A stretch of DNA of 64,000 bases, taken from NCBI GenBank assembly GCA_947449315.1, contig CANFRC010000001.1, positions 237,793 through 301,792 on the forward strand. Reading direction: 5' to 3'. How positions within the stretch are numbered: the first letter of the stretch is position 1; every line of letters starts with the position of its first letter. The position numbers and the translations under genes are program-made. Of this stretch, positions 1 to 64,000 are shown in pieces. This stretch comes from Bacteroidota bacterium. Its GTDB lineage: Bacteria; Bacteroidota; Bacteroidia; 2-12-FULL-35-15. The notes beneath the pieces were generated by a model. The model was not told the DNA's origin, ran no database searches, and saw nothing but the letters and a program-made list of their open reading frames with translations.

Positions 1-732
1 GCTGTTCCCCATCATTTTATCGATTCCCATTCTATTAATGACGATTACAATGTTGGAAAATATGAAGCAGAAGCCATTGATTTGCTCGATGAACTCTTCA
101 AAAAAAACGATGTACTAATTTTAGTAGGTGGCTCCGGATTATACATTGATGCTATATGCAAAGGGTTTGATGCATTACCCGAAGCAGATCAAGAAATCAG
201 AAATAGAATCAAAACACTTTTTGAAACACAAGGAATCGAAGGATTACAAAAACTTTTAAAAGAGTTAGATCATACATATTATAACAAAGTAGATCTTCAA
301 AATCCTCAGCGAATTTCTAGAGCATTGGAAGTTTGCCTGACAACAGGAATGTCCTACACAGCTTTACGAGTAGGAAAAATAAAACCACGTAATTTCAAAA
401 TTATTAAGATTGGTTTAAATACATCACGAGAAGTTTTATACAAGCGAATCAATAAACGAGTAGATGAAATGATGCAAAACGGATTGTTAGAAGAAGTGAA
501 CAAATTACGACCGTTCGAACAGCTTAATGCATTGCAAACAGTAGGTTATAAAGAATTATTTGATTATCTGAATAATAAAACAGACCTAAATACTGCTATT
601 GATAGTATCAAACAAAACACAAGAAGATTTGCAAAACGTCAATTAACTTGGTTTCGCAGAGATGAAGAAATAAAGTGGTTTGAGCCAACAGAATTAAATG
701 AAATTGTAAGCTATATAAATTCTAAATGCTAA
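1..732 (+). CDS. miaA: tRNA dimethylallyltransferase (5'-truncated by window edge)
   Basis: Frame open from base 1 (AVPHHFID...); motifs VGGSGLY, NPQRISRALEV, QTVGYKE, KRQLTWF. Confidence 0.92.
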   Translation, partial: AVPHHFIDSHSINDDYNVGKYEAEAIDLLDELFKKNDVLILVGGSGLYIDAICKGFDALPEADQEIRNRIKTLFETQGIEGLQKLLKELDHTYYNKVDLQNPQRISRALEVCLTTGMSYTALRVGKIKPRNFKIIKIGLNTSREVLYKRINKRVDEMMQNGLLEEVNKLRPFEQLNALQTVGYKELFDYLNNKTDLNTAIDSIKQNTRRFAKRQLTWFRRDEEIKWFEPTELNEIVSYINSKC

Positions 733-775
733 CATACTTTCTTTCCTTTTATAGAGAGCGAATTTGTCTGTAGTT

Positions 776-2020
776 ATGAGAGCAACATTAAAAGAATATA
801 CAAAACTCGATAAATCAATTCTCAACTTAATCACTGTTGAGTTTTTTGTACAGCTGATCAATGTCTCTTTTATTGCTATTCTTCCCTTGTATATGAAAAG
901 TGAAGGTTACAGCGACGCGCAATATGCTCACTTTACCTCTTACCGGTATTTCGGAATGCTCGCCTTAGCTTTATTTCTGGGCATGTACATCAAAGGGAGA
1001 AAAATTTTGCCCATGTTTTATGTTTCTGCCATTGGAGTTCCTCTTTTCGCACTTCTGATAATCATCGGTGTACAACTTCATTCCACCAGTATTCTCCTGA
1101 TCTCTCATTTACTTTGGGGAACAGCCTACACGTTTATTCAGATTCCTATTCTCCCTTATATCATGCGAAATGCACCAAAGCATCAGCAAACGCTGGCCAT
1201 CACTTTAAATTTTGCAACGTGGAGCATAGCAACGATCATTGGCAGTTTTATTATTGCTGTATTTAATGGGTTAGATGCGGTTGTCTTTAACGAACATAAT
1301 TTATTATTAGCCATATCTGTATTCTGTTTCTCGGGAGTGTATTTTGTTCTGAGAATAGGAAAGAATGAGCATGTTCCTGTTATGACAGAAAAAAGAAGCA
1401 GCATAAAAAAATACGACTGGACCATCATCCTGAAGGCGCTTGTTCCCACTGCAATTATTGCTACTGGAGCTGGATTCACTATTCCATTCATGAGTCTTTT
1501 CTTTTCAAATGTGCACAATATGAGCACAGCCGTATTTTCTTCCTTGAATCTAGCGACCTCTGTTTTGGTGACCGTCGTTGCTATTTATATTCCAAAAATA
1601 AAAGACAAATACGGTTACGGAAAAACGATTCCTACCACTCAAACATTAGCTATTATGGCATTAATAATTATGGCTACCACACAATATTACAGCCAGATGA
1701 ATTATGCCATTGTGATTGCATCCGTATTTTATTTATTACGCCAACCATTAATGAGTGCGGCTGTTCCTATGACATCAGAGATCACCATGAAATATGTAGG
1801 CGAAGGAAACAGGGAAATGGTGAGCGGGCTAACATCCGCTATCTGGTCGGGCTCCGCGTATTTCAGTGCGGTAGGGTTCGGAATTCTCCGTCACTTGGAT
1901 GTGGAATATGTGAACATTTTCTGGATCACAGCAGCGATGTATTGTGTCGGTGTATTTTTATATACCCTGCTAATTCGTGATTACCACAAAAGAGAAAATG
2001 CTGGATTGATCAACCATTGA
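776..2020 (+). CDS. MFS transporter, substrate unknown (ATG 776; ORF track starts at TTG 764)
   Basis: ~415 aa with about 12 hydrophobic segments in two halves; loop motif KDKYGYGK. Confidence 0.72.
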   Translation: MRATLKEYTKLDKSILNLITVEFFVQLINVSFIAILPLYMKSEGYSDAQYAHFTSYRYFGMLALALFLGMYIKGRKILPMFYVSAIGVPLFALLIIIGVQLHSTSILLISHLLWGTAYTFIQIPILPYIMRNAPKHQQTLAITLNFATWSIATIIGSFIIAVFNGLDAVVFNEHNLLLAISVFCFSGVYFVLRIGKNEHVPVMTEKRSSIKKYDWTIILKALVPTAIIATGAGFTIPFMSLFFSNVHNMSTAVFSSLNLATSVLVTVVAIYIPKIKDKYGYGKTIPTTQTLAIMALIIMATTQYYSQMNYAIVIASVFYLLRQPLMSAAVPMTSEITMKYVGEGNREMVSGLTSAIWSGSAYFSAVGFGILRHLDVEYVNIFWITAAMYCVGVFLYTLLIRDYHKRENAGLINH

Positions 2021-2108
2021 AAATAGCAGTGTTTCATTTATTCTTTAGTCCCAATCGTGTTTTACCAAATGTAATTTTCACAAAATTGAACTATCAGAAT
2101 GCTCATCC

Positions 2109-3083
2109 TTAAAATCCCAACAACCACCCTTTTATTTTCCCATTACTGAATTCAATGGAAGGAGCTGGTATCTTTATAAAACCTACCGAATAAAAAACGG
2201 TCCTCAGGAATTTAGATCTTGTTTTGATCCTCGTCAAATCCACATCCAACGAAAGGTAATATTGTCTGTATCTTTCGAAATACAGTTGTTTACCGCTACT
2301 ATCAAAATAGGGAGGATTTTGTTTGGCACCTGTCATGCCATTGGCTCCATAACCAACAGCAACATTTAGCCATTTTGGGAATTTTGTTTCTTTACACATA
2401 AATGAACTTGGATTAACCGATAACCAATAGGTTTGCCCGTTATAATCCTTAAGCATATTTTCCTGAAAATTATTTCCTAATAAATTAGGACGGTAGTTTG
2501 CAAATTTAGTTGGGCGAAAGGAATATTTTAAAACGATACGTTGTTCATTCCAAGCCAGCTCTTGTCCGATCACTAAAAACGACCCCGTGGTATTTGCTGC
2601 AAAATCACCTAAAGAAAAGCCCCATTCGGAAGAATAACCATCAAGCATTTCGATAGTGCTCTGATAAACAGAACCCAACATCCCTCCATACCAGATTGCT
2701 TTTTTACGTGCTACTCCACTCCACTTTAACAAACGAATTCCAACCCTTCCAATGTAATAAGCTGTGGTAACGTGTCCTAACTTATCCATTTGCATCCATT
2801 CAGAATTATCATTAAAAAAATGAAAGGAAGAACGAGGATAATCTTTATACCAAAGCTCATTCAATCCTACAAGCGAACTACCATATAATGCAGCTTCTGT
2901 TCCGGCCACTAACAACAAACGTCTTTTTATTGTATTTGCTGAAGGTCCTGGAAATTCACAATGCGTAAGTTTTATCGAGTCGCGTGTTGGAATTCTAGAA
3001 GAATCATTCTGAGCAAAAGAATAGTGTGCTGCCCAGGAACTGAGTAAGAAAATTAGTAGATGTCTTGTATTGAATATTTGCAC
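2109..3083 (-). CDS. DUF2279/YfiM-like exported protein
   Basis: Signal peptide ending FAQ; motifs MDKLGH, IEMLDGYSSEWGFSLGDFAAN, LKDYNGQTYWLS. Confidence 0.65.
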   Translation of the reverse strand: MQIFNTRHLLIFLLSSWAAHYSFAQNDSSRIPTRDSIKLTHCEFPGPSANTIKRRLLLVAGTEAALYGSSLVGLNELWYKDYPRSSFHFFNDNSEWMQMDKLGHVTTAYYIGRVGIRLLKWSGVARKKAIWYGGMLGSVYQSTIEMLDGYSSEWGFSLGDFAANTTGSFLVIGQELAWNEQRIVLKYSFRPTKFANYRPNLLGNNFQENMLKDYNGQTYWLSVNPSSFMCKETKFPKWLNVAVGYGANGMTGAKQNPPYFDSSGKQLYFERYRQYYLSLDVDLTRIKTRSKFLRTVFYSVGFIKIPAPSIEFSNGKIKGWLLGF

Positions 3084-3127
3084 GCTTAAAGATAGTAAGA
3101 ATCAGGTTTGAATAATCATTGCATAGT

Positions 3128-4300
3128 TCACTCCTGCTTGAAATAATTTAAAGCCAATAAATCCACAAGATGAACATCTTTATAATAGAAATTTAGGATC
3201 TGCTTATACGTAAAATTTAATTCCGCCATTCGCATAGCTCCTTCCTGACATAATCCAACACCGTGACCATAGCCTTTACCGTTGAATACTATCGTATTTC
3301 CAATTTGATCAATAGAAAAATAGGTTGACTTCAACTGAAAATCGGAACGAATGGTTTTTAAGGGGATTTTTAAATCTTTATCGGTAAAATAAATGGCTCT
3401 TCCATTTGATTGTTCGAAAGATGTTGCATCATTGAATTTAAGACTGTCTTCGATAGGATAGTTATGCTTTAATTGTAAATACGATTTCCAGTCATTAAGC
3501 GGTATCTCACTTCTCCAATGCGCATGTGTCTGGCGAAGACAAAATGTATCTTTCACTGATTTCAAGTAGGAAGTTGAAACAGCCCAAACATCTTGAGAAT
3601 TACATGTTTCTCCGCCACAATTAGAAAAAAATGCGGCTGTAATCAAATTCAAATCATTATCCACCACGACTAATCCTTTCGTTTCATAAACAGCTTTCTT
3701 AACATCTTTGTTTAGTGTTCTATTAAGATACGCCTGACAATGAACATCGTCACAAACCTGAAACCCTTCATATAAGTGACGATTGATATTTCCCAAAAGA
3801 TAGGTCCTACATAAAATGGATTGCAACTTATAATATTCCAAATTGGATCTTTTCCCCGATTCGGATTCCACGACACCACCAATGTATTTTTCAACATCTA
3901 CTTTATTAACCAAAAAGAATTGTTTTCTATCAGGTGCAATAGTCACCATAAGGTTATCTTCATAAGAACGCACCTTACTTTCCGGCTGCACAGATTTTAT
4001 TTTAAAAGCACAATCATTTTGTTTGGCAATCATTTTTACCGAGCCATATTTACCAATCGTTCTTTCAAATGTTTTTAGCTGAATAGAATCGCCATCTATA
4101 TTCATCTGAAAAATACCGGTAACATCAGAATCGGAAATAATTACTCCATCACCGTAAACAGTATAATTTCCTTCTATAGGAGAAAAAATAAAAGAAGTGA
4201 TGACCTTTGTAGAAAGTATACGAACACTGACTTCAACAGCCTTTAGTGGATATATGTAACTAAAAAAAATAAAAAAGAAAAAGAAAACTATTTTTTTCAT
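3128..4300 (-). CDS. SpoIID/LytB domain protein (peptidoglycan lytic enzyme family)
   Basis: N-terminal hydrophobic segment; VDVEKYIGGVVESE, VCDDVHCQAY, FFSNCGGET, GKGYGHGVGLCQEGA. Confidence 0.87.
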   Translation of the reverse strand: MKKIVFFFFFIFFSYIYPLKAVEVSVRILSTKVITSFIFSPIEGNYTVYGDGVIISDSDVTGIFQMNIDGDSIQLKTFERTIGKYGSVKMIAKQNDCAFKIKSVQPESKVRSYEDNLMVTIAPDRKQFFLVNKVDVEKYIGGVVESESGKRSNLEYYKLQSILCRTYLLGNINRHLYEGFQVCDDVHCQAYLNRTLNKDVKKAVYETKGLVVVDNDLNLITAAFFSNCGGETCNSQDVWAVSTSYLKSVKDTFCLRQTHAHWRSEIPLNDWKSYLQLKHNYPIEDSLKFNDATSFEQSNGRAIYFTDKDLKIPLKTIRSDFQLKSTYFSIDQIGNTIVFNGKGYGHGVGLCQEGAMRMAELNFTYKQILNFYYKDVHLVDLLALNYFKQE

Positions 4301-4322
4301 TACCCAACGCGCTAACTATACA

Positions 4323-5423
4323 TTAATTTTTTAAATACCCTATCATCAACGCTGCCGTTTTTTTTGAAGCGCCTGAACCTCCCAATTTTTCTTTTAAAAC
4401 TGAATAATCAGTTAACATTTTTGTTCGGGTAGCAGCAGCTAATAATTTATTTAATTCCAATTTCAAATTCGTTTCATTGAGTTCATTCTGGATCAACTCT
4501 TTCACGATATCCTGGTCCATAATCAGATTCACCAGAGAAATATATTTTACTTTTACGAGTTGTTTAGCTATAGCATAAGAGATGGAACCGCCTTTATAAC
4601 AAACTACTTCAGGGACAGAAAACAATGCAGTTTCTAATGTTGCAGTTCCGGATGTAACAAGCGCAGCAAATGAATTTTGTAAGAGCTGATAGGTTTGTCC
4701 AAATACAATAGGCACGGCCGTATTTCCAATGAATGTTTGGTAATATTCTTTTGTTTGTGATGGAGCCCCTGCAATAATAAACTGGTAATCCGGATAATGA
4801 TTTTTCATGGAAAGCATCATGGGTAGCATGGTTGCAATTTCTTGTTTTCTGCTTCCAGGCAACAATGCTATAATAGGCTTGGTGGATTCTATCGACAATG
4901 TATTTTTCTGTTGCGAATAAGCAGCAACAGCATCCAATAAAGGATGGCCAACAAAATCAACTGAATAATCGAAGCGCTGGTAAAATTCTTTTTCAAAAGG
5001 CAAGATCACAAACATTTTATCTACCACCTTCTTAATTTTATGAACACGAGATTGTTTCCATGCCCATATTTGAGGTGAGATATAGTAGAATACTTTTAGG
5101 CCATTCTCTTTTGCAAACTTAGCTATCCTTAAATTAAACCCAGGATAATCAACAAGAATAAGCACATCGGGTTGATGTTGTAATATATCCTTTTTACAAA
5201 AATCTATATTTTTAAAAATGGTTCGTATATTCATGACTACTTCCGTGAAACCCATAAAAGCAAGATCACGATAATGCTTTACCAATTCAGCACCTTGCGC
5301 TTTCATCAAATCACCACCCCAACATCGGAAATTTGCTTCTGCATCTAGCACATGCAATTCTTTCATCAGATTGGATGCATGAAGGTCGCCGGAAGCTTCG
5401 CCTGCTATGATATAATACTTCAT
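4323..5423 (-). CDS. lpxB: lipid-A-disaccharide synthase
   Basis: AGEASGDLH, DYPGFN, YYISPQIWAW, FVGHPL, LLPGSR, SGTATLE motifs. Confidence 0.96.
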   Translation of the reverse strand: MKYYIIAGEASGDLHASNLMKELHVLDAEANFRCWGGDLMKAQGAELVKHYRDLAFMGFTEVVMNIRTIFKNIDFCKKDILQHQPDVLILVDYPGFNLRIAKFAKENGLKVFYYISPQIWAWKQSRVHKIKKVVDKMFVILPFEKEFYQRFDYSVDFVGHPLLDAVAAYSQQKNTLSIESTKPIIALLPGSRKQEIATMLPMMLSMKNHYPDYQFIIAGAPSQTKEYYQTFIGNTAVPIVFGQTYQLLQNSFAALVTSGTATLETALFSVPEVVCYKGGSISYAIAKQLVKVKYISLVNLIMDQDIVKELIQNELNETNLKLELNKLLAAATRTKMLTDYSVLKEKLGGSGASKKTAALMIGYLKN

Positions 5424-5698
5424 TAAAAGTAAGTGAAGAAGTTAGTAAAGAAACTTAAATAAGCAATGACTGCTGACCATATTAAGGTGGAAACCAAAAC
5501 ACCTTTGGCTATATTAATTTTTTCTCTGTTAAGTGATAAATAAAATGGAAGTAGATTAATGACCATACACAAACTTACATTGACCCTTCTTAATTGAAAT
5601 TCAGAAACAAGCCAATAATAAGCAAGAAATGTAACAAACGGAGCGATGAGTCCTAACAAAATACCTATCCACATTTTATCAAAATTTATGTTCTTCAT
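5423..5698 (-). CDS. small membrane protein (about 3 TM), unknown function
   Basis: 91-aa hydrophobic ORF filling the gap between surE and lpxB; 1-nt stop/start overlap with lpxB. Confidence 0.6.
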   Translation of the reverse strand: MKNINFDKMWIGILLGLIAPFVTFLAYYWLVSEFQLRRVNVSLCMVINLLPFYLSLNREKINIAKGVLVSTLIWSAVIAYLSFFTNFFTYF

Positions 5699-5706
5699 AT
5701 CTTAAA

Positions 5707-6480
5707 TTAGAATTTCCATTTATTAATAATTTTTATTGAAGGATGCGAAGTCATATCAAATTGTGTTGGAACAATAGATACATAATTATGTTCGAGTGCC
5801 CAAATATCTGTATCCTTCTCTCCTTTATCAAAGTTCTCAAACCTCCCCGTTAGCCAAAAATATGGCTTTCCGCTCGGATCTTTTCGCTCATCTAATTCTT
5901 CGATCCAGTTTGCTTTTGCTTGTCGGCATACTTTTATGCCTTTTATCTCATACAATTTTGACTTCGGGATATTTACATTCAGACAAACACCTGCTGGAAG
6001 TCCATTTTTTAATACATTCAAAGCAATCGTTTTAACGATTTTTTTTGAAACAGAAAAGTCGGCTCCTATCGATTCATCCAAAAGTGAAAATCCGATGGAG
6101 GGTATCCCCTCGATTGCTCCTTCAACTGCCGCCGACATTGTTCCGGAATAAATGACATTGATAGAGCTGTTAGCACCATGGTTTATGCCTGAAACACAAA
6201 GATCCGGCTTACGTTGCAAGATTTTATTCACTGCTATTTTAACGCAATCTACTGGAGTTCCGGTACAGCTGTACTCTTCCTTAACATTGTAGATAGTTAC
6301 CTTACTAATTCTCAATGTAGAATTGATTGTGATTGCATGCCCCATTCCTGATTGAGGTTTATCGGGAGCTACAACGATAACATCGCCAATGGTTTTCATC
6401 ACTTCAATTAAAGAAGAGATACCCGGAGCTGTAATTCCATCATCATTGGTAACTAGGATCAATGGTCGTTTTGTTTTCAT
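5707..6480 (-). CDS. surE: 5'/3'-nucleotidase SurE
   Basis: LVTNDDGI, QSGMGHAIT, GTPVDCV, SGINHGAN, YSGTMSAAVEG. Confidence 0.96.
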   Translation of the reverse strand: MKTKRPLILVTNDDGITAPGISSLIEVMKTIGDVIVVAPDKPQSGMGHAITINSTLRISKVTIYNVKEEYSCTGTPVDCVKIAVNKILQRKPDLCVSGINHGANSSINVIYSGTMSAAVEGAIEGIPSIGFSLLDESIGADFSVSKKIVKTIALNVLKNGLPAGVCLNVNIPKSKLYEIKGIKVCRQAKANWIEELDERKDPSGKPYFWLTGRFENFDKGEKDTDIWALEHNYVSIVPTQFDMTSHPSIKIINKWKF

Positions 6481-6485
6481 TGCAC

Positions 6486-6493
6486 CAAAAATA
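6486..6493 (-). promoter_or_regulatory. Bacteroidota sigma-A -7 element (TATTTTTG) for the surE-lpxB operon
   Basis: Exact TAnnTTTG match 5 nt upstream of the surE ATG. Confidence 0.55.
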
Positions 6494-6595
6494 CTGAGTA
6501 ATATCTGATTTCTCCTCTTATTTTAAAACATTGCATTCACATTAAATTGTTGATAAAACCGCTAAAAAAAGGAAACAACAAACATCTGAAGTTTA

Positions 6596-6603
6596 TACTT
6601 TTG
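6596..6603 (+). promoter_or_regulatory. -7 element (TACTTTTG)
   Basis: Exact TAnnTTTG match 7 nt upstream of ATG 6611. Confidence 0.5.
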
Positions 6604-6610
6604 ATGTTAT

Positions 6611-7972
6611 ATGAAAACTATAGCTATTATTGGCGGAGGTTTTAGTGGCACATTAACAGCTATTCGCTTACTTCAAAAGAGTAAAGACATCGCTGTAAAA
6701 ATTATCAATGATAAATTGCCTTTGGCTAAAGGGGTAGCCTATCACACAACCGACCTGCAACATTTATTAAATGTTCCGGCCGGCAAAATGAGTGCATTTA
6801 AAAATGAGCCCAATCATTTTATCAATTGGCTAAAGACAAAAAAGGAATACGCACATTATTTCAATAAAAAAATAGAGACTGAATTTCTTCCCCGAATGAT
6901 CTACGGAGAATATTTACTCTTTGTTATCTCACCCTATCTTGAGAACTCCCAATTGGAGATAATTCATTCTAAAGCGATTGAAATAAAACGAAATGAAAAC
7001 GCATTCTCTGTCCGCATAAAAAACAGCCCTACTATCGAAGCGGATAAGGTCGTCCTTGCTTTCGGTAATTTCCAACCAGCGCCTCCAAAGATTGCTGACC
7101 CATCATTCTTCAATAGCTCTAACTATTTTAATAATCCATGGGAGGATTCTTATTTAAAGAATTTGGATAGTTCTAAAAACATTTTGTTGATTGGAACAGG
7201 ATTAACAATGGTAGATTGCGTATTGAGTCTTAAAAAAACTGGTTTCAAGGGTCATATTTATATCACATCTCCTAGGGGCTACATGCCTGCTTCTCACGAA
7301 GAAACAGTAGCTTATCCAGACTTTTATAATGAAATAGAAAATTCGGATTTGGCAGGTATCTTAAAGACCATTCGAAAACATTTAAAAAATGCGGAAGCAA
7401 AACATATTTCTTGGCAATCTGTAATTGACACATTGCGCCCTTATGCTCAGAAGATATGGATAAGATTCTCTCAAAAAGAAAAACTGCAATTCATTTCTCA
7501 TCTTCGCCATATATGGGGTGTTGCTCGTCACCGACTGCCTAAAGAAACCTATAAAGAAGTAATGGTTTTAAAAGAAAAAGCACAGCTGGAAATTATACCT
7601 GGAAGAATAACATCCATTACAGAAAATTTGAATTCAATCAACGTATCCATTCAATCGCGAAAAAACAAATCAACCATAAATTTGGAAGTGGCTAGCGTTT
7701 TAAATTGTACCGGACCTCTTATAAATTATCTTGAAATAAAGGATGAATTGATTGTGGATCTGATTTCCTCCAACTTAATTGCATCAAACCCTTTAAAAAT
7801 GGGAATAAAAGCCACTACAGACGGAAAAGTGCTTACAGAAGATAACAATATATCACCAGGGATGTTCGCTATAGGCTCCTTACTAAGAGGAGTATTATGG
7901 GAAACAACCGCCGTTCCGGAGTTAAGTTTACAGGCAGAAAGCATCGCAGAACAAATCATTCAAACCATTTAA
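6611..7972 (+). CDS. FAD/NAD(P)-binding oxidoreductase (YdhS-like family)
   Basis: IAIIGGGFSG Rossmann motif; GVAY...LLNVPAGKMS; second LIGTGLTMVD; WETTAVPEL. Confidence 0.8.
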   Translation: MKTIAIIGGGFSGTLTAIRLLQKSKDIAVKIINDKLPLAKGVAYHTTDLQHLLNVPAGKMSAFKNEPNHFINWLKTKKEYAHYFNKKIETEFLPRMIYGEYLLFVISPYLENSQLEIIHSKAIEIKRNENAFSVRIKNSPTIEADKVVLAFGNFQPAPPKIADPSFFNSSNYFNNPWEDSYLKNLDSSKNILLIGTGLTMVDCVLSLKKTGFKGHIYITSPRGYMPASHEETVAYPDFYNEIENSDLAGILKTIRKHLKNAEAKHISWQSVIDTLRPYAQKIWIRFSQKEKLQFISHLRHIWGVARHRLPKETYKEVMVLKEKAQLEIIPGRITSITENLNSINVSIQSRKNKSTINLEVASVLNCTGPLINYLEIKDELIVDLISSNLIASNPLKMGIKATTDGKVLTEDNNISPGMFAIGSLLRGVLWETTAVPELSLQAESIAEQIIQTI

Positions 7973-8015
7973 TAAATTTGTAATTTTACAAGTATCTTTT
8001 TTATAAAAATATTCA

Positions 8016-9242
8016 ATGAAAAACTTTAACGTTCCTGATTTTTATAAAAGTCCGATCATTTCCAAAGTAAAGGAGATCAGAAAAATAAATGATCCCCGAA
8101 AAAAAGACTTCAGCCCTACATTACTCGATTTCGGACCAGTTCGTTTTTACATCTCACGTCATTTCGGTTTTTGCTATGGTGTGGAAAACGCGATAGAGAT
8201 TTCCTACAAAGCTTTAGAAGAAAATCCTGATAAGCAGATTTATTTATTGAGTCAGATGATTCACAACCCTGATGTAAACAATGATCTATTAGCGCGAGGA
8301 GTTAAGTTCCTGATGGACACTGCTGGAAATCAAATCATTCCTTTCGATACACTAAAACCGAATGAAATTGTTATTATTCCTGCATTCGGTACAACTTTAA
8401 AAATTGAATCGGAACTTAATAAGATTGGCATAGAGGTTCATAAGTACAATACAACATGTCCATTCGTAGAAAGAGTTTGGAAGAAATCTGAAAAACTTGG
8501 TGAAGAAAGTTACAGCATTATTATTCATGGAAAATACAATCATGAAGAAACACGAGCTACATTTTCAAGAAGCGAAAAAGCCGCTCCCTCCATCATTGTA
8601 AAAGATATCCAGGAAGCGAAAGTCATAGGTGAATATATTTTGGGTAATATTTCAACAACTGAATTCAATAGCGTTTTTAAAGGAAAGTATTCTGATAATT
8701 TCAACCCAGAGATCCATCTGGAACGCGTAGGTGTCATTAATCAAACAACTATGCTGGCAACAGAAACACAAGAGATTGCTGATTATTTCAAACAAATAAT
8801 GATAAAAAAATATGGTGCTGATGAACTCGTTAAACATTTTTCTGATACGCGCGATACATTATGCTATGCAACAAATGAAAACCAGCAAGCAACTTATGGA
8901 TTATTACAAAGCAATGCTGATATTGCAATTGTTGTAGGAGGTTATAACAGTTCCAACACCTCTCATATTGTTGAATTATGTGAACACAAACTACCTACTT
9001 TTTTTATCTCTTCTGCCACTGAAATTGTTTCAAAAAACAAAATAAACCATTTCGATTATTCAAATCAGAAACATTTGATTTCAAATGATTATTTGCCTAG
9101 CAAAGAAGTAACAGATGTAATTCTTACAAGTGGCGCATCCTGCCCCGATTCAATTGTTGACGAAGTTCTTCAAAAGATCCTTTCCTTTTTTCCTGAAGCT
9201 AAAAAAATTGAAGATGTTTTGAAAAATTTAAAAGTCAATTAA
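8016..9242 (+). CDS. ispH: 4-hydroxy-3-methylbut-2-enyl diphosphate reductase (long form)
   Basis: Three Fe-S cysteines (GFCYGV, TTCPFV, DTLCYAT); HNP, HEET, NQTT, VGGYNSSNT, TSGASCP. Confidence 0.93.
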   Translation: MKNFNVPDFYKSPIISKVKEIRKINDPRKKDFSPTLLDFGPVRFYISRHFGFCYGVENAIEISYKALEENPDKQIYLLSQMIHNPDVNNDLLARGVKFLMDTAGNQIIPFDTLKPNEIVIIPAFGTTLKIESELNKIGIEVHKYNTTCPFVERVWKKSEKLGEESYSIIIHGKYNHEETRATFSRSEKAAPSIIVKDIQEAKVIGEYILGNISTTEFNSVFKGKYSDNFNPEIHLERVGVINQTTMLATETQEIADYFKQIMIKKYGADELVKHFSDTRDTLCYATNENQQATYGLLQSNADIAIVVGGYNSSNTSHIVELCEHKLPTFFISSATEIVSKNKINHFDYSNQKHLISNDYLPSKEVTDVILTSGASCPDSIVDEVLQKILSFFPEAKKIEDVLKNLKVN

Positions 9243-9255
9243 TAAAAAAAATGCT

Positions 9256-9768
9256 ATGGAAAATACAAATGATTTGAATAAATATTTTAATTCGAAAGAA
9301 TACATTACTACGATTGTAGGCGGCAATGCAGAGGATGTAACACTGCCTGTTACAAAAGAAGATAAAATCACAAGCCTTATTTCTCTTTTGACAGAACCCG
9401 CAAACAAAGATGTAAAAGAGGAAACATTACTTACTCTTAAGAAAGAAAAAGGAGGGGATACTCTTTTGCTAGCCATTGCAAGTCCGAAAGCAAAAAATGT
9501 TCGTCATTTGCTTGTGGCAGCCTGTTGGGAATCAGAGATAAATTTCAGTAAATATTTACCCTTCTTTATTCTTCTTGCCCTTGATGAGGATTATTTAATT
9601 TCATTGGAAGCAATAACAGTGATAGAAAACATGGAAGGACCTTTTACAGAAGCAGATGTAACATCTGCAATTAAAAAAGTAAAGGAAGCCAAGAAAAAAA
9701 TAACAACTGAAAAAATTGTTTTATTGAATGACCTGATTGTAACTCTTGAAAATTATATAAAAAAATAA
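9256..9768 (+). CDS. hypothetical alpha-helical protein
   Basis: 170-aa ORF 13 nt after ispH on the same strand; HEAT-like helical pattern; no catalytic motif recognised. Confidence 0.6.
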   Translation: MENTNDLNKYFNSKEYITTIVGGNAEDVTLPVTKEDKITSLISLLTEPANKDVKEETLLTLKKEKGGDTLLLAIASPKAKNVRHLLVAACWESEINFSKYLPFFILLALDEDYLISLEAITVIENMEGPFTEADVTSAIKKVKEAKKKITTEKIVLLNDLIVTLENYIKK

Positions 9769-9772
9769 TCCG

Positions 9773-10615
9773 CTACTTCTTCTTGTAATATTTCATCGCC
9801 TCTGGCAAAAACGCTTTAATATTTGCAATACGAGTTTCATCGCTTGGGTGAGTACTTAATAATTCGGGTGGTTTTTTTCCAACACTCAACTTTGACATCC
9901 GTTCCCAAAAAGCGATGGCTTCAGTTGGATCATAACCTGCTATTGCCATAAATACTAATCCCATTTTATCAGCTTCGCTTTCATGCGTTCGTGAATACTT
10001 CAATATTCCCAATTGGGAAGAAACACCGTATGACTGCATGAAAACATCTTGCGTTAATTGAGGCTTGTTAGAAAGGGCGACAGAAAGAGCCACACCTCCT
10101 GCTTGTACTAATAACCCCTGACTCATACGTTCGTTACCATGACGGGCAACCGCATGCGCTATTTCATGTCCCATTACACACGCTAGTGCAGCTTCTGTCT
10201 GCGTAACAGGTAGCAATCCGGAATACACAACTACTTTCCCTCCTGGCATACACCAAGCATTTACAGTATTCTCATTCACAAGATTAAACTCCCATTTATA
10301 GCCATCTAAACGTGATGAAAGACCTTTCTCTTTCATAAAAGCTTCTACCGCCTTTTGCATATCACCACCAACTTTCTTTACTAGTTTAGCATTAGCATCT
10401 GTTTCAGAAACTGCAGGGTTCTTTGATAAAAAAGCTGAATAGTTTGTCAAACTCATTCCAATCATTTCCGATTCTGGAATCAAACTCACTTGCCTGCGTC
10501 CTGTGATTGGCACTTTTTGACATGCAACAAAAGCTAGTGCAATGATACTTCCTTGTAGTATTATTTTCTTTTTCATAAATATTAAGCAGCTATTAATGAC
10601 TAATCCAAAACGCAA
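9773..10615 (-). CDS. M48 family zinc metallopeptidase, probable lipoprotein (start may be MKKK, 14 codons in)
   Basis: NAWCMPGGKVVVYSGL, HEIAH, ESEAD, LSTHP; lipobox-like FVAC. Confidence 0.9.
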   Translation of the reverse strand: MRFGLVINSCLIFMKKKIILQGSIIALAFVACQKVPITGRRQVSLIPESEMIGMSLTNYSAFLSKNPAVSETDANAKLVKKVGGDMQKAVEAFMKEKGLSSRLDGYKWEFNLVNENTVNAWCMPGGKVVVYSGLLPVTQTEAALACVMGHEIAHAVARHGNERMSQGLLVQAGGVALSVALSNKPQLTQDVFMQSYGVSSQLGILKYSRTHESEADKMGLVFMAIAGYDPTEAIAFWERMSKLSVGKKPPELLSTHPSDETRIANIKAFLPEAMKYYKKK

Positions 10616-10630
10616 AAAAATATTCTTTTA

Positions 10631-10936
10631 TTATTCGATCTCAGCAGTTATTCCTCTTTCCAGAAGAGCCGTGCACATAGGTTCTAAGTCTTCATAGCTC
10701 CCTTTCTTTACGGAACACTTTCCTTTATAATGAATAAGAAAAGTACACTGTTCAGCCTGAATTGGATCATGCTTACACACTTTAATCAACGAATCGATAA
10801 CATGTTCAAATGTATTGAAATCGTCATTGTAAACGATTAGTTGCTTGCCTGCTATCGCAAGTTCTTTCGGTGCTTCCAAAACATCAACATCCGATTCAAG
10901 TTCCAGTTGTTCCTTATCAAAATTTCTAATTATCAT
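10631..10936 (-). CDS. clpS: ATP-dependent Clp protease adaptor ClpS
   Basis: LIVYNDDFNTFEHVI...AEQCTFLIHYKGKC. Confidence 0.88.
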   Translation of the reverse strand: MIIRNFDKEQLELESDVDVLEAPKELAIAGKQLIVYNDDFNTFEHVIDSLIKVCKHDPIQAEQCTFLIHYKGKCSVKKGSYEDLEPMCTALLERGITAEIE

Positions 10937-10958
10937 TTGTAAAAAAGACTAGTTAATA

Positions 10959-13900
10959 TTATTTTTTGATATACACTTTCGCTTCCTCTACAGAGATCTT
11001 AACACCATCTTTGTATGCAACAATAAAAGCATCAACTATTCCTGCATTTTCAACTATCTCTGCTTTAGAAGCACTCGCCTCTTCATACGTACGATAGGGT
11101 TCTACAGAATATATTGTCAGGCCATCAGCATCGGTATAGTTTCGAATACCTTTCTTAGCAATTTTAAAAAATTTATTTGCAATCTCTAATGGAACTTCGT
11201 TTTTAAAAGCACCAATCTGAACTTTAAAAACAATACCAGAATCAATCGTCATTGGAATTACCTTAAAAGGTGTTAGATCCTTAACAGCAGAATCCTTTTC
11301 AATCTTGGGCGCTAATGTTTCTTTTGCAGGAGGAATAATTTCTGTAACCACCTTTTGGTTTGTTTCAGGGATTGCTGTATTCTGCTCCGTTGTAAAAACA
11401 TTTTTAGGAATGTCCTGATCGACATTTTTGTTTTGCTTAGAATCACCTCCATTAAAAGTTGGCAAGCCGTTCATATTAGCTGCAATTGAAAATACCGAAG
11501 CGCCTTGTTTTTCTAACTTAGAAGCTTCGTTCATAGAAATTCGTTTTCCATTATAATAAGCCGTAACAAAAGCATCTTTTATACCAATGTCAATGATCAT
11601 ACGCTTTGCTGCAGAGGCACGAGGAATGTTATTGTAAATACCTGAATTGTATCTAAGATTTCCATTCGGTGTCGTTTCTGAGTAAAGAGGCTGAACATTG
11701 AACAATTTAATTGCTTCAACGGGTTGAGAATACACACCTACCTGAATTGTGTAAAACAAACCGGTGACTGCTGATACATTTTGAGCTTTGGCAATTTCTG
11801 AAGAATTTGTTGCTCCATTAATTGTCGTTGTTTTTACTGAAGTTTGTTGTTGTGTTTCAACAGGATTGGAGACACTTGCATTTTCTATTACAGTGGAAGA
11901 TGTTTGGTTTGAAATAGGCGTTGGCGCTCCTAACATTTTCATCGCCTCAGTATTAGAAATTCGTTTCCCATTTAAGAAAGCAACAACAAAAGCGTCTTTA
12001 TAACCTAAGTCTATGATCACCCCTTTCGCTTTATCAGCTGATCCATATTTGGTAAATAAACCCGCCGTATAGCGCGTAAATCCTTGCGAAGTAGTTTCAC
12101 CGGTAATTGGAGACATTCCTTTGAAAAGATCCTGAGGAATCGGATTTCTGAAAGCACCAATCTGAACCTTGAAGATTAAACCTTCTGGTAATTTTTCATT
12201 AACGGGAATTGGTTTAACAGCGGAATAAACAGGATTGGCAAGTGTTACAAATGTTTCATTGGACGATAGACTTATTGCTTTAGTTGTTTTAGCTACCTCA
12301 TTTGTATTTGCAATATTTTTTTGTACTGTTGATTCGGAATCAGTTTTTGCAGTATCTATTTTAGAAGTATTTTTAGTTTTGATTGCCGCGTTTGCTAAAT
12401 CCTTATTCGTATTGGATGTAATCACGTTTTCAGACTTTACAACAGAATTATTATTCGATTTTTTAGTCTCTATTATCGGTTTCGAATTATTCACAACGAC
12501 TGCATTGTCGGTAGTTTTTGTTGGATTTTTAGTTTTAGAATCGACAGAAGGAACATTAGAAATAACAAAATTCTGATTGTATTTTTTATAAATGGCAATA
12601 GCCTTTTTTTGTTTTTCTAAGGCTAGCATTTCATTTTTATACGCATCATCCAAGTCTGACTGATTTAATAAAAAAGAGTTTTTTGATGCCGATAAACCTC
12701 TCGATTTCTGAGCCTTATCAAAATAGATCTTGGTTTCATCTTTCATCATTTCAGCCATCAAAATATCATCCGCTTTCATTGCTGTTGATACTGCCGATAA
12801 TTGAATCAAGGCATTTTGATTCTTTTCATACTCTGTTTTATTAGCCGTTGCAATTAACTGAGTGGATTCAATCTTTTTTCCTTCAGCCTGTTGACTTAAT
12901 TCAGCTGCTTTCGCTAAGTCAGCATTCTTATCATCTATATTTTTTTCACTTGTAGCCTTCTTCTTCAGTTCATTTGCCTGAGTCATTAACAACTCGTATT
13001 CTTTGATGAGAAGATTAGATTTTATGGCTTGTTCGGAAGCTATCGTTGATGAGTATTTAAATTGTTTTGTTGCTGAAACTGTTTCTGAAGGCCTTGAATT
13101 AGGGTTGGTCGAATTGTCATTCGTAGCTGCTAAAGTTTTATCAACGGTAATTGCAGACGCTTGCATGGTTTTCAGTTTAGCAATTGATTTATCGAGTTCC
13201 GTTTGCTTTTCTTTTATGTCAGCTTCTACAGATGCAATTACAGCGGTTAACACTTTTTTCTTTCTATTATCTTTTTCAGATTTAAGATCGGCTTTAGCAT
13301 GGGCCAATGAATCATTTGAGGAGGCAATGTATTTCGAGTAAGCATCCACCTTCTTATTCTCTTTTTCCAATTCAGTTTTAGAAACTTCAGCATTTGCTAT
13401 TTCAGCCTTTAATTTTTCTAAACTTGACAATTCAATTGCATTGCTGGTCTGTTTGAGCGTATTGTCTTTTGAAGGATTTGTATTATTTACAATTGCATCC
13501 TTTGTTTTTTTAGCATTAGCTTTACTACTATCTGTTACATTCGCAACTATAGCAGATTTATTTTTATACTTTTCTACTTTCGCAATACATAGATCTGACT
13601 GATCTTGTTTATCCTTCAGATCTTTTTCAAGAGTAGAGATTTCCTGATTCAATTCCTTTTTCTTTGTAATATCTTTCTCTAATTTAACTTCTGATTTTTT
13701 ACTAACTAACACATCATTTATGGATGCTGACCAAGCGTTGTATAATTGAACTTTTTTATTTTCACGTGCTATTTCATCTGTCATATTTTCAGCAGCAGCA
13801 AGTTCATCCTCATATTTTTTATTATAATCTTCGGAGGTTGCTGCATTATCCTTTATTGAATTCACAACCAAAGAATGATCAGAAGTTTTATTTCCATTGG

Positions 13901-16388
13901 CAACATTCGTTTTAACTGAATTGTTACTCAAAGGATTTTCATTTTTAACACCCACATCATTTGTTTTTGCTGATGCAACAACAGTAGAATTCTTTAATGA
14001 ATTAACCTCTTGTTCTAATTTTGCTTTATCAACTGTTGCAGCAATAGCTGCTGCAGTTTCACTCGATCCTGCTTTCGCTTTATCAAGCACATTTCCTACT
14101 AATTCGCTTTCATTAACAATACCATTATAATCTTTCTGTAACTGAAGCACCTTTGTTTCATTTAACGCTAAGTCGGATTTACTTTCTTCAGTATCTTTTT
14201 TCAAACCTGCTAGTTGATCGAATAAACCTTGTCTGACATTATCATTTCTTTCCTTTTCAGCATCCGCTTGTGTGTTAGCAATAAGTTTTTCGTTATCAGA
14301 AATCTCTTGCTTGATATCTGCGGAAATTTGAATAGCCTTATCCAGCTCTTTTTTCTTATTATCAGCATCCATTTTAATGCTATTCACAAAAGTCGGATTG
14401 TTATTCTGTTCACTTAATGCATCCAATTTCTTCTGCTGTTCATCAAGTTTTGTTAGTGCAGCGGCAGGATTTTTAGATTTTACAGCTGCTTCTAAGTCTT
14501 TGGCATATTGTTTTGAAAGGTCTGCTTCTTCTTGTTTAGCTGCTGCTCTATAATCTAATTTCTTGGCAAGATTAAATGCAGCCACCGTTTCCTGGTTCAA
14601 CTCATCAGCATCCACAGAAACGAGGTTCGCCTCGTCAATAGTAGTTTGCTTTTTAACATTATCATCCATCTTGGATGCGTCTAATAGTAATTGTGCCGCC
14701 TCCTTCGTTTTATTCTGCGCTAATTCATTTTTTTGATTTGCCAATGCTAATGCCACATCAGCCTGCTCTTTAATATCTTGAGCTTCTTTTTCTACATCAG
14801 CAGCATCAGCATATGCGATCTTAACAATATCATCATTCGTTAATTTTAAATTAGGTGCTACCTTTGTTTTATCAACAGCTAAAGTTTCCTGATTTGAAGG
14901 ATCAGTGATGGAGTCTTTCTTTTCTGATGAAGTGGTATTGGTTTGTTCAGATGTATTTACTTCCATCTTGGATTTTTCTTTGATGAAATTAAGTGCAAGC
15001 AAATAGCTTGACTCGTCCATCTCCTCATCAAACATATTTTTTATGATCAGCTTATCTGTTCCCGTTTCATAACTGATCTCCTGTTTCATGGGTTTAAAAA
15101 CATATTGAACAGGCACATCGACAACATCTGATTGTGTTAAAAACCCGTTCGCTTCTACCGTAAATAAAAACTTACCACCATTTTGAATATTGATTAAATA
15201 AACACCATTTGAAGCATTCGAATTAAATATTCCTAATATTTCATTATTCTTAAAATCTTTTACAGTAATTTTTACATCCAAAGCCTGACCTTCTCTGTTT
15301 TTTACAATCGCTCCTTTTATGATAGCCATATCAATAGGTTTGCGCTCAACATTGATGTGATAAACTACCGTTTTGCCTGTATTACTAGCACGGGCAGAAG
15401 AAAAGTAGGCTTCTGTTTCATCTTCATTCGTAACATACAAAATGTCATCATCCGGAGTATTAATAGGGAAATCTATATTAACAGGCTTGTTCCAGGTATT
15501 GGTTTCTTCATTAAAAGTAGTTTTAAAAATATCATAACCTCCCATGGAGTTATGGCCCTTTGAACAGAAATACAACACTTTTCCATTGGGGTGAAGAAAA
15601 GGAAAATCTTCATCATATTTTGTATTTACAGGGCTTCCAAGAGCTTGTGGTTTACTCCACTCACCAGTTGGCAATTTTCGGATAGTAAAAATATCTTTCC
15701 CTTGACTCGCATCTTCACCATAACTGGAAAAGAAAACCTGGTTGTTATTAGAAGTTAGATAGATGATCGACTTCTCTTTTTTCTTTTTATCCAACGCCGT
15801 CTTAAAAGCTTCATCATCTGGTTTCACAAGAAGTTTTCCACCAATATCTGAAATATCGTAAGACCTAAAGAAATCGGTCTTGCTCATCTCTTTCTTTTCA
15901 ATTACCAGTAAATCTGTCAAATTGTTTAATAATTTTTTACCGTTATTACACATCTCTATCTGACGGTCAACCATGAGTTTTTCTGCCTTTGCAGCAGAAG
16001 CAACACCCTTGTAAATTTGATATTCCTTAATAGCATCATCAAAACGGTAGTTCAAATGGTAAGCTCTGGCCAAATAGAAAAACACTTCTTTTTCAACCTC
16101 TGGTCTTCGTGAAGCAAATTCTAAAAAAGGGATTGGTTTTTCTTTGTCATCACTGGCATATAACATACACACGCCTAGGCGATAATTATAATTAGGATCT
16201 TTGGGGTATATACTAGTTAATTGGGTGTATAAAGGATAAGCTTCTTCAAATTCATTGTCATAAAACAACTTAGCAGCCTGTTTTTTCAACTCTTCTTCCG
16301 AGGCAAAAGTTGTTTGCGCCGAAGCTACTCGCGTGCATAAAGCAAACGTAATGAGCAATAAGAAAATACGCCTTAAATGCTTGTTCAT
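10959..16388 (-). CDS. 1809-aa exported protein: TPR + PD40 repeats + carboxypeptidase-regulatory-like domain + long helical region + three SPOR-like repeats
   Basis: Signal peptide ASA|Q; PNYNYRLGVC and YLARAYH TPRs; GSPVNTKYDEDFPF...GGYDIF PD40 motifs; three (F/Y)xVQIGAF...AFVVA(F/Y)xxGxRIS repeats. Confidence 0.75.
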   Translation of the reverse strand: MNKHLRRIFLLLITFALCTRVASAQTTFASEEELKKQAAKLFYDNEFEEAYPLYTQLTSIYPKDPNYNYRLGVCMLYASDDKEKPIPFLEFASRRPEVEKEVFFYLARAYHLNYRFDDAIKEYQIYKGVASAAKAEKLMVDRQIEMCNNGKKLLNNLTDLLVIEKKEMSKTDFFRSYDISDIGGKLLVKPDDEAFKTALDKKKKEKSIIYLTSNNNQVFFSSYGEDASQGKDIFTIRKLPTGEWSKPQALGSPVNTKYDEDFPFLHPNGKVLYFCSKGHNSMGGYDIFKTTFNEETNTWNKPVNIDFPINTPDDDILYVTNEDETEAYFSSARASNTGKTVVYHINVERKPIDMAIIKGAIVKNREGQALDVKITVKDFKNNEILGIFNSNASNGVYLINIQNGGKFLFTVEANGFLTQSDVVDVPVQYVFKPMKQEISYETGTDKLIIKNMFDEEMDESSYLLALNFIKEKSKMEVNTSEQTNTTSSEKKDSITDPSNQETLAVDKTKVAPNLKLTNDDIVKIAYADAADVEKEAQDIKEQADVALALANQKNELAQNKTKEAAQLLLDASKMDDNVKKQTTIDEANLVSVDADELNQETVAAFNLAKKLDYRAAAKQEEADLSKQYAKDLEAAVKSKNPAAALTKLDEQQKKLDALSEQNNNPTFVNSIKMDADNKKKELDKAIQISADIKQEISDNEKLIANTQADAEKERNDNVRQGLFDQLAGLKKDTEESKSDLALNETKVLQLQKDYNGIVNESELVGNVLDKAKAGSSETAAAIAATVDKAKLEQEVNSLKNSTVVASAKTNDVGVKNENPLSNNSVKTNVANGNKTSDHSLVVNSIKDNAATSEDYNKKYEDELAAAENMTDEIARENKKVQLYNAWSASINDVLVSKKSEVKLEKDITKKKELNQEISTLEKDLKDKQDQSDLCIAKVEKYKNKSAIVANVTDSSKANAKKTKDAIVNNTNPSKDNTLKQTSNAIELSSLEKLKAEIANAEVSKTELEKENKKVDAYSKYIASSNDSLAHAKADLKSEKDNRKKKVLTAVIASVEADIKEKQTELDKSIAKLKTMQASAITVDKTLAATNDNSTNPNSRPSETVSATKQFKYSSTIASEQAIKSNLLIKEYELLMTQANELKKKATSEKNIDDKNADLAKAAELSQQAEGKKIESTQLIATANKTEYEKNQNALIQLSAVSTAMKADDILMAEMMKDETKIYFDKAQKSRGLSASKNSFLLNQSDLDDAYKNEMLALEKQKKAIAIYKKYNQNFVISNVPSVDSKTKNPTKTTDNAVVVNNSKPIIETKKSNNNSVVKSENVITSNTNKDLANAAIKTKNTSKIDTAKTDSESTVQKNIANTNEVAKTTKAISLSSNETFVTLANPVYSAVKPIPVNEKLPEGLIFKVQIGAFRNPIPQDLFKGMSPITGETTSQGFTRYTAGLFTKYGSADKAKGVIIDLGYKDAFVVAFLNGKRISNTEAMKMLGAPTPISNQTSSTVIENASVSNPVETQQQTSVKTTTINGATNSSEIAKAQNVSAVTGLFYTIQVGVYSQPVEAIKLFNVQPLYSETTPNGNLRYNSGIYNNIPRASAAKRMIIDIGIKDAFVTAYYNGKRISMNEASKLEKQGASVFSIAANMNGLPTFNGGDSKQNKNVDQDIPKNVFTTEQNTAIPETNQKVVTEIIPPAKETLAPKIEKDSAVKDLTPFKVIPMTIDSGIVFKVQIGAFKNEVPLEIANKFFKIAKKGIRNYTDADGLTIYSVEPYRTYEEASASKAEIVENAGIVDAFIVAYKDGVKISVEEAKVYIKK

Positions 16389-16678
16389 ATATCGCTTTCG
16401 GGAAGAAATGTGCTTTGGTTAATTACTAACAAAGTGGTGGATGACATCAAATTGTTCAAAACTAATTTTTATAACACCCCACCTATCACACAAATTTAAG
16501 TTTTTTTATTGATTGATGCTATTCTTTTAAGAATTCCATAACGGCTAATTTTTAGCAAAAAAATGAGCGCATTATATCTTCACAAGAATCTTTCAAAAAA
16601 ATGAGGTTATAAATTCAACTTGTGAGCTGAACCAACAAAATATTTGTAATTATTTTCCGTTAGGAGAAGCGCAAACTT

Positions 16679-16686
16679 TATATTTG
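16679..16686 (+). promoter_or_regulatory. -7 element (TATATTTG)
   Basis: Exact TAnnTTTG match 4 nt upstream of ATG 16691. Confidence 0.5.
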
Positions 16687-16690
16687 TAAA

Positions 16691-18166
16691 ATGAATTTGA
16701 GACACTTAACACTATTTTTCCTTCTTCCGGTTCTTATTTTAGCCTCATGTAAAAAAGATGAAATGCTAACCGACTCAACTGCAAAGCTTGATTTTTCTAC
16801 TGATTCTGTCCTTTTTGATACTGTTTTTCATTATGCGGGATCTACAACAAAGCTTTTCAGAATCTATAACAAACATTCACAACCAATGATAATTTCAAAG
16901 GTTTATTTGGCAGGTGGAACGAGTTCCAACTTCCAATTAAATATTGATGGTCTTGCAACAACGGTATCATCCCCTATTTTAAAAGACATTGAAATTTTAG
17001 GCGGAGATAGCTTGTATGGATTTGTTCAAGTGAACGTTACCCCTAGCGGCTCCAACCCTTTGCTAATAAAGGATTCTATTATCTTTGAAACGAACGGCAA
17101 CATACAGGATATTAAGCTTACTGCCATTGGGCAAGATGTTTATTTACACAAACCTGATCCAGGAAAATTTTACTCCATAATTGGTCGTGCTGGACATGAC
17201 ACAACATTGCCAAATGACAAACCTCATTTGGTGTTTGGATATGTAGTTGTAGATTCAGCTTGCAAACTAACTCTTCAGCCTAACACACATTTTTTCATGC
17301 ACAATCATTCGGTATTTTGGGTTTATAAAGATGGTACGCTCATAATGGACGGAGGAATAGCACCCGGCACTGAGGTGACTTTTCAGGGCGACCGGTTAGA
17401 ACCGGAATACAAAGACACTCCCGGACAATGGGGTAAAATATGGCTATCTGCCTTAAGTAAAGACAATAAAATAAATTACGCGATCATTAAAAATGGTGCT
17501 ATCGGTGTTCAGGCAGACACGCTCAATGGCACATTAGCTTCTGCTACCAGCCCAACTTTAATCATCACCAATACGATCATAAAAAACATGAGTGCAGCTG
17601 CGCTTTATGCGCAAGGATCATTTGTAAGAGGTGTTAATTGTGTGTTTGCTAATTGCGGACAATATGTTACAGCACTTAGTATTGGAGGAAGATATAGTTT
17701 CATTCATTGTACCTTTGCTGACTATTGGACAGGAGCTACAGCCAGAACAACACCTGTTTTAGCATTGAATAACTATTACACTTCTACTGGTGGAACTACT
17801 TTTGTAAGGTCTTTGGATAGTGCCTACTTCGGAAATTGCATTATTTATGGTGATTTAACCAATGAAGTTGAACTGGATTCAGCCGCTGCTGCTGGCCCTG
17901 GATATTTCTACTATAAATTTGACCATTGTCTTTTAAAAACGACATTAAATACCACCATCGAAATGTTGCATTACAATTCAGATTATGTGAATAATGATCC
18001 TGGCTTTAAAGATGCAGCAAGCAATGATTTCAGAATGAATGCAGCTACCTCTTTTGCTGTTGATAAAGGCAATACAAGCATTCTCATTTCTAAGGATATC
18101 TTGAATGCGAATAGGCCTAATCCGAGCACATCTATTCCTGATCTTGGCGCGTATGAATTTTATTAA
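16691..18166 (+). CDS. lipoprotein with Ig-like N-part and probable right-handed beta-helix
   Basis: Lipobox LASC; GTEVTFQGDRLE...PGQWGKIWL and Asn/Ile-rich repeats; C-terminal DLGAYEF. Confidence 0.65.
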   Translation: MNLRHLTLFFLLPVLILASCKKDEMLTDSTAKLDFSTDSVLFDTVFHYAGSTTKLFRIYNKHSQPMIISKVYLAGGTSSNFQLNIDGLATTVSSPILKDIEILGGDSLYGFVQVNVTPSGSNPLLIKDSIIFETNGNIQDIKLTAIGQDVYLHKPDPGKFYSIIGRAGHDTTLPNDKPHLVFGYVVVDSACKLTLQPNTHFFMHNHSVFWVYKDGTLIMDGGIAPGTEVTFQGDRLEPEYKDTPGQWGKIWLSALSKDNKINYAIIKNGAIGVQADTLNGTLASATSPTLIITNTIIKNMSAAALYAQGSFVRGVNCVFANCGQYVTALSIGGRYSFIHCTFADYWTGATARTTPVLALNNYYTSTGGTTFVRSLDSAYFGNCIIYGDLTNEVELDSAAAAGPGYFYYKFDHCLLKTTLNTTIEMLHYNSDYVNNDPGFKDAASNDFRMNAATSFAVDKGNTSILISKDILNANRPNPSTSIPDLGAYEFY

Positions 18167-18200
18167 TCACTGTTTTTTCAATTAAAAAAAAACAGTGAAT
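18165..18200. terminator. intrinsic terminator between convergent genes
   Basis: TCACTGTTTTTT ... AAAAAACAGTGA inverted repeat. Confidence 0.6.
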
Positions 18201-18264
18201 TTTTGAATTTATAATTGGGGCAGGAAATGAAGATTGAAAGTTACAACAGCAAATAGAAAAAAAA

Positions 18265-18963
18265 CTATTCGACATTTAATGTCAGGTCGGAAATCAATTT
18301 GATAACATATTCCAATTGCTGCTCTCTGGTGAGATCCGTATTATCCAGAACAATTGCATCCTTGGCTTGTGTTAATGGATTTTCCTTACGATGTGTATCT
18401 TCATGATCTCGCTGGATCAAATTCAACTTCACATCATTAAATGAAATATGCTGACCTTTAGAAGAAAACTCATCGAATCTTCGCTGGGTGCGGATATCGG
18501 TATCAGCAGTCATAAATAATTTAAGTTCTGCGTCGGGAAAAACATTGGTTCCTATGTCTCTTCCATCCATAACAATTCCTCTGTTTTTACCAAGATCACG
18601 CTGTATTGCAATCATCTTAACACGCACATCATGAATAGCACTTACCTTACTTACGTTTTCAGAAACAACCATCTGACGTATGTCTTTTTCAACATTTTCG
18701 CCATTTAAAAATGTTTCAGAAGATTTTGTACTGGTATTAAATTTGAATGAAAGATGGATTTCATCTAATAATTTCAGGATCTCATTTTCCTGAAAGCTGT
18801 GATCCTTAATAACGCCTTTTCTAAGCGCATACAAAGTAACACAGCGATACATGGCACCGGAATCAACATAGGCATACCCCAATTTTGAAGCTAAAGCTTT
18901 GGCAAGCGTGCTTTTTCCGCAAGCGGAATATCCGTCAATGGCAATGGTAATTTTGGTCATCAA
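18265..18963 (-). CDS. cmk: cytidylate kinase
   Basis: IAIDGYSACGKST, VDSGAMYR, MDGRDIGT, RDHED. Confidence 0.96.
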   Translation of the reverse strand: MMTKITIAIDGYSACGKSTLAKALASKLGYAYVDSGAMYRCVTLYALRKGVIKDHSFQENEILKLLDEIHLSFKFNTSTKSSETFLNGENVEKDIRQMVVSENVSKVSAIHDVRVKMIAIQRDLGKNRGIVMDGRDIGTNVFPDAELKLFMTADTDIRTQRRFDEFSSKGQHISFNDVKLNLIQRDHEDTHRKENPLTQAKDAIVLDNTDLTREQQLEYVIKLISDLTLNVE

Positions 18964-19033
18964 AAAATGGTATTGTACAGAACAATATTACTCATAATTT
19001 TTTTGAATAAAAACTATTGAATACCAGAAAGGT

Positions 19034-20095
19034 TTAATTTTTTTTGGAAGTAAAGCTGTTTAAGTCCATACTTATTGAGAACGTATTGGAAGGCCCTGCA
19101 ATGTGGTAAATAGCGTGTCCATAACTAAAGTGGAATTTATAAATACGGAAGCCGAATCCAAAAGAAAATCCAGGACCACCATTTTTATCCGGTATTTTTA
19201 ATTCCACTCTTCTTTGATAATTATACCCCAGCCTCAAGAATAAATTTTTGGTAACTATAAACTCACCTCCTATGACCATGTGACGCATCAATTTATCGCC
19301 AAATATTTTAGCCTTATTTTGTTTAATAGGATCCCCTGTTAATGGATCAACGGTTAATGTTGGATTAGCGGGGTCTTCATAGGTCAAATCCCATTTTTCA
19401 AGATTTTCATATACAAATGAAAAACGAAAAGGAACATGCTTGGGTTTTTTAGATATCCCAACCTGTACTTCAAAAGGAAGTTTTTCTTTGTTACCTATGA
19501 CGTAAGGTTTCCATTGACGCCCCATGTTCTTTATAACCGCAGCAGCTGTAAATCCATGATTGGGGCGAACATAAATAGCACCGAGGTCAATTGCGGAGCC
19601 CCATGAAGAATACGATTCCAGTTGAGAATAAATTGTTTTAACAGTAACACCTACCGTTAAGTTTGTATCGATGATCGATCTGGCATACGCTAAATTAAAA
19701 CTCATTTCATTCGCTCCAAAAGTACCATCAGTATTACCAATTTCATCTGCACGAATAAATTTACCGTAATCTAAATAATGAATTCCGGCACTGAAATTAC
19801 CAATCTTATTGAAATGTTTTGCATAAGCCACATAACCATAATTGATATCAGAAAAATAATTGTTGTAACTTAAAGCAACGTTATTACTCATTGAATCCGT
19901 CAATAAGGAAGGATTAATTAGCGAAACATTCAAGTCGTTATCTTTGACAGGGATAAGATTTCCGCCTAAGGCTGAAACACGTGCAGAGATTGGCAAATTA
20001 AGGAATTCGTAAGTATTGTTTCCTCCAACTTGCGAAAACGCTGAACAATTGAAAATGATTAATAAAAGAAAAAGTAATTTTTTAAGCTTCATCAA
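19034..20095 (-). CDS. porQ: type IX secretion system protein PorQ
   Basis: QVGGNNTYEFLNLPISARVSALGG and INPSLL PorV/PorQ-type N-terminus; beta-barrel pattern; conserved lon-porQ-cmk order. Confidence 0.85.
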   Translation of the reverse strand: MMKLKKLLFLLLIIFNCSAFSQVGGNNTYEFLNLPISARVSALGGNLIPVKDNDLNVSLINPSLLTDSMSNNVALSYNNYFSDINYGYVAYAKHFNKIGNFSAGIHYLDYGKFIRADEIGNTDGTFGANEMSFNLAYARSIIDTNLTVGVTVKTIYSQLESYSSWGSAIDLGAIYVRPNHGFTAAAVIKNMGRQWKPYVIGNKEKLPFEVQVGISKKPKHVPFRFSFVYENLEKWDLTYEDPANPTLTVDPLTGDPIKQNKAKIFGDKLMRHMVIGGEFIVTKNLFLRLGYNYQRRVELKIPDKNGGPGFSFGFGFRIYKFHFSYGHAIYHIAGPSNTFSISMDLNSFTSKKN

Positions 20096-20175
20096 TACAA
20101 AGTAAACAAAAATATTTGTGTTAAAAACGAATGAATCAGGAATTTATTGCCCGAATGAACTATCAGGCAAAAAAC

Positions 20176-22656
20176 CTACTTTTTCTTCGCATCTTCCTTG
20201 ATGGTCAAATCAATAGGATTTGCTACCTTTTCCTTTAGTAAAGCTAATTTAACAACATCGATCATTTTTTCTACATAATGAAATTTCACATCCATTATGT
20301 ATTCTTTTTTGATGTCTTCAATGTCTTTTTTATTATCGATACTTAAAATTACCTCTTTAATTCCTGCACGTTTTGCAGCCAGTATTTTTTCTTTTATTCC
20401 ACCAACAGCCAACACGCGCCCTCTTAAGGTAATCTCGCCAGTCATTGCCAAATGGCTTTTCACCTTTCGTTGTGTAAAAGCAGATGCAATAGCAGTCAGC
20501 ATGGTAATACCAGCACTTGGACCATCTTTAGGAGTTGCGCCTTCTGGAACATGGATATGAATATTCCATTTATCAAACACTTCAGGTTTCAAACCTAAAA
20601 TATTGCTGTGAGATTTTAAATATTCTAGCGCAATAACGGCTGATTCTTTCATGACATCACCTAGATTACCAGTAAGTGTTAACTTACCAGAGCCAAGGGT
20701 GATGCTTGTTTCAATAAATAAGATATCACCTCCTACACTTGTCCATGCCAATCCAGTTACAACTCCGGCAACATCATTGCCCTGATAGCGATCTTTAGCG
20801 TGAGCGGGGCCCAAAATCTTTACCAGGTCTTTCTCTGTTACATTTACATTGTACTTTTGTCCCATCGCAATTGATTTTGCAGCATTTCGAACCACTTTAG
20901 CAATCACTTTTTCCATTCCTCTAACACCACTTTCACGGGTATAATTTTCAATAATATGCTCAATAATATCTTTATTCAATGAAATCTGATCTTTCTTCAA
21001 ACCTTGTTCTTCCAATTGTTTTGGCAATAAATGACGTTTGGCGATCTCCATTTTCTCCTCCAGGGTGTATCCAGTAATTTCAATAATTTCCATTCTGTCG
21101 CGCAATGCAGGCTGAATAGAACTTAATGAATTGGCTGTTGCGATAAACATTACATTAGAAAGATCATAATCCAATTCAACATAATTGTCATAAAAGGCAT
21201 TGTTTTGTTCAGGGTCCAATACTTCCAACAATGCTGATGATGGGTCGCCATGAAAGTCGTTTCCTACTTTATCTATTTCATCTAAAATAAATACAGGATT
21301 GGAAGCACCTGCTTTTTTGATACTTTGCAAAATCCTTCCTGGCATAGCACCGATGTATGTTTTACGATGCCCGCGAATCTCAGCTTCATCACGTAAACCA
21401 CCTAAACTCATACGAATGTATTTCCGACCTAAACTTTCCGCGATACTTTTCCCTAATGATGTTTTACCAACTCCTGGAGGGCCATATAAACAAAGTATCG
21501 GAGATTTCATATTTCCCTTCAGCTTCAAAACTGCAAGATGTTCGAGGATACGCTCTTTCACTTTTTCCATCCCAAAATGATCTTTGTTCAACACTTTTTC
21601 AGCACGCTTCAGATCAAAATTATCAGTTGTATTATCACTCCAAGGAAGATCGAGCAATACTTCCAAATAATTTGTCTGAATGGAATATTCAGCAGCATTT
21701 GGATTCATACGTTCTAATTTCCCCAATGCTTTTTCAAATGCGTCAGAAACTTCTTTTGTCCATTTTTTATGAATAGCTCTCGCTTTCATCTCCAGAATAT
21801 CCTGAGCGAAACTATTTTCACCCAACTCTTCCTGAATAGTTTTCATTTGTTGATGCAAGAAATAATCACGTTGTTGCTTATCAAGATCAACCTTCACTTT
21901 CGATTGTATCTGATTTTTCAATTCCAACATTTGCAACTCTTTGGTCAGATTCGATAACACCAATGTAGCACGTTCTTTCAAATCCAGCACTTCCAACATC
22001 GTTTGTTTTTCAGCAACAGGAGCATTCATGTTAGAAGAAATAAAATTAATCAGAAAAGAAGGGCTCTCAATGTTTTTAAGTGCAAATCCTGCTTCACTTG
22101 GAATATGCGGACTATGTTTTACAATTTGCAATGCCAAATCTTTAAGTGAAGACACTAATGCATCGAATTCTTTGTCATCTTTCGAAGGTCGAGTTTCTGC
22201 AAATGCCGTTATAGAAGCTTTCAAGTATGGCTCCGTTTGTTTAATCTCATTTAGTTCAAAACGTTTTTTTCCCTGAATAATCACCGTTGTGTTTCCATCG
22301 GGCATGCGCAGCATTTTTATGATTTGTGCTACCGTACCAATTCTGTTCAAGTCTTCAACGGCCGGATCTTCAACACTATCATTCTTTTGGGAAACAACAC
22401 CAATTATTTTGTCGCCTTTGTAGGCTTCTTTTACCAGGTTAATCGATTTATCTCTGCCAACAGTGATTGGAATCACTACACCTGGAAATAAAACGGTATT
22501 GCGAAGAGGTAAAATTGACAGTTCTTCTGGTACTTTTTCAGAGTTCATCTGGTCTTCATCTTCTGAAGAAAGCAAAGGAATAAATTCCGTTTCCTCATCC
22601 ATAACATTGTCTCTAAGGAAAGGTACAAGGTTATTTAAATCAAAATTATCAGTCAT
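20176..22656 (-). CDS. lon: endopeptidase La (Lon)
   Basis: [10 protein letters not shown], Walker [15 protein letters not shown], catalytic [14 protein letters not shown]. Confidence 0.98.
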
Positions 22657-22701
22657 ATATAGTGAGGTATATCGTTCGTTTAAATTGTTTGCGTTGAAGA
22701 T

Positions 22702-22716
22702 TCAATCATTATGCCA
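22702..22716 (-). promoter_or_regulatory. sigma54-like -24/-12 element upstream of lon
   Basis: Minus strand TGGCATAATGATTGA vs consensus TGGCACG-N4-TTGC; -12 dinucleotide is GA, not GC. Confidence 0.35.
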
Positions 22717-22774
22717 TAGAGAAATAGGGACAAATTGGCATTCGCCGACTAAATTTGAATGACAATGGAAATCT

Positions 22775-23002
22775 TTAACTATTCTTGTTTGCTTTCATTA
22801 AATAGTAAATATTAATACCAACAATAGCAACATTTGTGAGAATAATGGGAAATGAAAAATGAAGCAATATGCCATATGCAACAAACATCACACAACCGAT
22901 TGTATTAATAACGCGAAGAATTTTTATCTCCTTCATCAAAAAGGATATTAATACGATAAAAGAAGCTAAATAGCCGATGATTTCCGTGGAGGAAAAGTCC
23001 AT
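22775..23002 (-). CDS. YgjV-family small membrane protein
   Basis: 75 aa, EIIGYLASFIVLISFLMK...LRVINTIGC...YG pattern. Confidence 0.7.
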   Translation of the reverse strand: MDFSSTEIIGYLASFIVLISFLMKEIKILRVINTIGCVMFVAYGILLHFSFPIILTNVAIVGINIYYLMKANKNS

Positions 23003-23014
23003 ATTTTTTTTAGA

Positions 23015-24217
23015 TTATTTTCTGAACTTTTCAGTCAGTTCAAAAACATGAATTAAAATCTCTTGTTCGGTTTCGTTAAAAACCAAGCCTCTGCGTTCAA
23101 AAACACGAGCAGCAACTTCAAAAGCATCTTTTAATTTATAGGTTGTGAAACCTGCGGCTCCTCCCCATGAGAAAGAAGGGACAAAGTTTCGTGGAAAACC
23201 TGATCCGAAAATATTTGCATTTACTCCTACAACGGTTCCTGTATTAAACATTGTATTAATACCACATTTACTATGATCTCCCATGATTAAACCACAAAAA
23301 GTAAGGCCCGTATTTACAAATCGTTCCTTTTCGTAATTCCATAATTTTACTTCTGCGTAATTATTTTTCAGATTCGAATTATTGCTATCTGCACCAATAT
23401 TGCACCATTCTCCTAAAACAGAATTACCCAAAAATCCATCGTGACCTTTATTTGAATAGCCAATTATTACAGAGTTATTTACTTCACCACCCACTTTACT
23501 GTGCGGTCCAACAGTAGTTGGACCGTATATTTTCGCTCCTAATTTTAAAGCAGAATGTTCGCACAATGCAAAGGGTCCACGCACAATTGATCCTTCCATG
23601 ATCTCCGAATCTTTGCCAATATAAATGGGTCCTGTAGTCGCATTTAAAATGGCGCATTCCACCTTAGCACCTTCTTCCACAAAAACATTTTCAACACCCA
23701 ACACTTTATTGGTAGAACTCAATGCTATTGATTTACGGCCTTTTGTGATTAGATGAAAATCGGCTTGGATAGCTTCCCCGTTTTTAGAAAAAATATCCCA
23801 GGGATTCTCTATGCGCATTGCCACAGCATGCGATTGAAACTTGGTAAAGCTTTCGATATTCTTAAAATCAAATTCTTTCAAATCTCCTGAATTAGCTGCT
23901 ATCAATACATTCGATGACAACAATGCTTGCTGAGGTTTTAATGATTTTATTTCTTCGATCAGTTTTTCGTTCGGACTAAACGAGCCGTTGATCCATAAAT
24001 TATCGGCATCAATAGCAAAAACAAGAGGAAATTTCTTACTTAAATATTCTTCTGTTTTTGTTGATGTTTTTGATTTTAAATAAAACTCCCATTTTTCGCG
24101 GATAGTTAATATTCCAAACCGTATTTCTGCAACGGGACGTGTAAATGTCAGTGGCAGCATATTAATACGAGTGGTATCGTCAAATAGAATATAGTTCATT
24201 TTTTTATATTTTGACAA
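23015..24217 (-). CDS. GlmU-family (putative sugar nucleotidyltransferase-like) protein with hexapeptide repeats
   Basis: LPLTFTRPVAEIRFGILTIREKW; C-terminal left-handed beta-helix repeats; NKGHDGFLGNS. Confidence 0.82.
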   Translation of the reverse strand: MSKYKKMNYILFDDTTRINMLPLTFTRPVAEIRFGILTIREKWEFYLKSKTSTKTEEYLSKKFPLVFAIDADNLWINGSFSPNEKLIEEIKSLKPQQALLSSNVLIAANSGDLKEFDFKNIESFTKFQSHAVAMRIENPWDIFSKNGEAIQADFHLITKGRKSIALSSTNKVLGVENVFVEEGAKVECAILNATTGPIYIGKDSEIMEGSIVRGPFALCEHSALKLGAKIYGPTTVGPHSKVGGEVNNSVIIGYSNKGHDGFLGNSVLGEWCNIGADSNNSNLKNNYAEVKLWNYEKERFVNTGLTFCGLIMGDHSKCGINTMFNTGTVVGVNANIFGSGFPRNFVPSFSWGGAAGFTTYKLKDAFEVAARVFERRGLVFNETEQEILIHVFELTEKFRK

Positions 24218-24238
24218 CTATTTAATTAAGGGTTAGCG

Positions 24239-24784
24239 CTATTTATTAAGCATTGTAATATAAGTATCTATTTGTCTTAAGAAATATTTTACAGTTTTTG
24301 TATTATCGGCATCAATCATCATATCAAAAAAAGCGGTATCACTTTCATCAAACTTACCAACTTTAAATGCTGCTTTAGAGAGCGCTGAAATGTATTTCAA
24401 AGGGAAATAGTCGCGTATATTAAGGTCTATCAAAAGATCATATTCTTCATTAATAAAATTTTGAATAACAGGAGAAGAAGGTTTTCCGAGCAAATTCAAT
24501 TCTTTAGTTGAAAAAAAATCGTATTCTAATTTTGAATAGGTTAATGCTGGGATCTCTTTTGTACTAAAATATCCTAAGACTTTCACTTTCTTCTGATGTC
24601 CACGAAGATAAACAACATAACGCTTAACGATCTCATAATCCTCAGCATTAGTGGCATCAAACAAAATACCTATTGTTTTAATTTTATCAAAATTAAATTT
24701 GTTAGGCACCGTTTTTCTACCTGAAGAAAGTACTTCTTTCTGCAAGGCTCTTTTTGCGATCGCTAGTTTTATGCCTTTAAACAT
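24239..24784 (-). CDS. Bacteroidota conserved protein (DUF6913-like)
   Basis: IKTIGILFDAT, FINEEYDLLIDL, SKAAFKVG; position next to ligA. Confidence 0.6.
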   Translation of the reverse strand: MFKGIKLAIAKRALQKEVLSSGRKTVPNKFNFDKIKTIGILFDATNAEDYEIVKRYVVYLRGHQKKVKVLGYFSTKEIPALTYSKLEYDFFSTKELNLLGKPSSPVIQNFINEEYDLLIDLNIRDYFPLKYISALSKAAFKVGKFDESDTAFFDMMIDADNTKTVKYFLRQIDTYITMLNK

Positions 24785-24857
24785 TTATTTCAATTCTTCT
24801 TATGTATATATTTCTCTAAAATACTAAAGATATCAATTCTTCCTTCGAAATGACATT

Positions 24858-26903
<2,046 letters not shown>

Positions 26904-26915
26904 TCATTTATGAAT

Positions 26916-27710
26916 CTATTTTTGTTCTCCTGCACTATTATCTTTAAAATCGTCATTTAAAATAAAATAAAAAGGAAATGCCATGCTAACTCTAGCAAAT
27001 TTATCCTCGTGTTTTCCTGGATACCATTTTATCATTTGAAGAACACGTATTGCCTCCTGATCACAGCCACCACCAACCGACTTCTCCACACCTATATTTG
27101 TAATTAATCCACTCGGTTCAACAACAAAACGAAGAACAACAATTCCCTGAATATTTGACAGCTGAGCTTGTTTGGGATATTCTAAATTGTCTTTGATAAA
27201 ATCCTGCAAAGCAAAATTCCCTTTTTGATACGCTGGCATTTGAACATTTGTAGAAAAAATAGAAGATGTACTATCAATTGGTGCGTCGGGCAGATAAGCA
27301 AAATTAACATACCCTCTTTCTTTACAAATCTTTGCATATTTATTAGGATCAAAATCAAAAACAACGGACCATTTTGACGAAACATATTTACCGTTCAGAA
27401 TGGCAGGAACCCATTTATATAATTTAAACAAACGTAAAGCCTCTTTCTCAAGATCAGGAGTATCAATTTCTGAAACTTGAATGTTTTTAACTGTACTATC
27501 TTTTTCAATTATAAAAGAGACGGTTACCTTTCCACTAAATTTCTTTTTTAAAGAATGTTCTGGATAAATAAGTTCTTGGTTAAATACTCTTTTAAACTCT
27601 GCCTTACCTCCAACATTTGTTGGAAAAGCGTCTAATGTAGTGCCTTGCGAAAAACAACTCAAAGTATATATAACAAGGACAAATAGTAGAACAAACTTAA
27701 TTTTTTTCAT
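26916..27710 (-). CDS. TonB-family protein with two TonB C-terminal domains
   Basis: Two copies of (I)xYP...G.V.(V/L).F.(I/V)...G/S...I......EA.R motif; signal peptide ending FSQ. Confidence 0.8.
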   Translation of the reverse strand: MKKIKFVLLFVLVIYTLSCFSQGTTLDAFPTNVGGKAEFKRVFNQELIYPEHSLKKKFSGKVTVSFIIEKDSTVKNIQVSEIDTPDLEKEALRLFKLYKWVPAILNGKYVSSKWSVVFDFDPNKYAKICKERGYVNFAYLPDAPIDSTSSIFSTNVQMPAYQKGNFALQDFIKDNLEYPKQAQLSNIQGIVVLRFVVEPSGLITNIGVEKSVGGGCDQEAIRVLQMIKWYPGKHEDKFARVSMAFPFYFILNDDFKDNSAGEQK

Positions 27711-27721
27711 CTTTTATATTC

Positions 27722-28606
27722 TTAAATACTACCTCGCAAGATACGATAATTATTACTGATATCTTTAAGCAACTCCACATTTTTAAATCCTTTACTTTCA
27801 AGCATATACTTCGATTCAAGACCAAAAGCCTGGTTGATTTCAAAATATATTTTACCATCCGGTTTCAATTTTTTCAGGGCGAGATCGGCTATTGCTTTAT
27901 AAAACAATAATGGATCCGAATCATTTACAAACAAGGCTAAATGTGGCTCATAATCCAACACATTTTGATGCATACTTTCTTTTTCTGAAAAACATATGTA
28001 AGGAGGATTGCTTACGATAATATCAAGTGCAGTAGAAAATTCGGAATTGAAATAGATGGAATTTAATACATTATCAACAATGAATTCTACTTCTACGCCG
28101 TTCAATTCTGAGTTATATTTTGCTATGTCTATTGCTTCTGCAGAAATATCCAAGGAAGAAACGTTAGCGTCAGGAATATTTTTCTTCAGCGCAATCGGAA
28201 TACAGCCACTTCCAGTTCCAATATCCATGATTGACAAATCTTGTTTTTTGAGGATCGATGACCGGTGATCTTTGATGATAAGGTCTACCAACTCCTCTGT
28301 TTCAGGTCGTGGAATTAAAACATGTTCATCAACCTTGAATTTCAATTTATAGAAATCAGCGTATCCGAGAATATATTGAATTGGTCTGAATTTTTTCAGA
28401 TCTTTAATGGCGAAATTAAATTTGAGTAACTCCGACTCCGACATCGTTTCATTCCCTCTTAACGATATATCTGAACGCTTCATTGAAAGATAAACCTCAA
28501 AACAAAACACCATCATAGACTCTATCTCCTCTTTTTCATAGAGCGTATCAAGTTCTTGTCTGAAAAATCGAACGACATCGTTTATTTTATTTGAAGCAAT
28601 TTTCAT
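27722..28606 (-). CDS. prmC: release factor glutamine methyltransferase
   Basis: PIQYILG, LIPRPETEEL, DIGTGSGCI, SNPPY. Confidence 0.96.
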   Translation of the reverse strand: MKIASNKINDVVRFFRQELDTLYEKEEIESMMVFCFEVYLSMKRSDISLRGNETMSESELLKFNFAIKDLKKFRPIQYILGYADFYKLKFKVDEHVLIPRPETEELVDLIIKDHRSSILKKQDLSIMDIGTGSGCIPIALKKNIPDANVSSLDISAEAIDIAKYNSELNGVEVEFIVDNVLNSIYFNSEFSTALDIIVSNPPYICFSEKESMHQNVLDYEPHLALFVNDSDPLLFYKAIADLALKKLKPDGKIYFEINQAFGLESKYMLESKGFKNVELLKDISNNYRILRGSI

Positions 28607-28613
28607 ATCATTG

Positions 28614-28621
28614 CAAAGGTA
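28614..28621 (-). promoter_or_regulatory. -7 element (TACCTTTG) for the prmC-ligA transcript
   Basis: Exact TAnnTTTG match 7 nt upstream of the prmC ATG. Confidence 0.55.
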
Positions 28622-28648
28622 AGTAATACTTAAATTACAAATTCAAAA

Positions 28649-29692
28649 ATGAACAGTCACGAAAAACACATGAAACGTTGCCTCGAATTGGCTGTGAAGG
28701 GATTAGGAAATGTAGCTCCAAATCCAATGGTTGGATGTGTAATTGTATATAATGGGGAGGTAATCGGAGAAGGATATCATCAGAAATATGGAGAAGCCCA
28801 TGCCGAAGTAAATGCAATCAATGCAATAATAGATAAAGAACTTCTAAAAAATTCAACCCTTTATGTTAACCTGGAGCCATGCTCTCACTTTGGTAAAACG
28901 CCACCTTGTGCCGATCTAATCATAAAGTATAAAATACCAAGAGTTGTTATCGGTACTATTGATTCTAATATACTGGTAGCAGGAAATGGAATTGAAAAGC
29001 TGAAGGCTTCCGGAGTTGAAGTAACAATAGGCATGCTGGAAGCCGACTGCAAAAAATTAAACAAACGGTTTTTCACATTTCAAGAAAAGAAACGCCCATA
29101 TGTTATCTTAAAATGGGCGCAAACGACAGATGGTTTTATTGATGTGAAGAGACATGAAGAAAGCACCAATAAACCGATTCAGATTAGCAATTCCGATTCA
29201 AAAAAGCTCTTGCATTTATGGAGAAGTCAGGAACAAGCAATAATGATAGGTACGAATACTGCTTTACTTGATAATCCTCAATTAACAGTGAGAGAGGTGA
29301 AAGGCAAAAATCCATTACGAATCACCATCGATAAATGGTTGCGAATTCCAAAGCATTTCTATTTGTTTGATCACACCACTCCTACGCTTGTTTTTACTGC
29401 TTCTGATGAACCCGCTCAAATCAATCTTGATTTTGTAAAAATTGATTTTGAACAACCGATCATTCCTCAGGTTTTAAATGAATTATATAAACGTAACATC
29501 CAATCCTTGCTAGTTGAAGGAGGAGAATATATCCTAAATAGCTTTATTGATGCTAACCTCTGGGATTCTGCAAGAGTTTTTATTTCCGAAAAGAAACTTG
29601 AGAAAGGTGTTCATGCACCTGTTTTGAAACAAGAACCTGTAGTAAAAGAAAATATATCTGGAGATAAATTATTGTTTTATGTAAATCAATAA
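28649..29692 (+). CDS. ribD: riboflavin deaminase/reductase RibD
   Basis: PNPMVGCV, HAE, LEPCSHFGKTPPC, reductase KWAQTTDG, DNPQL, VEGG. Confidence 0.96.
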   Translation: MNSHEKHMKRCLELAVKGLGNVAPNPMVGCVIVYNGEVIGEGYHQKYGEAHAEVNAINAIIDKELLKNSTLYVNLEPCSHFGKTPPCADLIIKYKIPRVVIGTIDSNILVAGNGIEKLKASGVEVTIGMLEADCKKLNKRFFTFQEKKRPYVILKWAQTTDGFIDVKRHEESTNKPIQISNSDSKKLLHLWRSQEQAIMIGTNTALLDNPQLTVREVKGKNPLRITIDKWLRIPKHFYLFDHTTPTLVFTASDEPAQINLDFVKIDFEQPIIPQVLNELYKRNIQSLLVEGGEYILNSFIDANLWDSARVFISEKKLEKGVHAPVLKQEPVVKENISGDKLLFYVNQ

Positions 29693-29812
29693 CTTGTTTC
29701 TAAAGATTACCATGTAAAATGACCTTAGCGATTGCAAAGATTTTTTTCATGATAAATAAATAATTTTGACCTAAATTAAAACCACAAAAACTGCGTATTT
29801 TAGCGGTAAAAT

Positions 29813-30427
29813 ATGCTTTTCGAAGATACCTATTTAACCATTTCCGAGCCATCAGAAGGCATCTACAAAGATAAAGGCAGTAAGTTTTTGAGCTTCGCTT
29901 TTAACGTAAGCTCAGAAGAAGAAATTAAGATGCGACTTTCTGAATTAAGAAAGCTTCACCCTAGCGCCCGTCATCATTGCTATGCATTTCGATTAGGTTC
30001 AGATAAGCAGGCATTCCGATCGAATGATGATGGTGAACCTTCCAATACAGCCGGGAAGCCAATTCTTGGACAACTGCAATCCAAAGACCTTACCAATGTA
30101 TTAATTGTTGTGGTTCGTTATTTTGGAGGAACCTTATTGGGTGTAAGTGGATTAATTCAAGCCTATAAACAAGCTGCGGCAGATGCGATTTTAAATGCAA
30201 CGATCATAGAAAAGACAGTGAACGATGTGTATGAAATTCACTTTGAGTATCTTCAGATGAATGATATCATGAAAATTATAAAAGACGAGGAAATCAAGAT
30301 CCTGTTTCAAAACTTTGAACTTAGCTGTGCTCTTATTTTTTCAATCAGAAAAAGTAATGCCAATAAAGTGTACGATCTGATCCGTAAAATCCCAAAAGCT
30401 ACAATTAAATATTTGAAATCAGAATAA
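29813..30427 (+). CDS. yigZ: YigZ/IMPACT family protein
   Basis: KGSKF, ARHHCYA, DDGEPSNTAGKP, VRYFGGTLLGVSGLIQAY. Confidence 0.9.
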   Translation: MLFEDTYLTISEPSEGIYKDKGSKFLSFAFNVSSEEEIKMRLSELRKLHPSARHHCYAFRLGSDKQAFRSNDDGEPSNTAGKPILGQLQSKDLTNVLIVVVRYFGGTLLGVSGLIQAYKQAAADAILNATIIEKTVNDVYEIHFEYLQMNDIMKIIKDEEIKILFQNFELSCALIFSIRKSNANKVYDLIRKIPKATIKYLKSE

Positions 30428-30497
30428 CACTAGCTTTTTGAAACAGGCTATCTGTTAAGATGAGTATATTTGTAAAAAAATTAGAAATCTGAATCGT

Positions 30498-31409
30498 ATG
30501 AAATTATTAAAAGAAATGTGCGCTATTCATGCTCCATCTGGAAATGAGGTTGCCATGACTAACTTTTTATTGAATTATATTGAAAAAAATAAAAAGAACT
30601 GGAAAGTAAAACCAAAAATATATTCGGGTAACGGCTTCCAGGATTGCATTATTCTTGTATTTGGAAAACCGAAAACGGCCATCTTCGCTCATATTGACAG
30701 CATAGGATTTACTGTGAGATATGGAAAGGAATTAGTCAAAATAGGCGGGCCAAGAACCATTGAAGGATTCGAATTAGTTGGAGAAGACAGCAAAGGCAAA
30801 GCTGATTGTAAATTACATATCGATAAATCGAACAACATCACCTATAAATTTAAACGTGATCTGGAAAGAGGAACAGAACTTACTTTCAAACCAAACTGGA
30901 GAGAAACAAAAGAATATGTTCAATGCTGCTATATGGATAATCGATTAGGCGTTTGGAATGCATTAAAAGTTGCCGAGACCTTAAAAGACGGTGCTATTGT
31001 ATTCTCCTGTTGGGAAGAACATGGTGGTGGAAGCGTTTCGTTTATTCAAAAATTTCTGTATGAAAAGTATAAAATAAAACAATCCCTTATTTCCGACATC
31101 ACTTGGGTGACTCCAGGTGTTCCGCATGGAAAAGGTGTTGTGATCTCCTTGCGCGATAGTTTAATTCCTCGAAGAAGCTATGTTGACAAAATTATTGCTA
31201 TCGCGAAAAAATCAAAGATCCCTTATCAATTAGAGGTAGAAGGAACTGGCGGCAGCGATGCAAAAGAACTTCAAATGAGCGAATACCCTTGGGACTGGTG
31301 CTTTGTAGGGGCTCCGGAAGACCATGTTCATACACCTGACGAAAAGGTCTATAAAAACGATATTGATGCAATGGTGAAGCTTTATAAGGTATTAATGGAA
31401 AAATTGTAA
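30498..31409 (+). CDS. M42/M28-type metallo-aminopeptidase
   Basis: APSGNE, AHID, MDNR, WEE, SDI and C-terminal HTP metal-ligand motifs. Confidence 0.8.
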   Translation: MKLLKEMCAIHAPSGNEVAMTNFLLNYIEKNKKNWKVKPKIYSGNGFQDCIILVFGKPKTAIFAHIDSIGFTVRYGKELVKIGGPRTIEGFELVGEDSKGKADCKLHIDKSNNITYKFKRDLERGTELTFKPNWRETKEYVQCCYMDNRLGVWNALKVAETLKDGAIVFSCWEEHGGGSVSFIQKFLYEKYKIKQSLISDITWVTPGVPHGKGVVISLRDSLIPRRSYVDKIIAIAKKSKIPYQLEVEGTGGSDAKELQMSEYPWDWCFVGAPEDHVHTPDEKVYKNDIDAMVKLYKVLMEKL

Positions 31410-31645
31410 CTCACCAGAAGCTATCAATTCATTTCTATAAGCACTCAGAATACTCCAATTTGAAAGAAAGCCGATGTAATACCCTTTTCAACAACAGGTA
31501 AATTCCTTTGACCTGAATCTTCAAATGTTTTATTACTGGAAAGATATCGTGGAATTGTATTTCGTTTTTGAAATAGTATATTTTTTAAACAAAAAGGTCT
31601 ATTTTTGGTTTAGATAGATTGTAAAAAAAATTATACTAAATCACT

Positions 31646-32884
31646 ATGTCAAACTTAGACATTTTTGTTTCCTTAGTTACCGCTGTGGTACTCATATTAA
31701 TTGTATCACATACTTTCGGTAGACTTTTTCAATCTATTGGACAACCAAAAGTAGTGGGCGAAATGATCTCAGGAGTTCTTCTGGGACCAACCTGTTTTGG
31801 TTATTTATTTCCTGAAACAAGCTCACATATTTTCAGTAAAGATCTTATGTCGTATTTATTTGTTTTAAGCAATTTAGGATTATCCTTTTACATGTTTTTA
31901 GTTGGTTCAGAAATAGACTTTAACACGTTTACAAAAAAAGTATTGAAACGTTCTTCTTTACTATCAATTGTTGCCATCCTATTCCCATTTATTTTCGGAG
32001 CGATTGCAGCAGGTTGGTATTTTCAGTTGTTTGCAATGCAGGGTATTTCATTTCTGTCATTTTCAATCTTTCTTGGGACCGCCTTTGCAATAACGGCTTT
32101 TCCAATGCTTGCCAGAATTTTGCATGAGAAAAATATTTTAAATACACCTATTGGCGTACTGACACTTATTTCAGCAAGCATACAGGATGTTGTATCGTGG
32201 ATACTATTATCTTTTGTAACAGCCGCTGCTGCAAATAAAGGACTGCAAGCTGGTTACATTACTTTATTTGGAGGAATTATTTTTGTTGTCCTGATCATGC
32301 TTGTGGCGAAACCATTATTGAAGATCATTGGAAAACGAACTCAAAGAAATGGAACTTTGAATCAGCAAGATTTTGCAATTGTTGTAATTTCATTATTAGC
32401 AGCAGCATTGATTACCGACAAACTTGGGTTGTATTCTGTATTTGGTGGCTTTATATTAGGCTTGGCGATGCCACGTGATCCAATATTTGTTAAAGATTTG
32501 AATTTAAAATTAAAAGATATTACTATTGCATTTTTACTTCCCTTGTTCTTTACTTTTTCAGGTTTAAATGCCAATATGTTGGTGCTGGGAAACATTACCA
32601 ATTTTATGCCTATGGTCATTATTGTAGCCTTTGCTTTTTTTAGTAAATACGGCTCAGCAACCATCGCCATGAAAATCTCAGGTTATTCCTGGCGCGAAGC
32701 TTCAGCAATAGGAGGGTTAACAAATGCCCGCGGGTTAATGGAATTAATAGTAGCGAATATAGGTTTATCTTACGGTGTTATTTCCAAGGACCTTTTTTCA
32801 ATCTTAGTTTTAATAGCCATATTAACCACTTTATGTGCAATGCCCATCTATAATCTTTCTTTGAAAAAAGTAAAACAACTATAG
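31646..32884 (+). CDS. cation:proton antiporter (CPA2), no C-terminal KTN domain
   Basis: QPKVVGEMISGVLLGP, TAFPMLARIL, DVVSW, FGGFILG, NARGLMELI. Confidence 0.88.
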   Translation: MSNLDIFVSLVTAVVLILIVSHTFGRLFQSIGQPKVVGEMISGVLLGPTCFGYLFPETSSHIFSKDLMSYLFVLSNLGLSFYMFLVGSEIDFNTFTKKVLKRSSLLSIVAILFPFIFGAIAAGWYFQLFAMQGISFLSFSIFLGTAFAITAFPMLARILHEKNILNTPIGVLTLISASIQDVVSWILLSFVTAAAANKGLQAGYITLFGGIIFVVLIMLVAKPLLKIIGKRTQRNGTLNQQDFAIVVISLLAAALITDKLGLYSVFGGFILGLAMPRDPIFVKDLNLKLKDITIAFLLPLFFTFSGLNANMLVLGNITNFMPMVIIVAFAFFSKYGSATIAMKISGYSWREASAIGGLTNARGLMELIVANIGLSYGVISKDLFSILVLIAILTTLCAMPIYNLSLKKVKQL

Positions 32885-32956
32885 CTGTTAAATAAAAAAA
32901 CTAAAATTGGTAATCAAATGATTAAATAAATAATTGGACGATTATCTTCCTAAAAT

Positions 32957-32990
32957 AAAAAAGCATTGAGTTTTTCTCTCAATGCTTTTT
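32957..32990. terminator. bidirectional intrinsic terminator
   Basis: AAAAAAGCATTGAG-7nt-CTCAATGCTTTTT. Confidence 0.75.
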
Positions 32991-33007
32991 CAAAACGAAC
33001 TTCAGTA

Positions 33008-33772
33008 TTATAATTTAATGCTAAGTCCAACCCCAATATTAAATGCATTTCCCTTCAGTTGAAATGTAGCATTGTTATTGTCATTGAGATTCGCATCCGA
33101 ATGATTAGAAAGCTGCATACTTGGATAATTGTAACCCATGTATCCTATATGGAAAGCAAGTCCAACATGTTGTTCTTTTCCAAAATAAATTTTTGGCATT
33201 AATAAAATACCATAATTCAATCCGTTGTCTTTTGCCATCGCACCGCTGTTATCGGTGCTTGAAAGATCTGTATCTGGATTATTTTCAGAATATTTGAAAT
33301 TAGAATACCCCAATGTCAAACAAATAGGCATATCAAATCGTTTTCCTTTTATTAAATGAAAATTAACATTTACGCCAAAATCAATAGAACGAGCTTTAGG
33401 CTTGTAGGAATATTGAGTATACGTTGCTGACAATAGATTATAAACGGAATCCTTTTGTGTTCCTTCAATATAATTGGAATAACCAAAACGAACGCCTACT
33501 CCAAGCCAATTTGTAATACCATATTCGCCATTTAAAGCATAAATAGTTGCACCGGCTTTATCAGTTGTATCTTTCTTTACGCGTCTTGAAGCAAAAGAAG
33601 TACCTGTCCAATAGGTTTCATCTTGCTCTGTATGCGATTGGGTATTATATATGGCCAATCCAATACTTGGATCAATTGTAATAGAGCCTTTGTGAAAGGC
33701 TTTATCTTCTTGTGACTTGAGCAAACCGGAAGAGAATGTTGTCAATAGAGAAAACAAAATATTTTTTTTCAT
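33008..33772 (-). CDS. outer-membrane beta-barrel protein
   Basis: Signal peptide ending KSQ; alternating amphipathic strands (EYGITNWLGVGV, NIGVGLSIKL at C-terminus). Confidence 0.65.
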   Translation of the reverse strand: MKKNILFSLLTTFSSGLLKSQEDKAFHKGSITIDPSIGLAIYNTQSHTEQDETYWTGTSFASRRVKKDTTDKAGATIYALNGEYGITNWLGVGVRFGYSNYIEGTQKDSVYNLLSATYTQYSYKPKARSIDFGVNVNFHLIKGKRFDMPICLTLGYSNFKYSENNPDTDLSSTDNSGAMAKDNGLNYGILLMPKIYFGKEQHVGLAFHIGYMGYNYPSMQLSNHSDANLNDNNNATFQLKGNAFNIGVGLSIKL

Positions 33773-33897
33773 GAGTAGTTGTTATACTTGTTTTAGTTAT
33801 AATAAAATTAAGATATTTTTTTGAATTCATGTTTTTATTTTTTCTGAAACACATTCAATTAAAAAAATTAGTTTTGTAGCACTGAATTAAAAATTAA

Positions 33898-34863
33898 ATG
33901 AGCCAACTAAGAATAATTTTTATGGGAACACCGGAATTTGCGGTGGAGTCTCTAGACATATTAGTTAAACACAATTACAATATTGTTGGAGTTGTTACCA
34001 TGCCGGATAAGCCTGCAGGGAGAGGACAACAAATACAGGAATCAGATATAAAAAAATACGCTGTAGAAAAGGGATTGACTATCTTACAACCAGAAAAATT
34101 AAAAGACGAGAATTTTATTCATCAGTTAAAAGAATTAAAAGCTGACCTTCAAATTGTTGTTGCATTCAGAATGTTACCAGAAATGGTATGGAACATGCCT
34201 CGTCTAGGAACAATAAATCTGCATGGATCTCTATTACCACAATACAGAGGTGCGGCACCAATAAATTGGGTAGTTATAAATGGAGAAAAAGAAACAGGTG
34301 TCACTACCTTTTTACTTCAACATCAAATTGATACTGGCAAAATAATTTTCAGAGAAAAAACACCTATTGAAGAAAATGAAACAGCAGGTGAAATTCATGA
34401 CAGATTGATGAAAATTGGCGCTTCCTTAATTTTAAAAACAGTTCAAGCAATAGAAAAAAATGATTTTCCACAAATTGACCAATTAGAATTAATTGCAAAA
34501 GGAGAAAAGGAAAAACATGCACCGAAAATATTTAAAGAAGATTGCAAAATAGATTGGAGTAAAAACGTTTCTGAGATACACAACTTCATAAGAGGACTTA
34601 GTCCCTACCCTACCGCCTTTTCAACATGGCATGCTCCTGACGGAAAAACATTTTCAGTGAAAATATTTCGAACAGAAAAAGATTTAGCAATACATTCATT
34701 ACCTCTTCAATCTGTTATTACTGATTCTAAAACGTTCTTAAAAATTGCGGTAAAAGATGGCTTCATTTCAATCCTTGACCTTCAGTTGGCGGGTAAAAAA
34801 AGAATGTCTGTAGCTGATATGTTACGGGGCTTTCCAATCAACAATGAATGGAACGTGGATTGA
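33898..34863 (+). CDS. fmt: methionyl-tRNA formyltransferase
   Basis: IIFMGTPEFA, PDKPAGRG, NLHGSLLPQYRGAAPINW, IDTG; TAGTTTTG -7 element at 33869. Confidence 0.97.
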   Translation: MSQLRIIFMGTPEFAVESLDILVKHNYNIVGVVTMPDKPAGRGQQIQESDIKKYAVEKGLTILQPEKLKDENFIHQLKELKADLQIVVAFRMLPEMVWNMPRLGTINLHGSLLPQYRGAAPINWVVINGEKETGVTTFLLQHQIDTGKIIFREKTPIEENETAGEIHDRLMKIGASLILKTVQAIEKNDFPQIDQLELIAKGEKEKHAPKIFKEDCKIDWSKNVSEIHNFIRGLSPYPTAFSTWHAPDGKTFSVKIFRTEKDLAIHSLPLQSVITDSKTFLKIAVKDGFISILDLQLAGKKRMSVADMLRGFPINNEWNVD

Positions 34864-35060
34864 CCAAACAGTTCATAGATATCCAAACCATACTTCAGAG
34901 TCGTACCATTGCTAATAGATGACCTCCCTTCTGAGAGTAAACAATAAATATTCATACGATGATAAATATCATTGAAAGGTAACTATAAGTACCATTACAG
35001 ACAGAGTTATTAACAAAAACGCTATTTATCAACAAATGAAGGTTTTTTTAACTCTAAATA

Positions 35061-35090
35061 TTGCACAGATAGGCAATCTTACTAATTTTG
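35061..35090 (+). promoter_or_regulatory. HU promoter (-33 TTG, -7 TAATTTTG)
   Basis: TTG 35061-63, 19-nt spacer, TAnnTTTG 35083-90. Confidence 0.55.
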
Positions 35091-35129
35091 TTTCTGTAAT
35101 TAATGTTTAACCCTTAAATAACAAACTAA

Positions 35130-35405
35130 ATGAACAAAGCAGAATTAGTTGACGCTATCTCTTCAGAAGCGAAATTGACAAAAGCAGATGCTCAAAGAGC
35201 ATTAGATGCATTCGTAAACGCTACAACAAAAGCACTTAAAAAAGGTGACAGAGTTGCATTAGTAGGATTCGGATCTTTCTCTATCTCTAAAAGAGCTGCA
35301 AGAGTTGGTCGTAACCCACAAACTGGTAAAGCAATTAAAATTGCTGCTAAAAAAGTAGCTAAATTTAAAGCTGGTGCTGACTTAGCAAAAACTGTTAACA
35401 AATAG
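35130..35405 (+). CDS. hup: DNA-binding protein HU
   Basis: MNKAELV, VALVGFGSF, RVGRNPQTG, KFKAG. Confidence 0.98.
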   Translation: MNKAELVDAISSEAKLTKADAQRALDAFVNATTKALKKGDRVALVGFGSFSISKRAARVGRNPQTGKAIKIAAKKVAKFKAGADLAKTVNK

Positions 35406-35419
35406 TCGTTAACTAAATG

Positions 35420-35463
35420 AAATAAAAAAAGCCTTACGCGTAAGCGTAAGGCTTTTTTTATTT
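35420..35463. terminator. intrinsic terminator after hup
   Basis: AAATAAAAAAAGCCTTACGC-GTAA-GCGTAAGGCTTTTTTTATTT, perfect stem with a GNRA loop. Confidence 0.88.
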
Positions 35464-35490
35464 TTGTATTTTCGTGACTCAAAAAAAAGA

Positions 35491-36546
35491 ATGAGTAAAC
35501 AAGATAAAATAAACAATTTCGACCCTAATGGTTTAGGAGATGCGAACAATAATATTTATGGATTACCATTCACAACGGAAGAAGCTGAAGTTGTAATCAT
35601 TCCCGTTCCATGGGAAGTAACTGTTTCATACAGTGCAGGTACAGCCTTGGGCCCTCAGGTGATTTACAATGCCTCTTATCAGGTGGACCTGTTCGACCCT
35701 AAAATTGAGGATGCCTGGAAAATAGGAATAGCAATGGATACTGCTTCTGATGACATTGCCAGCAAAAGTGAAAGCCTAAGAAGAAAAGCAGAAAAATATA
35801 TTGAAATGCTTGTTGAAGGAGAAGTTGCTGAACCGGGATCTGAAATGGACGAGATTCGAACTTTGATTAATGAAGAATGTGTGAAAATGAATACCTGGGT
35901 AAAAACAAAAGCACTCAGTTTCATTGATAAAAATAAAATTGTTGCGCTGCTCGGAGGAGACCACTCTACTCCACTTGGATTGATGCAAGCCTTGGCAGAA
36001 AGAAACAACTCATTTGCTATATTACAAATTGATGCTCATGCCGACCTACGTGATGCATACGAAGGATTTGAGTTTTCTCATGCATCCATCATGTTCAATG
36101 CTTTAAAAATCCCTCAAGTTTCCAAACTGGTACAAGTAGGTATTCGTGATTATTGCCAGGCTGAATTTGATATTATTAATAGTTCAAACGGAAGGGTCGT
36201 TACTTTTTTTGATAGAGATATTAAGCACAAACAATTAGAAGGAACCCCTTGGTCATCTATCTGCAACGATATTATTTCACAATTACCAAACGAGATCTAT
36301 TTGAGTTTTGATATTGACGGACTCGATCCCAAACTTTGCCCGAATACAGGTACACCAGTTGCAGGAGGTTTTGAATTTGAACAAATATTAATGCTTATTG
36401 AAAGAATTGTTGATTCAGGAAAACGGATCATCGCTTTTGATATTAATGAAGTTGCACCCGGTGGTGACGAATGGGATGCGAATGTAGGTGCACGATTATT
36501 ATACCGCATAGCTAACATGGTTGCAAAATCAAATGGGAGAGTCTAA
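35491..36546 (+). CDS. speB: agmatinase (ureohydrolase family); start ATG 35491
   Basis: GGDHS, DAHADL, VGIR, SFDIDGLDP, PNTGTPVAGG, DINEV. Confidence 0.88.
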   Translation: MSKQDKINNFDPNGLGDANNNIYGLPFTTEEAEVVIIPVPWEVTVSYSAGTALGPQVIYNASYQVDLFDPKIEDAWKIGIAMDTASDDIASKSESLRRKAEKYIEMLVEGEVAEPGSEMDEIRTLINEECVKMNTWVKTKALSFIDKNKIVALLGGDHSTPLGLMQALAERNNSFAILQIDAHADLRDAYEGFEFSHASIMFNALKIPQVSKLVQVGIRDYCQAEFDIINSSNGRVVTFFDRDIKHKQLEGTPWSSICNDIISQLPNEIYLSFDIDGLDPKLCPNTGTPVAGGFEFEQILMLIERIVDSGKRIIAFDINEVAPGGDEWDANVGARLLYRIANMVAKSNGRV

Positions 36547-36549
36547 AAA

Positions 36550-37224
36550 ATGCCAAAAGAATTTATAGATTATCTATCGCAATTTGTTTCTGAAACCCGG
36601 CGAGCAAAATTTGACAAAGTACTAGAATATCGTACGCGTCACATCACGGTTGTTCTGGAAGACCTGTATCAACCTCACAATGCGAGTGCAGTATTGCGTT
36701 CCTGCGATATTTTCGGTATTCAGGATATACACATTATTGAAAACAAGAACGCATATACGGTAAATAAAGACATCGCCTTAGGAGCTCCTAAATGGCTGAA
36801 TTTGCATAAATACCGAAAAGAAGAAAACAATTCTTTGGATTGTATTCATAAACTCAAAAAACAAGGCTATAAAATTGTGGCTACAACTCCTCATGAAAAA
36901 GATTGTAACCTGGAGGACCTTTCAATAGATAAACCATTGGCTTTATTTTTCGGAACGGAACTTACCGGAATTTCTGATACTATAAGAGAACAAGCAGATG
37001 AATTTATAAAAATTCCCATGTATGGCTTTACCGAAAGCTTCAACATTTCCGTTTCCGCAGCCTTATGTTTACATACATTAAAAGAAAAACTTCATAAATC
37101 AAATATAAATTGGCACTTGAGCAATGCAGAAAAAGAGGAATTGCTGTTAAGATGGTTAAAAAATTCTATTCCAAAAGTGGAATTGATTGAGAAAGATTAT
37201 TTGGCTAAGAAAATTAAGACCTAG
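36550..37224 (+). CDS. trmH: TrmH/SpoU family RNA methyltransferase (probably tRNA Gm18)
   Basis: LEDLYQPHNASAVLRSCD, FFGTELTG, IPMYGFTESFNISV. Confidence 0.85.
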   Translation: MPKEFIDYLSQFVSETRRAKFDKVLEYRTRHITVVLEDLYQPHNASAVLRSCDIFGIQDIHIIENKNAYTVNKDIALGAPKWLNLHKYRKEENNSLDCIHKLKKQGYKIVATTPHEKDCNLEDLSIDKPLALFFGTELTGISDTIREQADEFIKIPMYGFTESFNISVSAALCLHTLKEKLHKSNINWHLSNAEKEELLLRWLKNSIPKVELIEKDYLAKKIKT

Positions 37225-37270
37225 CAGATAAGTATTCTCAACGCAAATAAAAAGACAAATAAGAAAACTG

Positions 37271-37301
37271 TTTGTTATTTTATAAATTTAATGTAGGTTT
37301 G
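37271..37301 (+). promoter_or_regulatory. THX promoter (-33 TTTG, -7 TAGGTTTG)
   Basis: TTTG 37271-74, 19-nt spacer, TAnnTTTG 37294-301. Confidence 0.65.
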
Positions 37302-37336
37302 CACTAGATATAAACTAAAACACAACAACTATTATC

Positions 37337-37549
37337 ATGGGAAAAGGCGATAAAAAAAGCAAAAAAGGTAAAATAGCAATGGGCTCATTTGGAGTTCGCA
37401 GACCTAATAAAAAAGCGAGAGCTGTAAAAGCAAAAAATACAGCACCTGCTAAAAAAGCAGCAGCTCCTAAAAAAGCAGCAGCTCCTAAAAAAGCGGCTGC
37501 TCCAAAAAAAGCAGCAGCTCCTAAAAAAGCAGCAAAAAAAGCTGAATAA
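37337..37549 (+). CDS. thx: 30S ribosomal protein THX with Lys/Ala-rich tail
   Basis: MGKGDKKSKKGKIAMGSFGVRRP is the THX signature; own promoter and terminator. Confidence 0.88.
   Translation: MGKGDKKSKKGKIAMGSFGVRRPNKKARAVKAKNTAPAKKAAAPKKAAAPKKAAAPKKAAAPKKAAKKAE
37448..37537 (+). repeat. five 18-bp tandem units encoding (P/A)KKAAA
   Basis: Consensus CCTAAAAAAGCAGCAGCT read directly, with synonymous variants in units 3 and 4. Confidence 0.95.
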
Positions 37550-37562
37550 GAGTAGAAAAATC

Positions 37563-37605
37563 AAAAAAAAAGCCTTCACTTTCAATGATAGTGGAGGCTT
37601 TTTTT
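37563..37605. terminator. bidirectional intrinsic terminator
   Basis: A-run-GCCTTCACT-9nt-AGTGGAGGC-T7, one G-U pair. Confidence 0.8.
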
Positions 37606-37658
37606 ATTCTCAAATCTTTATTAACTAATGAGCTATTCATTAGAAATGCAAACATAAC

Positions 37659-38309
37659 CTAAGGAGCTAACCTTTGGATCTTCCATTTATTATTTTCCTG
37701 AACAAATAATATACGATCATGTAATCGGCTTGGACGACCTTGCCAGAATTCAATAGTAGATGGTTTCAAAATATAACCACCCCAATGAGGCGGACGCGGA
37801 ACTGTTTCATCCGGATATTTTTTAGAAAGCAGATCATATTCCTCATCCAAGACTTTTCTGTTGTCAATCACTTTGCTTTGCGCAGATGTCCATGCCCCTA
37901 ACTTACTTGTTCGTGGACGGGTATTGAAATAAATGTCTGATTCATCCGAAGTTTGTTTTGTCAACACCCCTTCAATTCTAACTTGACGTTCCAATTCTGG
38001 CCAAAAAAATAACAAAGCACAATTGGGATTTTCCATTATCTCGGTTCCTTTTCTACTGGTATAATTCGTATAGAAAACAAAACCGCTTTCATTAAAATTA
38101 CGCAACAATAAAATCCGAGCAGAAGGCTTACCTTCTTTGGTAGCAGTGCAAACCGTCATTGCATTCGGCTCATGTACTTTCGAGTCTACCGCTTCCTTGA
38201 ACCATTTCTCAAATTGCATAATTGGATCAGCATTCACATCTTTTTCGTCCAAGGTTTGGCTTGAAAAATCATGGCGAAGCGTATTAATATATAATCTTAG
38301 ATCTTCCAT
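37659..38309 (-). CDS. pdxH: pyridoxamine 5'-phosphate oxidase
   Basis: EPNAM, PSARILLLR, FYTNYTSRKG, ERQVRIEG, EFWQGRPSRLHDR. Confidence 0.96.
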   Translation of the reverse strand: MEDLRLYINTLRHDFSSQTLDEKDVNADPIMQFEKWFKEAVDSKVHEPNAMTVCTATKEGKPSARILLLRNFNESGFVFYTNYTSRKGTEIMENPNCALLFFWPELERQVRIEGVLTKQTSDESDIYFNTRPRTSKLGAWTSAQSKVIDNRKVLDEEYDLLSKKYPDETVPRPPHWGGYILKPSTIEFWQGRPSRLHDRILFVQENNKWKIQRLAP

Positions 38310-38318
38310 AAATTATTT

Positions 38319-39164
38319 TTATACGGCTATATACTCATTCAGTTTATCTGTCAATTTTTTAGAGGTATCATTAAAATATCTTTTTTGCTTATAGGCAACA
38401 ACCCAACGAATTCCACTAATCGTATTTGTTAAAAAGAACTCGTCAGCACCCAACAGAACATTTTGCATGATTGAGATCTCATATACTGCTATTTTATTAG
38501 CCTGAGCAATTTCAATTATTTTTTTACGCATAACACCATCAACACAACCATCACTCACTGGAGGTGTATACAAAACGCCATTTTTTACTGCAAATATATT
38601 AGAACTTATGGCTTCAATAATATGATGCTTGTCATTAAGCAGCAAACATTCATCCAGCTGTTGCTGAATTTTATTGATGCCTGCCATAACATAAATGGCA
38701 CTATTGGCAGACTTTATGGAAGACAATGCATTCTGAGCTTTTTTAAATTCTGTAAACAAATCAACTGTATACCCTTTTGAGTTCAACATAAAGTTTTTTT
38801 CTTCAATTGGGTATACCTCAAGAACAAAAGATACTTTATTATCATTGGGAGCATATAATCCACCTTCGTTCCGGTAAACAGTTAATCTAGCACGACCGTC
38901 AGAAATAATATTGTTTTTCTGAGCCAATTCCAGAATAGCGTGTTCAATATATGTTTCATTAAATAATGGATTCATTTCCATTTTAAGAACTTTCATGCCA
39001 TTAAACAATCGTTGTAAATGCTCTTTTAAAAATTGAGGATTATAATTAGCGATACGAATCGTCTCAAACAATGCATCTCCATAACGAAATGATCTGTTAT
39101 TTGTGGTAATAACTGGATCGTCCGACAATAAAAAATTTCCGTTATGACTAATGAAATTTTGCAT
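38319..39164 (-). CDS. class IV aminotransferase family (PabC/ADC lyase-like)
   Basis: NRSFRYGDALFETIR, IKSANS, IEAISSNIF, GCVDGVMRK, EFFLTN. Confidence 0.85.
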   Translation of the reverse strand: MQNFISHNGNFLLSDDPVITTNNRSFRYGDALFETIRIANYNPQFLKEHLQRLFNGMKVLKMEMNPLFNETYIEHAILELAQKNNIISDGRARLTVYRNEGGLYAPNDNKVSFVLEVYPIEEKNFMLNSKGYTVDLFTEFKKAQNALSSIKSANSAIYVMAGINKIQQQLDECLLLNDKHHIIEAISSNIFAVKNGVLYTPPVSDGCVDGVMRKKIIEIAQANKIAVYEISIMQNVLLGADEFFLTNTISGIRWVVAYKQKRYFNDTSKKLTDKLNEYIAV

Positions 39165-39182
39165 GTTTAGTGCTTTAAAAAG

Positions 39183-39659
39183 TTATTTGATGATATGCAA
39201 AATAGTTTTCAGGGAACTATTGGCTTCAATTAAAATGCCCTTCACCCCTGCTTTTTCTGCTGCTGCTGTGTCTCTCTCTTTATCTCCGATAAAATAAGAC
39301 TTAGAAGGATCGATGTTAAATCTGGCTAATGCTTTCTCAACAAACAAGGAGTCAGGTTTACGACAGATACAACGGCTTACATCCGGATGATGGACACAAT
39401 AATATATTTCAGACAACTTAATTCCATTTTTTGTAAATTCTTTTGTCATAAAAGCATGAAGTACTTCAACGTCCGATTGTTTATACAAACCTTTCGCTAT
39501 TCCACTTTGATTAGAGACTACAATCAACAAATACCCTTTCGATTCTAACAGTTTTAATACTTCAATAAGATCAGGTAATATCACAAAATCTTCCAACTTA
39601 TGCGTATAACCACGTTCAACATTGATTACGCCATCTCTATCTAAAAAAACTGCTTTCAT
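39183..39659 (-). CDS. gmhB: HAD-IIIA hydrolase, D,D-heptose 1,7-bisphosphate phosphatase-like
   Basis: FLDRDGVIN, VSNQSGIA, CRKP, IGDKERD. Confidence 0.78.
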   Translation of the reverse strand: MKAVFLDRDGVINVERGYTHKLEDFVILPDLIEVLKLLESKGYLLIVVSNQSGIAKGLYKQSDVEVLHAFMTKEFTKNGIKLSEIYYCVHHPDVSRCICRKPDSLFVEKALARFNIDPSKSYFIGDKERDTAAAEKAGVKGILIEANSSLKTILHIIK

Positions 39660-40270
39660 TGTGCTCCTGTTATTTGTAAGATGAAATCATTCACTAAACT
39701 AGGCCTTAAAATAATGGTTAGTAAAATGCCATACACTGCCCCCCAAAAATGAGCATCATGACCAATATTGTCTTGTCCACGTTTACTCAGATAATATTCA
39801 ATTCCTAAATAAATTATACCGAACAACCACGCTGAAATTGGAACTGGTATAAATAGGAAAAGTAATTTAGTGGTAGGAGCAAGAATAATATAGGCAAATA
39901 TAACGGCAGATACAGCTCCAGAAGCACCTAAAGCATTGTAATAAATATTTTCTTTATGTTTTTCGTATGAGTACAAAGAAGACATTGCTAATCCGCCAAC
40001 ATATAATAAGATAAAAAACAAAATGCCTTTTGCCTCAAAAAGATCTTTGTAAGCATTTTCTACTGCTTGTCCGAACATATAAAGAGAAAACATATTGAAG
40101 GCTAAATGCATAAAATCTGCATGAATCAGGCCATTTGAAAAGAAACGGTACCATTCTTTACGATGATGTATCATATATGCATTAAACATCATCTTATTTT
40201 TTAAACCATAATTTTCCATTGCTGTAATGGAAATAAAAGCGGTAATCGCAATAATAATATAAGTTATCAT
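39656..40270 (-). CDS. rhomboid intramembrane serine protease
   Basis: WYR, HADFMHLAFNM, catalytic GASGA, AHFWGA. Confidence 0.92.
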   Translation of the reverse strand: MITYIIIAITAFISITAMENYGLKNKMMFNAYMIHHRKEWYRFFSNGLIHADFMHLAFNMFSLYMFGQAVENAYKDLFEAKGILFFILLYVGGLAMSSLYSYEKHKENIYYNALGASGAVSAVIFAYIILAPTTKLLFLFIPVPISAWLFGIIYLGIEYYLSKRGQDNIGHDAHFWGAVYGILLTIILRPSLVNDFILQITGAQ

Positions 40271-40656
40271 ATTCGTAAAGATACTAATTTGAAATTATTA
40301 ATATGCATAGACAAAACCTGAATCTGACGAATCACGTTCTTTATAATTTCTGAATTTCCTCTACCAGTCTGCTTGCATGAATTTAAAACAGACTATTGAT
40401 ATTACTTTTTTCAATTGAACGCAACAGTTTGCTTAGTTTAAGGCTATACAAAGATAAAAAAAGCAACGAATGAATGCTTTATGTAGATGAATGGAATTAC
40501 CTTACCTTCAAAACTCAGTAATAAGTAGAACGGAAAATCTACTGTTCATCTCTTGACGTGTTTTTTATAATTGAAGGAAATAGGCAAGATACTTCACTAT
40601 GCGATAGATCTGAACTTCCAAATATGTAAGATCTACATAGGGAGTATGCTAAAAAA

Positions 40657-41463
40657 TTATTTTACCACAACACATACGCATCTAAAACCAATCCACGCAG
40701 TAGGCTTTACATATTTTAATGCGCTCTTGATCTCACATGATTCAATAGAATGAAACCAGCTTCCTCCTTTACAGACACCTTTATCCTGAATCATCTCAGC
40801 AACATTACCAATAGTATTATACAAACCAAACTTATTGGGTTTAGCATAAAAACAGGGAACCGTCACATCATTATTCGCGTAACCTAAAAGTGCTGTTTCT
40901 TTCACGTTGAAATTAGGCCAATTATTTTTTGTGTGCATTGACTCAAATCCATAAATACTATTCAGACCAGCACTTGCAGCGTATTCCCATTCCGCTTGAC
41001 TGGGCAATCGATAATAAAAATCTTTTGCGTGAAAAATTTTCTCAATGGTATTGGAATGCTTCCTTAATTTTATAAACTCTTTAACTCTGTCTGTCCGCCA
41101 TTTACAATAAGCCAGCGCTTGTTCATAACTGACGCCAACAAGCGGAAAATTGCGATAAGCGGGATGTGTAAAATAGTATCTGACATAGGGTTCATTCGAA
41201 GAAAGGGAGTCTCTCCAAACTAATGAATCTGGCAATGCTTTTTCATAATTTATTGGCTCGTATACTTTTAACCAATTCGTGTATTCCAAATAATCAAGAT
41301 TGCGAATCTCGCATTTATCTATGTAAATAGAATCTTTTATCCATACTGTTCCCGGAGGCGCACTATTAAAATGTTCTTTATTTACTTTACGAACAACATC
41401 GCAGGGGGCTTTACAGCTAAAAATAAATAAAATGGCTAAAAAAGAAATTAAGATGTTTTTCAT
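40657..41463 (-). CDS. FGE-sulfatase (SUMF1/GldK-like) domain lipoprotein
   Basis: Lipobox IFSC; PLVGVSYEQALAYCKW, RLPSQAEWEYAA, PNKFGLYNTIGNVAE, GGSW, GFRC. Confidence 0.8.
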   Translation of the reverse strand: MKNILISFLAILFIFSCKAPCDVVRKVNKEHFNSAPPGTVWIKDSIYIDKCEIRNLDYLEYTNWLKVYEPINYEKALPDSLVWRDSLSSNEPYVRYYFTHPAYRNFPLVGVSYEQALAYCKWRTDRVKEFIKLRKHSNTIEKIFHAKDFYYRLPSQAEWEYAASAGLNSIYGFESMHTKNNWPNFNVKETALLGYANNDVTVPCFYAKPNKFGLYNTIGNVAEMIQDKGVCKGGSWFHSIESCEIKSALKYVKPTAWIGFRCVCVVVK

Positions 41464-41520
41464 AAGAGATCGATTTTTCTTCTCCTATAATGAAATTACA
41501 AAAAAAGGATACAGATTGAT

Positions 41521-41985
41521 TTAAAAGCGACCGCAAAGATGAGGGTGATATTTTTTCTTGCGCTTTGGGATTTTACTTCTTATTTTCTTTTTAAAATTGA
41601 AGCTCCGTTCAGCCATTGTGGTAGCATGTATTTTAGATTTCCCGGAAGACATTTCACCACCTCCTATAGATGCGGATGTTGTAGAAAACCCAGTAATTAT
41701 TGTTGGTTCCATTGCATACTGAGAATTAATTTCAAAACGCATGTGAAAACCATTTTCAAGAGAAGGTTTTATGGTATTCGTTTGAGCGGAAAGTTGCTGC
41801 TGAACTTGTGGTTCACGAATAGGATCTACATAGGGATTTGAATTTCCAATGTCATCGTAAACATTAACATCAGGGGCATTACCCACTATAGTAATTACAA
41901 CTTGATTACTTTCTTGAGAAAAAACAGAAACAGCAACAAGCAAAAGTGCACTGAACAAACAATATTTGAAACTTGTTAATACCAC
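41521..41985 (-). CDS. hypothetical exported protein (GTG start)
   Basis: Signal peptide ending VFSQ; low-complexity middle; basic C-terminus. Confidence 0.55.
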   Translation of the reverse strand: MVLTSFKYCLFSALLLVAVSVFSQESNQVVITIVGNAPDVNVYDDIGNSNPYVDPIREPQVQQQLSAQTNTIKPSLENGFHMRFEINSQYAMEPTIITGFSTTSASIGGGEMSSGKSKIHATTMAERSFNFKKKIRSKIPKRKKKYHPHLCGRF

Positions 41986-42207
41986 GAAGCAATAGATTTT
42001 AATTTAAAATTACAACATTAATATTTAATTGTCAAGCCCTTCTCTGTTTATTTCCAATCTGTTACAAATGAAATTGTGTTTGTATAATGGTATTTGTAAT
42101 TATCATTATCAATTCCTATAAAAAATGCAGCTTGATTTAAAAAAACTAACGCCATGTAATAGGATTTATTTTATGCGCTCACTTAATATAATTTATACCT
42201 TTAGAGC

Positions 42208-43185
42208 ATGCCATTTTTCCCAATAGAATATTCTTCATTATCTGTAGACGCTTTAATGACATTATTAAAGAAGAATTATGCTATCGCCTCTGATGCTAAA
42301 ATAACCTTTTTAAAAAGAGGGTTTAACGACACCTATTTAATAGAATCGGAGCGAAATAAATTCATTTTACGTATTTACAAACACAATTGGAGAAGCATTG
42401 AAAGTATTGAAACGGAAATCAAATTCATTCAATTTCTATCTGAATCAGGCATATCTGTTTCTTATCCTATCCAGGATTTAACAAAAAACTTCATTCAATC
42501 AATCAATGCATTTGAAGGTATTCGTTATGCTGTTCTTTTTTCATTTGCTGAAGGGGAACAAAAAAGAAAACTAACCAATGAACAAGCTTATTTACTCGGT
42601 ATTGAAATTGGCAAAATCCATAAGTTATCAGAAAACAGATCATTCGGTAATACTGCACATAACTATGATATTAAAAACCAATTTAATATCAGCTTACAGA
42701 CATTAAAACCAATCCTTACACACCATATAGAGCAATACGAATACATCACCAGGTTACAAACTGAATTTGTAAATAAATTCAATTCGGTAGATAAAAGTCA
42801 ATTAGCATCAGGGATTTGTCATGGTGATCTTCAGGCAGAAAATTTTCATGTTGATTCGAAAGATCAATTTACATTTTTTGATTTCGATTTCTTTGGTTCA
42901 GGATATCTCATTTACGATATTGGCGTATTCATATGGTATGATCACAAGAACAAACCAAAAGAAATTATAGCATCCTTTTTAAAAGGCTATCAAACACAAC
43001 GTACCCTAACAAAAGATGAACTGGAGCTGCTTCCGTATTTCAGTACCTTAAGAGCATTATTTCAAATGACACTTTACTGTAAGATCAGTGATGGAAAGCA
43101 GTTACCTATTTGGCCAGCAAGAGAAGTAGCTAACTTTATAAAAAAAGTTGAAAAATGGTTTAATGAACATAAAAATCTAAGATAA
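42208..43185 (+). CDS. APH/homoserine-kinase-type-II-like phosphotransferase
   Basis: GFNDTY, ILRIY, Brenner motif HGDLQAEN, FDFD...YDIG. Confidence 0.82.
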   Translation: MPFFPIEYSSLSVDALMTLLKKNYAIASDAKITFLKRGFNDTYLIESERNKFILRIYKHNWRSIESIETEIKFIQFLSESGISVSYPIQDLTKNFIQSINAFEGIRYAVLFSFAEGEQKRKLTNEQAYLLGIEIGKIHKLSENRSFGNTAHNYDIKNQFNISLQTLKPILTHHIEQYEYITRLQTEFVNKFNSVDKSQLASGICHGDLQAENFHVDSKDQFTFFDFDFFGSGYLIYDIGVFIWYDHKNKPKEIIASFLKGYQTQRTLTKDELELLPYFSTLRALFQMTLYCKISDGKQLPIWPAREVANFIKKVEKWFNEHKNLR

Positions 43186-43215
43186 AAGGAATTACTTTTT
43201 TTTTAGATCAACAGC

Positions 43216-43707
43216 TCATTTAATTTTTTTAATCATGATAAAATCATTCATGAAGAATCCATTTCCAATAGCATTATTGACCACTTCTTTAATTATAAAA
43301 CCATGTTTAAAATAGAAATTGATAGACTTATAATTCTCTCTATTCACATACAATTCTATTGTTTCAGCTGTAGGCATTTTTGATAGCACATATTGAAATA
43401 AAGCAGAGCCAACACCTTTTGCTTGATCATCTACTTCAATGTAAAACTTATTCAAAAAATATTTTTTTTCATCTGTTGTATTTAAGGAGATGTATCCAAT
43501 CGGCCTTTTATCACTATAAACCAATGTAAATGCATGTCCTGCTTCCATTTGTTTTGAAAGGCTTGCTGGAGAATACATCATCTCCAACATATAATCTATC
43601 TGCTCTAATGTGATAATCGAGATGTAATGCTTTTTCCAAATGCTTACGGCTAGTTGGGCAATCAATGAAACATCGGCAATGGTCGCTTTTTTAAAATTTA
43701 TGTTCAT
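43216..43707 (-). CDS. GNAT family N-acetyltransferase
   Basis: QIDYML, KFYIEVDDQAKGVGSAL, VNRENYKSINFYFKHGF. Confidence 0.85.
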   Translation of the reverse strand: MNINFKKATIADVSLIAQLAVSIWKKHYISIITLEQIDYMLEMMYSPASLSKQMEAGHAFTLVYSDKRPIGYISLNTTDEKKYFLNKFYIEVDDQAKGVGSALFQYVLSKMPTAETIELYVNRENYKSINFYFKHGFIIKEVVNNAIGNGFFMNDFIMIKKIK

Positions 43708-43762
43708 ATAAATAATTTAGTATCTCTTACATTTTTTAATACGTATTGATAGCCAACAGCGC

Positions 43763-44329
43763 TTATTCCTTCACCCAATTTTCAATCATTTTTAATCCAT
43801 ACTCCGTCAAAACACTTTCAGGATGAAACTGAATAGCTTTAACATCGAACTCTTTATGGCGCAATGCCATGATGCTTCCATTTTCATCCACTGCCGTTAT
43901 TTCTAATTCCCTTGGCAGGTCGTTTTTATTGACCGCCCAGGAATGGTACCGTCCGACATTTATTTTTTTAGGGATACCTTCAAATAGCTGATCGTCAATG
44001 AGAATATCGATAGGTGTTGCCACACCATGAAAAACTTCAGTAAGGTTAGATAAAGAACCACCGAATGCCTCGGCAATGGCTTGCTGACCAAGGCATACGC
44101 CTAAAATACTTTTTGAAGATGCGTAGGTTTTGATCACATTAATTAATATTCCCGATTCCGAAGGAATTCCAGGGCCAGGAGAAAGGAGAATCTTATCGAA
44201 ACGAGTGATCTCTTCTAATTCGATCTTATCATTGCGATGCACTTCTATTTCAGCATTACTCACCTGCTCCAGATAATGAACGAGATTATAGGTAAAGCTA
44301 TCATAATTGTCGAGTACCAGTATCTTCAT
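43763..44329 (-). CDS. trpG: anthranilate/aminodeoxychorismate synthase component II (glutamine amidotransferase)
   Basis: DNYDSFTYNL, SPGPG, GVCLG, RYHSW, QFHPES; TrpG vs PabA cannot be separated from sequence alone. Confidence 0.8.
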   Translation of the reverse strand: MKILVLDNYDSFTYNLVHYLEQVSNAEIEVHRNDKIELEEITRFDKILLSPGPGIPSESGILINVIKTYASSKSILGVCLGQQAIAEAFGGSLSNLTEVFHGVATPIDILIDDQLFEGIPKKINVGRYHSWAVNKNDLPRELEITAVDENGSIMALRHKEFDVKAIQFHPESVLTEYGLKMIENWVKE

Positions 44330-44369
44330 AACTATTATAAAAAAGCTTATTCTATAGGCTATTTAGAAG

Positions 44370-45536
44370 CTATTTTTTTGACATCAATTGACTTAAGATC
44401 GCTGTAGTGCTCTCCCAATTATATTTATTAAGAACAAATTGATATCCACTAAGCCCTATTTGTTTTGCTCTATCCTCATTTTGCAATAGATCAATAATAT
44501 GTCGAGCGTATTGTTCCGGCGTATCGGCAACCAATATCTGATCATTCACCCGCGCTCCTAATGCATTATTAGCAAGCGATGATGTGATACATGGAATTTG
44601 CATGGCCATAGCTTCCAGTAATTTATTTTGCAAGCCTATACTAATCTGCATGGGTGCAACTAAGACCTTCGACATGGCAAAATTATTACGTATGTCATCC
44701 ACCCAACCGCTTACAATTACTTTATCGGAAGCCAGATTAAGCACTTTCGCATTAGGGCTCGCTCCGGAGATCAACAAACAGGTAGCGGGTAATTTTTTCC
44801 AAACATACGGCATCACTTTCTCTACCAGATACTCCACACTTTCTATGTTTGGTGGATAATTCATATTGCCATTAAAAAGTAATTCGTATTCTTTTTTGTG
44901 CTGAAGTGGTTTAAAATAAGAAGTGTCTACACCATTTGGAACAACTACAATATCTTGTTTATTAGGGTGAGGAATTAAATTTTTATCCTGTTCCGAAATA
45001 ATGACCTTGTTATTAAACAACGAAAACACTTTTCTCTCATACCTCAACAAACGTCTGTATTCCATCATCAGAAATGGTTTCATGTAAAAAGCATCGATTT
45101 TTTTTCTACGCTCCATCCCTTTAGAAAACACATCCATGTAATCCAATGTCTTCGGGATGGTCGGATATTTTTTTACGTATTCTGACGTTCTGATTAATTG
45201 ACAATAGATATGATCAGGGTGATGTTTTTTGATCAATTCATCTATTTTTCGTTGTGCTTTGTTGAAATAAAAATAACCTACCTGCAAGGGTAGACCATTA
45301 AAAAATGCCCGCAGCAGATTGAAGAAAATAGTGATTTTAGAAAATTTCACAATGGAAATTGCGACACAATATTTTTTCAATTCGGCCATTGCTCTGTCGT
45401 CCAGAACCGAATCGTTCAATGCGAATAAAATGATCTGGTGATTTTTTGAAAGTTCTTTGATCTGATTGAATGCACGCAGTTTATCTCCTTTTTCAAGAGG
45501 GAACGGAACGCGCGATAAGATCACAAATAGCTTCAT
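44370..45536 (-). CDS. GT4 glycosyltransferase
   Basis: SRVPFPLEKGDKLR, VPNGVD, GLQNKLLEAMAM. Confidence 0.88.
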   Translation of the reverse strand: MKLFVILSRVPFPLEKGDKLRAFNQIKELSKNHQIILFALNDSVLDDRAMAELKKYCVAISIVKFSKITIFFNLLRAFFNGLPLQVGYFYFNKAQRKIDELIKKHHPDHIYCQLIRTSEYVKKYPTIPKTLDYMDVFSKGMERRKKIDAFYMKPFLMMEYRRLLRYERKVFSLFNNKVIISEQDKNLIPHPNKQDIVVVPNGVDTSYFKPLQHKKEYELLFNGNMNYPPNIESVEYLVEKVMPYVWKKLPATCLLISGASPNAKVLNLASDKVIVSGWVDDIRNNFAMSKVLVAPMQISIGLQNKLLEAMAMQIPCITSSLANNALGARVNDQILVADTPEQYARHIIDLLQNEDRAKQIGLSGYQFVLNKYNWESTTAILSQLMSKK

Positions 45537-46735
45537 CCGTTTATCAAGGATTTATAGAAATTGGACAGTTTATTACAAATATTCTGATTGTCATACTTCT
45601 CTTCTACCAGCGCTCTGGCATTGCGGCCTATCTGATCTGCAAATGCAGGGTCCGACAAACAGGTGTCGATGGCATTAACAAAATCAATTTCTGTGTTTGC
45701 TATCAAAATATTTTTTCCATTTTCGTATTCAATGCCTTCAGCTCCAACAGCTGTTGAAATAATGGTTTTTCCTAAAGCCATTCCTTCAATAATTTTCACT
45801 CGCATCCCGCCACCAGAAGTAAGTGGCACAATCATGATTGATTTTGAATTAATGAATTGATGTGAATCTGGAACTTCGCCTTCCACTATAACATGTTTCA
45901 TTTCCAATTGTTTCAGCCAATCCGGCATATTCCTTCCTGCAAGATATAACTTTATAGAAGCATGTTTTTCTTGCACTTTTAACCAAACAGATTTCAGGAA
46001 CCAATTGATGCCATCCGCATTTGGACGCCAATCCATGGCACCTATATGAAACAAAGAAGGGGTTTCTAATTGAGACGTATCTTGTTTGTATTTTTCAAGA
46101 TCGATCCCAAATGGAATGTGAATGATTGGAAGGGTACATCCTTCTTTTTTAAATGAGACACTGTCCAATTCCGTGATGGTAGCAATAGCATCGTAACTGT
46201 TCAACAACCCCTGTTCATATTTCTTTAACCGTTTTGCCAGCAATTGTAAGTATTTTTTCTTAATCGGATTGCTACAATCGTGAGCCAACCGATCCCAAAT
46301 CATGAACTCCACATTTTGTGATCGAAGCACAATTTTAGCTTTCGAATACTTCCGGAGGATGGCCATATAAGGTGTTACCCATAGGGTTTCCAGATGAATG
46401 ATATCAAACTGTTCCTTATTTAGAATTTCTATTAATCTGATCTCAAAATCTTTGGAATAAAAACGGATGATATTATACGAACTTTTACTGAAAAGATTTA
46501 AAATAGCTGCAATAGGTTTTACCGAAGTATCGATAAAAACGGATTCATAAGCTGTTTTTTTTCTGTAATTGATGTCAATGTCTTCCTCTTTTATAAAATG
46601 TTTAGGAGTATTCACAGCCAGCACTTTCACATCGTTGCCTGCTTTTATTAAACCTTGTGTAAGTATGTTCATTGCAATACTTCCACCATCTTTCGGAGGG
46701 AATGGTATCTTACTGCATATTTGTAAAATTTTCAT
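45533..46735 (-). CDS. GT4 glycosyltransferase
   Basis: PFPPKDGG, IPFGID, SGGGMRVKIIEGMALG; 4-nt overlap with the downstream GT4. Confidence 0.88.
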   Translation of the reverse strand: MKILQICSKIPFPPKDGGSIAMNILTQGLIKAGNDVKVLAVNTPKHFIKEEDIDINYRKKTAYESVFIDTSVKPIAAILNLFSKSSYNIIRFYSKDFEIRLIEILNKEQFDIIHLETLWVTPYMAILRKYSKAKIVLRSQNVEFMIWDRLAHDCSNPIKKKYLQLLAKRLKKYEQGLLNSYDAIATITELDSVSFKKEGCTLPIIHIPFGIDLEKYKQDTSQLETPSLFHIGAMDWRPNADGINWFLKSVWLKVQEKHASIKLYLAGRNMPDWLKQLEMKHVIVEGEVPDSHQFINSKSIMIVPLTSGGGMRVKIIEGMALGKTIISTAVGAEGIEYENGKNILIANTEIDFVNAIDTCLSDPAFADQIGRNARALVEEKYDNQNICNKLSNFYKSLING

Positions 46736-46865
46736 AAAACCGATATTGTTTTAACTACAAGAGATAGTTCTCAAACAAGCCTCTTTTTAACAAAGATAAC
46801 AATTAGCTTTAAAAGCGATATTGATGTTTCATTTTTAAAGACGAATGCTTACTTTTGTTTTCAGT

Positions 46866-47837
46866 ATGAATACGACCGACAAATATTTAATTACAGGCTT
46901 CTCAGGATTTGTGAGCAAGCATTTTATTGATTATTTGGAAAACAATAAAATACACGCACAGATTCTTGGAATTGACATCCATGAGATGGACTTCGATATT
47001 TCAGACTATAGAAATGTATCCTGTCAATTTGAAAAGGTGGATCTTTTGAATAAATTGGAGGTGGAACGCATCATTCATCAATTCAAGCCGGATTATGTTC
47101 TTCACTTAGCTTCCTTCAGCAGTGTCGCTTTAAGCTGGAAAAAACCAGTTGAAAGCTTCACTAACAATACCAATATTTTTCTGAACCTGATCGATACCAT
47201 TCGTTTGGCTGATTTCAAATGCAGAATATTGTCAATAGGCTCTTCGGAAGAATATGGGAATATGGAAAGTGTGGATTCCCATTTAATGGAAGAACATACT
47301 TTACATCCTATTAGTCCTTATGCTGTTGCCAGAGTATCGCAAGAGATGTTATCGAAGGTATATGTGGACAGTTATAACATGGACATCATCATGACACGTT
47401 CTTTCAATCATATTGGAACGCACCAAAAGGAAATGTTTGTAATCCCTTCCTTTGCCCGTCAACTGATCGCTTTAAAAAATAACGGCTCGGAACAAAAAGA
47501 ATTAACAACCGGCGACACCTCTATTATCCGTGATTTTGTGGATGTACGAGCAGTGGTAGAAGCGTATTACCTTTTATTTCAAAAAGGAAAAAAAGGTCAG
47601 ATCTATAATATTTGTAGCGGATTTGGAACTTCATTAAACGATGTTATTCAAAAAATGGCTACCATTTTAAATATTCATGTTACTCAGAAAATCGACCCCA
47701 ATTTGGTGAGACCGAATGATAACAAAGTGATCATAGGATCGAATAAAAAAATTAAAAACGATACAGGCTGGGAAAACAGGTTTGTATTGGAGCAAAGTTT
47801 AAAAGATATAATCGAGTATTACGAGAAACGCAAATAG
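46866..47837 (+). CDS. extended SDR NDP-sugar epimerase/reductase (GDP-mannose dehydratase/Rmd-like); start ATG 46866
   Basis: LITGFSGFVS, HLASFSSV, GSSEEYG, RSFNHIG, RDFVDVR; TACTTTTG at 46850 supports the second Met as start. Confidence 0.8.
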   Translation: MNTTDKYLITGFSGFVSKHFIDYLENNKIHAQILGIDIHEMDFDISDYRNVSCQFEKVDLLNKLEVERIIHQFKPDYVLHLASFSSVALSWKKPVESFTNNTNIFLNLIDTIRLADFKCRILSIGSSEEYGNMESVDSHLMEEHTLHPISPYAVARVSQEMLSKVYVDSYNMDIIMTRSFNHIGTHQKEMFVIPSFARQLIALKNNGSEQKELTTGDTSIIRDFVDVRAVVEAYYLLFQKGKKGQIYNICSGFGTSLNDVIQKMATILNIHVTQKIDPNLVRPNDNKVIIGSNKKIKNDTGWENRFVLEQSLKDIIEYYEKRK

Positions 47838-47860
47838 GGCTGGCTTTTCGTACAATTCGA

Positions 47861-49285
47861 TTATTTTTTTCTCCTGACAAATATTTTTTTGATTGGATGG
47901 ATATAGGAATTGATATCGAACAACGTGCTATCTGAAGTCGCTTTGATAGTGAGAAAAATTCCGATTGGTAACAAAATTGCCGTTGCCATCCACATCCCTT
48001 GATACGGCGGAACTTCACCTTCTTTCGCCAGTTTCTCACCAGTAATAGAAAGAATATGGAAGGTAATAAAAAACAAAACGGATACGACCACCGGCATTCC
48101 TAAACCACCTTTACGGATGATCGCACCGAGAGGAGCTCCAATAAAAAACAAGACTAAACAAGCAATGGACAACGTGAATTTTCGGTGCCATTCAACATCG
48201 CAACGGTAAATATCGTAACGTTCCGCGTCAATATCATTTGCCATTGATTCAGCAGTAATTTTAGCATTTCTAGCCATATTCATGGCTGCTTCAATAATAT
48301 TTAATTTTTGAGCTTTAGACATCCTTGCAAAATAATTTGAGTCTTTGCTTTCAATCTTTTGAGTATCAATTTTTGCTAAGAATGCCGATGATTTACTATA
48401 ATAGGAATTGGTAATGTTTTTTTCGAAATCGGTTTTGCGTTTTTCGTTTTTTAAATGCAAAGAATCGGATGCTGTTGCCAATTGAGACAGACTAAGCATT
48501 TGGTAATTACTTTTAAAAAGATCTTCATTGGTACGAGACATCTTGAATTCTGAAAGATCGAACCGGATGATCCGTTCTTCAAATTTATCTCGCATCAAAG
48601 GATGCGACTTTTCTTCTTTCGGATTATCCGACATCTCCTTATAACTCACACCATCTTTCAAGGTCAGCACTAAAAACATTTTATCAGCTGTCTCCTCCAT
48701 TTTTCCATACTTTGCAATAAGTACAACATTGTTGCCTTGCCTTGATCGGTGATCATAAATCATAATGTCTCTCAAGGTCTTTCCATCTTTGTCTTTTTTA
48801 TTCACACGGATACTAAAACCATCCAAACTGTTATTGAATACCCCCTCCTTAAAAAGTAATGCTGGTTTCGATTCACGAACATCATACAATAAAGCACCCG
48901 CTTTTAAATTAGTATAAGGCAAGATATTATTGGAAAAGTAAAATGCGGAAATGGATAAAATAACGGTAGTAACGATCAAGGGCATCATCACTTTCTGAAG
49001 AGCCATGCCAGAGCTCTTCATTGCTGTTAACTCAAAATGTTCGCCTAAGTTACCGAAGGTCATTAATGAAGATAACAATATGGCTAATGGCAAAGCCATG
49101 GGAATAGTCGTCAGTGAAAAATAAAAGAATAATTCTGCCAGAATACTTGCATCGATACCTTTCCCAACAAAGTCATCGATGTACTTAAAAATAAACATCA
49201 TGAAAAATACGAACATCGCAATGAAAAAAGTCATCACAAAAGGACCGATGTAGGATTTTAAAATAAACTTGTGTATTGTCTTCAT
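47861..49285 (-). CDS. lptF: LPS export ABC permease LptF/LptG family
   Basis: ALPLAILLSSLMTFGNLGEHFELTAMKSSG; HRKFTLSIACL...GAPLG...RKGG. Confidence 0.85.
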   Translation of the reverse strand: MKTIHKFILKSYIGPFVMTFFIAMFVFFMMFIFKYIDDFVGKGIDASILAELFFYFSLTTIPMALPLAILLSSLMTFGNLGEHFELTAMKSSGMALQKVMMPLIVTTVILSISAFYFSNNILPYTNLKAGALLYDVRESKPALLFKEGVFNNSLDGFSIRVNKKDKDGKTLRDIMIYDHRSRQGNNVVLIAKYGKMEETADKMFLVLTLKDGVSYKEMSDNPKEEKSHPLMRDKFEERIIRFDLSEFKMSRTNEDLFKSNYQMLSLSQLATASDSLHLKNEKRKTDFEKNITNSYYSKSSAFLAKIDTQKIESKDSNYFARMSKAQKLNIIEAAMNMARNAKITAESMANDIDAERYDIYRCDVEWHRKFTLSIACLVLFFIGAPLGAIIRKGGLGMPVVVSVLFFITFHILSITGEKLAKEGEVPPYQGMWMATAILLPIGIFLTIKATSDSTLFDINSYIHPIKKIFVRRKK

Positions 49286-49362
49286 GCAGCAGCTATAAAA
49301 GCGAGCAAATATAGCAAATATTGTGCTATATTTACTGGCTTTCTAATGAGCACTGATAGGTT

Positions 49363-50814
49363 ATGAAACAGTTTTTATCTGCTAAAACAACTCCTTTTTG
49401 GTTATTCACCCTCGCGGCTATTTTTATTCTTACCCTTTCAAAATTAATTCAAGATGGCGTTTTTTTAGACGGAATGTTATACATCAGTGTATCTAAAAAT
49501 CTGGCAGATGGAATGGGAACTTTCTGGGAGCCGCATTTCAGCAAAACATTAATGACCATTTACCGAGAACAGCCACCACTCTATTCCGGATTGCTAGCTT
49601 TGTTTTACAAAGTATTTGGCACGAGCATGTATGTAGAGCGTTTATTTTGTTTTGTCTGTTATGCATTCACTTTAATTTATGTGCATAAGATCTGGACATC
49701 ACTCTTCCGAAAAGAACCGGAGATAGCAAAAAACAGCTGGTTACCTATTTTATTTTTTGCTACGATACCTGTTGTATTTTGGTCGTATGCCAATCATGTG
49801 GAAGAAACGGTGATGACCTTGTTTGCTACGATGTCTGTTTACTATTTAAGTAAAGCGCTGTTTGAAAAAGAAAAAATAGTGTTCCATATTTTATTGGCAG
49901 GTGTGTGCGTATTCTTATCTAGTTTAACAAAAGGAATACAAGGTATGTTTCCGATAACTGGCGTATTTTTTTACTGGATGGTAAAAAAGGATTTCGCATT
50001 CAAAAAGAATTTCATCTATTCCGCAGTATTGGTTTCAACACCTTTCTTGATCTATGCACTATTGATATGGGTTAATCCACATATTTGGGAAGTGATACGA
50101 TTGTATATGGAAAACCGATTAGGTATTGCCTTAAAAGGCAGTTCTTCCAATACCACCTCTAACCATTTTGAGATATTAATTCGTTTATTCAATGAGTTAA
50201 TCCCTATGTTTTGTTTAATTCTTATCATATATTTTGTGTATAAAAAAACAAAAACAATTAATGCAACAGGGCGTGATCACAATACAGAAGCATGGTGGTT
50301 AGTATTGATCGGATTATCGGGCACCTTACCTTTAATGAGTACATTGGAACAAAGAGGTTTTTATTTAGTAACGGCATTACCCTTATTTGCTTTGGCAGGA
50401 GCTATCTTGGTTGCCAATCCAATTGCCAATCTAATTGCAGGCATCCAAATAGAAAAGAAAGGATTTTTGGTATTCAAATGGATAACAATAGGATTGTTGA
50501 TCGGCTCTGTTTTATTTACTTTATCGTGTGTTGGTAAAACAAAAAGAGACAAAGAAATGCTGAGTGATATTTATGCGATAGGAGAATTTATTCCAAGAGG
50601 AGAAACCATTGGTATCCCAAAAGAGATGTGGGACTACTGGACTTTGCAATGCTATATGGTAAGATACAACTATATCAGTCTGGATGAATCAGAAAACAAA
50701 AACAAGTACTTTGCAATTGAAAAGACATTATCAAAGAAGCTTGTTCCGGCCGGATATGAATTATATCCTCTGAAAACAGAATGGATGGATCTATACATTC
50801 TGAAAAGTCAATAA
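49363..50814 (+). CDS. ArnT/PMT-like GT-C glycosyltransferase
   Basis: DGMLYISVSKNL...WEP...EQPPL first-loop motif; about 12 TM; LTKG. Confidence 0.75.
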   Translation: MKQFLSAKTTPFWLFTLAAIFILTLSKLIQDGVFLDGMLYISVSKNLADGMGTFWEPHFSKTLMTIYREQPPLYSGLLALFYKVFGTSMYVERLFCFVCYAFTLIYVHKIWTSLFRKEPEIAKNSWLPILFFATIPVVFWSYANHVEETVMTLFATMSVYYLSKALFEKEKIVFHILLAGVCVFLSSLTKGIQGMFPITGVFFYWMVKKDFAFKKNFIYSAVLVSTPFLIYALLIWVNPHIWEVIRLYMENRLGIALKGSSSNTTSNHFEILIRLFNELIPMFCLILIIYFVYKKTKTINATGRDHNTEAWWLVLIGLSGTLPLMSTLEQRGFYLVTALPLFALAGAILVANPIANLIAGIQIEKKGFLVFKWITIGLLIGSVLFTLSCVGKTKRDKEMLSDIYAIGEFIPRGETIGIPKEMWDYWTLQCYMVRYNYISLDESENKNKYFAIEKTLSKKLVPAGYELYPLKTEWMDLYILKSQ

Positions 50815-50855
50815 TAAATGCGAAATATTACTATTTTTGCATCAAACGTTTTAAG

Positions 50856-51605
50856 ATGATCAATAATAAAAAAGTAATTGTTGTTTTGCCAGCATATAAT
50901 GCTGCTCTTACATTAGAAAAAACATATAAAGAGATCCCTTTTGATATCGTAGATGAGGTGGTGCTTGTGGATGATGTGAGCAAAGACAATACCGTTGAAG
51001 TTGCTACCCGAATAGGGATCAAACATATCATCAAACATCAGAATAACAGAGGATATGGCGGAAATCAGAAATCATGTTATGATAAAGCATTGGAGTTAGG
51101 TGGCGATATTGTGGTAATGCTACATCCCGATTATCAATACACTCCGCTGTTGATACAATCTATGGCACATATTATCGCAAACAATCTGTATCCGGTTGTA
51201 TTCGGTTCACGTATCTTAGGAAAAGGCGCATTAAAAGGGGGGATGCCCAAGTACAAATATTTCTTCAACCGTTGCTTAACACTTACTCAAAATATATTAT
51301 TGAATCAGAAGTTATCGGAATACCACACTGGCTTCCGAGCTTTCTCTCGTGAAGTATTGGAGACGGTAGATTACGAAGCGAATGATGATGATTTTGTATT
51401 CGACAATGAAATGATCTCTCAGATCTTCATGGTTGGTTTCGAAATTGCAGAGATCACCTGTCCGACAAAATATTTCCCAGAAGCCTCTTCTATTAATTTC
51501 AAACGCAGTTCAAAATATGGAATGGGAGTGCTACGTGTTTCTTTTAGCCACTTTTTCTTTAAAATGGGTTTGAATAAAAACAAGATTTATAGAAGAAAAA
51601 AATAA
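50856..51605 (+). CDS. GT2 polyprenol-phosphate glycosyltransferase (DPM1/ArnC-like); start ATG 50856
   Basis: VVLPAYNA, VDDVSKD, NRGYGG, HPDYQY, GSR, EYHTGFRA; TATTTTTG at 50832. Confidence 0.88.
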   Translation: MINNKKVIVVLPAYNAALTLEKTYKEIPFDIVDEVVLVDDVSKDNTVEVATRIGIKHIIKHQNNRGYGGNQKSCYDKALELGGDIVVMLHPDYQYTPLLIQSMAHIIANNLYPVVFGSRILGKGALKGGMPKYKYFFNRCLTLTQNILLNQKLSEYHTGFRAFSREVLETVDYEANDDDFVFDNEMISQIFMVGFEIAEITCPTKYFPEASSINFKRSSKYGMGVLRVSFSHFFFKMGLNKNKIYRRKK

Positions 51606-51607
51606 AA

Positions 51608-53245
51608 CTATTTTTTCGGCAACCTTAACCAGAAAACAAATCCGTTTTTGCGGTAAAGCTCTTTCAGCTCCGGATATTTTTCGTTGATCTCCCCTCGTGT
51701 GGTAATTTTACTTACAAAATAAGCCGGCTTATCAATGTCGCCTTTCAACAACCAGTCGGAATTGTAACTATTACTGTTTGATTGCAGCTGTTTATCTGAA
51801 TAAAAGAAATGCGCGTAGCTTTTAAAACCATAGGTTTCCACATAACAATCTTTGCTTTGTAACGACTTATAGAACTCAATGGCTGCAGCTTGAGAATATT
51901 GCTCGATGCGGGGCGCGATCACTACAGATGATAAATTGACCGTTAATAAAGAGATTATAAAAATACCTACAATACCCCATTTTGTTTTTCCTCTGTTGAT
52001 CAAAACTAGCATCACTCCTACTCCAACAATCAGCAAAGCGCCTATCAGCCATTCGAAGCCCGTCCATTGAACAGTGGCTTTTAAATTTTCCAGTCCAAAT
52101 TTATCTTTAACGATATTGGCATCAATTATTTTTTGTTTGTATTTATCAATAAAAGGAAGCGCAGAAATAGTGAGTCCGATGATGCTAGCAATGCTCATCA
52201 ATAAAATGCTGGTTACTTTTTTCCATCGGAGTTCCCCGTTGATTAGTTTGTAGATACCATAAGCCCCCATAAAACTTAAAGGGAAATAACACAAAGACGA
52301 ATAATGAACTATTTTAGTTTTCACGATGCTGAACAAGATCAACACCACCCAGAACAAGATCATCATCCAACGTTTGAAATGTTTTTGATAGGGTGTATCA
52401 GAGGAGCTGCTTTTAAATCCTCTTAAAGCAAAAACAGACATTGGAAAACAACCTATTAAAAGTACCAGCCAATGGTAATAGAAAGGACCACCATGACCTG
52501 CATCTTGCGTGTTGAACAACCGAACCTGGTATAAAAAAAACTCCTGAATGATCTCATTATGACCGGTCAGAAACAGCATCAGGAACCACAAACCGCCAAC
52601 GGCAGCTACTGCAAAAGCATATAAAAGCATGTGCTTAACAGGCATAACTTGTTTAAAACGTGTGAGTATCCAATATACCCCAAAGCACAAGCCGAATACA
52701 AGCACTGCAACAGGTCCTTTTGTCAAAACTCCTAAACCAATGAATAAAGCAGAAAGTAAAAGAAGTTGCAGACTTCTATTGTTACTATATAAAATAAAAT
52801 AATAGATGCCACTGAAAATAAAAAGATTGAACCAGGGATCGATGATTCCGGATTTAAAATAAAAGTGTGGCAGAAAAGAGGCGGCAAAGGCCAACATCCA
52901 TACTAATCCAAAGCGTTCATCATACAGCTTTCTACCGATGTTAAAAACAAGGACGAGGGTGATGATACCACAAACAGCATTAGGCAAACGGGCAGCAAAT
53001 TCATTTATTCCGAATGTCGCCATAGATAAAGCTTGCATCCAGATAAAGATAGGAGGCTTTTCCCAGAAGGGTTGAAAATTGATCTTTACAGAAAAATAAT
53101 CGTGAGTGACCAACATTTCACGAGCACATTCAGCAAAGTTGATTTCATCCCAATCAAATAAATGGACCGCTCCAAGGAAAGGAACAAAGAGTATTATTGC
53201 GCCTAATACGATTAAAATAGAATATCGAAATGCGCTAGTTTTCAT
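51608..53245 (-). CDS. ArnT-like (GT39/GT83) glycosyltransferase
   Basis: LFDWDEINFAECAREM, FWEKPP, EFAARLP, LTKGP. Confidence 0.85.
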   Translation of the reverse strand: MKTSAFRYSILIVLGAIILFVPFLGAVHLFDWDEINFAECAREMLVTHDYFSVKINFQPFWEKPPIFIWMQALSMATFGINEFAARLPNAVCGIITLVLVFNIGRKLYDERFGLVWMLAFAASFLPHFYFKSGIIDPWFNLFIFSGIYYFILYSNNRSLQLLLLSALFIGLGVLTKGPVAVLVFGLCFGVYWILTRFKQVMPVKHMLLYAFAVAAVGGLWFLMLFLTGHNEIIQEFFLYQVRLFNTQDAGHGGPFYYHWLVLLIGCFPMSVFALRGFKSSSSDTPYQKHFKRWMMILFWVVLILFSIVKTKIVHYSSLCYFPLSFMGAYGIYKLINGELRWKKVTSILLMSIASIIGLTISALPFIDKYKQKIIDANIVKDKFGLENLKATVQWTGFEWLIGALLIVGVGVMLVLINRGKTKWGIVGIFIISLLTVNLSSVVIAPRIEQYSQAAAIEFYKSLQSKDCYVETYGFKSYAHFFYSDKQLQSNSNSYNSDWLLKGDIDKPAYFVSKITTRGEINEKYPELKELYRKNGFVFWLRLPKK

Positions 53246-53886
53246 TCGTTAGCAGGTATTAAAGATCTTTCCAGCCAGGGATTTTTAGCGGAACTTATCC
53301 ATTTGAATACAAGTATGGAAACCACCACTCCAATGAGCGAACCGGCATAAACATCTTGTAAGAAGTGTTGCGATAAATAGATGCGCGAATACCCCACTAA
53401 AAAAGCAATGGCAAATAAAATAAATTTATAGCGTTTGTCATCAATGAGCAATGCCAAAGAAAAATACAAAGAGAACGCACAAGTAGCGTGTCCGGAAGGA
53501 AAGCTGTTGTATAAATAATTATCGGTACCTGGAACAAAATACAAATCATGAACACCTTCAAAGAATTTTTTTGGGCGCACCACATCCGAAAAAAATGTGT
53601 GTTTAAGTGTTTGAGTGATGGCCGCAGAAAAAATATTTGCAAGACCGACGATGATTGCATACCTGTATTTGACTACAAGAAGAAGAATGATCGTTAATGC
53701 AGCAGCAACACCATCTCCTAAAAAAGTGATATACGTGAACAACACATTAAAAAAGGAATTGTGATAGGAATTGAATTCCAGGTGTGTATCAGCTTTGCTA
53801 TTTGCAATGATCAATAGTGCACCCAGAAGGAGAAAGATAAGATAAGGAAAAATAAATGAAAGATTGGCTCTTAAGATGGCTTTCAC
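53242..53886 (-). CDS. PAP2 family membrane phosphatase
   Basis: K..RP, SFPSGH, SRIYLSQHF.QD; 4-nt overlap with the ArnT-like gene. Confidence 0.9.
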   Translation of the reverse strand: MKAILRANLSFIFPYLIFLLLGALLIIANSKADTHLEFNSYHNSFFNVLFTYITFLGDGVAAALTIILLLVVKYRYAIIVGLANIFSAAITQTLKHTFFSDVVRPKKFFEGVHDLYFVPGTDNYLYNSFPSGHATCAFSLYFSLALLIDDKRYKFILFAIAFLVGYSRIYLSQHFLQDVYAGSLIGVVVSILVFKWISSAKNPWLERSLIPANE

Positions 53887-53916
53887 GTCAATGCAATTAA
53901 ACGGGTGCGGAAATAA

Positions 53917-55059
53917 TTAGTTAGAACCTAAAACACCTAATAATTTATTTACTTGACTATCCCAAAGTAATTTTGAAGTTTCCATATCAGAAGCTTCATC
54001 TGCGAAATCAATAATAATAAGTGAAGTGTCGCCAGTTAATTCATCCTTTTCGATACGGAATTCAAAATAGGTTCCTTCCGGTTTGTCCATCCAGCGAAGA
54101 CGGATAAATTTATCTTCTTTAAATCCAAGTAATTTTGCTTTTTGCTCACTTCCATCCCAGAAAAAAGTAAACATACCGTCACGGATATTCACATCGTCTG
54201 CGAACCATTCGGATAAACCACTTGGAGAGGTAATAAATTCATACAAGATACCTGCAGAAGTACGAATCACATACTCCAGTTCAAATTTTCCTTTCGGCTC
54301 TTTTTTAGGAATAATAGCACCTTTTTTTCCGCTATTCTCAGATGGAGCAACGGTAAGAGAGGTCATAGGATTCACAAAGGTTTTTAAGATCTTAGGAACT
54401 TTAGGGCCATTTTTCTTCTTTTTAGTACTTGCTATTAATTGTTCGATCAATTCATCATGCACAATTTCCGGCTCATCATCATCATCTCCATCCTTCTTCT
54501 TTGGCTTTCTTCCTCCTTTTGATCTGCTAGGCTTTATTTTTATAGGCTTGATTTGTTCTTTTTCTTCACTTTTTTTGGCTACTACCTTGATCACAACTTT
54601 CTCTTCTTTAGCTAATTTCACTGATTTTTCCGGTGCAACTACCTTTTTTGCACCCTTTGCAGGCTTCACAACTTTCAATTCAAGCTTCCCGCCTACTGGA
54701 CGGGCAGGTTTTACAGGCAATTTTACCACTTTAACCGGCTTAACAACCTTTTTAGCAATCGCTTTAACTGGTTTCTGTACTTTCCTGCCTGCAGGACGGG
54801 CAGATTTAGGGGTCACTTTTTTAGCAATCGCTTTCTTCACCACCTTTTTAACAGGTTTAACAGTCTTTTTAGGCACTATTTTCTTCGCAACCTTCTTCGC
54901 AACTTGTTTCTTTGCAGCGGGTTTAGACGATTTAACGACCTTTTTTACAGATATTTTTTTTGCTGCCTTAGCTAGCTTCGCTTTTTGGGCTACAGACTTT
55001 GCTTTAGCAGGTTTAGATGACTTTTTCACTGGTTGGGATTTACTTTGCTTTTTGCTCAT
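53917..55059 (-). CDS. Lys/Ala/Val/Pro-rich (H1-like) region fused to a C-terminal START-like (SRPBCC) domain
   Basis: C-terminal ~123 aa KFELEY...TSPSGLSEWFADDVN...LWDSQV; N-terminal ~255 aa of KKVAKK/KPVKK-type repeats. Confidence 0.82.
   Translation of the reverse strand: MSKKQSKSQPVKKSSKPAKAKSVAQKAKLAKAAKKISVKKVVKSSKPAAKKQVAKKVAKKIVPKKTVKPVKKVVKKAIAKKVTPKSARPAGRKVQKPVKAIAKKVVKPVKVVKLPVKPARPVGGKLELKVVKPAKGAKKVVAPEKSVKLAKEEKVVIKVVAKKSEEKEQIKPIKIKPSRSKGGRKPKKKDGDDDDEPEIVHDELIEQLIASTKKKKNGPKVPKILKTFVNPMTSLTVAPSENSGKKGAIIPKKEPKGKFELEYVIRTSAGILYEFITSPSGLSEWFADDVNIRDGMFTFFWDGSEQKAKLLGFKEDKFIRLRWMDKPEGTYFEFRIEKDELTGDTSLIIIDFADEASDMETSKLLWDSQVNKLLGVLGSN
54688..54708 (-). repeat. 21-nt GC-rich palindromic element, copy 1 (encodes PARPVGG)
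   Basis: CCTGCCCGTCCAGTAGGCGGG; 16/21 GC; terminal 6-bp stem. Confidence 0.7.
54784..54804 (-). repeat. 21-nt GC-rich palindromic element, copy 2 (encodes SARPAGR)
   Basis: TCTGCCCGTCCTGCAGGCAGG; 15/21 GC; 17/21 identical to copy 1. Confidence 0.7.
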
Positions 55060-55152
55060 TTTAATTGCCTTTTAAAACAAAACTCACGCAATATATAAAA
55101 AAATATTAACCTTCCTATAGATATGTTTTGTTAAAAAAACTAAAAAGGACTT

Positions 55153-55182
55153 TTTGATATGAAAAGATAAACACTATATTTG
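55153..55182 (+). promoter_or_regulatory. tRNA promoter (-33 TTTG, -7 TATATTTG)
   Basis: TTTG 55153-56, 18-nt spacer, TAnnTTTG 55175-82. Confidence 0.65.
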
Positions 55183-55233
55183 CGCCCTCAAAAACAAAAT
55201 GAAACGATTTATTCAGGCGTTTTTGATACACAT

Positions 55234-55307
55234 GGCGAGGTAGCTCAGATGGTTAGAGCGCAGGATTCATAACCCTGAGGTCTCGGGTTCAACTCCCGAT
55301 CTCGCTA
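55234..55307 (+). tRNA. tRNA-Met(CAT), elongator type; CCA not encoded
   Basis: Cloverleaf: acceptor GGCGAGG/TCTCGCT, D-arm AGCTCAG..GG..AGAGC, anticodon CAT 55268-70, GGTTCAA T-loop, A73; lacks initiator hallmarks (C1:A72 mismatch, three G-C anticodon pairs). Confidence 0.93.
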
Positions 55308-55310
55308 CAC

Positions 55311-55340
55311 AGAAAGCCCCTGATTATCAGGGGCTTTTCT
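55311..55340. terminator. hairpin terminator after tRNA-Met
   Basis: AGAAAGCCCCTGAT-T-ATCAGGGGCTTTTCT. Confidence 0.75.
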
Positions 55341-55608
55341 TATCTAAGTGTCCGCTAATCAAAAAACTTTCCCTTTGAACTACTACTGAATTGAAAGCAA
55401 CTGAAAACCCACACGAAGCGCATAGAATGTTTGCTTAGGAAATTCTCGAAAATCAAATTAACAGGTAACGTTTTTTATACATTCTTTGGAAGTAACAGCT
55501 CTTACACCATTCAATGCGAATAGATTGCTTATAAACTATATCCATTATCAAAATATGAACTTTTAAGACCTATTATTGTTATCTTTGTTCTCCTAATACT
55601 TGACTATA

Positions 55609-56820
55609 ATGCAATCTGTTCTAAATACCATTGAAGAAGCGATTCTGGAATTAAAAGCCGGGAAAGTAATTATTGTTGTGGATGATGAAGGTCGTGAGAA
55701 TGAAGGCGATTTTATTACTGCTGCCAACAACGTAACTCCTGAAGTGATCAATTTCATGGCAACACACGGCCGCGGACTCATTTGCGCTGCGATCACCGAA
55801 AAACGTGCGGATGAATTAGGGTTGGAAATGATGGTCAGCAATAACACTGCTGAACACAGCACTGCTTTTACTGTATCAGTCGACCTACTCGGCTATGGCT
55901 GCACAACAGGTATCTCTGCCTCTGATCGTTCTAAAACAATTCAAGCACTTATCAATCCTAACATTAAACCGGAAGAGTTTGGTAAACCAGGGCATATCTT
56001 TCCCTTAAAAGCTAAAAATGGCGGTGTCTTGCGCAGAGCGGGTCATACCGAAGCAACTATAGATCTTGCTAAACTTGCTGGTTTTGAACCTGCAGGTGCA
56101 TTAGTGGAGATCATGAACGAAGACGGAACAATGGCGCGTTTGCCCCAATTGTTGGAGATTGCTAAAAAACATCATCTAAAAATTATTTCTATTGAAGATT
56201 TGATTGCTTACAGAATAAAAAATGAAAGCATTATCATCAAAAATGTTCAGGTAAAAATGCCAACACAGTGGGGTAATTTTGAATTAGTCGCCTACCGTCA
56301 AACCACCAACGATCAGGAACATCTTGCCTTGATCAAAGGTACATGGAATAAAGACGAACCGGTTTTGGTACGTGTTCACTCTTCGTGTTTAACAGGCGAC
56401 ATTTTCGGTTCTTGTCGTTGCGACTGCGGTCCGCAACTTCATAAATCCATGGAGATGATTGAGAAAGAAGGGAAAGGTATTATTGTATATATGAATCAGG
56501 AAGGTCGAGGAATCGGATTACTGAATAAATTAAAAGCTTACAAATTACAGGAAGAAGGTCGCGATACGGTAGAAGCAAATGAAGAACTTGGCTTTAAACC
56601 CGATGAACGTGATTACGGTGTAGGTGCTCAAATATTAAGAGACCTTGGCATTTCTAAGATCCGTTTGATGAGTAATAATCCTAAAAAACGAGCTGGACTT
56701 ATTGGTTACGGATTAGAGATCGTTGAAAATGTTTCCATTGAAATACAATCGAACGAACACAACAAATTTTATCTACAAACCAAACGAGATAAAATGGGAC
56801 ATACCTTAAAAATTGAATAA
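55609..56820 (+). CDS. ribBA: bifunctional DHBP synthase / GTP cyclohydrolase II; start ATG 55609
   Basis: [47 protein letters not shown]; TATCTTTG at 55580. Confidence 0.97.
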
Positions 56821-56853
56821 AAAAAACGCTGCAACTTGCAGCGTTTTTTTATT
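56816..56853. terminator. bidirectional terminator overlapping the ribBA and tamB stop codons
   Basis: AATAAAAAAAACGCTGCAA-C-TTGCAGCGTTTTTTTATT. Confidence 0.85.
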
Positions 56854-59800
56854 CCGGTGGTGTACCAGTATCCTGTTCTTCCTTCTTCTTCGGGTGTTTC
56901 CAGCCGTGAATCGTTTCCAAGTATTGTTTGTACAGTTCTCCTATTGTGTTGAATTCTTCTCTATAAAAAACTCCAACACCTTGTGTGTAGGGTGAGTTAT
57001 TGATTGCCTGCGTATTATCATTCGTTTTATTAAACGCTTTCACCCTCACCTTTCCATCATCTGTAATTTTATAATCCACATTCACATCCCCTACAATATT
57101 ATTTGTTGCCTGCGAATTGGGGTTGTTACCAACGTTCCCTTCAATAGAAAGTTTGTCGTTAAACAATTGTGTCGATAAAGCCACCGCTACTTCATCCTTG
57201 CTGATAGCATCGCCGGGACGGTAGTTTACACCAATATCAAAATCTTTACTAATCTTACTCAACATGTTACTCAACTGATTCGACAACATCTCGCTGGTAT
57301 TGGCTCCTGCAGCTCCTGCAGCTGCATTTGGTCCTCCGCCACCATTCGCTAATTGATATGGTGTCACAAAACTATTCAGGATCAATAATGAGAATACCTG
57401 ACGGTTCACTTCAGCATCATTATTTATATAACTCAAAACGGTCTGACGTGTTTGTGCATCTACAGTAGGAATACCAATATCAAAATTAATGTCCGGCGAC
57501 AACAGATCTCCTGTCATGTTTAACTTCAAATCAATTGGATATCTTTTTTTTAGGTCTACTGTTGTAGTGGAAGTTGAATCGAAGAAAGGTTTTAGGGAAG
57601 CTCGGGCTTTATAAATAGCGTTAATATTTAGATCCGCTTTGTAAGGGATACCACTCCAACGGATGCTGCTACCTTTTTCTATATCAAACTTTTTGTTGAT
57701 GATATTTTGCAACGTGAATAAATAATCTCCATTCTCGATAGAATAATCGCCATACATTTTAAAATCACCTTGAGGGCTGATGTTCAGTTTAATATTTCCA
57801 TTTCCACGTGCCTTAATAATATCTCCCACTTTCTGATCGAAGATCAGTTGAATCTCTGCATCTGGAGTAACATCCACATCAAAATTAAGAGCAAGTCCGC
57901 CCAACTGAACATTGTATTTATCGAGTACAATGCTGCTATCCTTTTTAACAAATGTGATAAAATAATTCTGACTTACTTCTGTTGTCCCTCCCAGTGGAAT
58001 AAAAATTTTTGTAAAATCTGTTTTCGATAAGATATTTATTTTATCCGATTTATCTCTTGAGTTGATCTTCTCCGTTTTTACATTGGCATCTATCTGGATG
58101 TTATCCACAAAGCCAAAAATATTAATGATACCGGTCAAATATGCTTTCCCATAATACAATTCATTGTTAATTTCAGACGTATTCAAACACATGAGTTTGT
58201 TTGTCTTAATATCAAAATCGAGCTGAAAATTCTTAAAGTTTTCGTGATACACTTTACCTGTAACAACTGCTTTGTTATTATTCATATCATAGATTGTCAT
58301 ATTTTCTATTCCAAAAGAATTTTGATCAATCGTGATAGTATGTTTAAAACTATAAGTGGTATTCAGATAATCCACCTTTACCTTCTTCGCATCCACAGCA
58401 ATTGTTCCAGACAGAATCGGCTTTTTCAAAGAACCTTTTATTTTGACATTTCCATCGAACATACCACTAAATTCGGAACAGAAATTTTTAACATAAGGCG
58501 ATAATATTTCCATTTGAATGGCTTGGAGATTGAGCTCCATATCAATATTATCTTCCGTCTTATTAGGATAATAATATCCGGAGAATAAAATGTTTGGAAT
58601 TGTATTTCGAGTAAAAGAGCCATGAAGAAATAGTGCTTCTTTGGAATTATCCCAGATGCTTTTCAGGTCACCATTTCCGATCAAGGTATCGTTCACATGA
58701 AATGAACTAAAGGAAAGGTCACTCGTCAGAATCACTCCGTGATAGGGATCCGTGATCGATGTTGATCCCGTTGTTCGACCTTTAAACGTCAACCCCAAAG
58801 GACGCGTTAGACCATTCAAATTAGCGAGATTAAAATTGACCAGATCTAATTTCACCTGATCAGTTTTTATATCTGAAGCTATACCATTCAAAGAAATCGA
58901 TTGATTCTCGTGTTCAAAACTCAGCTCTTTTATTGTTATTCTGCTGGAGTCAATCAACACCTGATTGTCTTTACTAACATTCCAAATTGTATCGGCAATA
59001 ACAAAGAGAGATGGCAGGATCTTAAATTCTACACGTTTCCCAGTCTTAAAAAACAGGAAACTTTTCAAATCACCTTTGTAGAGTCTACTCGCAGCCTTAT
59101 TGTCCCAAGTAATTCCGATATTGATACTATCTGCTCGAGTTGTTGTAGCAATATTAAAATCAGTTAACCATAAACTATCAGTCATGTATAATTTTTCGCA
59201 AGAGGTACTCAACCTCAGGTCCTTGTTCTCAGATTGTGCATCCAGTTTCCAATTTTTCAATTGATGGCCGTATAGGTCTATTTTAGCTGAGTTCCCGGTG
59301 ATCACCAACTGATCATTTTCGGAGGTGAAGCTACCTTTGATGAATGTTTTGGGAGCAATGAAGATTCCAGGAAGAAATAAACGTGTTACAGGATCTGTTT
59401 TCTTGAATTTTACTTCATAAGCAAAATTTTCATGCACCAGATTTTGTTTGTCCATATTTCTGAAATTGGAAGGCAGGTATTTATGCAAGATGTCCTCTAT
59501 CTCACCTGGCATCTCAAGCAATGTGAAAACCCCTGTAATTTTAGCATCCGCGAAATCGGAAAATAATTTCAACGATTTGATTCCTTTATCTTCTTCAGAA
59601 ATAAGGTTGAACACACTCATTTTATAGGTTTCATCACCTTGTTTATAAATCGTATTATCAAAGTTAATCTGTCCAATAAAATTGTCAATGTTATTTCCGG
59701 TGATGTCAATGATCACCTGTGTAGACAAATCGGTTTTCTTAGTAGAATTAATAAAATGCAATGCTGCCAGATTTGCTTTGTTCAAGGTTGTTACAAAATC

Positions 59801-61360
59801 CAGCTTCGGTAATTTGTTTCTCAGATCGACATTTCCGATAAAATCAAAATCAATGTTATCGTCTTTCACATTTAGTTTACCATTAAAAATCTGCTTAGCG
59901 ATGCCACCCTCAATAGCAATATTCTGATACGTATATTGGTTAAATTCTACACTGTTGATGGTCCCTTTTAGCTGAGCTGCTGCATCTTCAATTGTTAACC
60001 CGGAACCATCTATATCTACATTCATGGTTGCTTTACCTAAAAATTTAGCACCTAAAAATTTCCCAAAATCAAACGATGTGGATTTCAACTTTCCTTTATA
60101 ATACTCTTTGTTCTTTTTGTAATCATGTCGGACAGATAAGTCGGAAGATAAATTCCCTAATGCCGAAGAGAAATTTCCATAGGCATAAAAATCATTATAT
60201 AGCCCCGTGAAGGTTCCTTTGAACTTTATATTCCCGAGCATTGCAAAGCTTGCAGGAACACTCAATGTTTTGTTGTTTTCAAACGGTGGAATGGGTATTT
60301 GTCTTAGATCAGCATAGTTGGTCGTGAGTTTTTCAACATTCAGATAAATCAACGTCTCATCAATTTTTGGTAAACCGGTTAAGGTAACATCACCTATAAA
60401 TTGAGTACTTTTTCCCAATTGAAGATTCATATGTTTTCCTTTAATGTCGCAAATCTTTCCACTTACTTTCCCCGAGAGTATAATGCTTTTTTTTATGCCT
60501 TTGAGATGCGGGGCAAAATATCCAACGTCACTCAACTCTAGTTTAGAATGATCGAATTCAGCATCGATTCTCACCTGATCCACAAAATCATTAAATGATT
60601 GATATCTCGGATATTTAAAAACTAGGTCGGTAGCAATCGTACTTTCTGGTGTGCTTATTTTAAGTTTATCCAAACGCAATCCAATCGGACTGATAGTAGC
60701 AATGCTGCTAAGGTTCTTCAAAACAAAACCACTTTTTTCTACCGCCGACAAATAATCTAGGGAAGCATGTATGGTATCCTGCTCAATATAAATATCTGCG
60801 AGGCGTGTGTTTATTTTTTTAATTGTCAGATCAGAAAAATTAATGCCTTTGGAAGTAGCGGTATCGTGTTCGTTCCGAAATGTGAAATCCGAATTGATCA
60901 GTGACACTTCGGCAAAGTTCACATCCCAAGGTGTATTGTTCGATTTCTTGGTGGTATCATTTGAAGTAAAGGCATCCAGGATAAACTGTAGGTTGAGGTC
61001 TTCTTCGGCTTTGTATTTTATAAGTTTGGTGGTCGTATTATACAGGATGATGTCCTTTATATTGATTTTATGCTTCTCAATATTAATATCGTTGATACCG
61101 ATCTTTATCTTTTTGGAATAGAGAAGCGTGTCTTTGTGCAGATCCTCAATAAATATATCTTCGATGACCACCCGATTAAAAAAATCGATCTCCACATTCC
61201 CAATCGCTACTTTGGTATTTAATTTTGCTGATAAATAGGTAGCTGCTTTGTGAGCTGTATACGTCTGAATAGTTTTCAGCTGTATAAGCAGGAACAGCAA
61301 CAACAACAGAAAGATCAGTGTTGCAAAAATGCGGTATAATATGTTTGCTAGTTTTTTAAT
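56849..61360 (-). CDS. tamB: translocation/assembly module TamB family protein; start uncertain (ATT 61360 or CTG 61372)
   Basis: ~1500 aa beta-rich; N-terminal TM helix; C-terminal DUF490-type GDYSIENGDYLFT, NYRPGD, QLFNDKL, TQGVGVFYREEF. Confidence 0.85.
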   Translation of the reverse strand: MKKLANILYRIFATLIFLLLLLFLLIQLKTIQTYTAHKAATYLSAKLNTKVAIGNVEIDFFNRVVIEDIFIEDLHKDTLLYSKKIKIGINDINIEKHKINIKDIILYNTTTKLIKYKAEEDLNLQFILDAFTSNDTTKKSNNTPWDVNFAEVSLINSDFTFRNEHDTATSKGINFSDLTIKKINTRLADIYIEQDTIHASLDYLSAVEKSGFVLKNLSSIATISPIGLRLDKLKISTPESTIATDLVFKYPRYQSFNDFVDQVRIDAEFDHSKLELSDVGYFAPHLKGIKKSIILSGKVSGKICDIKGKHMNLQLGKSTQFIGDVTLTGLPKIDETLIYLNVEKLTTNYADLRQIPIPPFENNKTLSVPASFAMLGNIKFKGTFTGLYNDFYAYGNFSSALGNLSSDLSVRHDYKKNKEYYKGKLKSTSFDFGKFLGAKFLGKATMNVDIDGSGLTIEDAAAQLKGTINSVEFNQYTYQNIAIEGGIAKQIFNGKLNVKDDNIDFDFIGNVDLRNKLPKLDFVTTLNKANLAALHFINSTKKTDLSTQVIIDITGNNIDNFIGQINFDNTIYKQGDETYKMSVFNLISEEDKGIKSLKLFSDFADAKITGVFTLLEMPGEIEDILHKYLPSNFRNMDKQNLVHENFAYEVKFKKTDPVTRLFLPGIFIAPKTFIKGSFTSENDQLVITGNSAKIDLYGHQLKNWKLDAQSENKDLRLSTSCEKLYMTDSLWLTDFNIATTTRADSINIGITWDNKAASRLYKGDLKSFLFFKTGKRVEFKILPSLFVIADTIWNVSKDNQVLIDSSRITIKELSFEHENQSISLNGIASDIKTDQVKLDLVNFNLANLNGLTRPLGLTFKGRTTGSTSITDPYHGVILTSDLSFSSFHVNDTLIGNGDLKSIWDNSKEALFLHGSFTRNTIPNILFSGYYYPNKTEDNIDMELNLQAIQMEILSPYVKNFCSEFSGMFDGNVKIKGSLKKPILSGTIAVDAKKVKVDYLNTTYSFKHTITIDQNSFGIENMTIYDMNNNKAVVTGKVYHENFKNFQLDFDIKTNKLMCLNTSEINNELYYGKAYLTGIINIFGFVDNIQIDANVKTEKINSRDKSDKINILSKTDFTKIFIPLGGTTEVSQNYFITFVKKDSSIVLDKYNVQLGGLALNFDVDVTPDAEIQLIFDQKVGDIIKARGNGNIKLNISPQGDFKMYGDYSIENGDYLFTLQNIINKKFDIEKGSSIRWSGIPYKADLNINAIYKARASLKPFFDSTSTTTVDLKKRYPIDLKLNMTGDLLSPDINFDIGIPTVDAQTRQTVLSYINNDAEVNRQVFSLLILNSFVTPYQLANGGGGPNAAAGAAGANTSEMLSNQLSNMLSKISKDFDIGVNYRPGDAISKDEVAVALSTQLFNDKLSIEGNVGNNPNSQATNNIVGDVNVDYKITDDGKVRVKAFNKTNDNTQAINNSPYTQGVGVFYREEFNTIGELYKQYLETIHGWKHPKKKEEQDTGTPPE

Positions 61361-61411
61361 ACCTTTATACAGTTAAAAACGATTCTTTTGTGAAGTACGA
61401 AGTTACTAAAT

Positions 61412-62446
61412 ATGCGTAAACCAATCATTATATTAGGTATTGAATCATCGTGTGATGATACTTCTGCTGCTGTCATTAAAGATGGCAAAATACTTGCCAA
61501 TATTGTTGCCAATCAATCTGTTCATGAACAATACGGAGGTGTAGTGCCGGAATTAGCTTCCAGAGCGCATCAGCAAAACATCATTCCGGTTGTCGATCAG
61601 GCGATAAAACGAGCTGGAATTACCACAAATGAGATTTCGGCAATTGCCTTTACGCGTGGTCCCGGACTCATGGGTTCCTTATTAGTCGGCGCATCTTTTT
61701 CAAAAGCTTTTGCAATGGGTATGAATATTCCTTTGATCGAGGTTAATCACATGCAAGGTCATATTCTAGCACATTTTATTGAAGAAGAAGGAAAAGAATT
61801 CCTGAAACCGTCCTTTCCTTTTCTATGTCTGACTGTTTCTGGCGGACATACACAAATCGTTTTGGTGAAAGATTTTTTTGATATGCAAATCATTGGGGAA
61901 ACCATTGATGACGCTGCAGGCGAAGCTTTTGATAAAGCAGCAAAAATCCTCGGACTTCCTTATCCAGGCGGACCATTGATCGATAAATATGCGAAAGAAG
62001 GAAATCCGAAAGCCTTCAGCTTTTCAAAACCACAAATCCCTGATTTGAATTTCAGTTTTTCCGGATTAAAAACCGGATTCATGAATTTTATCAACAATGA
62101 AACAGCAAAACATCCCGACTTTATTGAAAAAAACTTAGTCGATATTTGCGCTTCCATTCAATCCACGATCATCGAAATAGTATTGAGTAAACTAAAGAAA
62201 GCTGCTCACTTGCATCACATTCAACATATTGCCATAGCTGGAGGAGTTTCAGCTAATTCAGGATTGAGAAATGAATTGCAAAAACTGAAACAGGAATTAA
62301 AATGGGAATTGTTTATCCCTAAATTTGAATATTGCACCGATAATGCAGCAATGATAGCAATTACTGGCTATCACAAATTTTTAAAGAACGATTTTTCAAC
62401 ACAGGAAATAAGTCCATTGCCAAGATATTCGATTAATTCAATTTAA
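61412..62446 (+). CDS. tsaD: tRNA N6-adenosine threonylcarbamoyltransferase
   Basis: LGIESSCDDT, HEQYGGVVPELASRAH, NHMQGH, SGGHT, DDAAGEAFDK, CTDNAAMI. Confidence 0.98.
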   Translation: MRKPIIILGIESSCDDTSAAVIKDGKILANIVANQSVHEQYGGVVPELASRAHQQNIIPVVDQAIKRAGITTNEISAIAFTRGPGLMGSLLVGASFSKAFAMGMNIPLIEVNHMQGHILAHFIEEEGKEFLKPSFPFLCLTVSGGHTQIVLVKDFFDMQIIGETIDDAAGEAFDKAAKILGLPYPGGPLIDKYAKEGNPKAFSFSKPQIPDLNFSFSGLKTGFMNFINNETAKHPDFIEKNLVDICASIQSTIIEIVLSKLKKAAHLHHIQHIAIAGGVSANSGLRNELQKLKQELKWELFIPKFEYCTDNAAMIAITGYHKFLKNDFSTQEISPLPRYSINSI

Positions 62447-62448
62447 AC

Positions 62449-63156
62449 GTGAAGCTAAAAGGATCGTATTTTCTTTTTTTATTTTACCTGATGTTGCTAC
62501 ACTTCAGTTCCTTCGCTTTTATGGATGGCGACACCATTCGCAATGAATCCTATTTAAAGAACAAACGATCTTATTCTGCACAACCTATCTTAATAAAAAG
62601 TAGTCCTACGGCTTTTTTATGGGGAGGAATTTTGCCGTTTACATCCGAATACAGATTAATGGCAGAGGTTCCATCTGCAAAAAAACAATCGGAAGTGATC
62701 AGCTTTTCGTACCTGGGAAAAAATATATTCTTAGGTGCAGTACAAAAACTTTCTGCCGTATCGAGCAATCGTATATTAAAAGTTTCGGGCTGGCGTTTTC
62801 AATATGCACATAAATTTTATTTAGTGAGGCACGAACGAAAAGCTCCTTATGGGTTTTATGTAGCACCACTCATTTCATATTCCAATGTGCATGTTTCCAT
62901 AGGATTGAATCGCTATTATCATCAAACCTACTTCGACTTCAGAAACCTGAGTGAAAATCTGGTAATCGGAGTTCAATCGGGTAAATCAAAACATTTCTCT
63001 ACCGATATTTATTTCGGAATGGGACATAAAAGTAATACCGCTTATTACCATGCTGGCTCCTATCATATATTCCAATACGACACTTCCGATTTCGGTGATT
63101 TTTATAACGGACACGTCAGTGTCATTTTCGATATCAATATCGGATATCGATTCTAA
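62449..63156 (+). CDS. hypothetical exported, probably outer-membrane beta-strand protein (GTG start)
   Basis: Signal-like N-terminus; aromatic amphipathic strands; C-terminal NIGYRF. Confidence 0.55.
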   Translation: MKLKGSYFLFLFYLMLLHFSSFAFMDGDTIRNESYLKNKRSYSAQPILIKSSPTAFLWGGILPFTSEYRLMAEVPSAKKQSEVISFSYLGKNIFLGAVQKLSAVSSNRILKVSGWRFQYAHKFYLVRHERKAPYGFYVAPLISYSNVHVSIGLNRYYHQTYFDFRNLSENLVIGVQSGKSKHFSTDIYFGMGHKSNTAYYHAGSYHIFQYDTSDFGDFYNGHVSVIFDINIGYRF

Positions 63157-63195
63157 AAAAAAAGCCCCGCCTAGTTGGCGGGGCTTTTTTTAGAA
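63151..63195. terminator. bidirectional intrinsic terminator
   Basis: TTCTAAAAAAAAAGCCCCGCC-TAGTT-GGCGGGGCTTTTTTTAGAA. Confidence 0.88.
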
Positions 63196-63201
63196 TTACA
63201 C

Positions 63202-64000
63202 TTAATTTATCTTCATCACTTTTACCGGCACTGTTACTTCGTCTCCATTTAAAATTCTAATATAATAGATACCTGAATTAACTGCTGGACTGATAGAAAC
63301 GGTTCCTTCCGATTGCGTTACAGGAATCGTTGAAACAACTCTGCCAGTCACATCGAAGATCACGATAGATGCTCCAACACCAATTTTGTTCTTTAATTTA
63401 TAAGCGATTGTTGTTTCGTTTGTGAATGGATTCGGATACACATTTACACCTGATGTGTTTTGGGTATTGTGTTCACTGATTCCGGTAGGGCCTTCACTCA
63501 CTAAGAATTTATCAAAGCCAGCTTCCACGATATGTCCAGAAGAAGCTAAGTCGCCGGTTCTCACCATCAATGTCATGGTAGCACTTGGCGTGATTACACT
63601 GGAAACTTTAAATGTTTTATGTATCCATGAAGAACTTCCAACGAAAGTACTGTTTGCATAATCCAACAATACTGTTGTTGTACCATTGCTTAAATAAATA
63701 CTGATCGAATCGTTGGGAGCACCAGAACCACCACCATTGTAGAACCAGCGGGAATATTCCACATATGGATCGATATAACTCGAAAGGTCAAATACAGGAG
63801 ATGTTAATCGGGTATTTCCATTATCAACATCCATATCGGATGCTGTAACACCTGTATTACCTGTTACAAAGGCCATGTTCGAACAATCTGTTGAATCATC
63901 AAAACCAGGATTAGCGGCAATACAATTATTAAATGTACCCAATGGCACACCTCTTTCCCAAGCACCTGAAGTTGCAGTTGAACTTACTGTCCAGCCCAGA
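63202..64000 (-). CDS. T9SS cargo protein with type A C-terminal sorting domain (5'-truncated)
   Basis: Frame open to the window edge; CTD VYPNPF...IFDVTGRVV...SGIYYIRI...KVMK. Confidence 0.85.
   Translation of the reverse strand, partial: LGWTVSSTATSGAWERGVPLGTFNNCIAANPGFDDSTDCSNMAFVTGNTGVTASDMDVDNGNTRLTSPVFDLSSYIDPYVEYSRWFYNGGGSGAPNDSISIYLSNGTTTVLLDYANSTFVGSSSWIHKTFKVSSVITPSATMTLMVRTGDLASSGHIVEAGFDKFLVSEGPTGISEHNTQNTSGVNVYPNPFTNETTIAYKLKNKIGVGASIVIFDVTGRVVSTIPVTQSEGTVSISPAVNSGIYYIRILNGDEVTVPVKVMKIN

Follow-up and report, generated by a model that had tools for sequence, protein, structure and literature searches.

Results

Organization of the START_2 locus

The gene examined here lies within a 64-kb stretch of Bacteroidota DNA (referred to below as the window) and encodes, from an ATG start on the minus strand, a product of 380 amino acids that is composed of a lysine-rich N-terminal tail, a linker and a C-terminal START_2 domain (Table 1). 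Full-length relatives have been called in public data (P0002 and P0003, at 99% and 92% identity, respectively), and the 99%-identical relative carries a one-residue in-frame deletion within the acidic patch of the linker. A gene for a PAP2 lipid-phosphate phosphatase is located 30 nt downstream on the same strand, with no terminator found in the 30-nt gap, and is followed, with a 4-nt overlap at the PAP2 stop codon, by an ArnT-like GT39/PMT_2 glycosyltransferase gene. In NCBIfam, the matches of the PAP2 product to undecaprenyl-diphosphatases, PgpB and LpxE were weak and scored well under the cut-off, and the GT39 product matched ArnT at an E-value of 3.5e-27, also below cut-off. The three genes are part of an LPS-type region of the window that includes GT2, a second PMT_2, LptF/G, GT4 genes and TamB. 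On the other side of the START_2 gene, a divergent tRNA-Met(CAT) gene is separated from it by a spacer of 174 nt. Of three CAT tRNAs in the genome, one bears initiator hallmarks and another resembles Ile2, and by elimination the tRNA at this locus is probably the elongator. Scanning upstream of and inside the START_2 gene detected neither a sigma-70-type promoter nor an exact Bacteroidia TAnnTTTG box. An antisense open reading frame of 330 aa (54083..55075, plus strand), with a translation rich in F, L, G and T, was judged to be an artefact that mirrors the lysine codons.

Table 1. Positions of the START_2 gene, its modules and its neighbours within the window.
Feature	Position	Strand	Basis
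START_2 long-form gene, whole (lysine-rich tail, linker and domain)	53917..55059, including stop codon	minus	ORF list and translation
Polycationic N-terminal tail, aa 1-180	54520..55059	minus	Composition, AF2
Tail motif ARPAGRK, first copy, aa 87-93	54781..54801	minus	Match to genome-specific K[PS]ARPxGGK
Tail motif ARPVGGK, second copy, aa 119-125	54685..54705	minus	Match to K[PS]ARPxGGK
Linker module, aa 181-250	54310..54519	minus	Invariant residues among 47 homologues
START_2 (PF19569) helix-grip domain, aa 256-378	53926..54294	minus	Pfam, E 1e-41
PAP2 lipid-phosphate phosphatase gene	53242..53886	minus	Pfam PAP2, E 2e-23
ArnT-like GT39/PMT_2 glycosyltransferase gene	51608..53245	minus	Pfam PMT_2, E 4e-19
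tRNA-Met(CAT), probable elongator type	55234..55308	plus	ARAGORN

The lysine-rich tail is predicted to be disordered and is under purifying selection

Residues 1-255 of the long form were found to be rich in K (29%), V (14%), A (10%) and P (9%), with a net charge of +61, in agreement with the initial annotation, which had described about 255 residues dominated by K, A, V and P that precede a START-like domain. The tail itself (aa 1-180) has 33% K, 17% V, 13% A and 9% P and a net charge of +56. It begins with MSKK, and either MAKK or MSKK opens nearly all long forms. By AF2 modeling, the tail had a pLDDT below 50 and lacked secondary structure, with no folded element over aa 1-175. No hydrophobic stretch was detected in the 380-aa protein, in which the highest Kyte-Doolittle 19-residue mean was only 0.77; thus, the protein is predicted to have neither a signal peptide, as had been noted earlier, nor a transmembrane helix. 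In the tail DNA, TRF reported no repeat beyond a 12-nt unit present 1.9 times, a low-complexity and aperiodic pattern by which a tandem-repeat expansion was rejected as the source of the tail.

When the tail alone was compared to Pfam at E-values up to 10, no family was matched, including linker-histone, Hc1 and Hc2, and NCBIfam searched with the 380-aa protein at E-values up to 1 gave no Hc1/HC2 match and no family assignment. By inspection, the AT-hook core RGRP was absent, the nearest strings being GGRKPK (182-187) and ARPxG[GR]K (87-93 and 119-125). The histone H1-like reading that had been given to the tail is thus one of composition only.

Based on its sequence, the tail is very probably translated. 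Each of the 36 long orthologues examined, which come from at least 13 GTDB families, retains this composition and a frame open for 120-377 codons, and by our own estimate the chance of an open frame of ~250 codons at 36% GC is ~1e-8. A composition filter flagged 10 of the 8571 open frames of the genome (at least 60 aa). The dN/dS ratio was about 0.11-0.31 for the tail versus 0.02-0.08 for the START_2 domain, values that are rough given the saturation of dS in most pairs and the poor reliability of low-complexity alignments.

A conserved linker joins the tail to the START_2 domain

The linker is composed, in order, of GGRKPK (182-187), DGDDDDEPE (190-198), a helix (HDELIEQLI, 201-209), a basic stretch and PKILKTFVNPM (222-232). 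Twelve of its residues are invariant among 47 homologues (E196, P197, D202, L204, I209, K220, P222, T227, F228, N230, P231 and L235). Thus, the short acidic patch described earlier is present (aa 190-198), but the region that contains it is a conserved linker module and not merely an acidic patch. The linker helix was predicted at residues 203-212 in the full-length AF2 model and at 203-210 in a second model (aa 176-380, built on a more diverse alignment), in which the linker had a pLDDT of 50-57. Neither linker nor tail was confidently docked on the START_2 domain by AF2 in this second model. A phmmer search of the linker against 1.84 billion representatives gave six matches, five to START_2 proteins of long-form length (244-390 aa) and one to a 93-aa fragment, and therefore no attachment of the linker to another domain was detected. 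This apparent confinement to long START_2 proteins hints at an interaction more specific than that of a plain tether.

The START_2 domain is acidic, Aha1-like in fold and widespread in Bacteroidia

Pfam assigned aa 256-378 to START_2 with a score of 142.2 bits (cut-off 23.6), covering profile positions 4-125 of 126; at E-values up to 1, START_2 was the only family returned and no RatA/Coq10-type family was matched. The whole domain also matched PDB 2LIO_A by sequence (E 6e-24). The full-length AF2 model had a mean pLDDT of 50 and was low even over the START_2 domain. In the second model the domain had a pLDDT of about 95 and formed a beta-sheet with a long C-terminal helix, and the top Foldseek matches to this model were Aha1-like SRPBCC structures. 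AF2, Foldseek and 2LIO_A together place the domain in the helix-grip (START/SRPBCC) fold. The nearest PDB folds are of Aha1/AHSA1 type (2M89, 8ES5 and the human Aha1 C-terminal domain) with a target TM-score of about 0.7, but sequence identity to these is 11-21% and Pfam gives START_2, not AHSA1. The domain has a net charge of -9, and a charge of -7 to -15 was found in 70 of 70 orthologues.

START_2 was detected in 344 of 401 Bacteroidia genomes, mostly in single copy. In most Bacteroidia families it occurs as a tail-less, stand-alone form of about 125 aa, the state that had been given as usual in the initial annotation. The stand-alone form, of which the protein of PDB 2LIO is an example, shares with the gene described here the domain, its acidity and the tRNA-Met and PAP2 neighbours; the 255-aa N-terminal extension is absent from most families. 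At least 13 GTDB families have START_2 proteins with lysine-rich tails of 45-377 aa, a distribution that reflects a single large gain together with additional gains or losses. We know of no PF19569 member with an assigned function, nor of a ligand for the family. Nothing on the START_2/PF19569 family or on 2LIO was found in the literature searched; a paper on the lipocone, in which both START-domain and PAP2 are named, proved irrelevant.

START_2 is repeatedly adjacent to PAP2 and tRNA-Met genes

The PAP2 motifs are spaced non-canonically, so that a pattern search for their canonical form gave no match, and an HMM built from the matches was used in its place. PAP2 was found to adjoin START_2 in at least 14 families, in co-directional downstream, upstream or divergent arrangement. 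In one Flavobacteriales form START_2 and a co-directional downstream PAP2 overlap by 1 nt, and in many START_2 loci GT39 (ArnT-like) comes after PAP2. The tailed START_2 genes of families f45, f27, f28 and part of f23 are without a PAP2 neighbour. Flavobacteriales neighbours of START_2 also include a CDP-alcohol phosphatidyltransferase and a fatty-acid desaturase. Of 60 START_2 loci, 35 have a tRNA-Met(CAT) gene no more than 1.5 kb away, and of 20 further families 10 have one at a distance of up to about 3 kb, which bears out the tRNA-Met proximity given in the initial annotation. The neighbourhood could in part be inherited synteny.

Similar tails occur on other proteins of the genome

Tails rich in K, A, V and P were also identified in the same genome on TopA (C-terminal), a DksA/TraR-type protein, RsfS, bL21, a Thx-like protein and adenylate kinase; IF-2 is likewise tailed, and the genome encodes small stand-alone lysine-rich proteins. 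As adenylate kinase is among them, tails are not confined to nucleic-acid machinery, and a shared target could be polyphosphate or membrane. The motif K[PS]ARPxGGK was found in the tails of five different proteins, and a single further open frame of the genome (at least 60 aa) contains it. Three of the five motif-bearing genes use near-identical codons, with 27-31 nt at 93-97% identity: the first START_2 copy (ARPAGRK) matches the DksA-like tail over 31 nt at 93.5%, and the second (ARPVGGK) matches TopA over 30 nt at 96.7% and the DksA-like tail over 27 nt at 96.3%. ARPxGGK was rejected as a general feature of START_2 tails, as just 2 of the 43 long loci that were scanned, and 19 of 120 long homologues, carry it.

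Among three housekeeping proteins surveyed across families, extended open frames were found for RsfS in f1, f45 and f37 and for adenylate kinase (Adk) in f1, f5, f45 and part of f37. With tails in at least 13 families, compared to four for Adk and three for RsfS, START_2 is the most widely tailed of the three.

Discussion

We favor, at a probability of roughly 0.55 for the explanation as a whole, that the START_2 gene makes a full-length cytoplasmic protein of three modules in which an acidic domain is carried on a generic polyanion tether, and that it is not a special chromatin factor. Similar tails are borne by many housekeeping proteins of the genome, and for this reason the START_2 tail looks like a general tether. 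The tail would be a lineage-specific add-on of a generic kind, of the type that several Bacteroidia families, this genome in particular, appear to fit to DNA, RNA polymerase and ribosome proteins as well as to adenylate kinase. Most likely it would act as a non-specific electrostatic tether that places the START_2 domain chiefly on nucleoid or ribosomal nucleic acid, or possibly on polyphosphate or anionic membrane, and would raise the local concentration of the domain on that polyanion. Coating or binding of nucleic acid would then be a by-product and not the work of a dedicated ligand-gated condenser. Because START_2 is repeatedly kept beside PAP2, often together with an ArnT-like GT39, the core job of the domain would most likely concern a hydrophobic ligand of envelope-lipid metabolism. 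The sequence analysis establishes the architecture, its conservation, the selection on the tail, the gene neighbourhood, the tails of other proteins and a prediction of disorder; polyanion binding, the lipid ligand and the localisation of the protein are each what we infer.

The design of the long form, with a lysine-rich region in frame with a conserved domain and under selection, has precedent. [quoted passage not shown] DdbA resembles the START_2 protein in that a lysine-rich region is joined to a small globular domain, and a tailed DksA/TraR-type protein is found in the present genome too; by contrast, the partner here is START/Aha1-like, the phylum is another, there is no sequence relationship, and DNA binding, demonstrated for DdbA, is a prediction for the START_2 tail. 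The lysine-rich repeats of Streptomyces TopA (PMC5714199) and the lysine-rich tail of HupB (PMC5676037) also bind DNA. Like START_2, actinobacterial TopA and HupB/HupS are housekeeping proteins with low-complexity lysine-rich extensions across a clade, and TopA of the present genome ends in a similar tail that carries ARPAGGK. Unlike START_2, which is without a known nucleic-acid function, these are DNA enzymes or nucleoid proteins that gain from tethering to DNA. A lysine-rich region in PhaF and PhaM links PHA granules to the nucleoid, and AlgP has regular repeats of the KPAA type. The lysine-rich, H1-like region of Pseudomonas aeruginosa AlgP acts on polyphosphate granules (PMC9239181). In AlgP and PhaF/PhaM, such a region thus joins a cellular structure to a polyanion; the START_2 tail differs from AlgP in that it lacks a tandem repeat, is rich in valine and has no known granule link. 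Linker histone H1 and chlamydial Hc1/Hc2 are alike only in a K/A/P-rich, disordered and highly basic composition: the START_2 tail has no winged-helix globular domain by Pfam (E-values up to 10) or AF2, and its 17% valine is, in our judgement, higher than expected of H1 tails. The START_2 fusion therefore follows the known plan of a histone-like tail plus a functional domain, as in DdbA and actinobacterial TopA, and the suggestion that it was an undescribed type stands for the fusion itself, as no description of a lysine-tail/START_2 fusion was found in the literature searched, but not for the design.

The dedicated nucleoid-condensing or phase-separating chromatin factor that the initial annotation had proposed, in which a ligand of the START pocket switches DNA binding, now appears unlikely. 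The disordered tail of net +56 is of the compositional type that binds DNA in DdbA, TopA and HupB (PMC3643593, PMC5714199, PMC5676037), the acidic domain and acidic patch beside it might conceivably serve as an electrostatic switch within the molecule, and tails were gained by START_2 on more than one occasion. Yet the tail is not homologous to H1, Hc1 or Hc2, AF2 did not confidently dock linker or tail onto the domain, and small stand-alone lysine-rich proteins are already encoded by the genome. Similar tails on unrelated proteins (TopA, DksA-like, RsfS, bL21, Thx and adenylate kinase) are better fitted by a generic tether. Most Bacteroidia START_2 proteins are tail-less, and therefore the core function of the family is not chromatin; the conserved PAP2 partner, often with an ArnT-like GT39, instead points to envelope-lipid biology. 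The protein may have an envelope-lipid role outright, in which the polybasic tail would bind the anionic inner leaflet or anionic lipid A or undecaprenyl-phosphate intermediates and the START pocket would extract or present a lipid to the pathway of the PAP2 and ArnT-like enzymes encoded beside it. This reading is possible though doubtful. Adjacency of START_2 to PAP2 with or without GT39 (translationally coupled in some cases), the LPS-type context in the window and the lipid enzymes near START_2 in Flavobacteriales agree with it, and START/SRPBCC folds commonly bind lipids. However, the same tails and motif are found on the nucleic-acid proteins TopA, DksA-like, RsfS and ribosomal proteins, a tail of 180-377 aa far exceeds, in our judgement, the need for a membrane anchor, and the tailed families listed above without a PAP2 neighbour do not conform. 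PAP2 and ArnT-like proteins are membrane enzymes whose characterised relatives have active sites that face the periplasm, and as START_2 is without an export signal, a direct biochemical link is not evident, either here or for the core job of the domain favored above.

A ribosome-associated factor, with START_2 acting on ribosomes and the tail binding rRNA, would be in line with the tails of RsfS, bL21, the Thx-like protein and IF-2 in this genome and with the linkage of START_2 to a single elongator tRNA-Met gene across the class, and the SRPBCC protein RatA is reported to act on ribosomes. This possibility is nonetheless improbable: Pfam returned START_2 without a RatA/Coq10-type match, the structural neighbours are Aha1-like and have no assigned function, the tRNA adjacency may be mere synteny, and the domain is strongly acidic. 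It is also conceivable that translation begins at an internal start and yields the C-terminal domain alone, with the lysine-rich frame an untranslated leader or annotation artefact. To our knowledge, Bacteroidia are without strong Shine-Dalgarno signals, so internal initiation is possible as judged from sequence; some public annotations give products of 117-147 aa in long-form genomes, and no exact TAnnTTTG box precedes the first ATG. Against this are the frame kept open in all 36 long forms, the purifying selection on the tail, the protein-level conservation of the linker upstream of any candidate start and the lack of an internal TAnnTTTG box as well. Moreover, relatives have I or H in place of the Met of NPMTSL that had been named earlier as an internal start, no Met is invariant, and the public calls of 117-121 aa start partway through the first strand of the domain, with loss of invariant residues. 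We regard internal initiation as very improbable.

A further reading, of speculative and low probability in all its parts, is that START_2 would be a sensor of an envelope-lipid intermediate and that, in tailed lineages, its acidic domain and the acidic patch of the linker would mask the tail until this ligand binds, as a ligand-gated electrostatic switch. Candidate ligands would include a polyprenyl phosphate or a precursor of lipid A on which the co-encoded PAP2 and ArnT-like enzymes act, and the motif-sharing tails (of TopA, DksA-like, RsfS, Adk and ribosomal proteins) might form one co-evolving polyanion-bound compartment. If this were true, envelope-lipid status would be coupled to occupancy of the nucleoid or ribosome.

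START_2 is a near-universal and mostly single-copy protein of Bacteroidia, in a phylum that includes the dominant gut Bacteroides, and its structure is solved while its function is unassigned. One new handle on this family is the repeated presence of genes for a PAP2 lipid phosphatase and for an ArnT-like transferase beside that of START_2; another is the standing of START_2 as the widest carrier of polycationic tails among the three housekeeping proteins surveyed. Long-form genes of this tailed type are often truncated by annotation pipelines. In some Bacteroidia families, whole sets of housekeeping proteins bear histone-like tails, and motifs are shared among the tails of one genome, in parallel to Actinobacteria, which suggests that polycationic tails are a general and repeatedly evolved way to place proteins on nucleoid, ribosomes or polyphosphate.

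Domain architecture of the fusion protein

The gene encodes a 380-aa protein in which a START_2 domain (Pfam PF19569; aa 256-378, E 1e-41, 142 bits vs a cut-off of 23.6) follows a lysine-rich N-terminal tail, in agreement with the fusion described in the initial annotation; an NCBIfam search returned no model for it. The K/A/V/P-dominated portion, originally put at about 255 aa, was found to span aa 1-180 (K 33%, V 17%, A 13%, P 9%; net charge +56), while aa 181-255 were mixed in composition, with the acidic patch DGDDDDEPE at aa 190-198. The START_2 domain of this protein has a net charge of -9. No hydrophobic segment was detected (Kyte-Doolittle 19-residue mean peaking at 0.77), as expected from the proposed lack of a signal peptide. 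The tail alone gave no Pfam match to the linker-histone, Hc1 or HC2 families at E values up to 10; therefore, the term "histone H1-like" is retained as a description of composition only. A tandem-repeat organization was ruled out by repeat search of the tail DNA. The lysine codons of the tail are reflected in an F/L/G/T-rich antisense ORF of 330 aa, which was judged to be an artefact, though one that might be mistaken for a gene.

By AF2 modeling of the full-length protein, aa 1-175 were without secondary structure (pLDDT <50). When the alignment was made more diverse, aa 256-380 formed a helix-grip domain (pLDDT ~95) and the linker between tail and domain (pLDDT 50-57) included a short helix at aa 203-210. 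The closest solved relative by sequence was 2LIO_A, an uncharacterised 136-aa protein (E 6e-24), and the nearest folds were bacterial and human Aha1-type SRPBCC domains (target TM-score ~0.7, 11-21% identity). Among 47 homologues, the linker comprised GGRKPK, the acidic patch, the helix and PKILKTFVNPM, with 12 invariant residues. When 1.84 billion representatives were searched with phmmer, it was matched in only six proteins, five of START_2 long-form (tailed) length and one a fragment of 93 aa. The linker is a genuine module.

Features of the window and of its genome, G000 (C4 etc., contigs of G000)
Feature	Location	Strand	Remarks
START_2 fusion gene	53917-55059	-	ATG-started ORF
Motif copies in START_2 gene	54685-54705; 54781-54801
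Antisense ORF	54083-55075	+
tRNA-Met(CAT)	55234-55308	+	174 nt upstream of START_2, other strand
Lipid A/undecaprenyl-type modification set	49363-53886
Thx-like protein	37337-37549	+	70 aa; N-terminus resembles Thx (Pfam E 4e-6, below cut-off), then (AAAPKK)n tail
Motif-matching DNA	C4:78111-78137; C4:78273-78303; C12:42975-43004
K/A/V/P-rich set	C4 ~77934 (+); C6 ~55164 (+); C15 ~22876-23169 (-); C12 ~40557 (+); C14 ~27399 (+); C8; C11		Members at these loci: DksA/TraR-type, adenylate kinase, RsfS, TopA, bL21, two small stand-alone lysine-rich proteins
DksA/TraR-type zinc-finger protein			N-terminal tail ~190 aa, then acidic patch; Pfam-confirmed
Adenylate kinase (Adk)			C-terminal tail ~140 aa; Pfam-confirmed
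RsfS			N-terminal tail ~95 aa; Pfam-confirmed
bL21			C-terminal tail; Pfam-confirmed

Probable translation of the tail

An open frame of 120-377 codons was found ahead of the domain in all 36 long orthologues examined, which represent at least 13 GTDB families; these frames were 20-40% lysine and most started with MAKK or MSKK. By the Nei-Gojobori method, dN/dS was 0.11-0.31 in the tail against 0.02-0.08 in the domain, values that are rough since dS was saturated in most pairs; the least saturated pair of START_2 loci (L007/L008, dS ~1) gave 0.18 and 0.02, respectively. A public protein of 99% identity differed by in-frame deletion of one residue within the acidic patch. The tail is, therefore, very probably translated. 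The Met of NPMTSL, formerly suggested as an internal start, was replaced by I or H in relatives, and no Met was invariant among the 47 homologues; translation of the START_2 domain alone is a minor reading that we consider highly improbable. Public proteins P0134, P0136 and P0140 (e.g., on a contig of genome G028), annotated by NCBI as "SRPBCC domain-containing protein" of 117-121 aa ("MEYVIR..."), drop the whole tail. Because their start lies in the first strand of the domain, so that invariant residues are lost, they are miscalls, and the truncation of long-form genes would seem to be a systematic annotation error in this family.

Distribution and evolution of the tail

START_2 was present in 344 of 401 sampled genomes of class Bacteroidia, mostly as one copy each (as in G000), and its open frames were mostly 125-190 aa. 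Long frames occurred in numbered GTDB families f1 (that of the window), f4, f5, f8, f18, f22, f27, f28, f37, f42, f43, f45 and part of f23. Short tails of ~45-55 aa were also found; therefore, tail length forms a continuum. The full-length query matched more than 700 clusters (90% identity) with proteins of 209-665 aa, and PF19569 was present in 120/120 of the matches listed. When a maximum-likelihood tree was built from the domain, one clade (support 100/99) held 27 long forms, drawn from nine families, with those of f28, f27, f4 and the f23 subset falling outside it. Parsimony on this tree required five tail changes, at least two of them forced by well-supported branches. The linker with its acidic patch and helix is shared by f1 and f28 and, less clearly, by f27, and thus the scattered long forms may partly reflect loss rather than independent gain.

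Similar tails on other proteins

A composition scan of the G000 genome (35.8% GC) flagged ten open frames, including those of TopA and IF-2 and of two small lysine-rich proteins that stand alone. As is broadly the case in Actinobacteria, tailed housekeeping proteins are encoded across the genome. The Thx-like protein is another tailed protein within the same window. In a 64-genome set, both RsfS and Adk had extended open frames in f1 and f45; those of RsfS were also seen in f37, and those of Adk in f5 and part of f37, with the composition of the extensions inspected in G000. START_2 is thus tailed more widely than either of the other two proteins surveyed.

The motif K[PS]ARPxGGK was found in five G000 tails (two copies each in START_2 and the DksA-like protein, one each in Adk, TopA and a 105-aa protein) and, elsewhere in the genome, in a single open frame. 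The START_2 copies shared 93-97% identity over 27-31 nt with the DksA-like and TopA copies. Most START_2 tails elsewhere lacked the motif, which was present in 19 of 120 long homologues. This rarity in other species points to within-genome homogenisation, for which gene conversion between tails would be a candidate process, or to a shared trans-acting partner.

Gene neighbourhood

A PAP2 phosphatase gene lies 30 nt 3' of START_2 with no terminator-like site between them in the window, and its stop codon is overlapped by 4 nt by an ArnT-like GT39/PMT_2 gene. Farther along are GT2, a second PMT_2, LptF/G, epimerase and two GT4 genes. PAP2, the two ArnT-like PMT_2 and the ArnC-like GT2 make up a lipid A/undecaprenyl-type modification set, which the LptF/G, epimerase and GT4 genes adjoin. 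PAP2 was downstream and co-directional in f1, f4, f5, f8, f18, f22, f37, f42, f43, f49 and part of f28, as well as in P0233 (Flavobacteriales, 1-nt overlap) and P0170, metagenome lineages outside the family numbering. It was upstream and co-directional in f15, divergent in f38 (orientation derived from locus coordinates) and f31, and on the opposite strand in one f8 locus. Within flanks of ~0.3-3 kb, PAP2 was not found near START_2 in f44, f32, f12, f21 and others, nor by tailed START_2 of f45, f27, f28 and part of f23. The nearness kept across differing arrangements argues for a functional START_2-PAP2 link beyond inherited synteny.

The other flank contains tRNA-Met, ribBA and TamB. The association with tRNA-Met given in the initial annotation was borne out across much of class Bacteroidia, with tRNA-Met(CAT) divergently beside START_2 in 35 of 60 loci and in 10 of 20 further families. 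Of the other two CAT tRNAs of G000, one has initiator hallmarks and one an Ile2-like sequence; the tRNA adjoining START_2 is probably the sole elongator-type tRNA-Met of the genome.

Possible roles of the tail

The most economical reading, at a probability of roughly 0.55, is that the tail is a generic electrostatic tether that would hold START_2 to nucleic acid or some other polyanion. This type of tail binds DNA in Streptomyces DdbA (PMC3643593), Streptomyces TopA (PMC5714199) and HupB (PMC5676037), a similar type in AlgP organises polyphosphate granules (PMC9239181), and the proteins decorated by such tails in G000 are mostly DNA, RNA polymerase and ribosome proteins. The START_2 domain was always acidic in the orthologues compared (net charge -7 to -15), and is therefore predicted not to bind nucleic acid on its own. 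A role of the protein as a ribosome factor is a minor reading and appears improbable. The ligand-responsive chromatin condenser envisaged in the initial annotation is possible though unlikely, and gained no specific support.

The core START_2 role of the family is independent of the tail and, by association, is linked with enzymes of envelope lipids. The main alternative to the electrostatic tether, although a somewhat unlikely one, is that the tail itself has a membrane or lipid-handling role.

The literature searches found no paper on START_2 function or on the tail-START_2 fusion, the design principle of which is already known. The wider interest lies in the motif-sharing tails on housekeeping proteins and in the link of START_2 to PAP2.

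Follow-up and report, generated by a model that had tools for sequence, protein, structure and literature searches.

The window, by which we mean the whole 64-kb stretch of DNA that was analysed (C1:237793-301792 of a 2.61 Mb genome in 27 contigs, 99.8% complete), carries a gene whose 380-amino-acid product has two parts. The N-terminal tail (approximately residues 1-215) is Lys-rich and histone-H1-like, and residues 256-378 form a START_2 domain (Pfam PF19569, E = 1e-41). NCBIfam has no family for this host protein, nor for the GIY-YIG protein described below, and an Rfam search of the window region returned only the neighbouring tRNA. The corresponding tRNA-Met of one congener (G018), likewise next to this gene, has a mini GIY-YIG nuclease cassette.

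Two GC-rich blocks of 21 nt interrupt the coding sequence of the Lys-rich tail (Table 1). The preliminary description of this DNA gave their positions, their identity at 17 of 21 positions and their base composition (76% and 71% G+C, against 35.8% genome-wide) exactly, and both lie on the minus strand. It had also read each block as seven codons, in frame and set between Lys codons, which is confirmed in the 380-amino-acid gene. The codons GCC, GGC and GGG in copy 1 are atypical for the host tail. When up to three mismatches were allowed, these two blocks were the only copies in the window, and 100 shuffles gave none. The blocks had been described as palindromes as well. This description suits the master sequence of the family, which folds well (Table 1), but the window copies are decayed, imperfect hairpins: DNA folding predicts weak structures of -5.2 and -4.1 kcal/mol (z -2.8 and -1.2) for copies 1 and 2, with 6-bp arms that contain a G.T pair or a mismatch.

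Table 1 Features of the locus and of the element family. Positions without a contig name are those of the window; C-numbers denote contigs of the genome.
Feature	Position	Strand	Description
Host gene	53917..55059	-	ORF, 380 aa; Lys-rich N-terminal tail and C-terminal START_2 domain
Copy 1 of the 21-nt hairpin element	54688..54708	-	CCTGCCCGTCCAGTAGGCGGG; encodes PARPVGG between Lys codons; A-type, 2 changes from CCTGCCCGTCCGGCAGGCGGG
Copy 2 of the 21-nt hairpin element	54784..54804	-	TCTGCCCGTCCTGCAGGCAGG; encodes SARPAGR between Lys codons; 3 changes from either master
tRNA-Met	55234..55308	+	Adjoins the host gene; no cassette here; context only, outside both inserts
GIY-YIG gene	C1:137201-137455		84 aa, single-domain, intact; PF01541, E = 5e-16; about 100 kb outside the window
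A-type copies, DksA/TraR-like protein	C4:78115, 78277, 78427		Three copies in a Lys-rich tail
A-type copy, topoisomerase I (TopA)	C12:42981		One copy in a Lys-rich C-tail
Master B (21 nt)			CCTGCCTGTCCGGCAGGCAGG; 8-bp stem, 5-nt loop; -8.8 kcal/mol, z -4.0
Master A (21 nt)			CCTGCCCGTCCGGCAGGCGGG; two positions apart from B
PAL20 (20 nt)			CCTGCCTGCCGGCAGGCAGG; perfect palindrome

Results

A family of 20- and 21-nt elements in the genome

Twenty copies within three mismatches of one of the three masters were found across the genome, compared with none in three shuffled genomes. A miniature, non-autonomous mobile repeat had been proposed at the outset, and the 18 copies beyond the window, together with clean empty sites in orthologs, bear this out. 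The A-type set consists of the two window copies, the three in the DksA/TraR-like protein and the one in topoisomerase I. B-type copies are carried by LepA, PheT, an epimerase, a methyltransferase, a Gfo/Idh/MocA oxidoreductase, an HD protein and one further protein. The inserts had been suggested to be tolerated in disordered protein regions, but the copies are not confined to such regions, as LepA, PheT and four enzymes carry them.

Location follows length. All 13 copies of 21 nt are inside long ORFs, compared with none of the seven copies of 20 nt (Fisher P = 1.3e-5; ORF calls are stop-to-stop proxies), and the master 21-mers are free of stop codons whichever of the six frames is read. The clean split is a property of the window's own genome: in G030, which belongs to another family, a crude spanning-ORF measure gives an ambiguous 9 of 24 for the 20-nt copies versus 13 of 20 for the 21-nt copies, and many of the 20-nt copies there are part of larger composite repeats. 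GC hairpins of the form AAAAAA-CCCGCA...TGCGGG-TTTTTT were considered as family members and rejected as ordinary terminators. A literature search with the exact element strings and the encoded peptides returned no matching paper.

Precise insertion at sites that are empty in relatives

Two insertions interrupt conserved genes. In LepA, the sequence reads GGCAAAAAG-[B]-TATGTTTTAAATTTA (junction GGCAAAAAG^[21 nt]^TATGTT), and relatives have GGCAAAAAA-TATGT..., exactly 21 nt shorter; in PheT, a B element occupies GGTGG^[21 nt]^AAAAGTG, where relatives have GGTGGAAAAGT. Each site is empty in 29 of the 29 relatives compared, other families of the class included. The two insertions differ in codon phase, and unlike those of a classical transposon or MITE, the LepA and PheT junctions show no target-site duplication beyond an ambiguity of 1-2 nt. 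Comparison of the flanks yielded no consistent target motif beyond a single 3' base, as the side on which an A/T-run adjoins the insert is not consistent between LepA and PheT. Guide-target base pairing of the IS608 kind was considered and rejected, since the differences between A and B do not complement the flank preference.

The window sites can be read in the same way. According to the preliminary description, deleting the blocks restores the local pattern, and at site 1 orthologs of four congeners (G020, G009, G005 and G023) indeed have a clean empty site: the DNA runs ...CCA ATY GCA|AAA GTT GAG..., with exactly 21 nt missing, and the protein reads KVVKKPIA|KVEIVK versus KVVKLPVK-PARPVGG-KLELKVV here. 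At site 2, the element is absent from the nearest usable ortholog (G020) within a gap of 27 nt, and the low complexity of the Lys-rich tail prevents a sharper boundary. Congeners also have copies elsewhere in this tail, with three in G023 and two in G005. Judged from these alignments, insertion is precise, with 21 nt gained without duplication, and its direction is clear.

Copies of different age coexist. Decayed copies are common to sister species (L010/L014 and L003/L024), and a copy in a 335-amino-acid protein (C9:24846, two mismatches) is common with G005, where it is a perfect B. Given both lineage-specific inserts and copies common to relatives, their ages must range from lineage-specific to ancestral. 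Ordinary intragenic duplication, named earlier as the alternative, fails in view of the further copies, the empty sites and the presence of copies in three unrelated Lys-rich proteins. The two window blocks are very probably decayed copies of a mobile hairpin.

Distribution across phyla and anatomy of the copies

The element extends far beyond this genome. Among 41 relatives, 12 have the 21-nt form, 13 the 20-nt form and 10 both, and a reversed-pattern control gave no match in any of the 41. An even sample of the phylum (401 genomes) includes 64 carriers, distributed over 48 of 178 genera and with up to 43 copies each. When one genome per species was scanned, the exact B 21-mer was present at at least 120 loci, against approximately 0.3 expected by chance. 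Among the matches listed are Bacteroidota, Chloroflexota, Planctomycetota, Nitrospirota, Omnitrophota, Ignavibacteria, Melainabacteria, Bdellovibrionota, many Patescibacteria and one archaeal metagenome-assembled genome (MAG); many of the listed carriers are MAGs and some are isolate genomes. A few B matches in very GC-rich genomes could be due to chance, and binning errors in MAGs are possible. Ten viral contigs also contain the B 21-mer, one of them in three copies.

Ninety-five of 125 exact B copies are within ORFs of at least 150 amino acids. Their use of reading frames is uneven, with 50 read as x-LPAGQAG and 7-11 in each of the other five frames (chi-square P = 1e-17), and 70 of the 95 point the same way with respect to the gene (P = 4e-6). 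With B oriented to give the TCCGG loop, 79 of the 125 copies have C as the next base on the 3' side, 39 have T, 6 have G and 1 has A. Since this bias is present in every frame and also in non-coding DNA, it reflects the mechanism or recognition and not selection on the protein. Among 18 A-type copies, 16 have A (12) or G (4) at this position, and both window copies likewise have A or G, not C. In other phyla, other GC hairpins (e.g. CTCCCC...GGGGAG) often adjoin the element.

A mini GIY-YIG nuclease linked to the element

A mobiliser encoded elsewhere had been anticipated, with RAYT/IS200-like and GIY-YIG nucleases as candidates. No PF01797 domain supports the former, but physical linkage and co-occurrence both point to the latter. 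The GIY-YIG gene in Table 1 encodes a protein whose nearest solved structures are the UPF0213 proteins 1zg2 and 1ywl, and its last codons run into an intact tRNA-Arg(ACG). Upstream is a displaced tRNA 5' fragment broken by PAL20 (GCGAA^PAL^GCTCGAC), and downstream is a partial tRNA copy with PAL20 at the same position (GCGTA^PAL^GCTCAAC). G015 has the same cassette architecture, and PAL20 also accompanies tRNA-adjacent closest homologs in G005, G030 and two metagenome contigs; gene and palindrome are likewise paired in L319-L321.

At the level of genomes, a homolog at E <= 1e-13 is present in 42 of the 64 palindrome genomes versus 70 of 337 others (odds ratio 7.3, P = 5e-12, uncorrected for shared ancestry). 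In G047, G177, G078, G363, G253 and G423, a palindrome is located 19-193 nt from the best homolog, and in G078 and G423 this nuclease-adjoining palindrome is the sole copy in the genome. No close homolog is present in 22 of the 64 palindrome genomes, and roughly half of the closest homologs have no palindrome in the surrounding DNA examined. Solo copies show no GIY-YIG enrichment around them (three matches in 911 kb versus two in 311 kb of control DNA); the linkage therefore exists only at the level of the cassette and of the genome. There, the element is physically and genomically linked to the mini nuclease, and this single-domain protein of about 84 amino acids is its most likely partner.

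Relatives encode more distant GIY-YIG paralogs (30-45% identity) flanked by other hairpins, several of which are CGTC-tagged and NTS-like (e.g. CGTCATCCCGTG...CACGGGATCTTG), and the genome has a second, decayed cassette at tRNA-Ser with its own 19-nt palindrome. A literature search combining GIY-YIG, hairpin and tRNA returned organelle papers only.

Discussion

Considering all of the observations together, we favour the view that the window blocks are old, partly decayed copies of a non-autonomous 20/21-nt hairpin element that has a mini GIY-YIG nuclease as its partner, and we regard this explanation as probable, though by no means secure. That the nuclease itself mobilises the hairpin is a more tentative proposal, plausible rather than probable. 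By analogy with the Ssn nucleases discussed below, the enzyme would bind the hairpin in single-stranded DNA, on one of the two strands, and nick next to it. A GIY-YIG hydrolase has no means of joining DNA by itself, so the proposal requires a second activity: host ligation or repair might seal freed or copied hairpins into nicks or gaps, for instance on the lagging strand, and after replication the insertion would be present in one daughter. In genes, the 21-nt form, being exactly seven codons long and stop-free, would be translated and kept where the protein tolerates a short loop, and the 20-nt form would survive outside genes only. Phages and horizontal transfer could then carry the hairpin-nuclease pair between phyla. 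In its boldest form, which is conceivable but unlikely, the proposal would be that a bare hairpin of 20/21 nt is cut and re-inserted by an Ssn-like nuclease with host ligation, that it ranks among the smallest mobile DNA units, that more than ten phyla and their phages share it nearly letter for letter, and that its 21-nt, six-frame-open form is adapted to coding sequence, seeding LPAGQAG and PARPAGG loops in essential proteins.

The closest precedent is the Ssn family of single-domain GIY-YIG nucleases of about 94 amino acids (SsnA, 94 aa), whose members bind a cognate CGTC-tagged hairpin (NTS/SRM) only in single-stranded DNA and only on one strand, with cleavage a few bases upstream (Chenal et al., Nat Commun 2025, PMC11893778). 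In that system, the C just 3' of the hairpin is the most important base for SsnA binding, and ssn genes are flanked by the repeat in an insertion-sequence-like arrangement; repeat mobility was hypothesised only (PMC11893778). The system described here resembles it in having a small single-domain GIY-YIG gene, a cognate GC-rich hairpin on both sides of the gene and dispersed through the genome, a strong genome-level co-occurrence of repeat and nuclease, and an oriented repeat. The C or T that follows 118 of 125 B copies echoes the C of SsnA, whereas A-type copies are mostly followed by A or G. However, the PAL, B and A masters lack the 5' CGTC foot and are 20-21 rather than 28 nt long; the nuclease gene is fused with tRNA genes, a 5' fragment of which is displaced, and the word tRNA is absent from PMC11893778; nor does that paper contain precise in-frame inserts in essential genes or letter-perfect identity across phyla. 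We therefore suggest that the element and its nuclease work like an Ssn/SRM pair, and do not file them as a proven member of that family.

The rival that survives best needs no dedicated enzyme, and we consider it fairly unlikely but serious. In this case, the hairpin would spread via host replication and repair, through ligation of hairpin oligonucleotides, template switching or illegitimate recombination, and the cassette would merely carry the hairpin or land on it, or the nuclease would restrain the hairpin as SsnA restrains transformation. A third of the carrier genomes without a close nuclease homolog, the solo copies that are not locally linked to a nuclease gene, and the precise, duplication-free insertion without a transposase signature all agree with such a route. 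In addition, what Chenal et al. (PMC11893778) demonstrated is cleavage and an effect on transformation, not mobility of the repeat. Yet spread by host processes does not easily explain the letter-perfect conservation of stem and loop across phyla, and leaves unexplained both the strand-specific 3' flanking base and the two genomes in which the only copy adjoins the nuclease gene.

Selection on the encoded peptide is very unlikely as the primary cause. Here, K-[PS]ARPxGG-K would be a functional, AT-hook-like motif that selection maintains in Lys-rich DNA-binding tails and that duplication or gene conversion carries from tail to tail. It is true that the A-type copies of this genus cluster in Lys-rich tails (three proteins here, others in G015, G005 and G023), and that they are always in the PARPxGG frame between Lys codons. 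However, the host protein has no Pfam match to an AT-hook, and synonymous positions are fixed to codons that the tails otherwise seldom use: across the three Lys-rich tails, the first Ala codon of the element is GCC in six of six copies versus 7 of 69 Ala codons of the same tails, and its Gly codons are GGC or GGG in nine of nine cases versus none of six. In G030, from a different bacterial family, the identical A 21-mer occurs in other frames, in non-Lys contexts and in non-basic proteins. Clean empty sites and copy positions that differ between species also speak against a conserved motif. The unit is thus better described as DNA, although the protein may have had a say in which copies last. 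A-type elements read Arg at the position where B has Cys, and selection for Arg over Cys may well explain why A-type rather than B-type copies persist in the tails; their persistence mostly in the Lys-rich tails of this genus is probably due to tolerance or selection, and an inserted peptide may later have been exapted.

A REP/REPIN-type element moved by a RAYT or an IS200/IS605 Y1 (HUH) transposase is highly improbable, and for this genome largely refuted. A short GC-rich hairpin, insertion without target duplication and the strand and orientation bias of the genic copies would all suit such an element, and 33 of the 41 relatives have Y1 transposases. Nevertheless, PF01797 has no match in this nearly complete genome despite its lineage-specific LepA and PheT insertions, the carriers G020 and G031 also lack it, and many element-free genomes have it. 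The CGTC REPs are a nearer comparison, having a stem of 8-9 bp with a 4-5 nt loop and no dedicated transposase known; they occur in Bacteroidetes, and some are inside ORFs and translated (Di Nocera et al. 2013, PMC3733652). The 8-bp stem and 4-5 nt loop recur here, but the terminal tetranucleotide of CGTC and GTAG REPs is missing. The preliminary description was correct in not taking the tetramers within the window blocks for canonical foot tags: no master has a terminal GTAG, which is internal in copy 1, and CGTC is confined to the inside of A-type copies and to some loop variants. REPs are mostly found outside genes, whereas 13 of the 20 copies here lie within them. An assembly or adapter artefact, which the many metagenome-assembled carriers might bring to mind, has a negligible probability, as the identical START_2 protein with both inserts is found on 8 contigs and the insert-bearing LepA verbatim on 17, in each case from independent assemblies and across assemblers, isolate genomes carry the element too, sister species have decayed copies in common and the frame is always preserved.

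The Rickettsia palindromic element RPE-1 is approximately 100-150 bp long and lineage-restricted. Such elements, credited to Ogata et al. (2000) in PMC3733652, reportedly lie in frame within functional genes and add a peptide segment to the product. The in-frame copies in LepA, PheT, TopA, the START_2 protein and others resemble them in this respect, but the present unit is only 20-21 nt and crosses phyla. Small dispersed repeats of heterocystous cyanobacteria, reportedly the subject of work by Elhai and colleagues in Genome Research in 2008, are said to be mobile, 21-27 nt long and both genic and intergenic; they differ in sequence families and host range, and no associated enzyme is known to have been identified. 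The GC clusters of yeast mitochondria, finally, are GC-rich palindromes within AT-rich DNA; they proliferate, move from species to species and give rise to new units by merging or nesting (Wu and Hao 2015, PMC4478555). One A copy nested in the centre of a B copy in G030 recalls this last behaviour, although the yeast clusters are organellar, form longer units (GC42) and have no known nuclease partner.

The hairpin element that we describe offers a route to new peptide sequence, in which seven-codon loops enter conserved essential genes (LepA, PheT and TopA) and then evolve, and the window copies are examples of inserted loops that have already diverged. For annotation, the family accounts for many of the odd GC-rich PARP and LPAGQAG insertions in metagenomic proteins, and the presence or absence of an insertion is a clean marker for the phylogeny of strains and species. 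A nuclease and hairpin of new specificity could also serve as a tool for single-strand DNA. It is a testable hypothesis that Ssn-type nucleases disperse their own hairpins, which would tie a cross-phylum repeat to a nuclease family whose hairpin-directed cleavage of single-stranded DNA was described only in 2025. If the hypothesis is true, dispersal of the repeat would be a biological role for that family.

GIY-YIG genes at tRNA loci

The genome from which the window derives carries one complete cassette of the mini GIY-YIG gene, the inferred nuclease partner of the GC-rich hairpin, in which an 84-aa ORF runs into an intact tRNA-Arg(ACG). The 20-nt palindrome is borne on a displaced tRNA 5' fragment and occupies the same D-arm position in a second partial tRNA copy, and the cassette also includes a terminator. 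A second GIY-YIG gene has decayed, with two stop codons; at this locus the tRNA 5' fragment is duplicated and a distinct 19-nt palindrome, TCCGAAGGACTCCTACGGA, is present in two copies, with no further copies in the genome outside the locus. The tRNA-Met adjoining the START_2 gene, which encodes a protein with a Lys-rich tail, is empty in the window, and in a congener (G018) that tRNA-Met, again neighbouring the START_2 gene, is occupied by a mini GIY-YIG gene from a different subclade. In G027, a mini GIY-YIG gene likewise adjoins the START_2 gene. Tandem arrays of such genes, spaced ~300-380 nt, occur in two other genomes of the phylum.

Positions of GIY-YIG genes, an insertion common to two species and hairpin neighbours
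Feature	Position	Remark
Complete mini GIY-YIG cassette	C1:137072-137501	~100 kb upstream of window
Decayed GIY-YIG gene	C3:210399-210710	directly upstream of tRNA-Ser(GGA)
Empty tRNA-Met	window 55234-55308	
Mini GIY-YIG gene at tRNA-Met	L018:748-1145	G018
13 near-identical mini GIY-YIG genes	G112:C2:365027-368829	tandem array
5 near-identical mini GIY-YIG genes	G080:C19:516158-517919	tandem array
Orthologous insertion	C9:24846-24866; L314	window's genome; G005
B 21-mer adjoining other GC hairpin	L099, L108, L124, L146, L154, L166, L176, L179, L183, L198, L204	

Shared, composite and nested hairpins

Two species have an orthologous insertion in one 330-aa protein that both encode (peptides NLPAGQAG and DLPAGQAG). 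Since the copy is perfect in the congener G005 and has two substitutions in the window's genome, either the two species inherited an older copy or one site was used repeatedly. In G030, which belongs to a different family, many 20-nt copies have longer conserved flanks in common (L264, L270, L273, L283; L259, L262, L272), for example ...IRNFxN-PCLPAGRR-NPKF..., so that in this genome the palindrome forms part of composite repeats of greater length. Exact copies of the 21-nt B form in other phyla often lie immediately next to GC hairpins of another family (CTCCCC-loop-GGGGAG and the like), a hint that several families of mini-hairpin may cluster together. Three G030 loci (L277, L279, L284) contain a B-type copy split exactly at its centre (CC^GG) by an A-type 21-mer, giving a 42-nt nested palindrome, and this central placement suggests that hairpin loops are themselves insertion targets.
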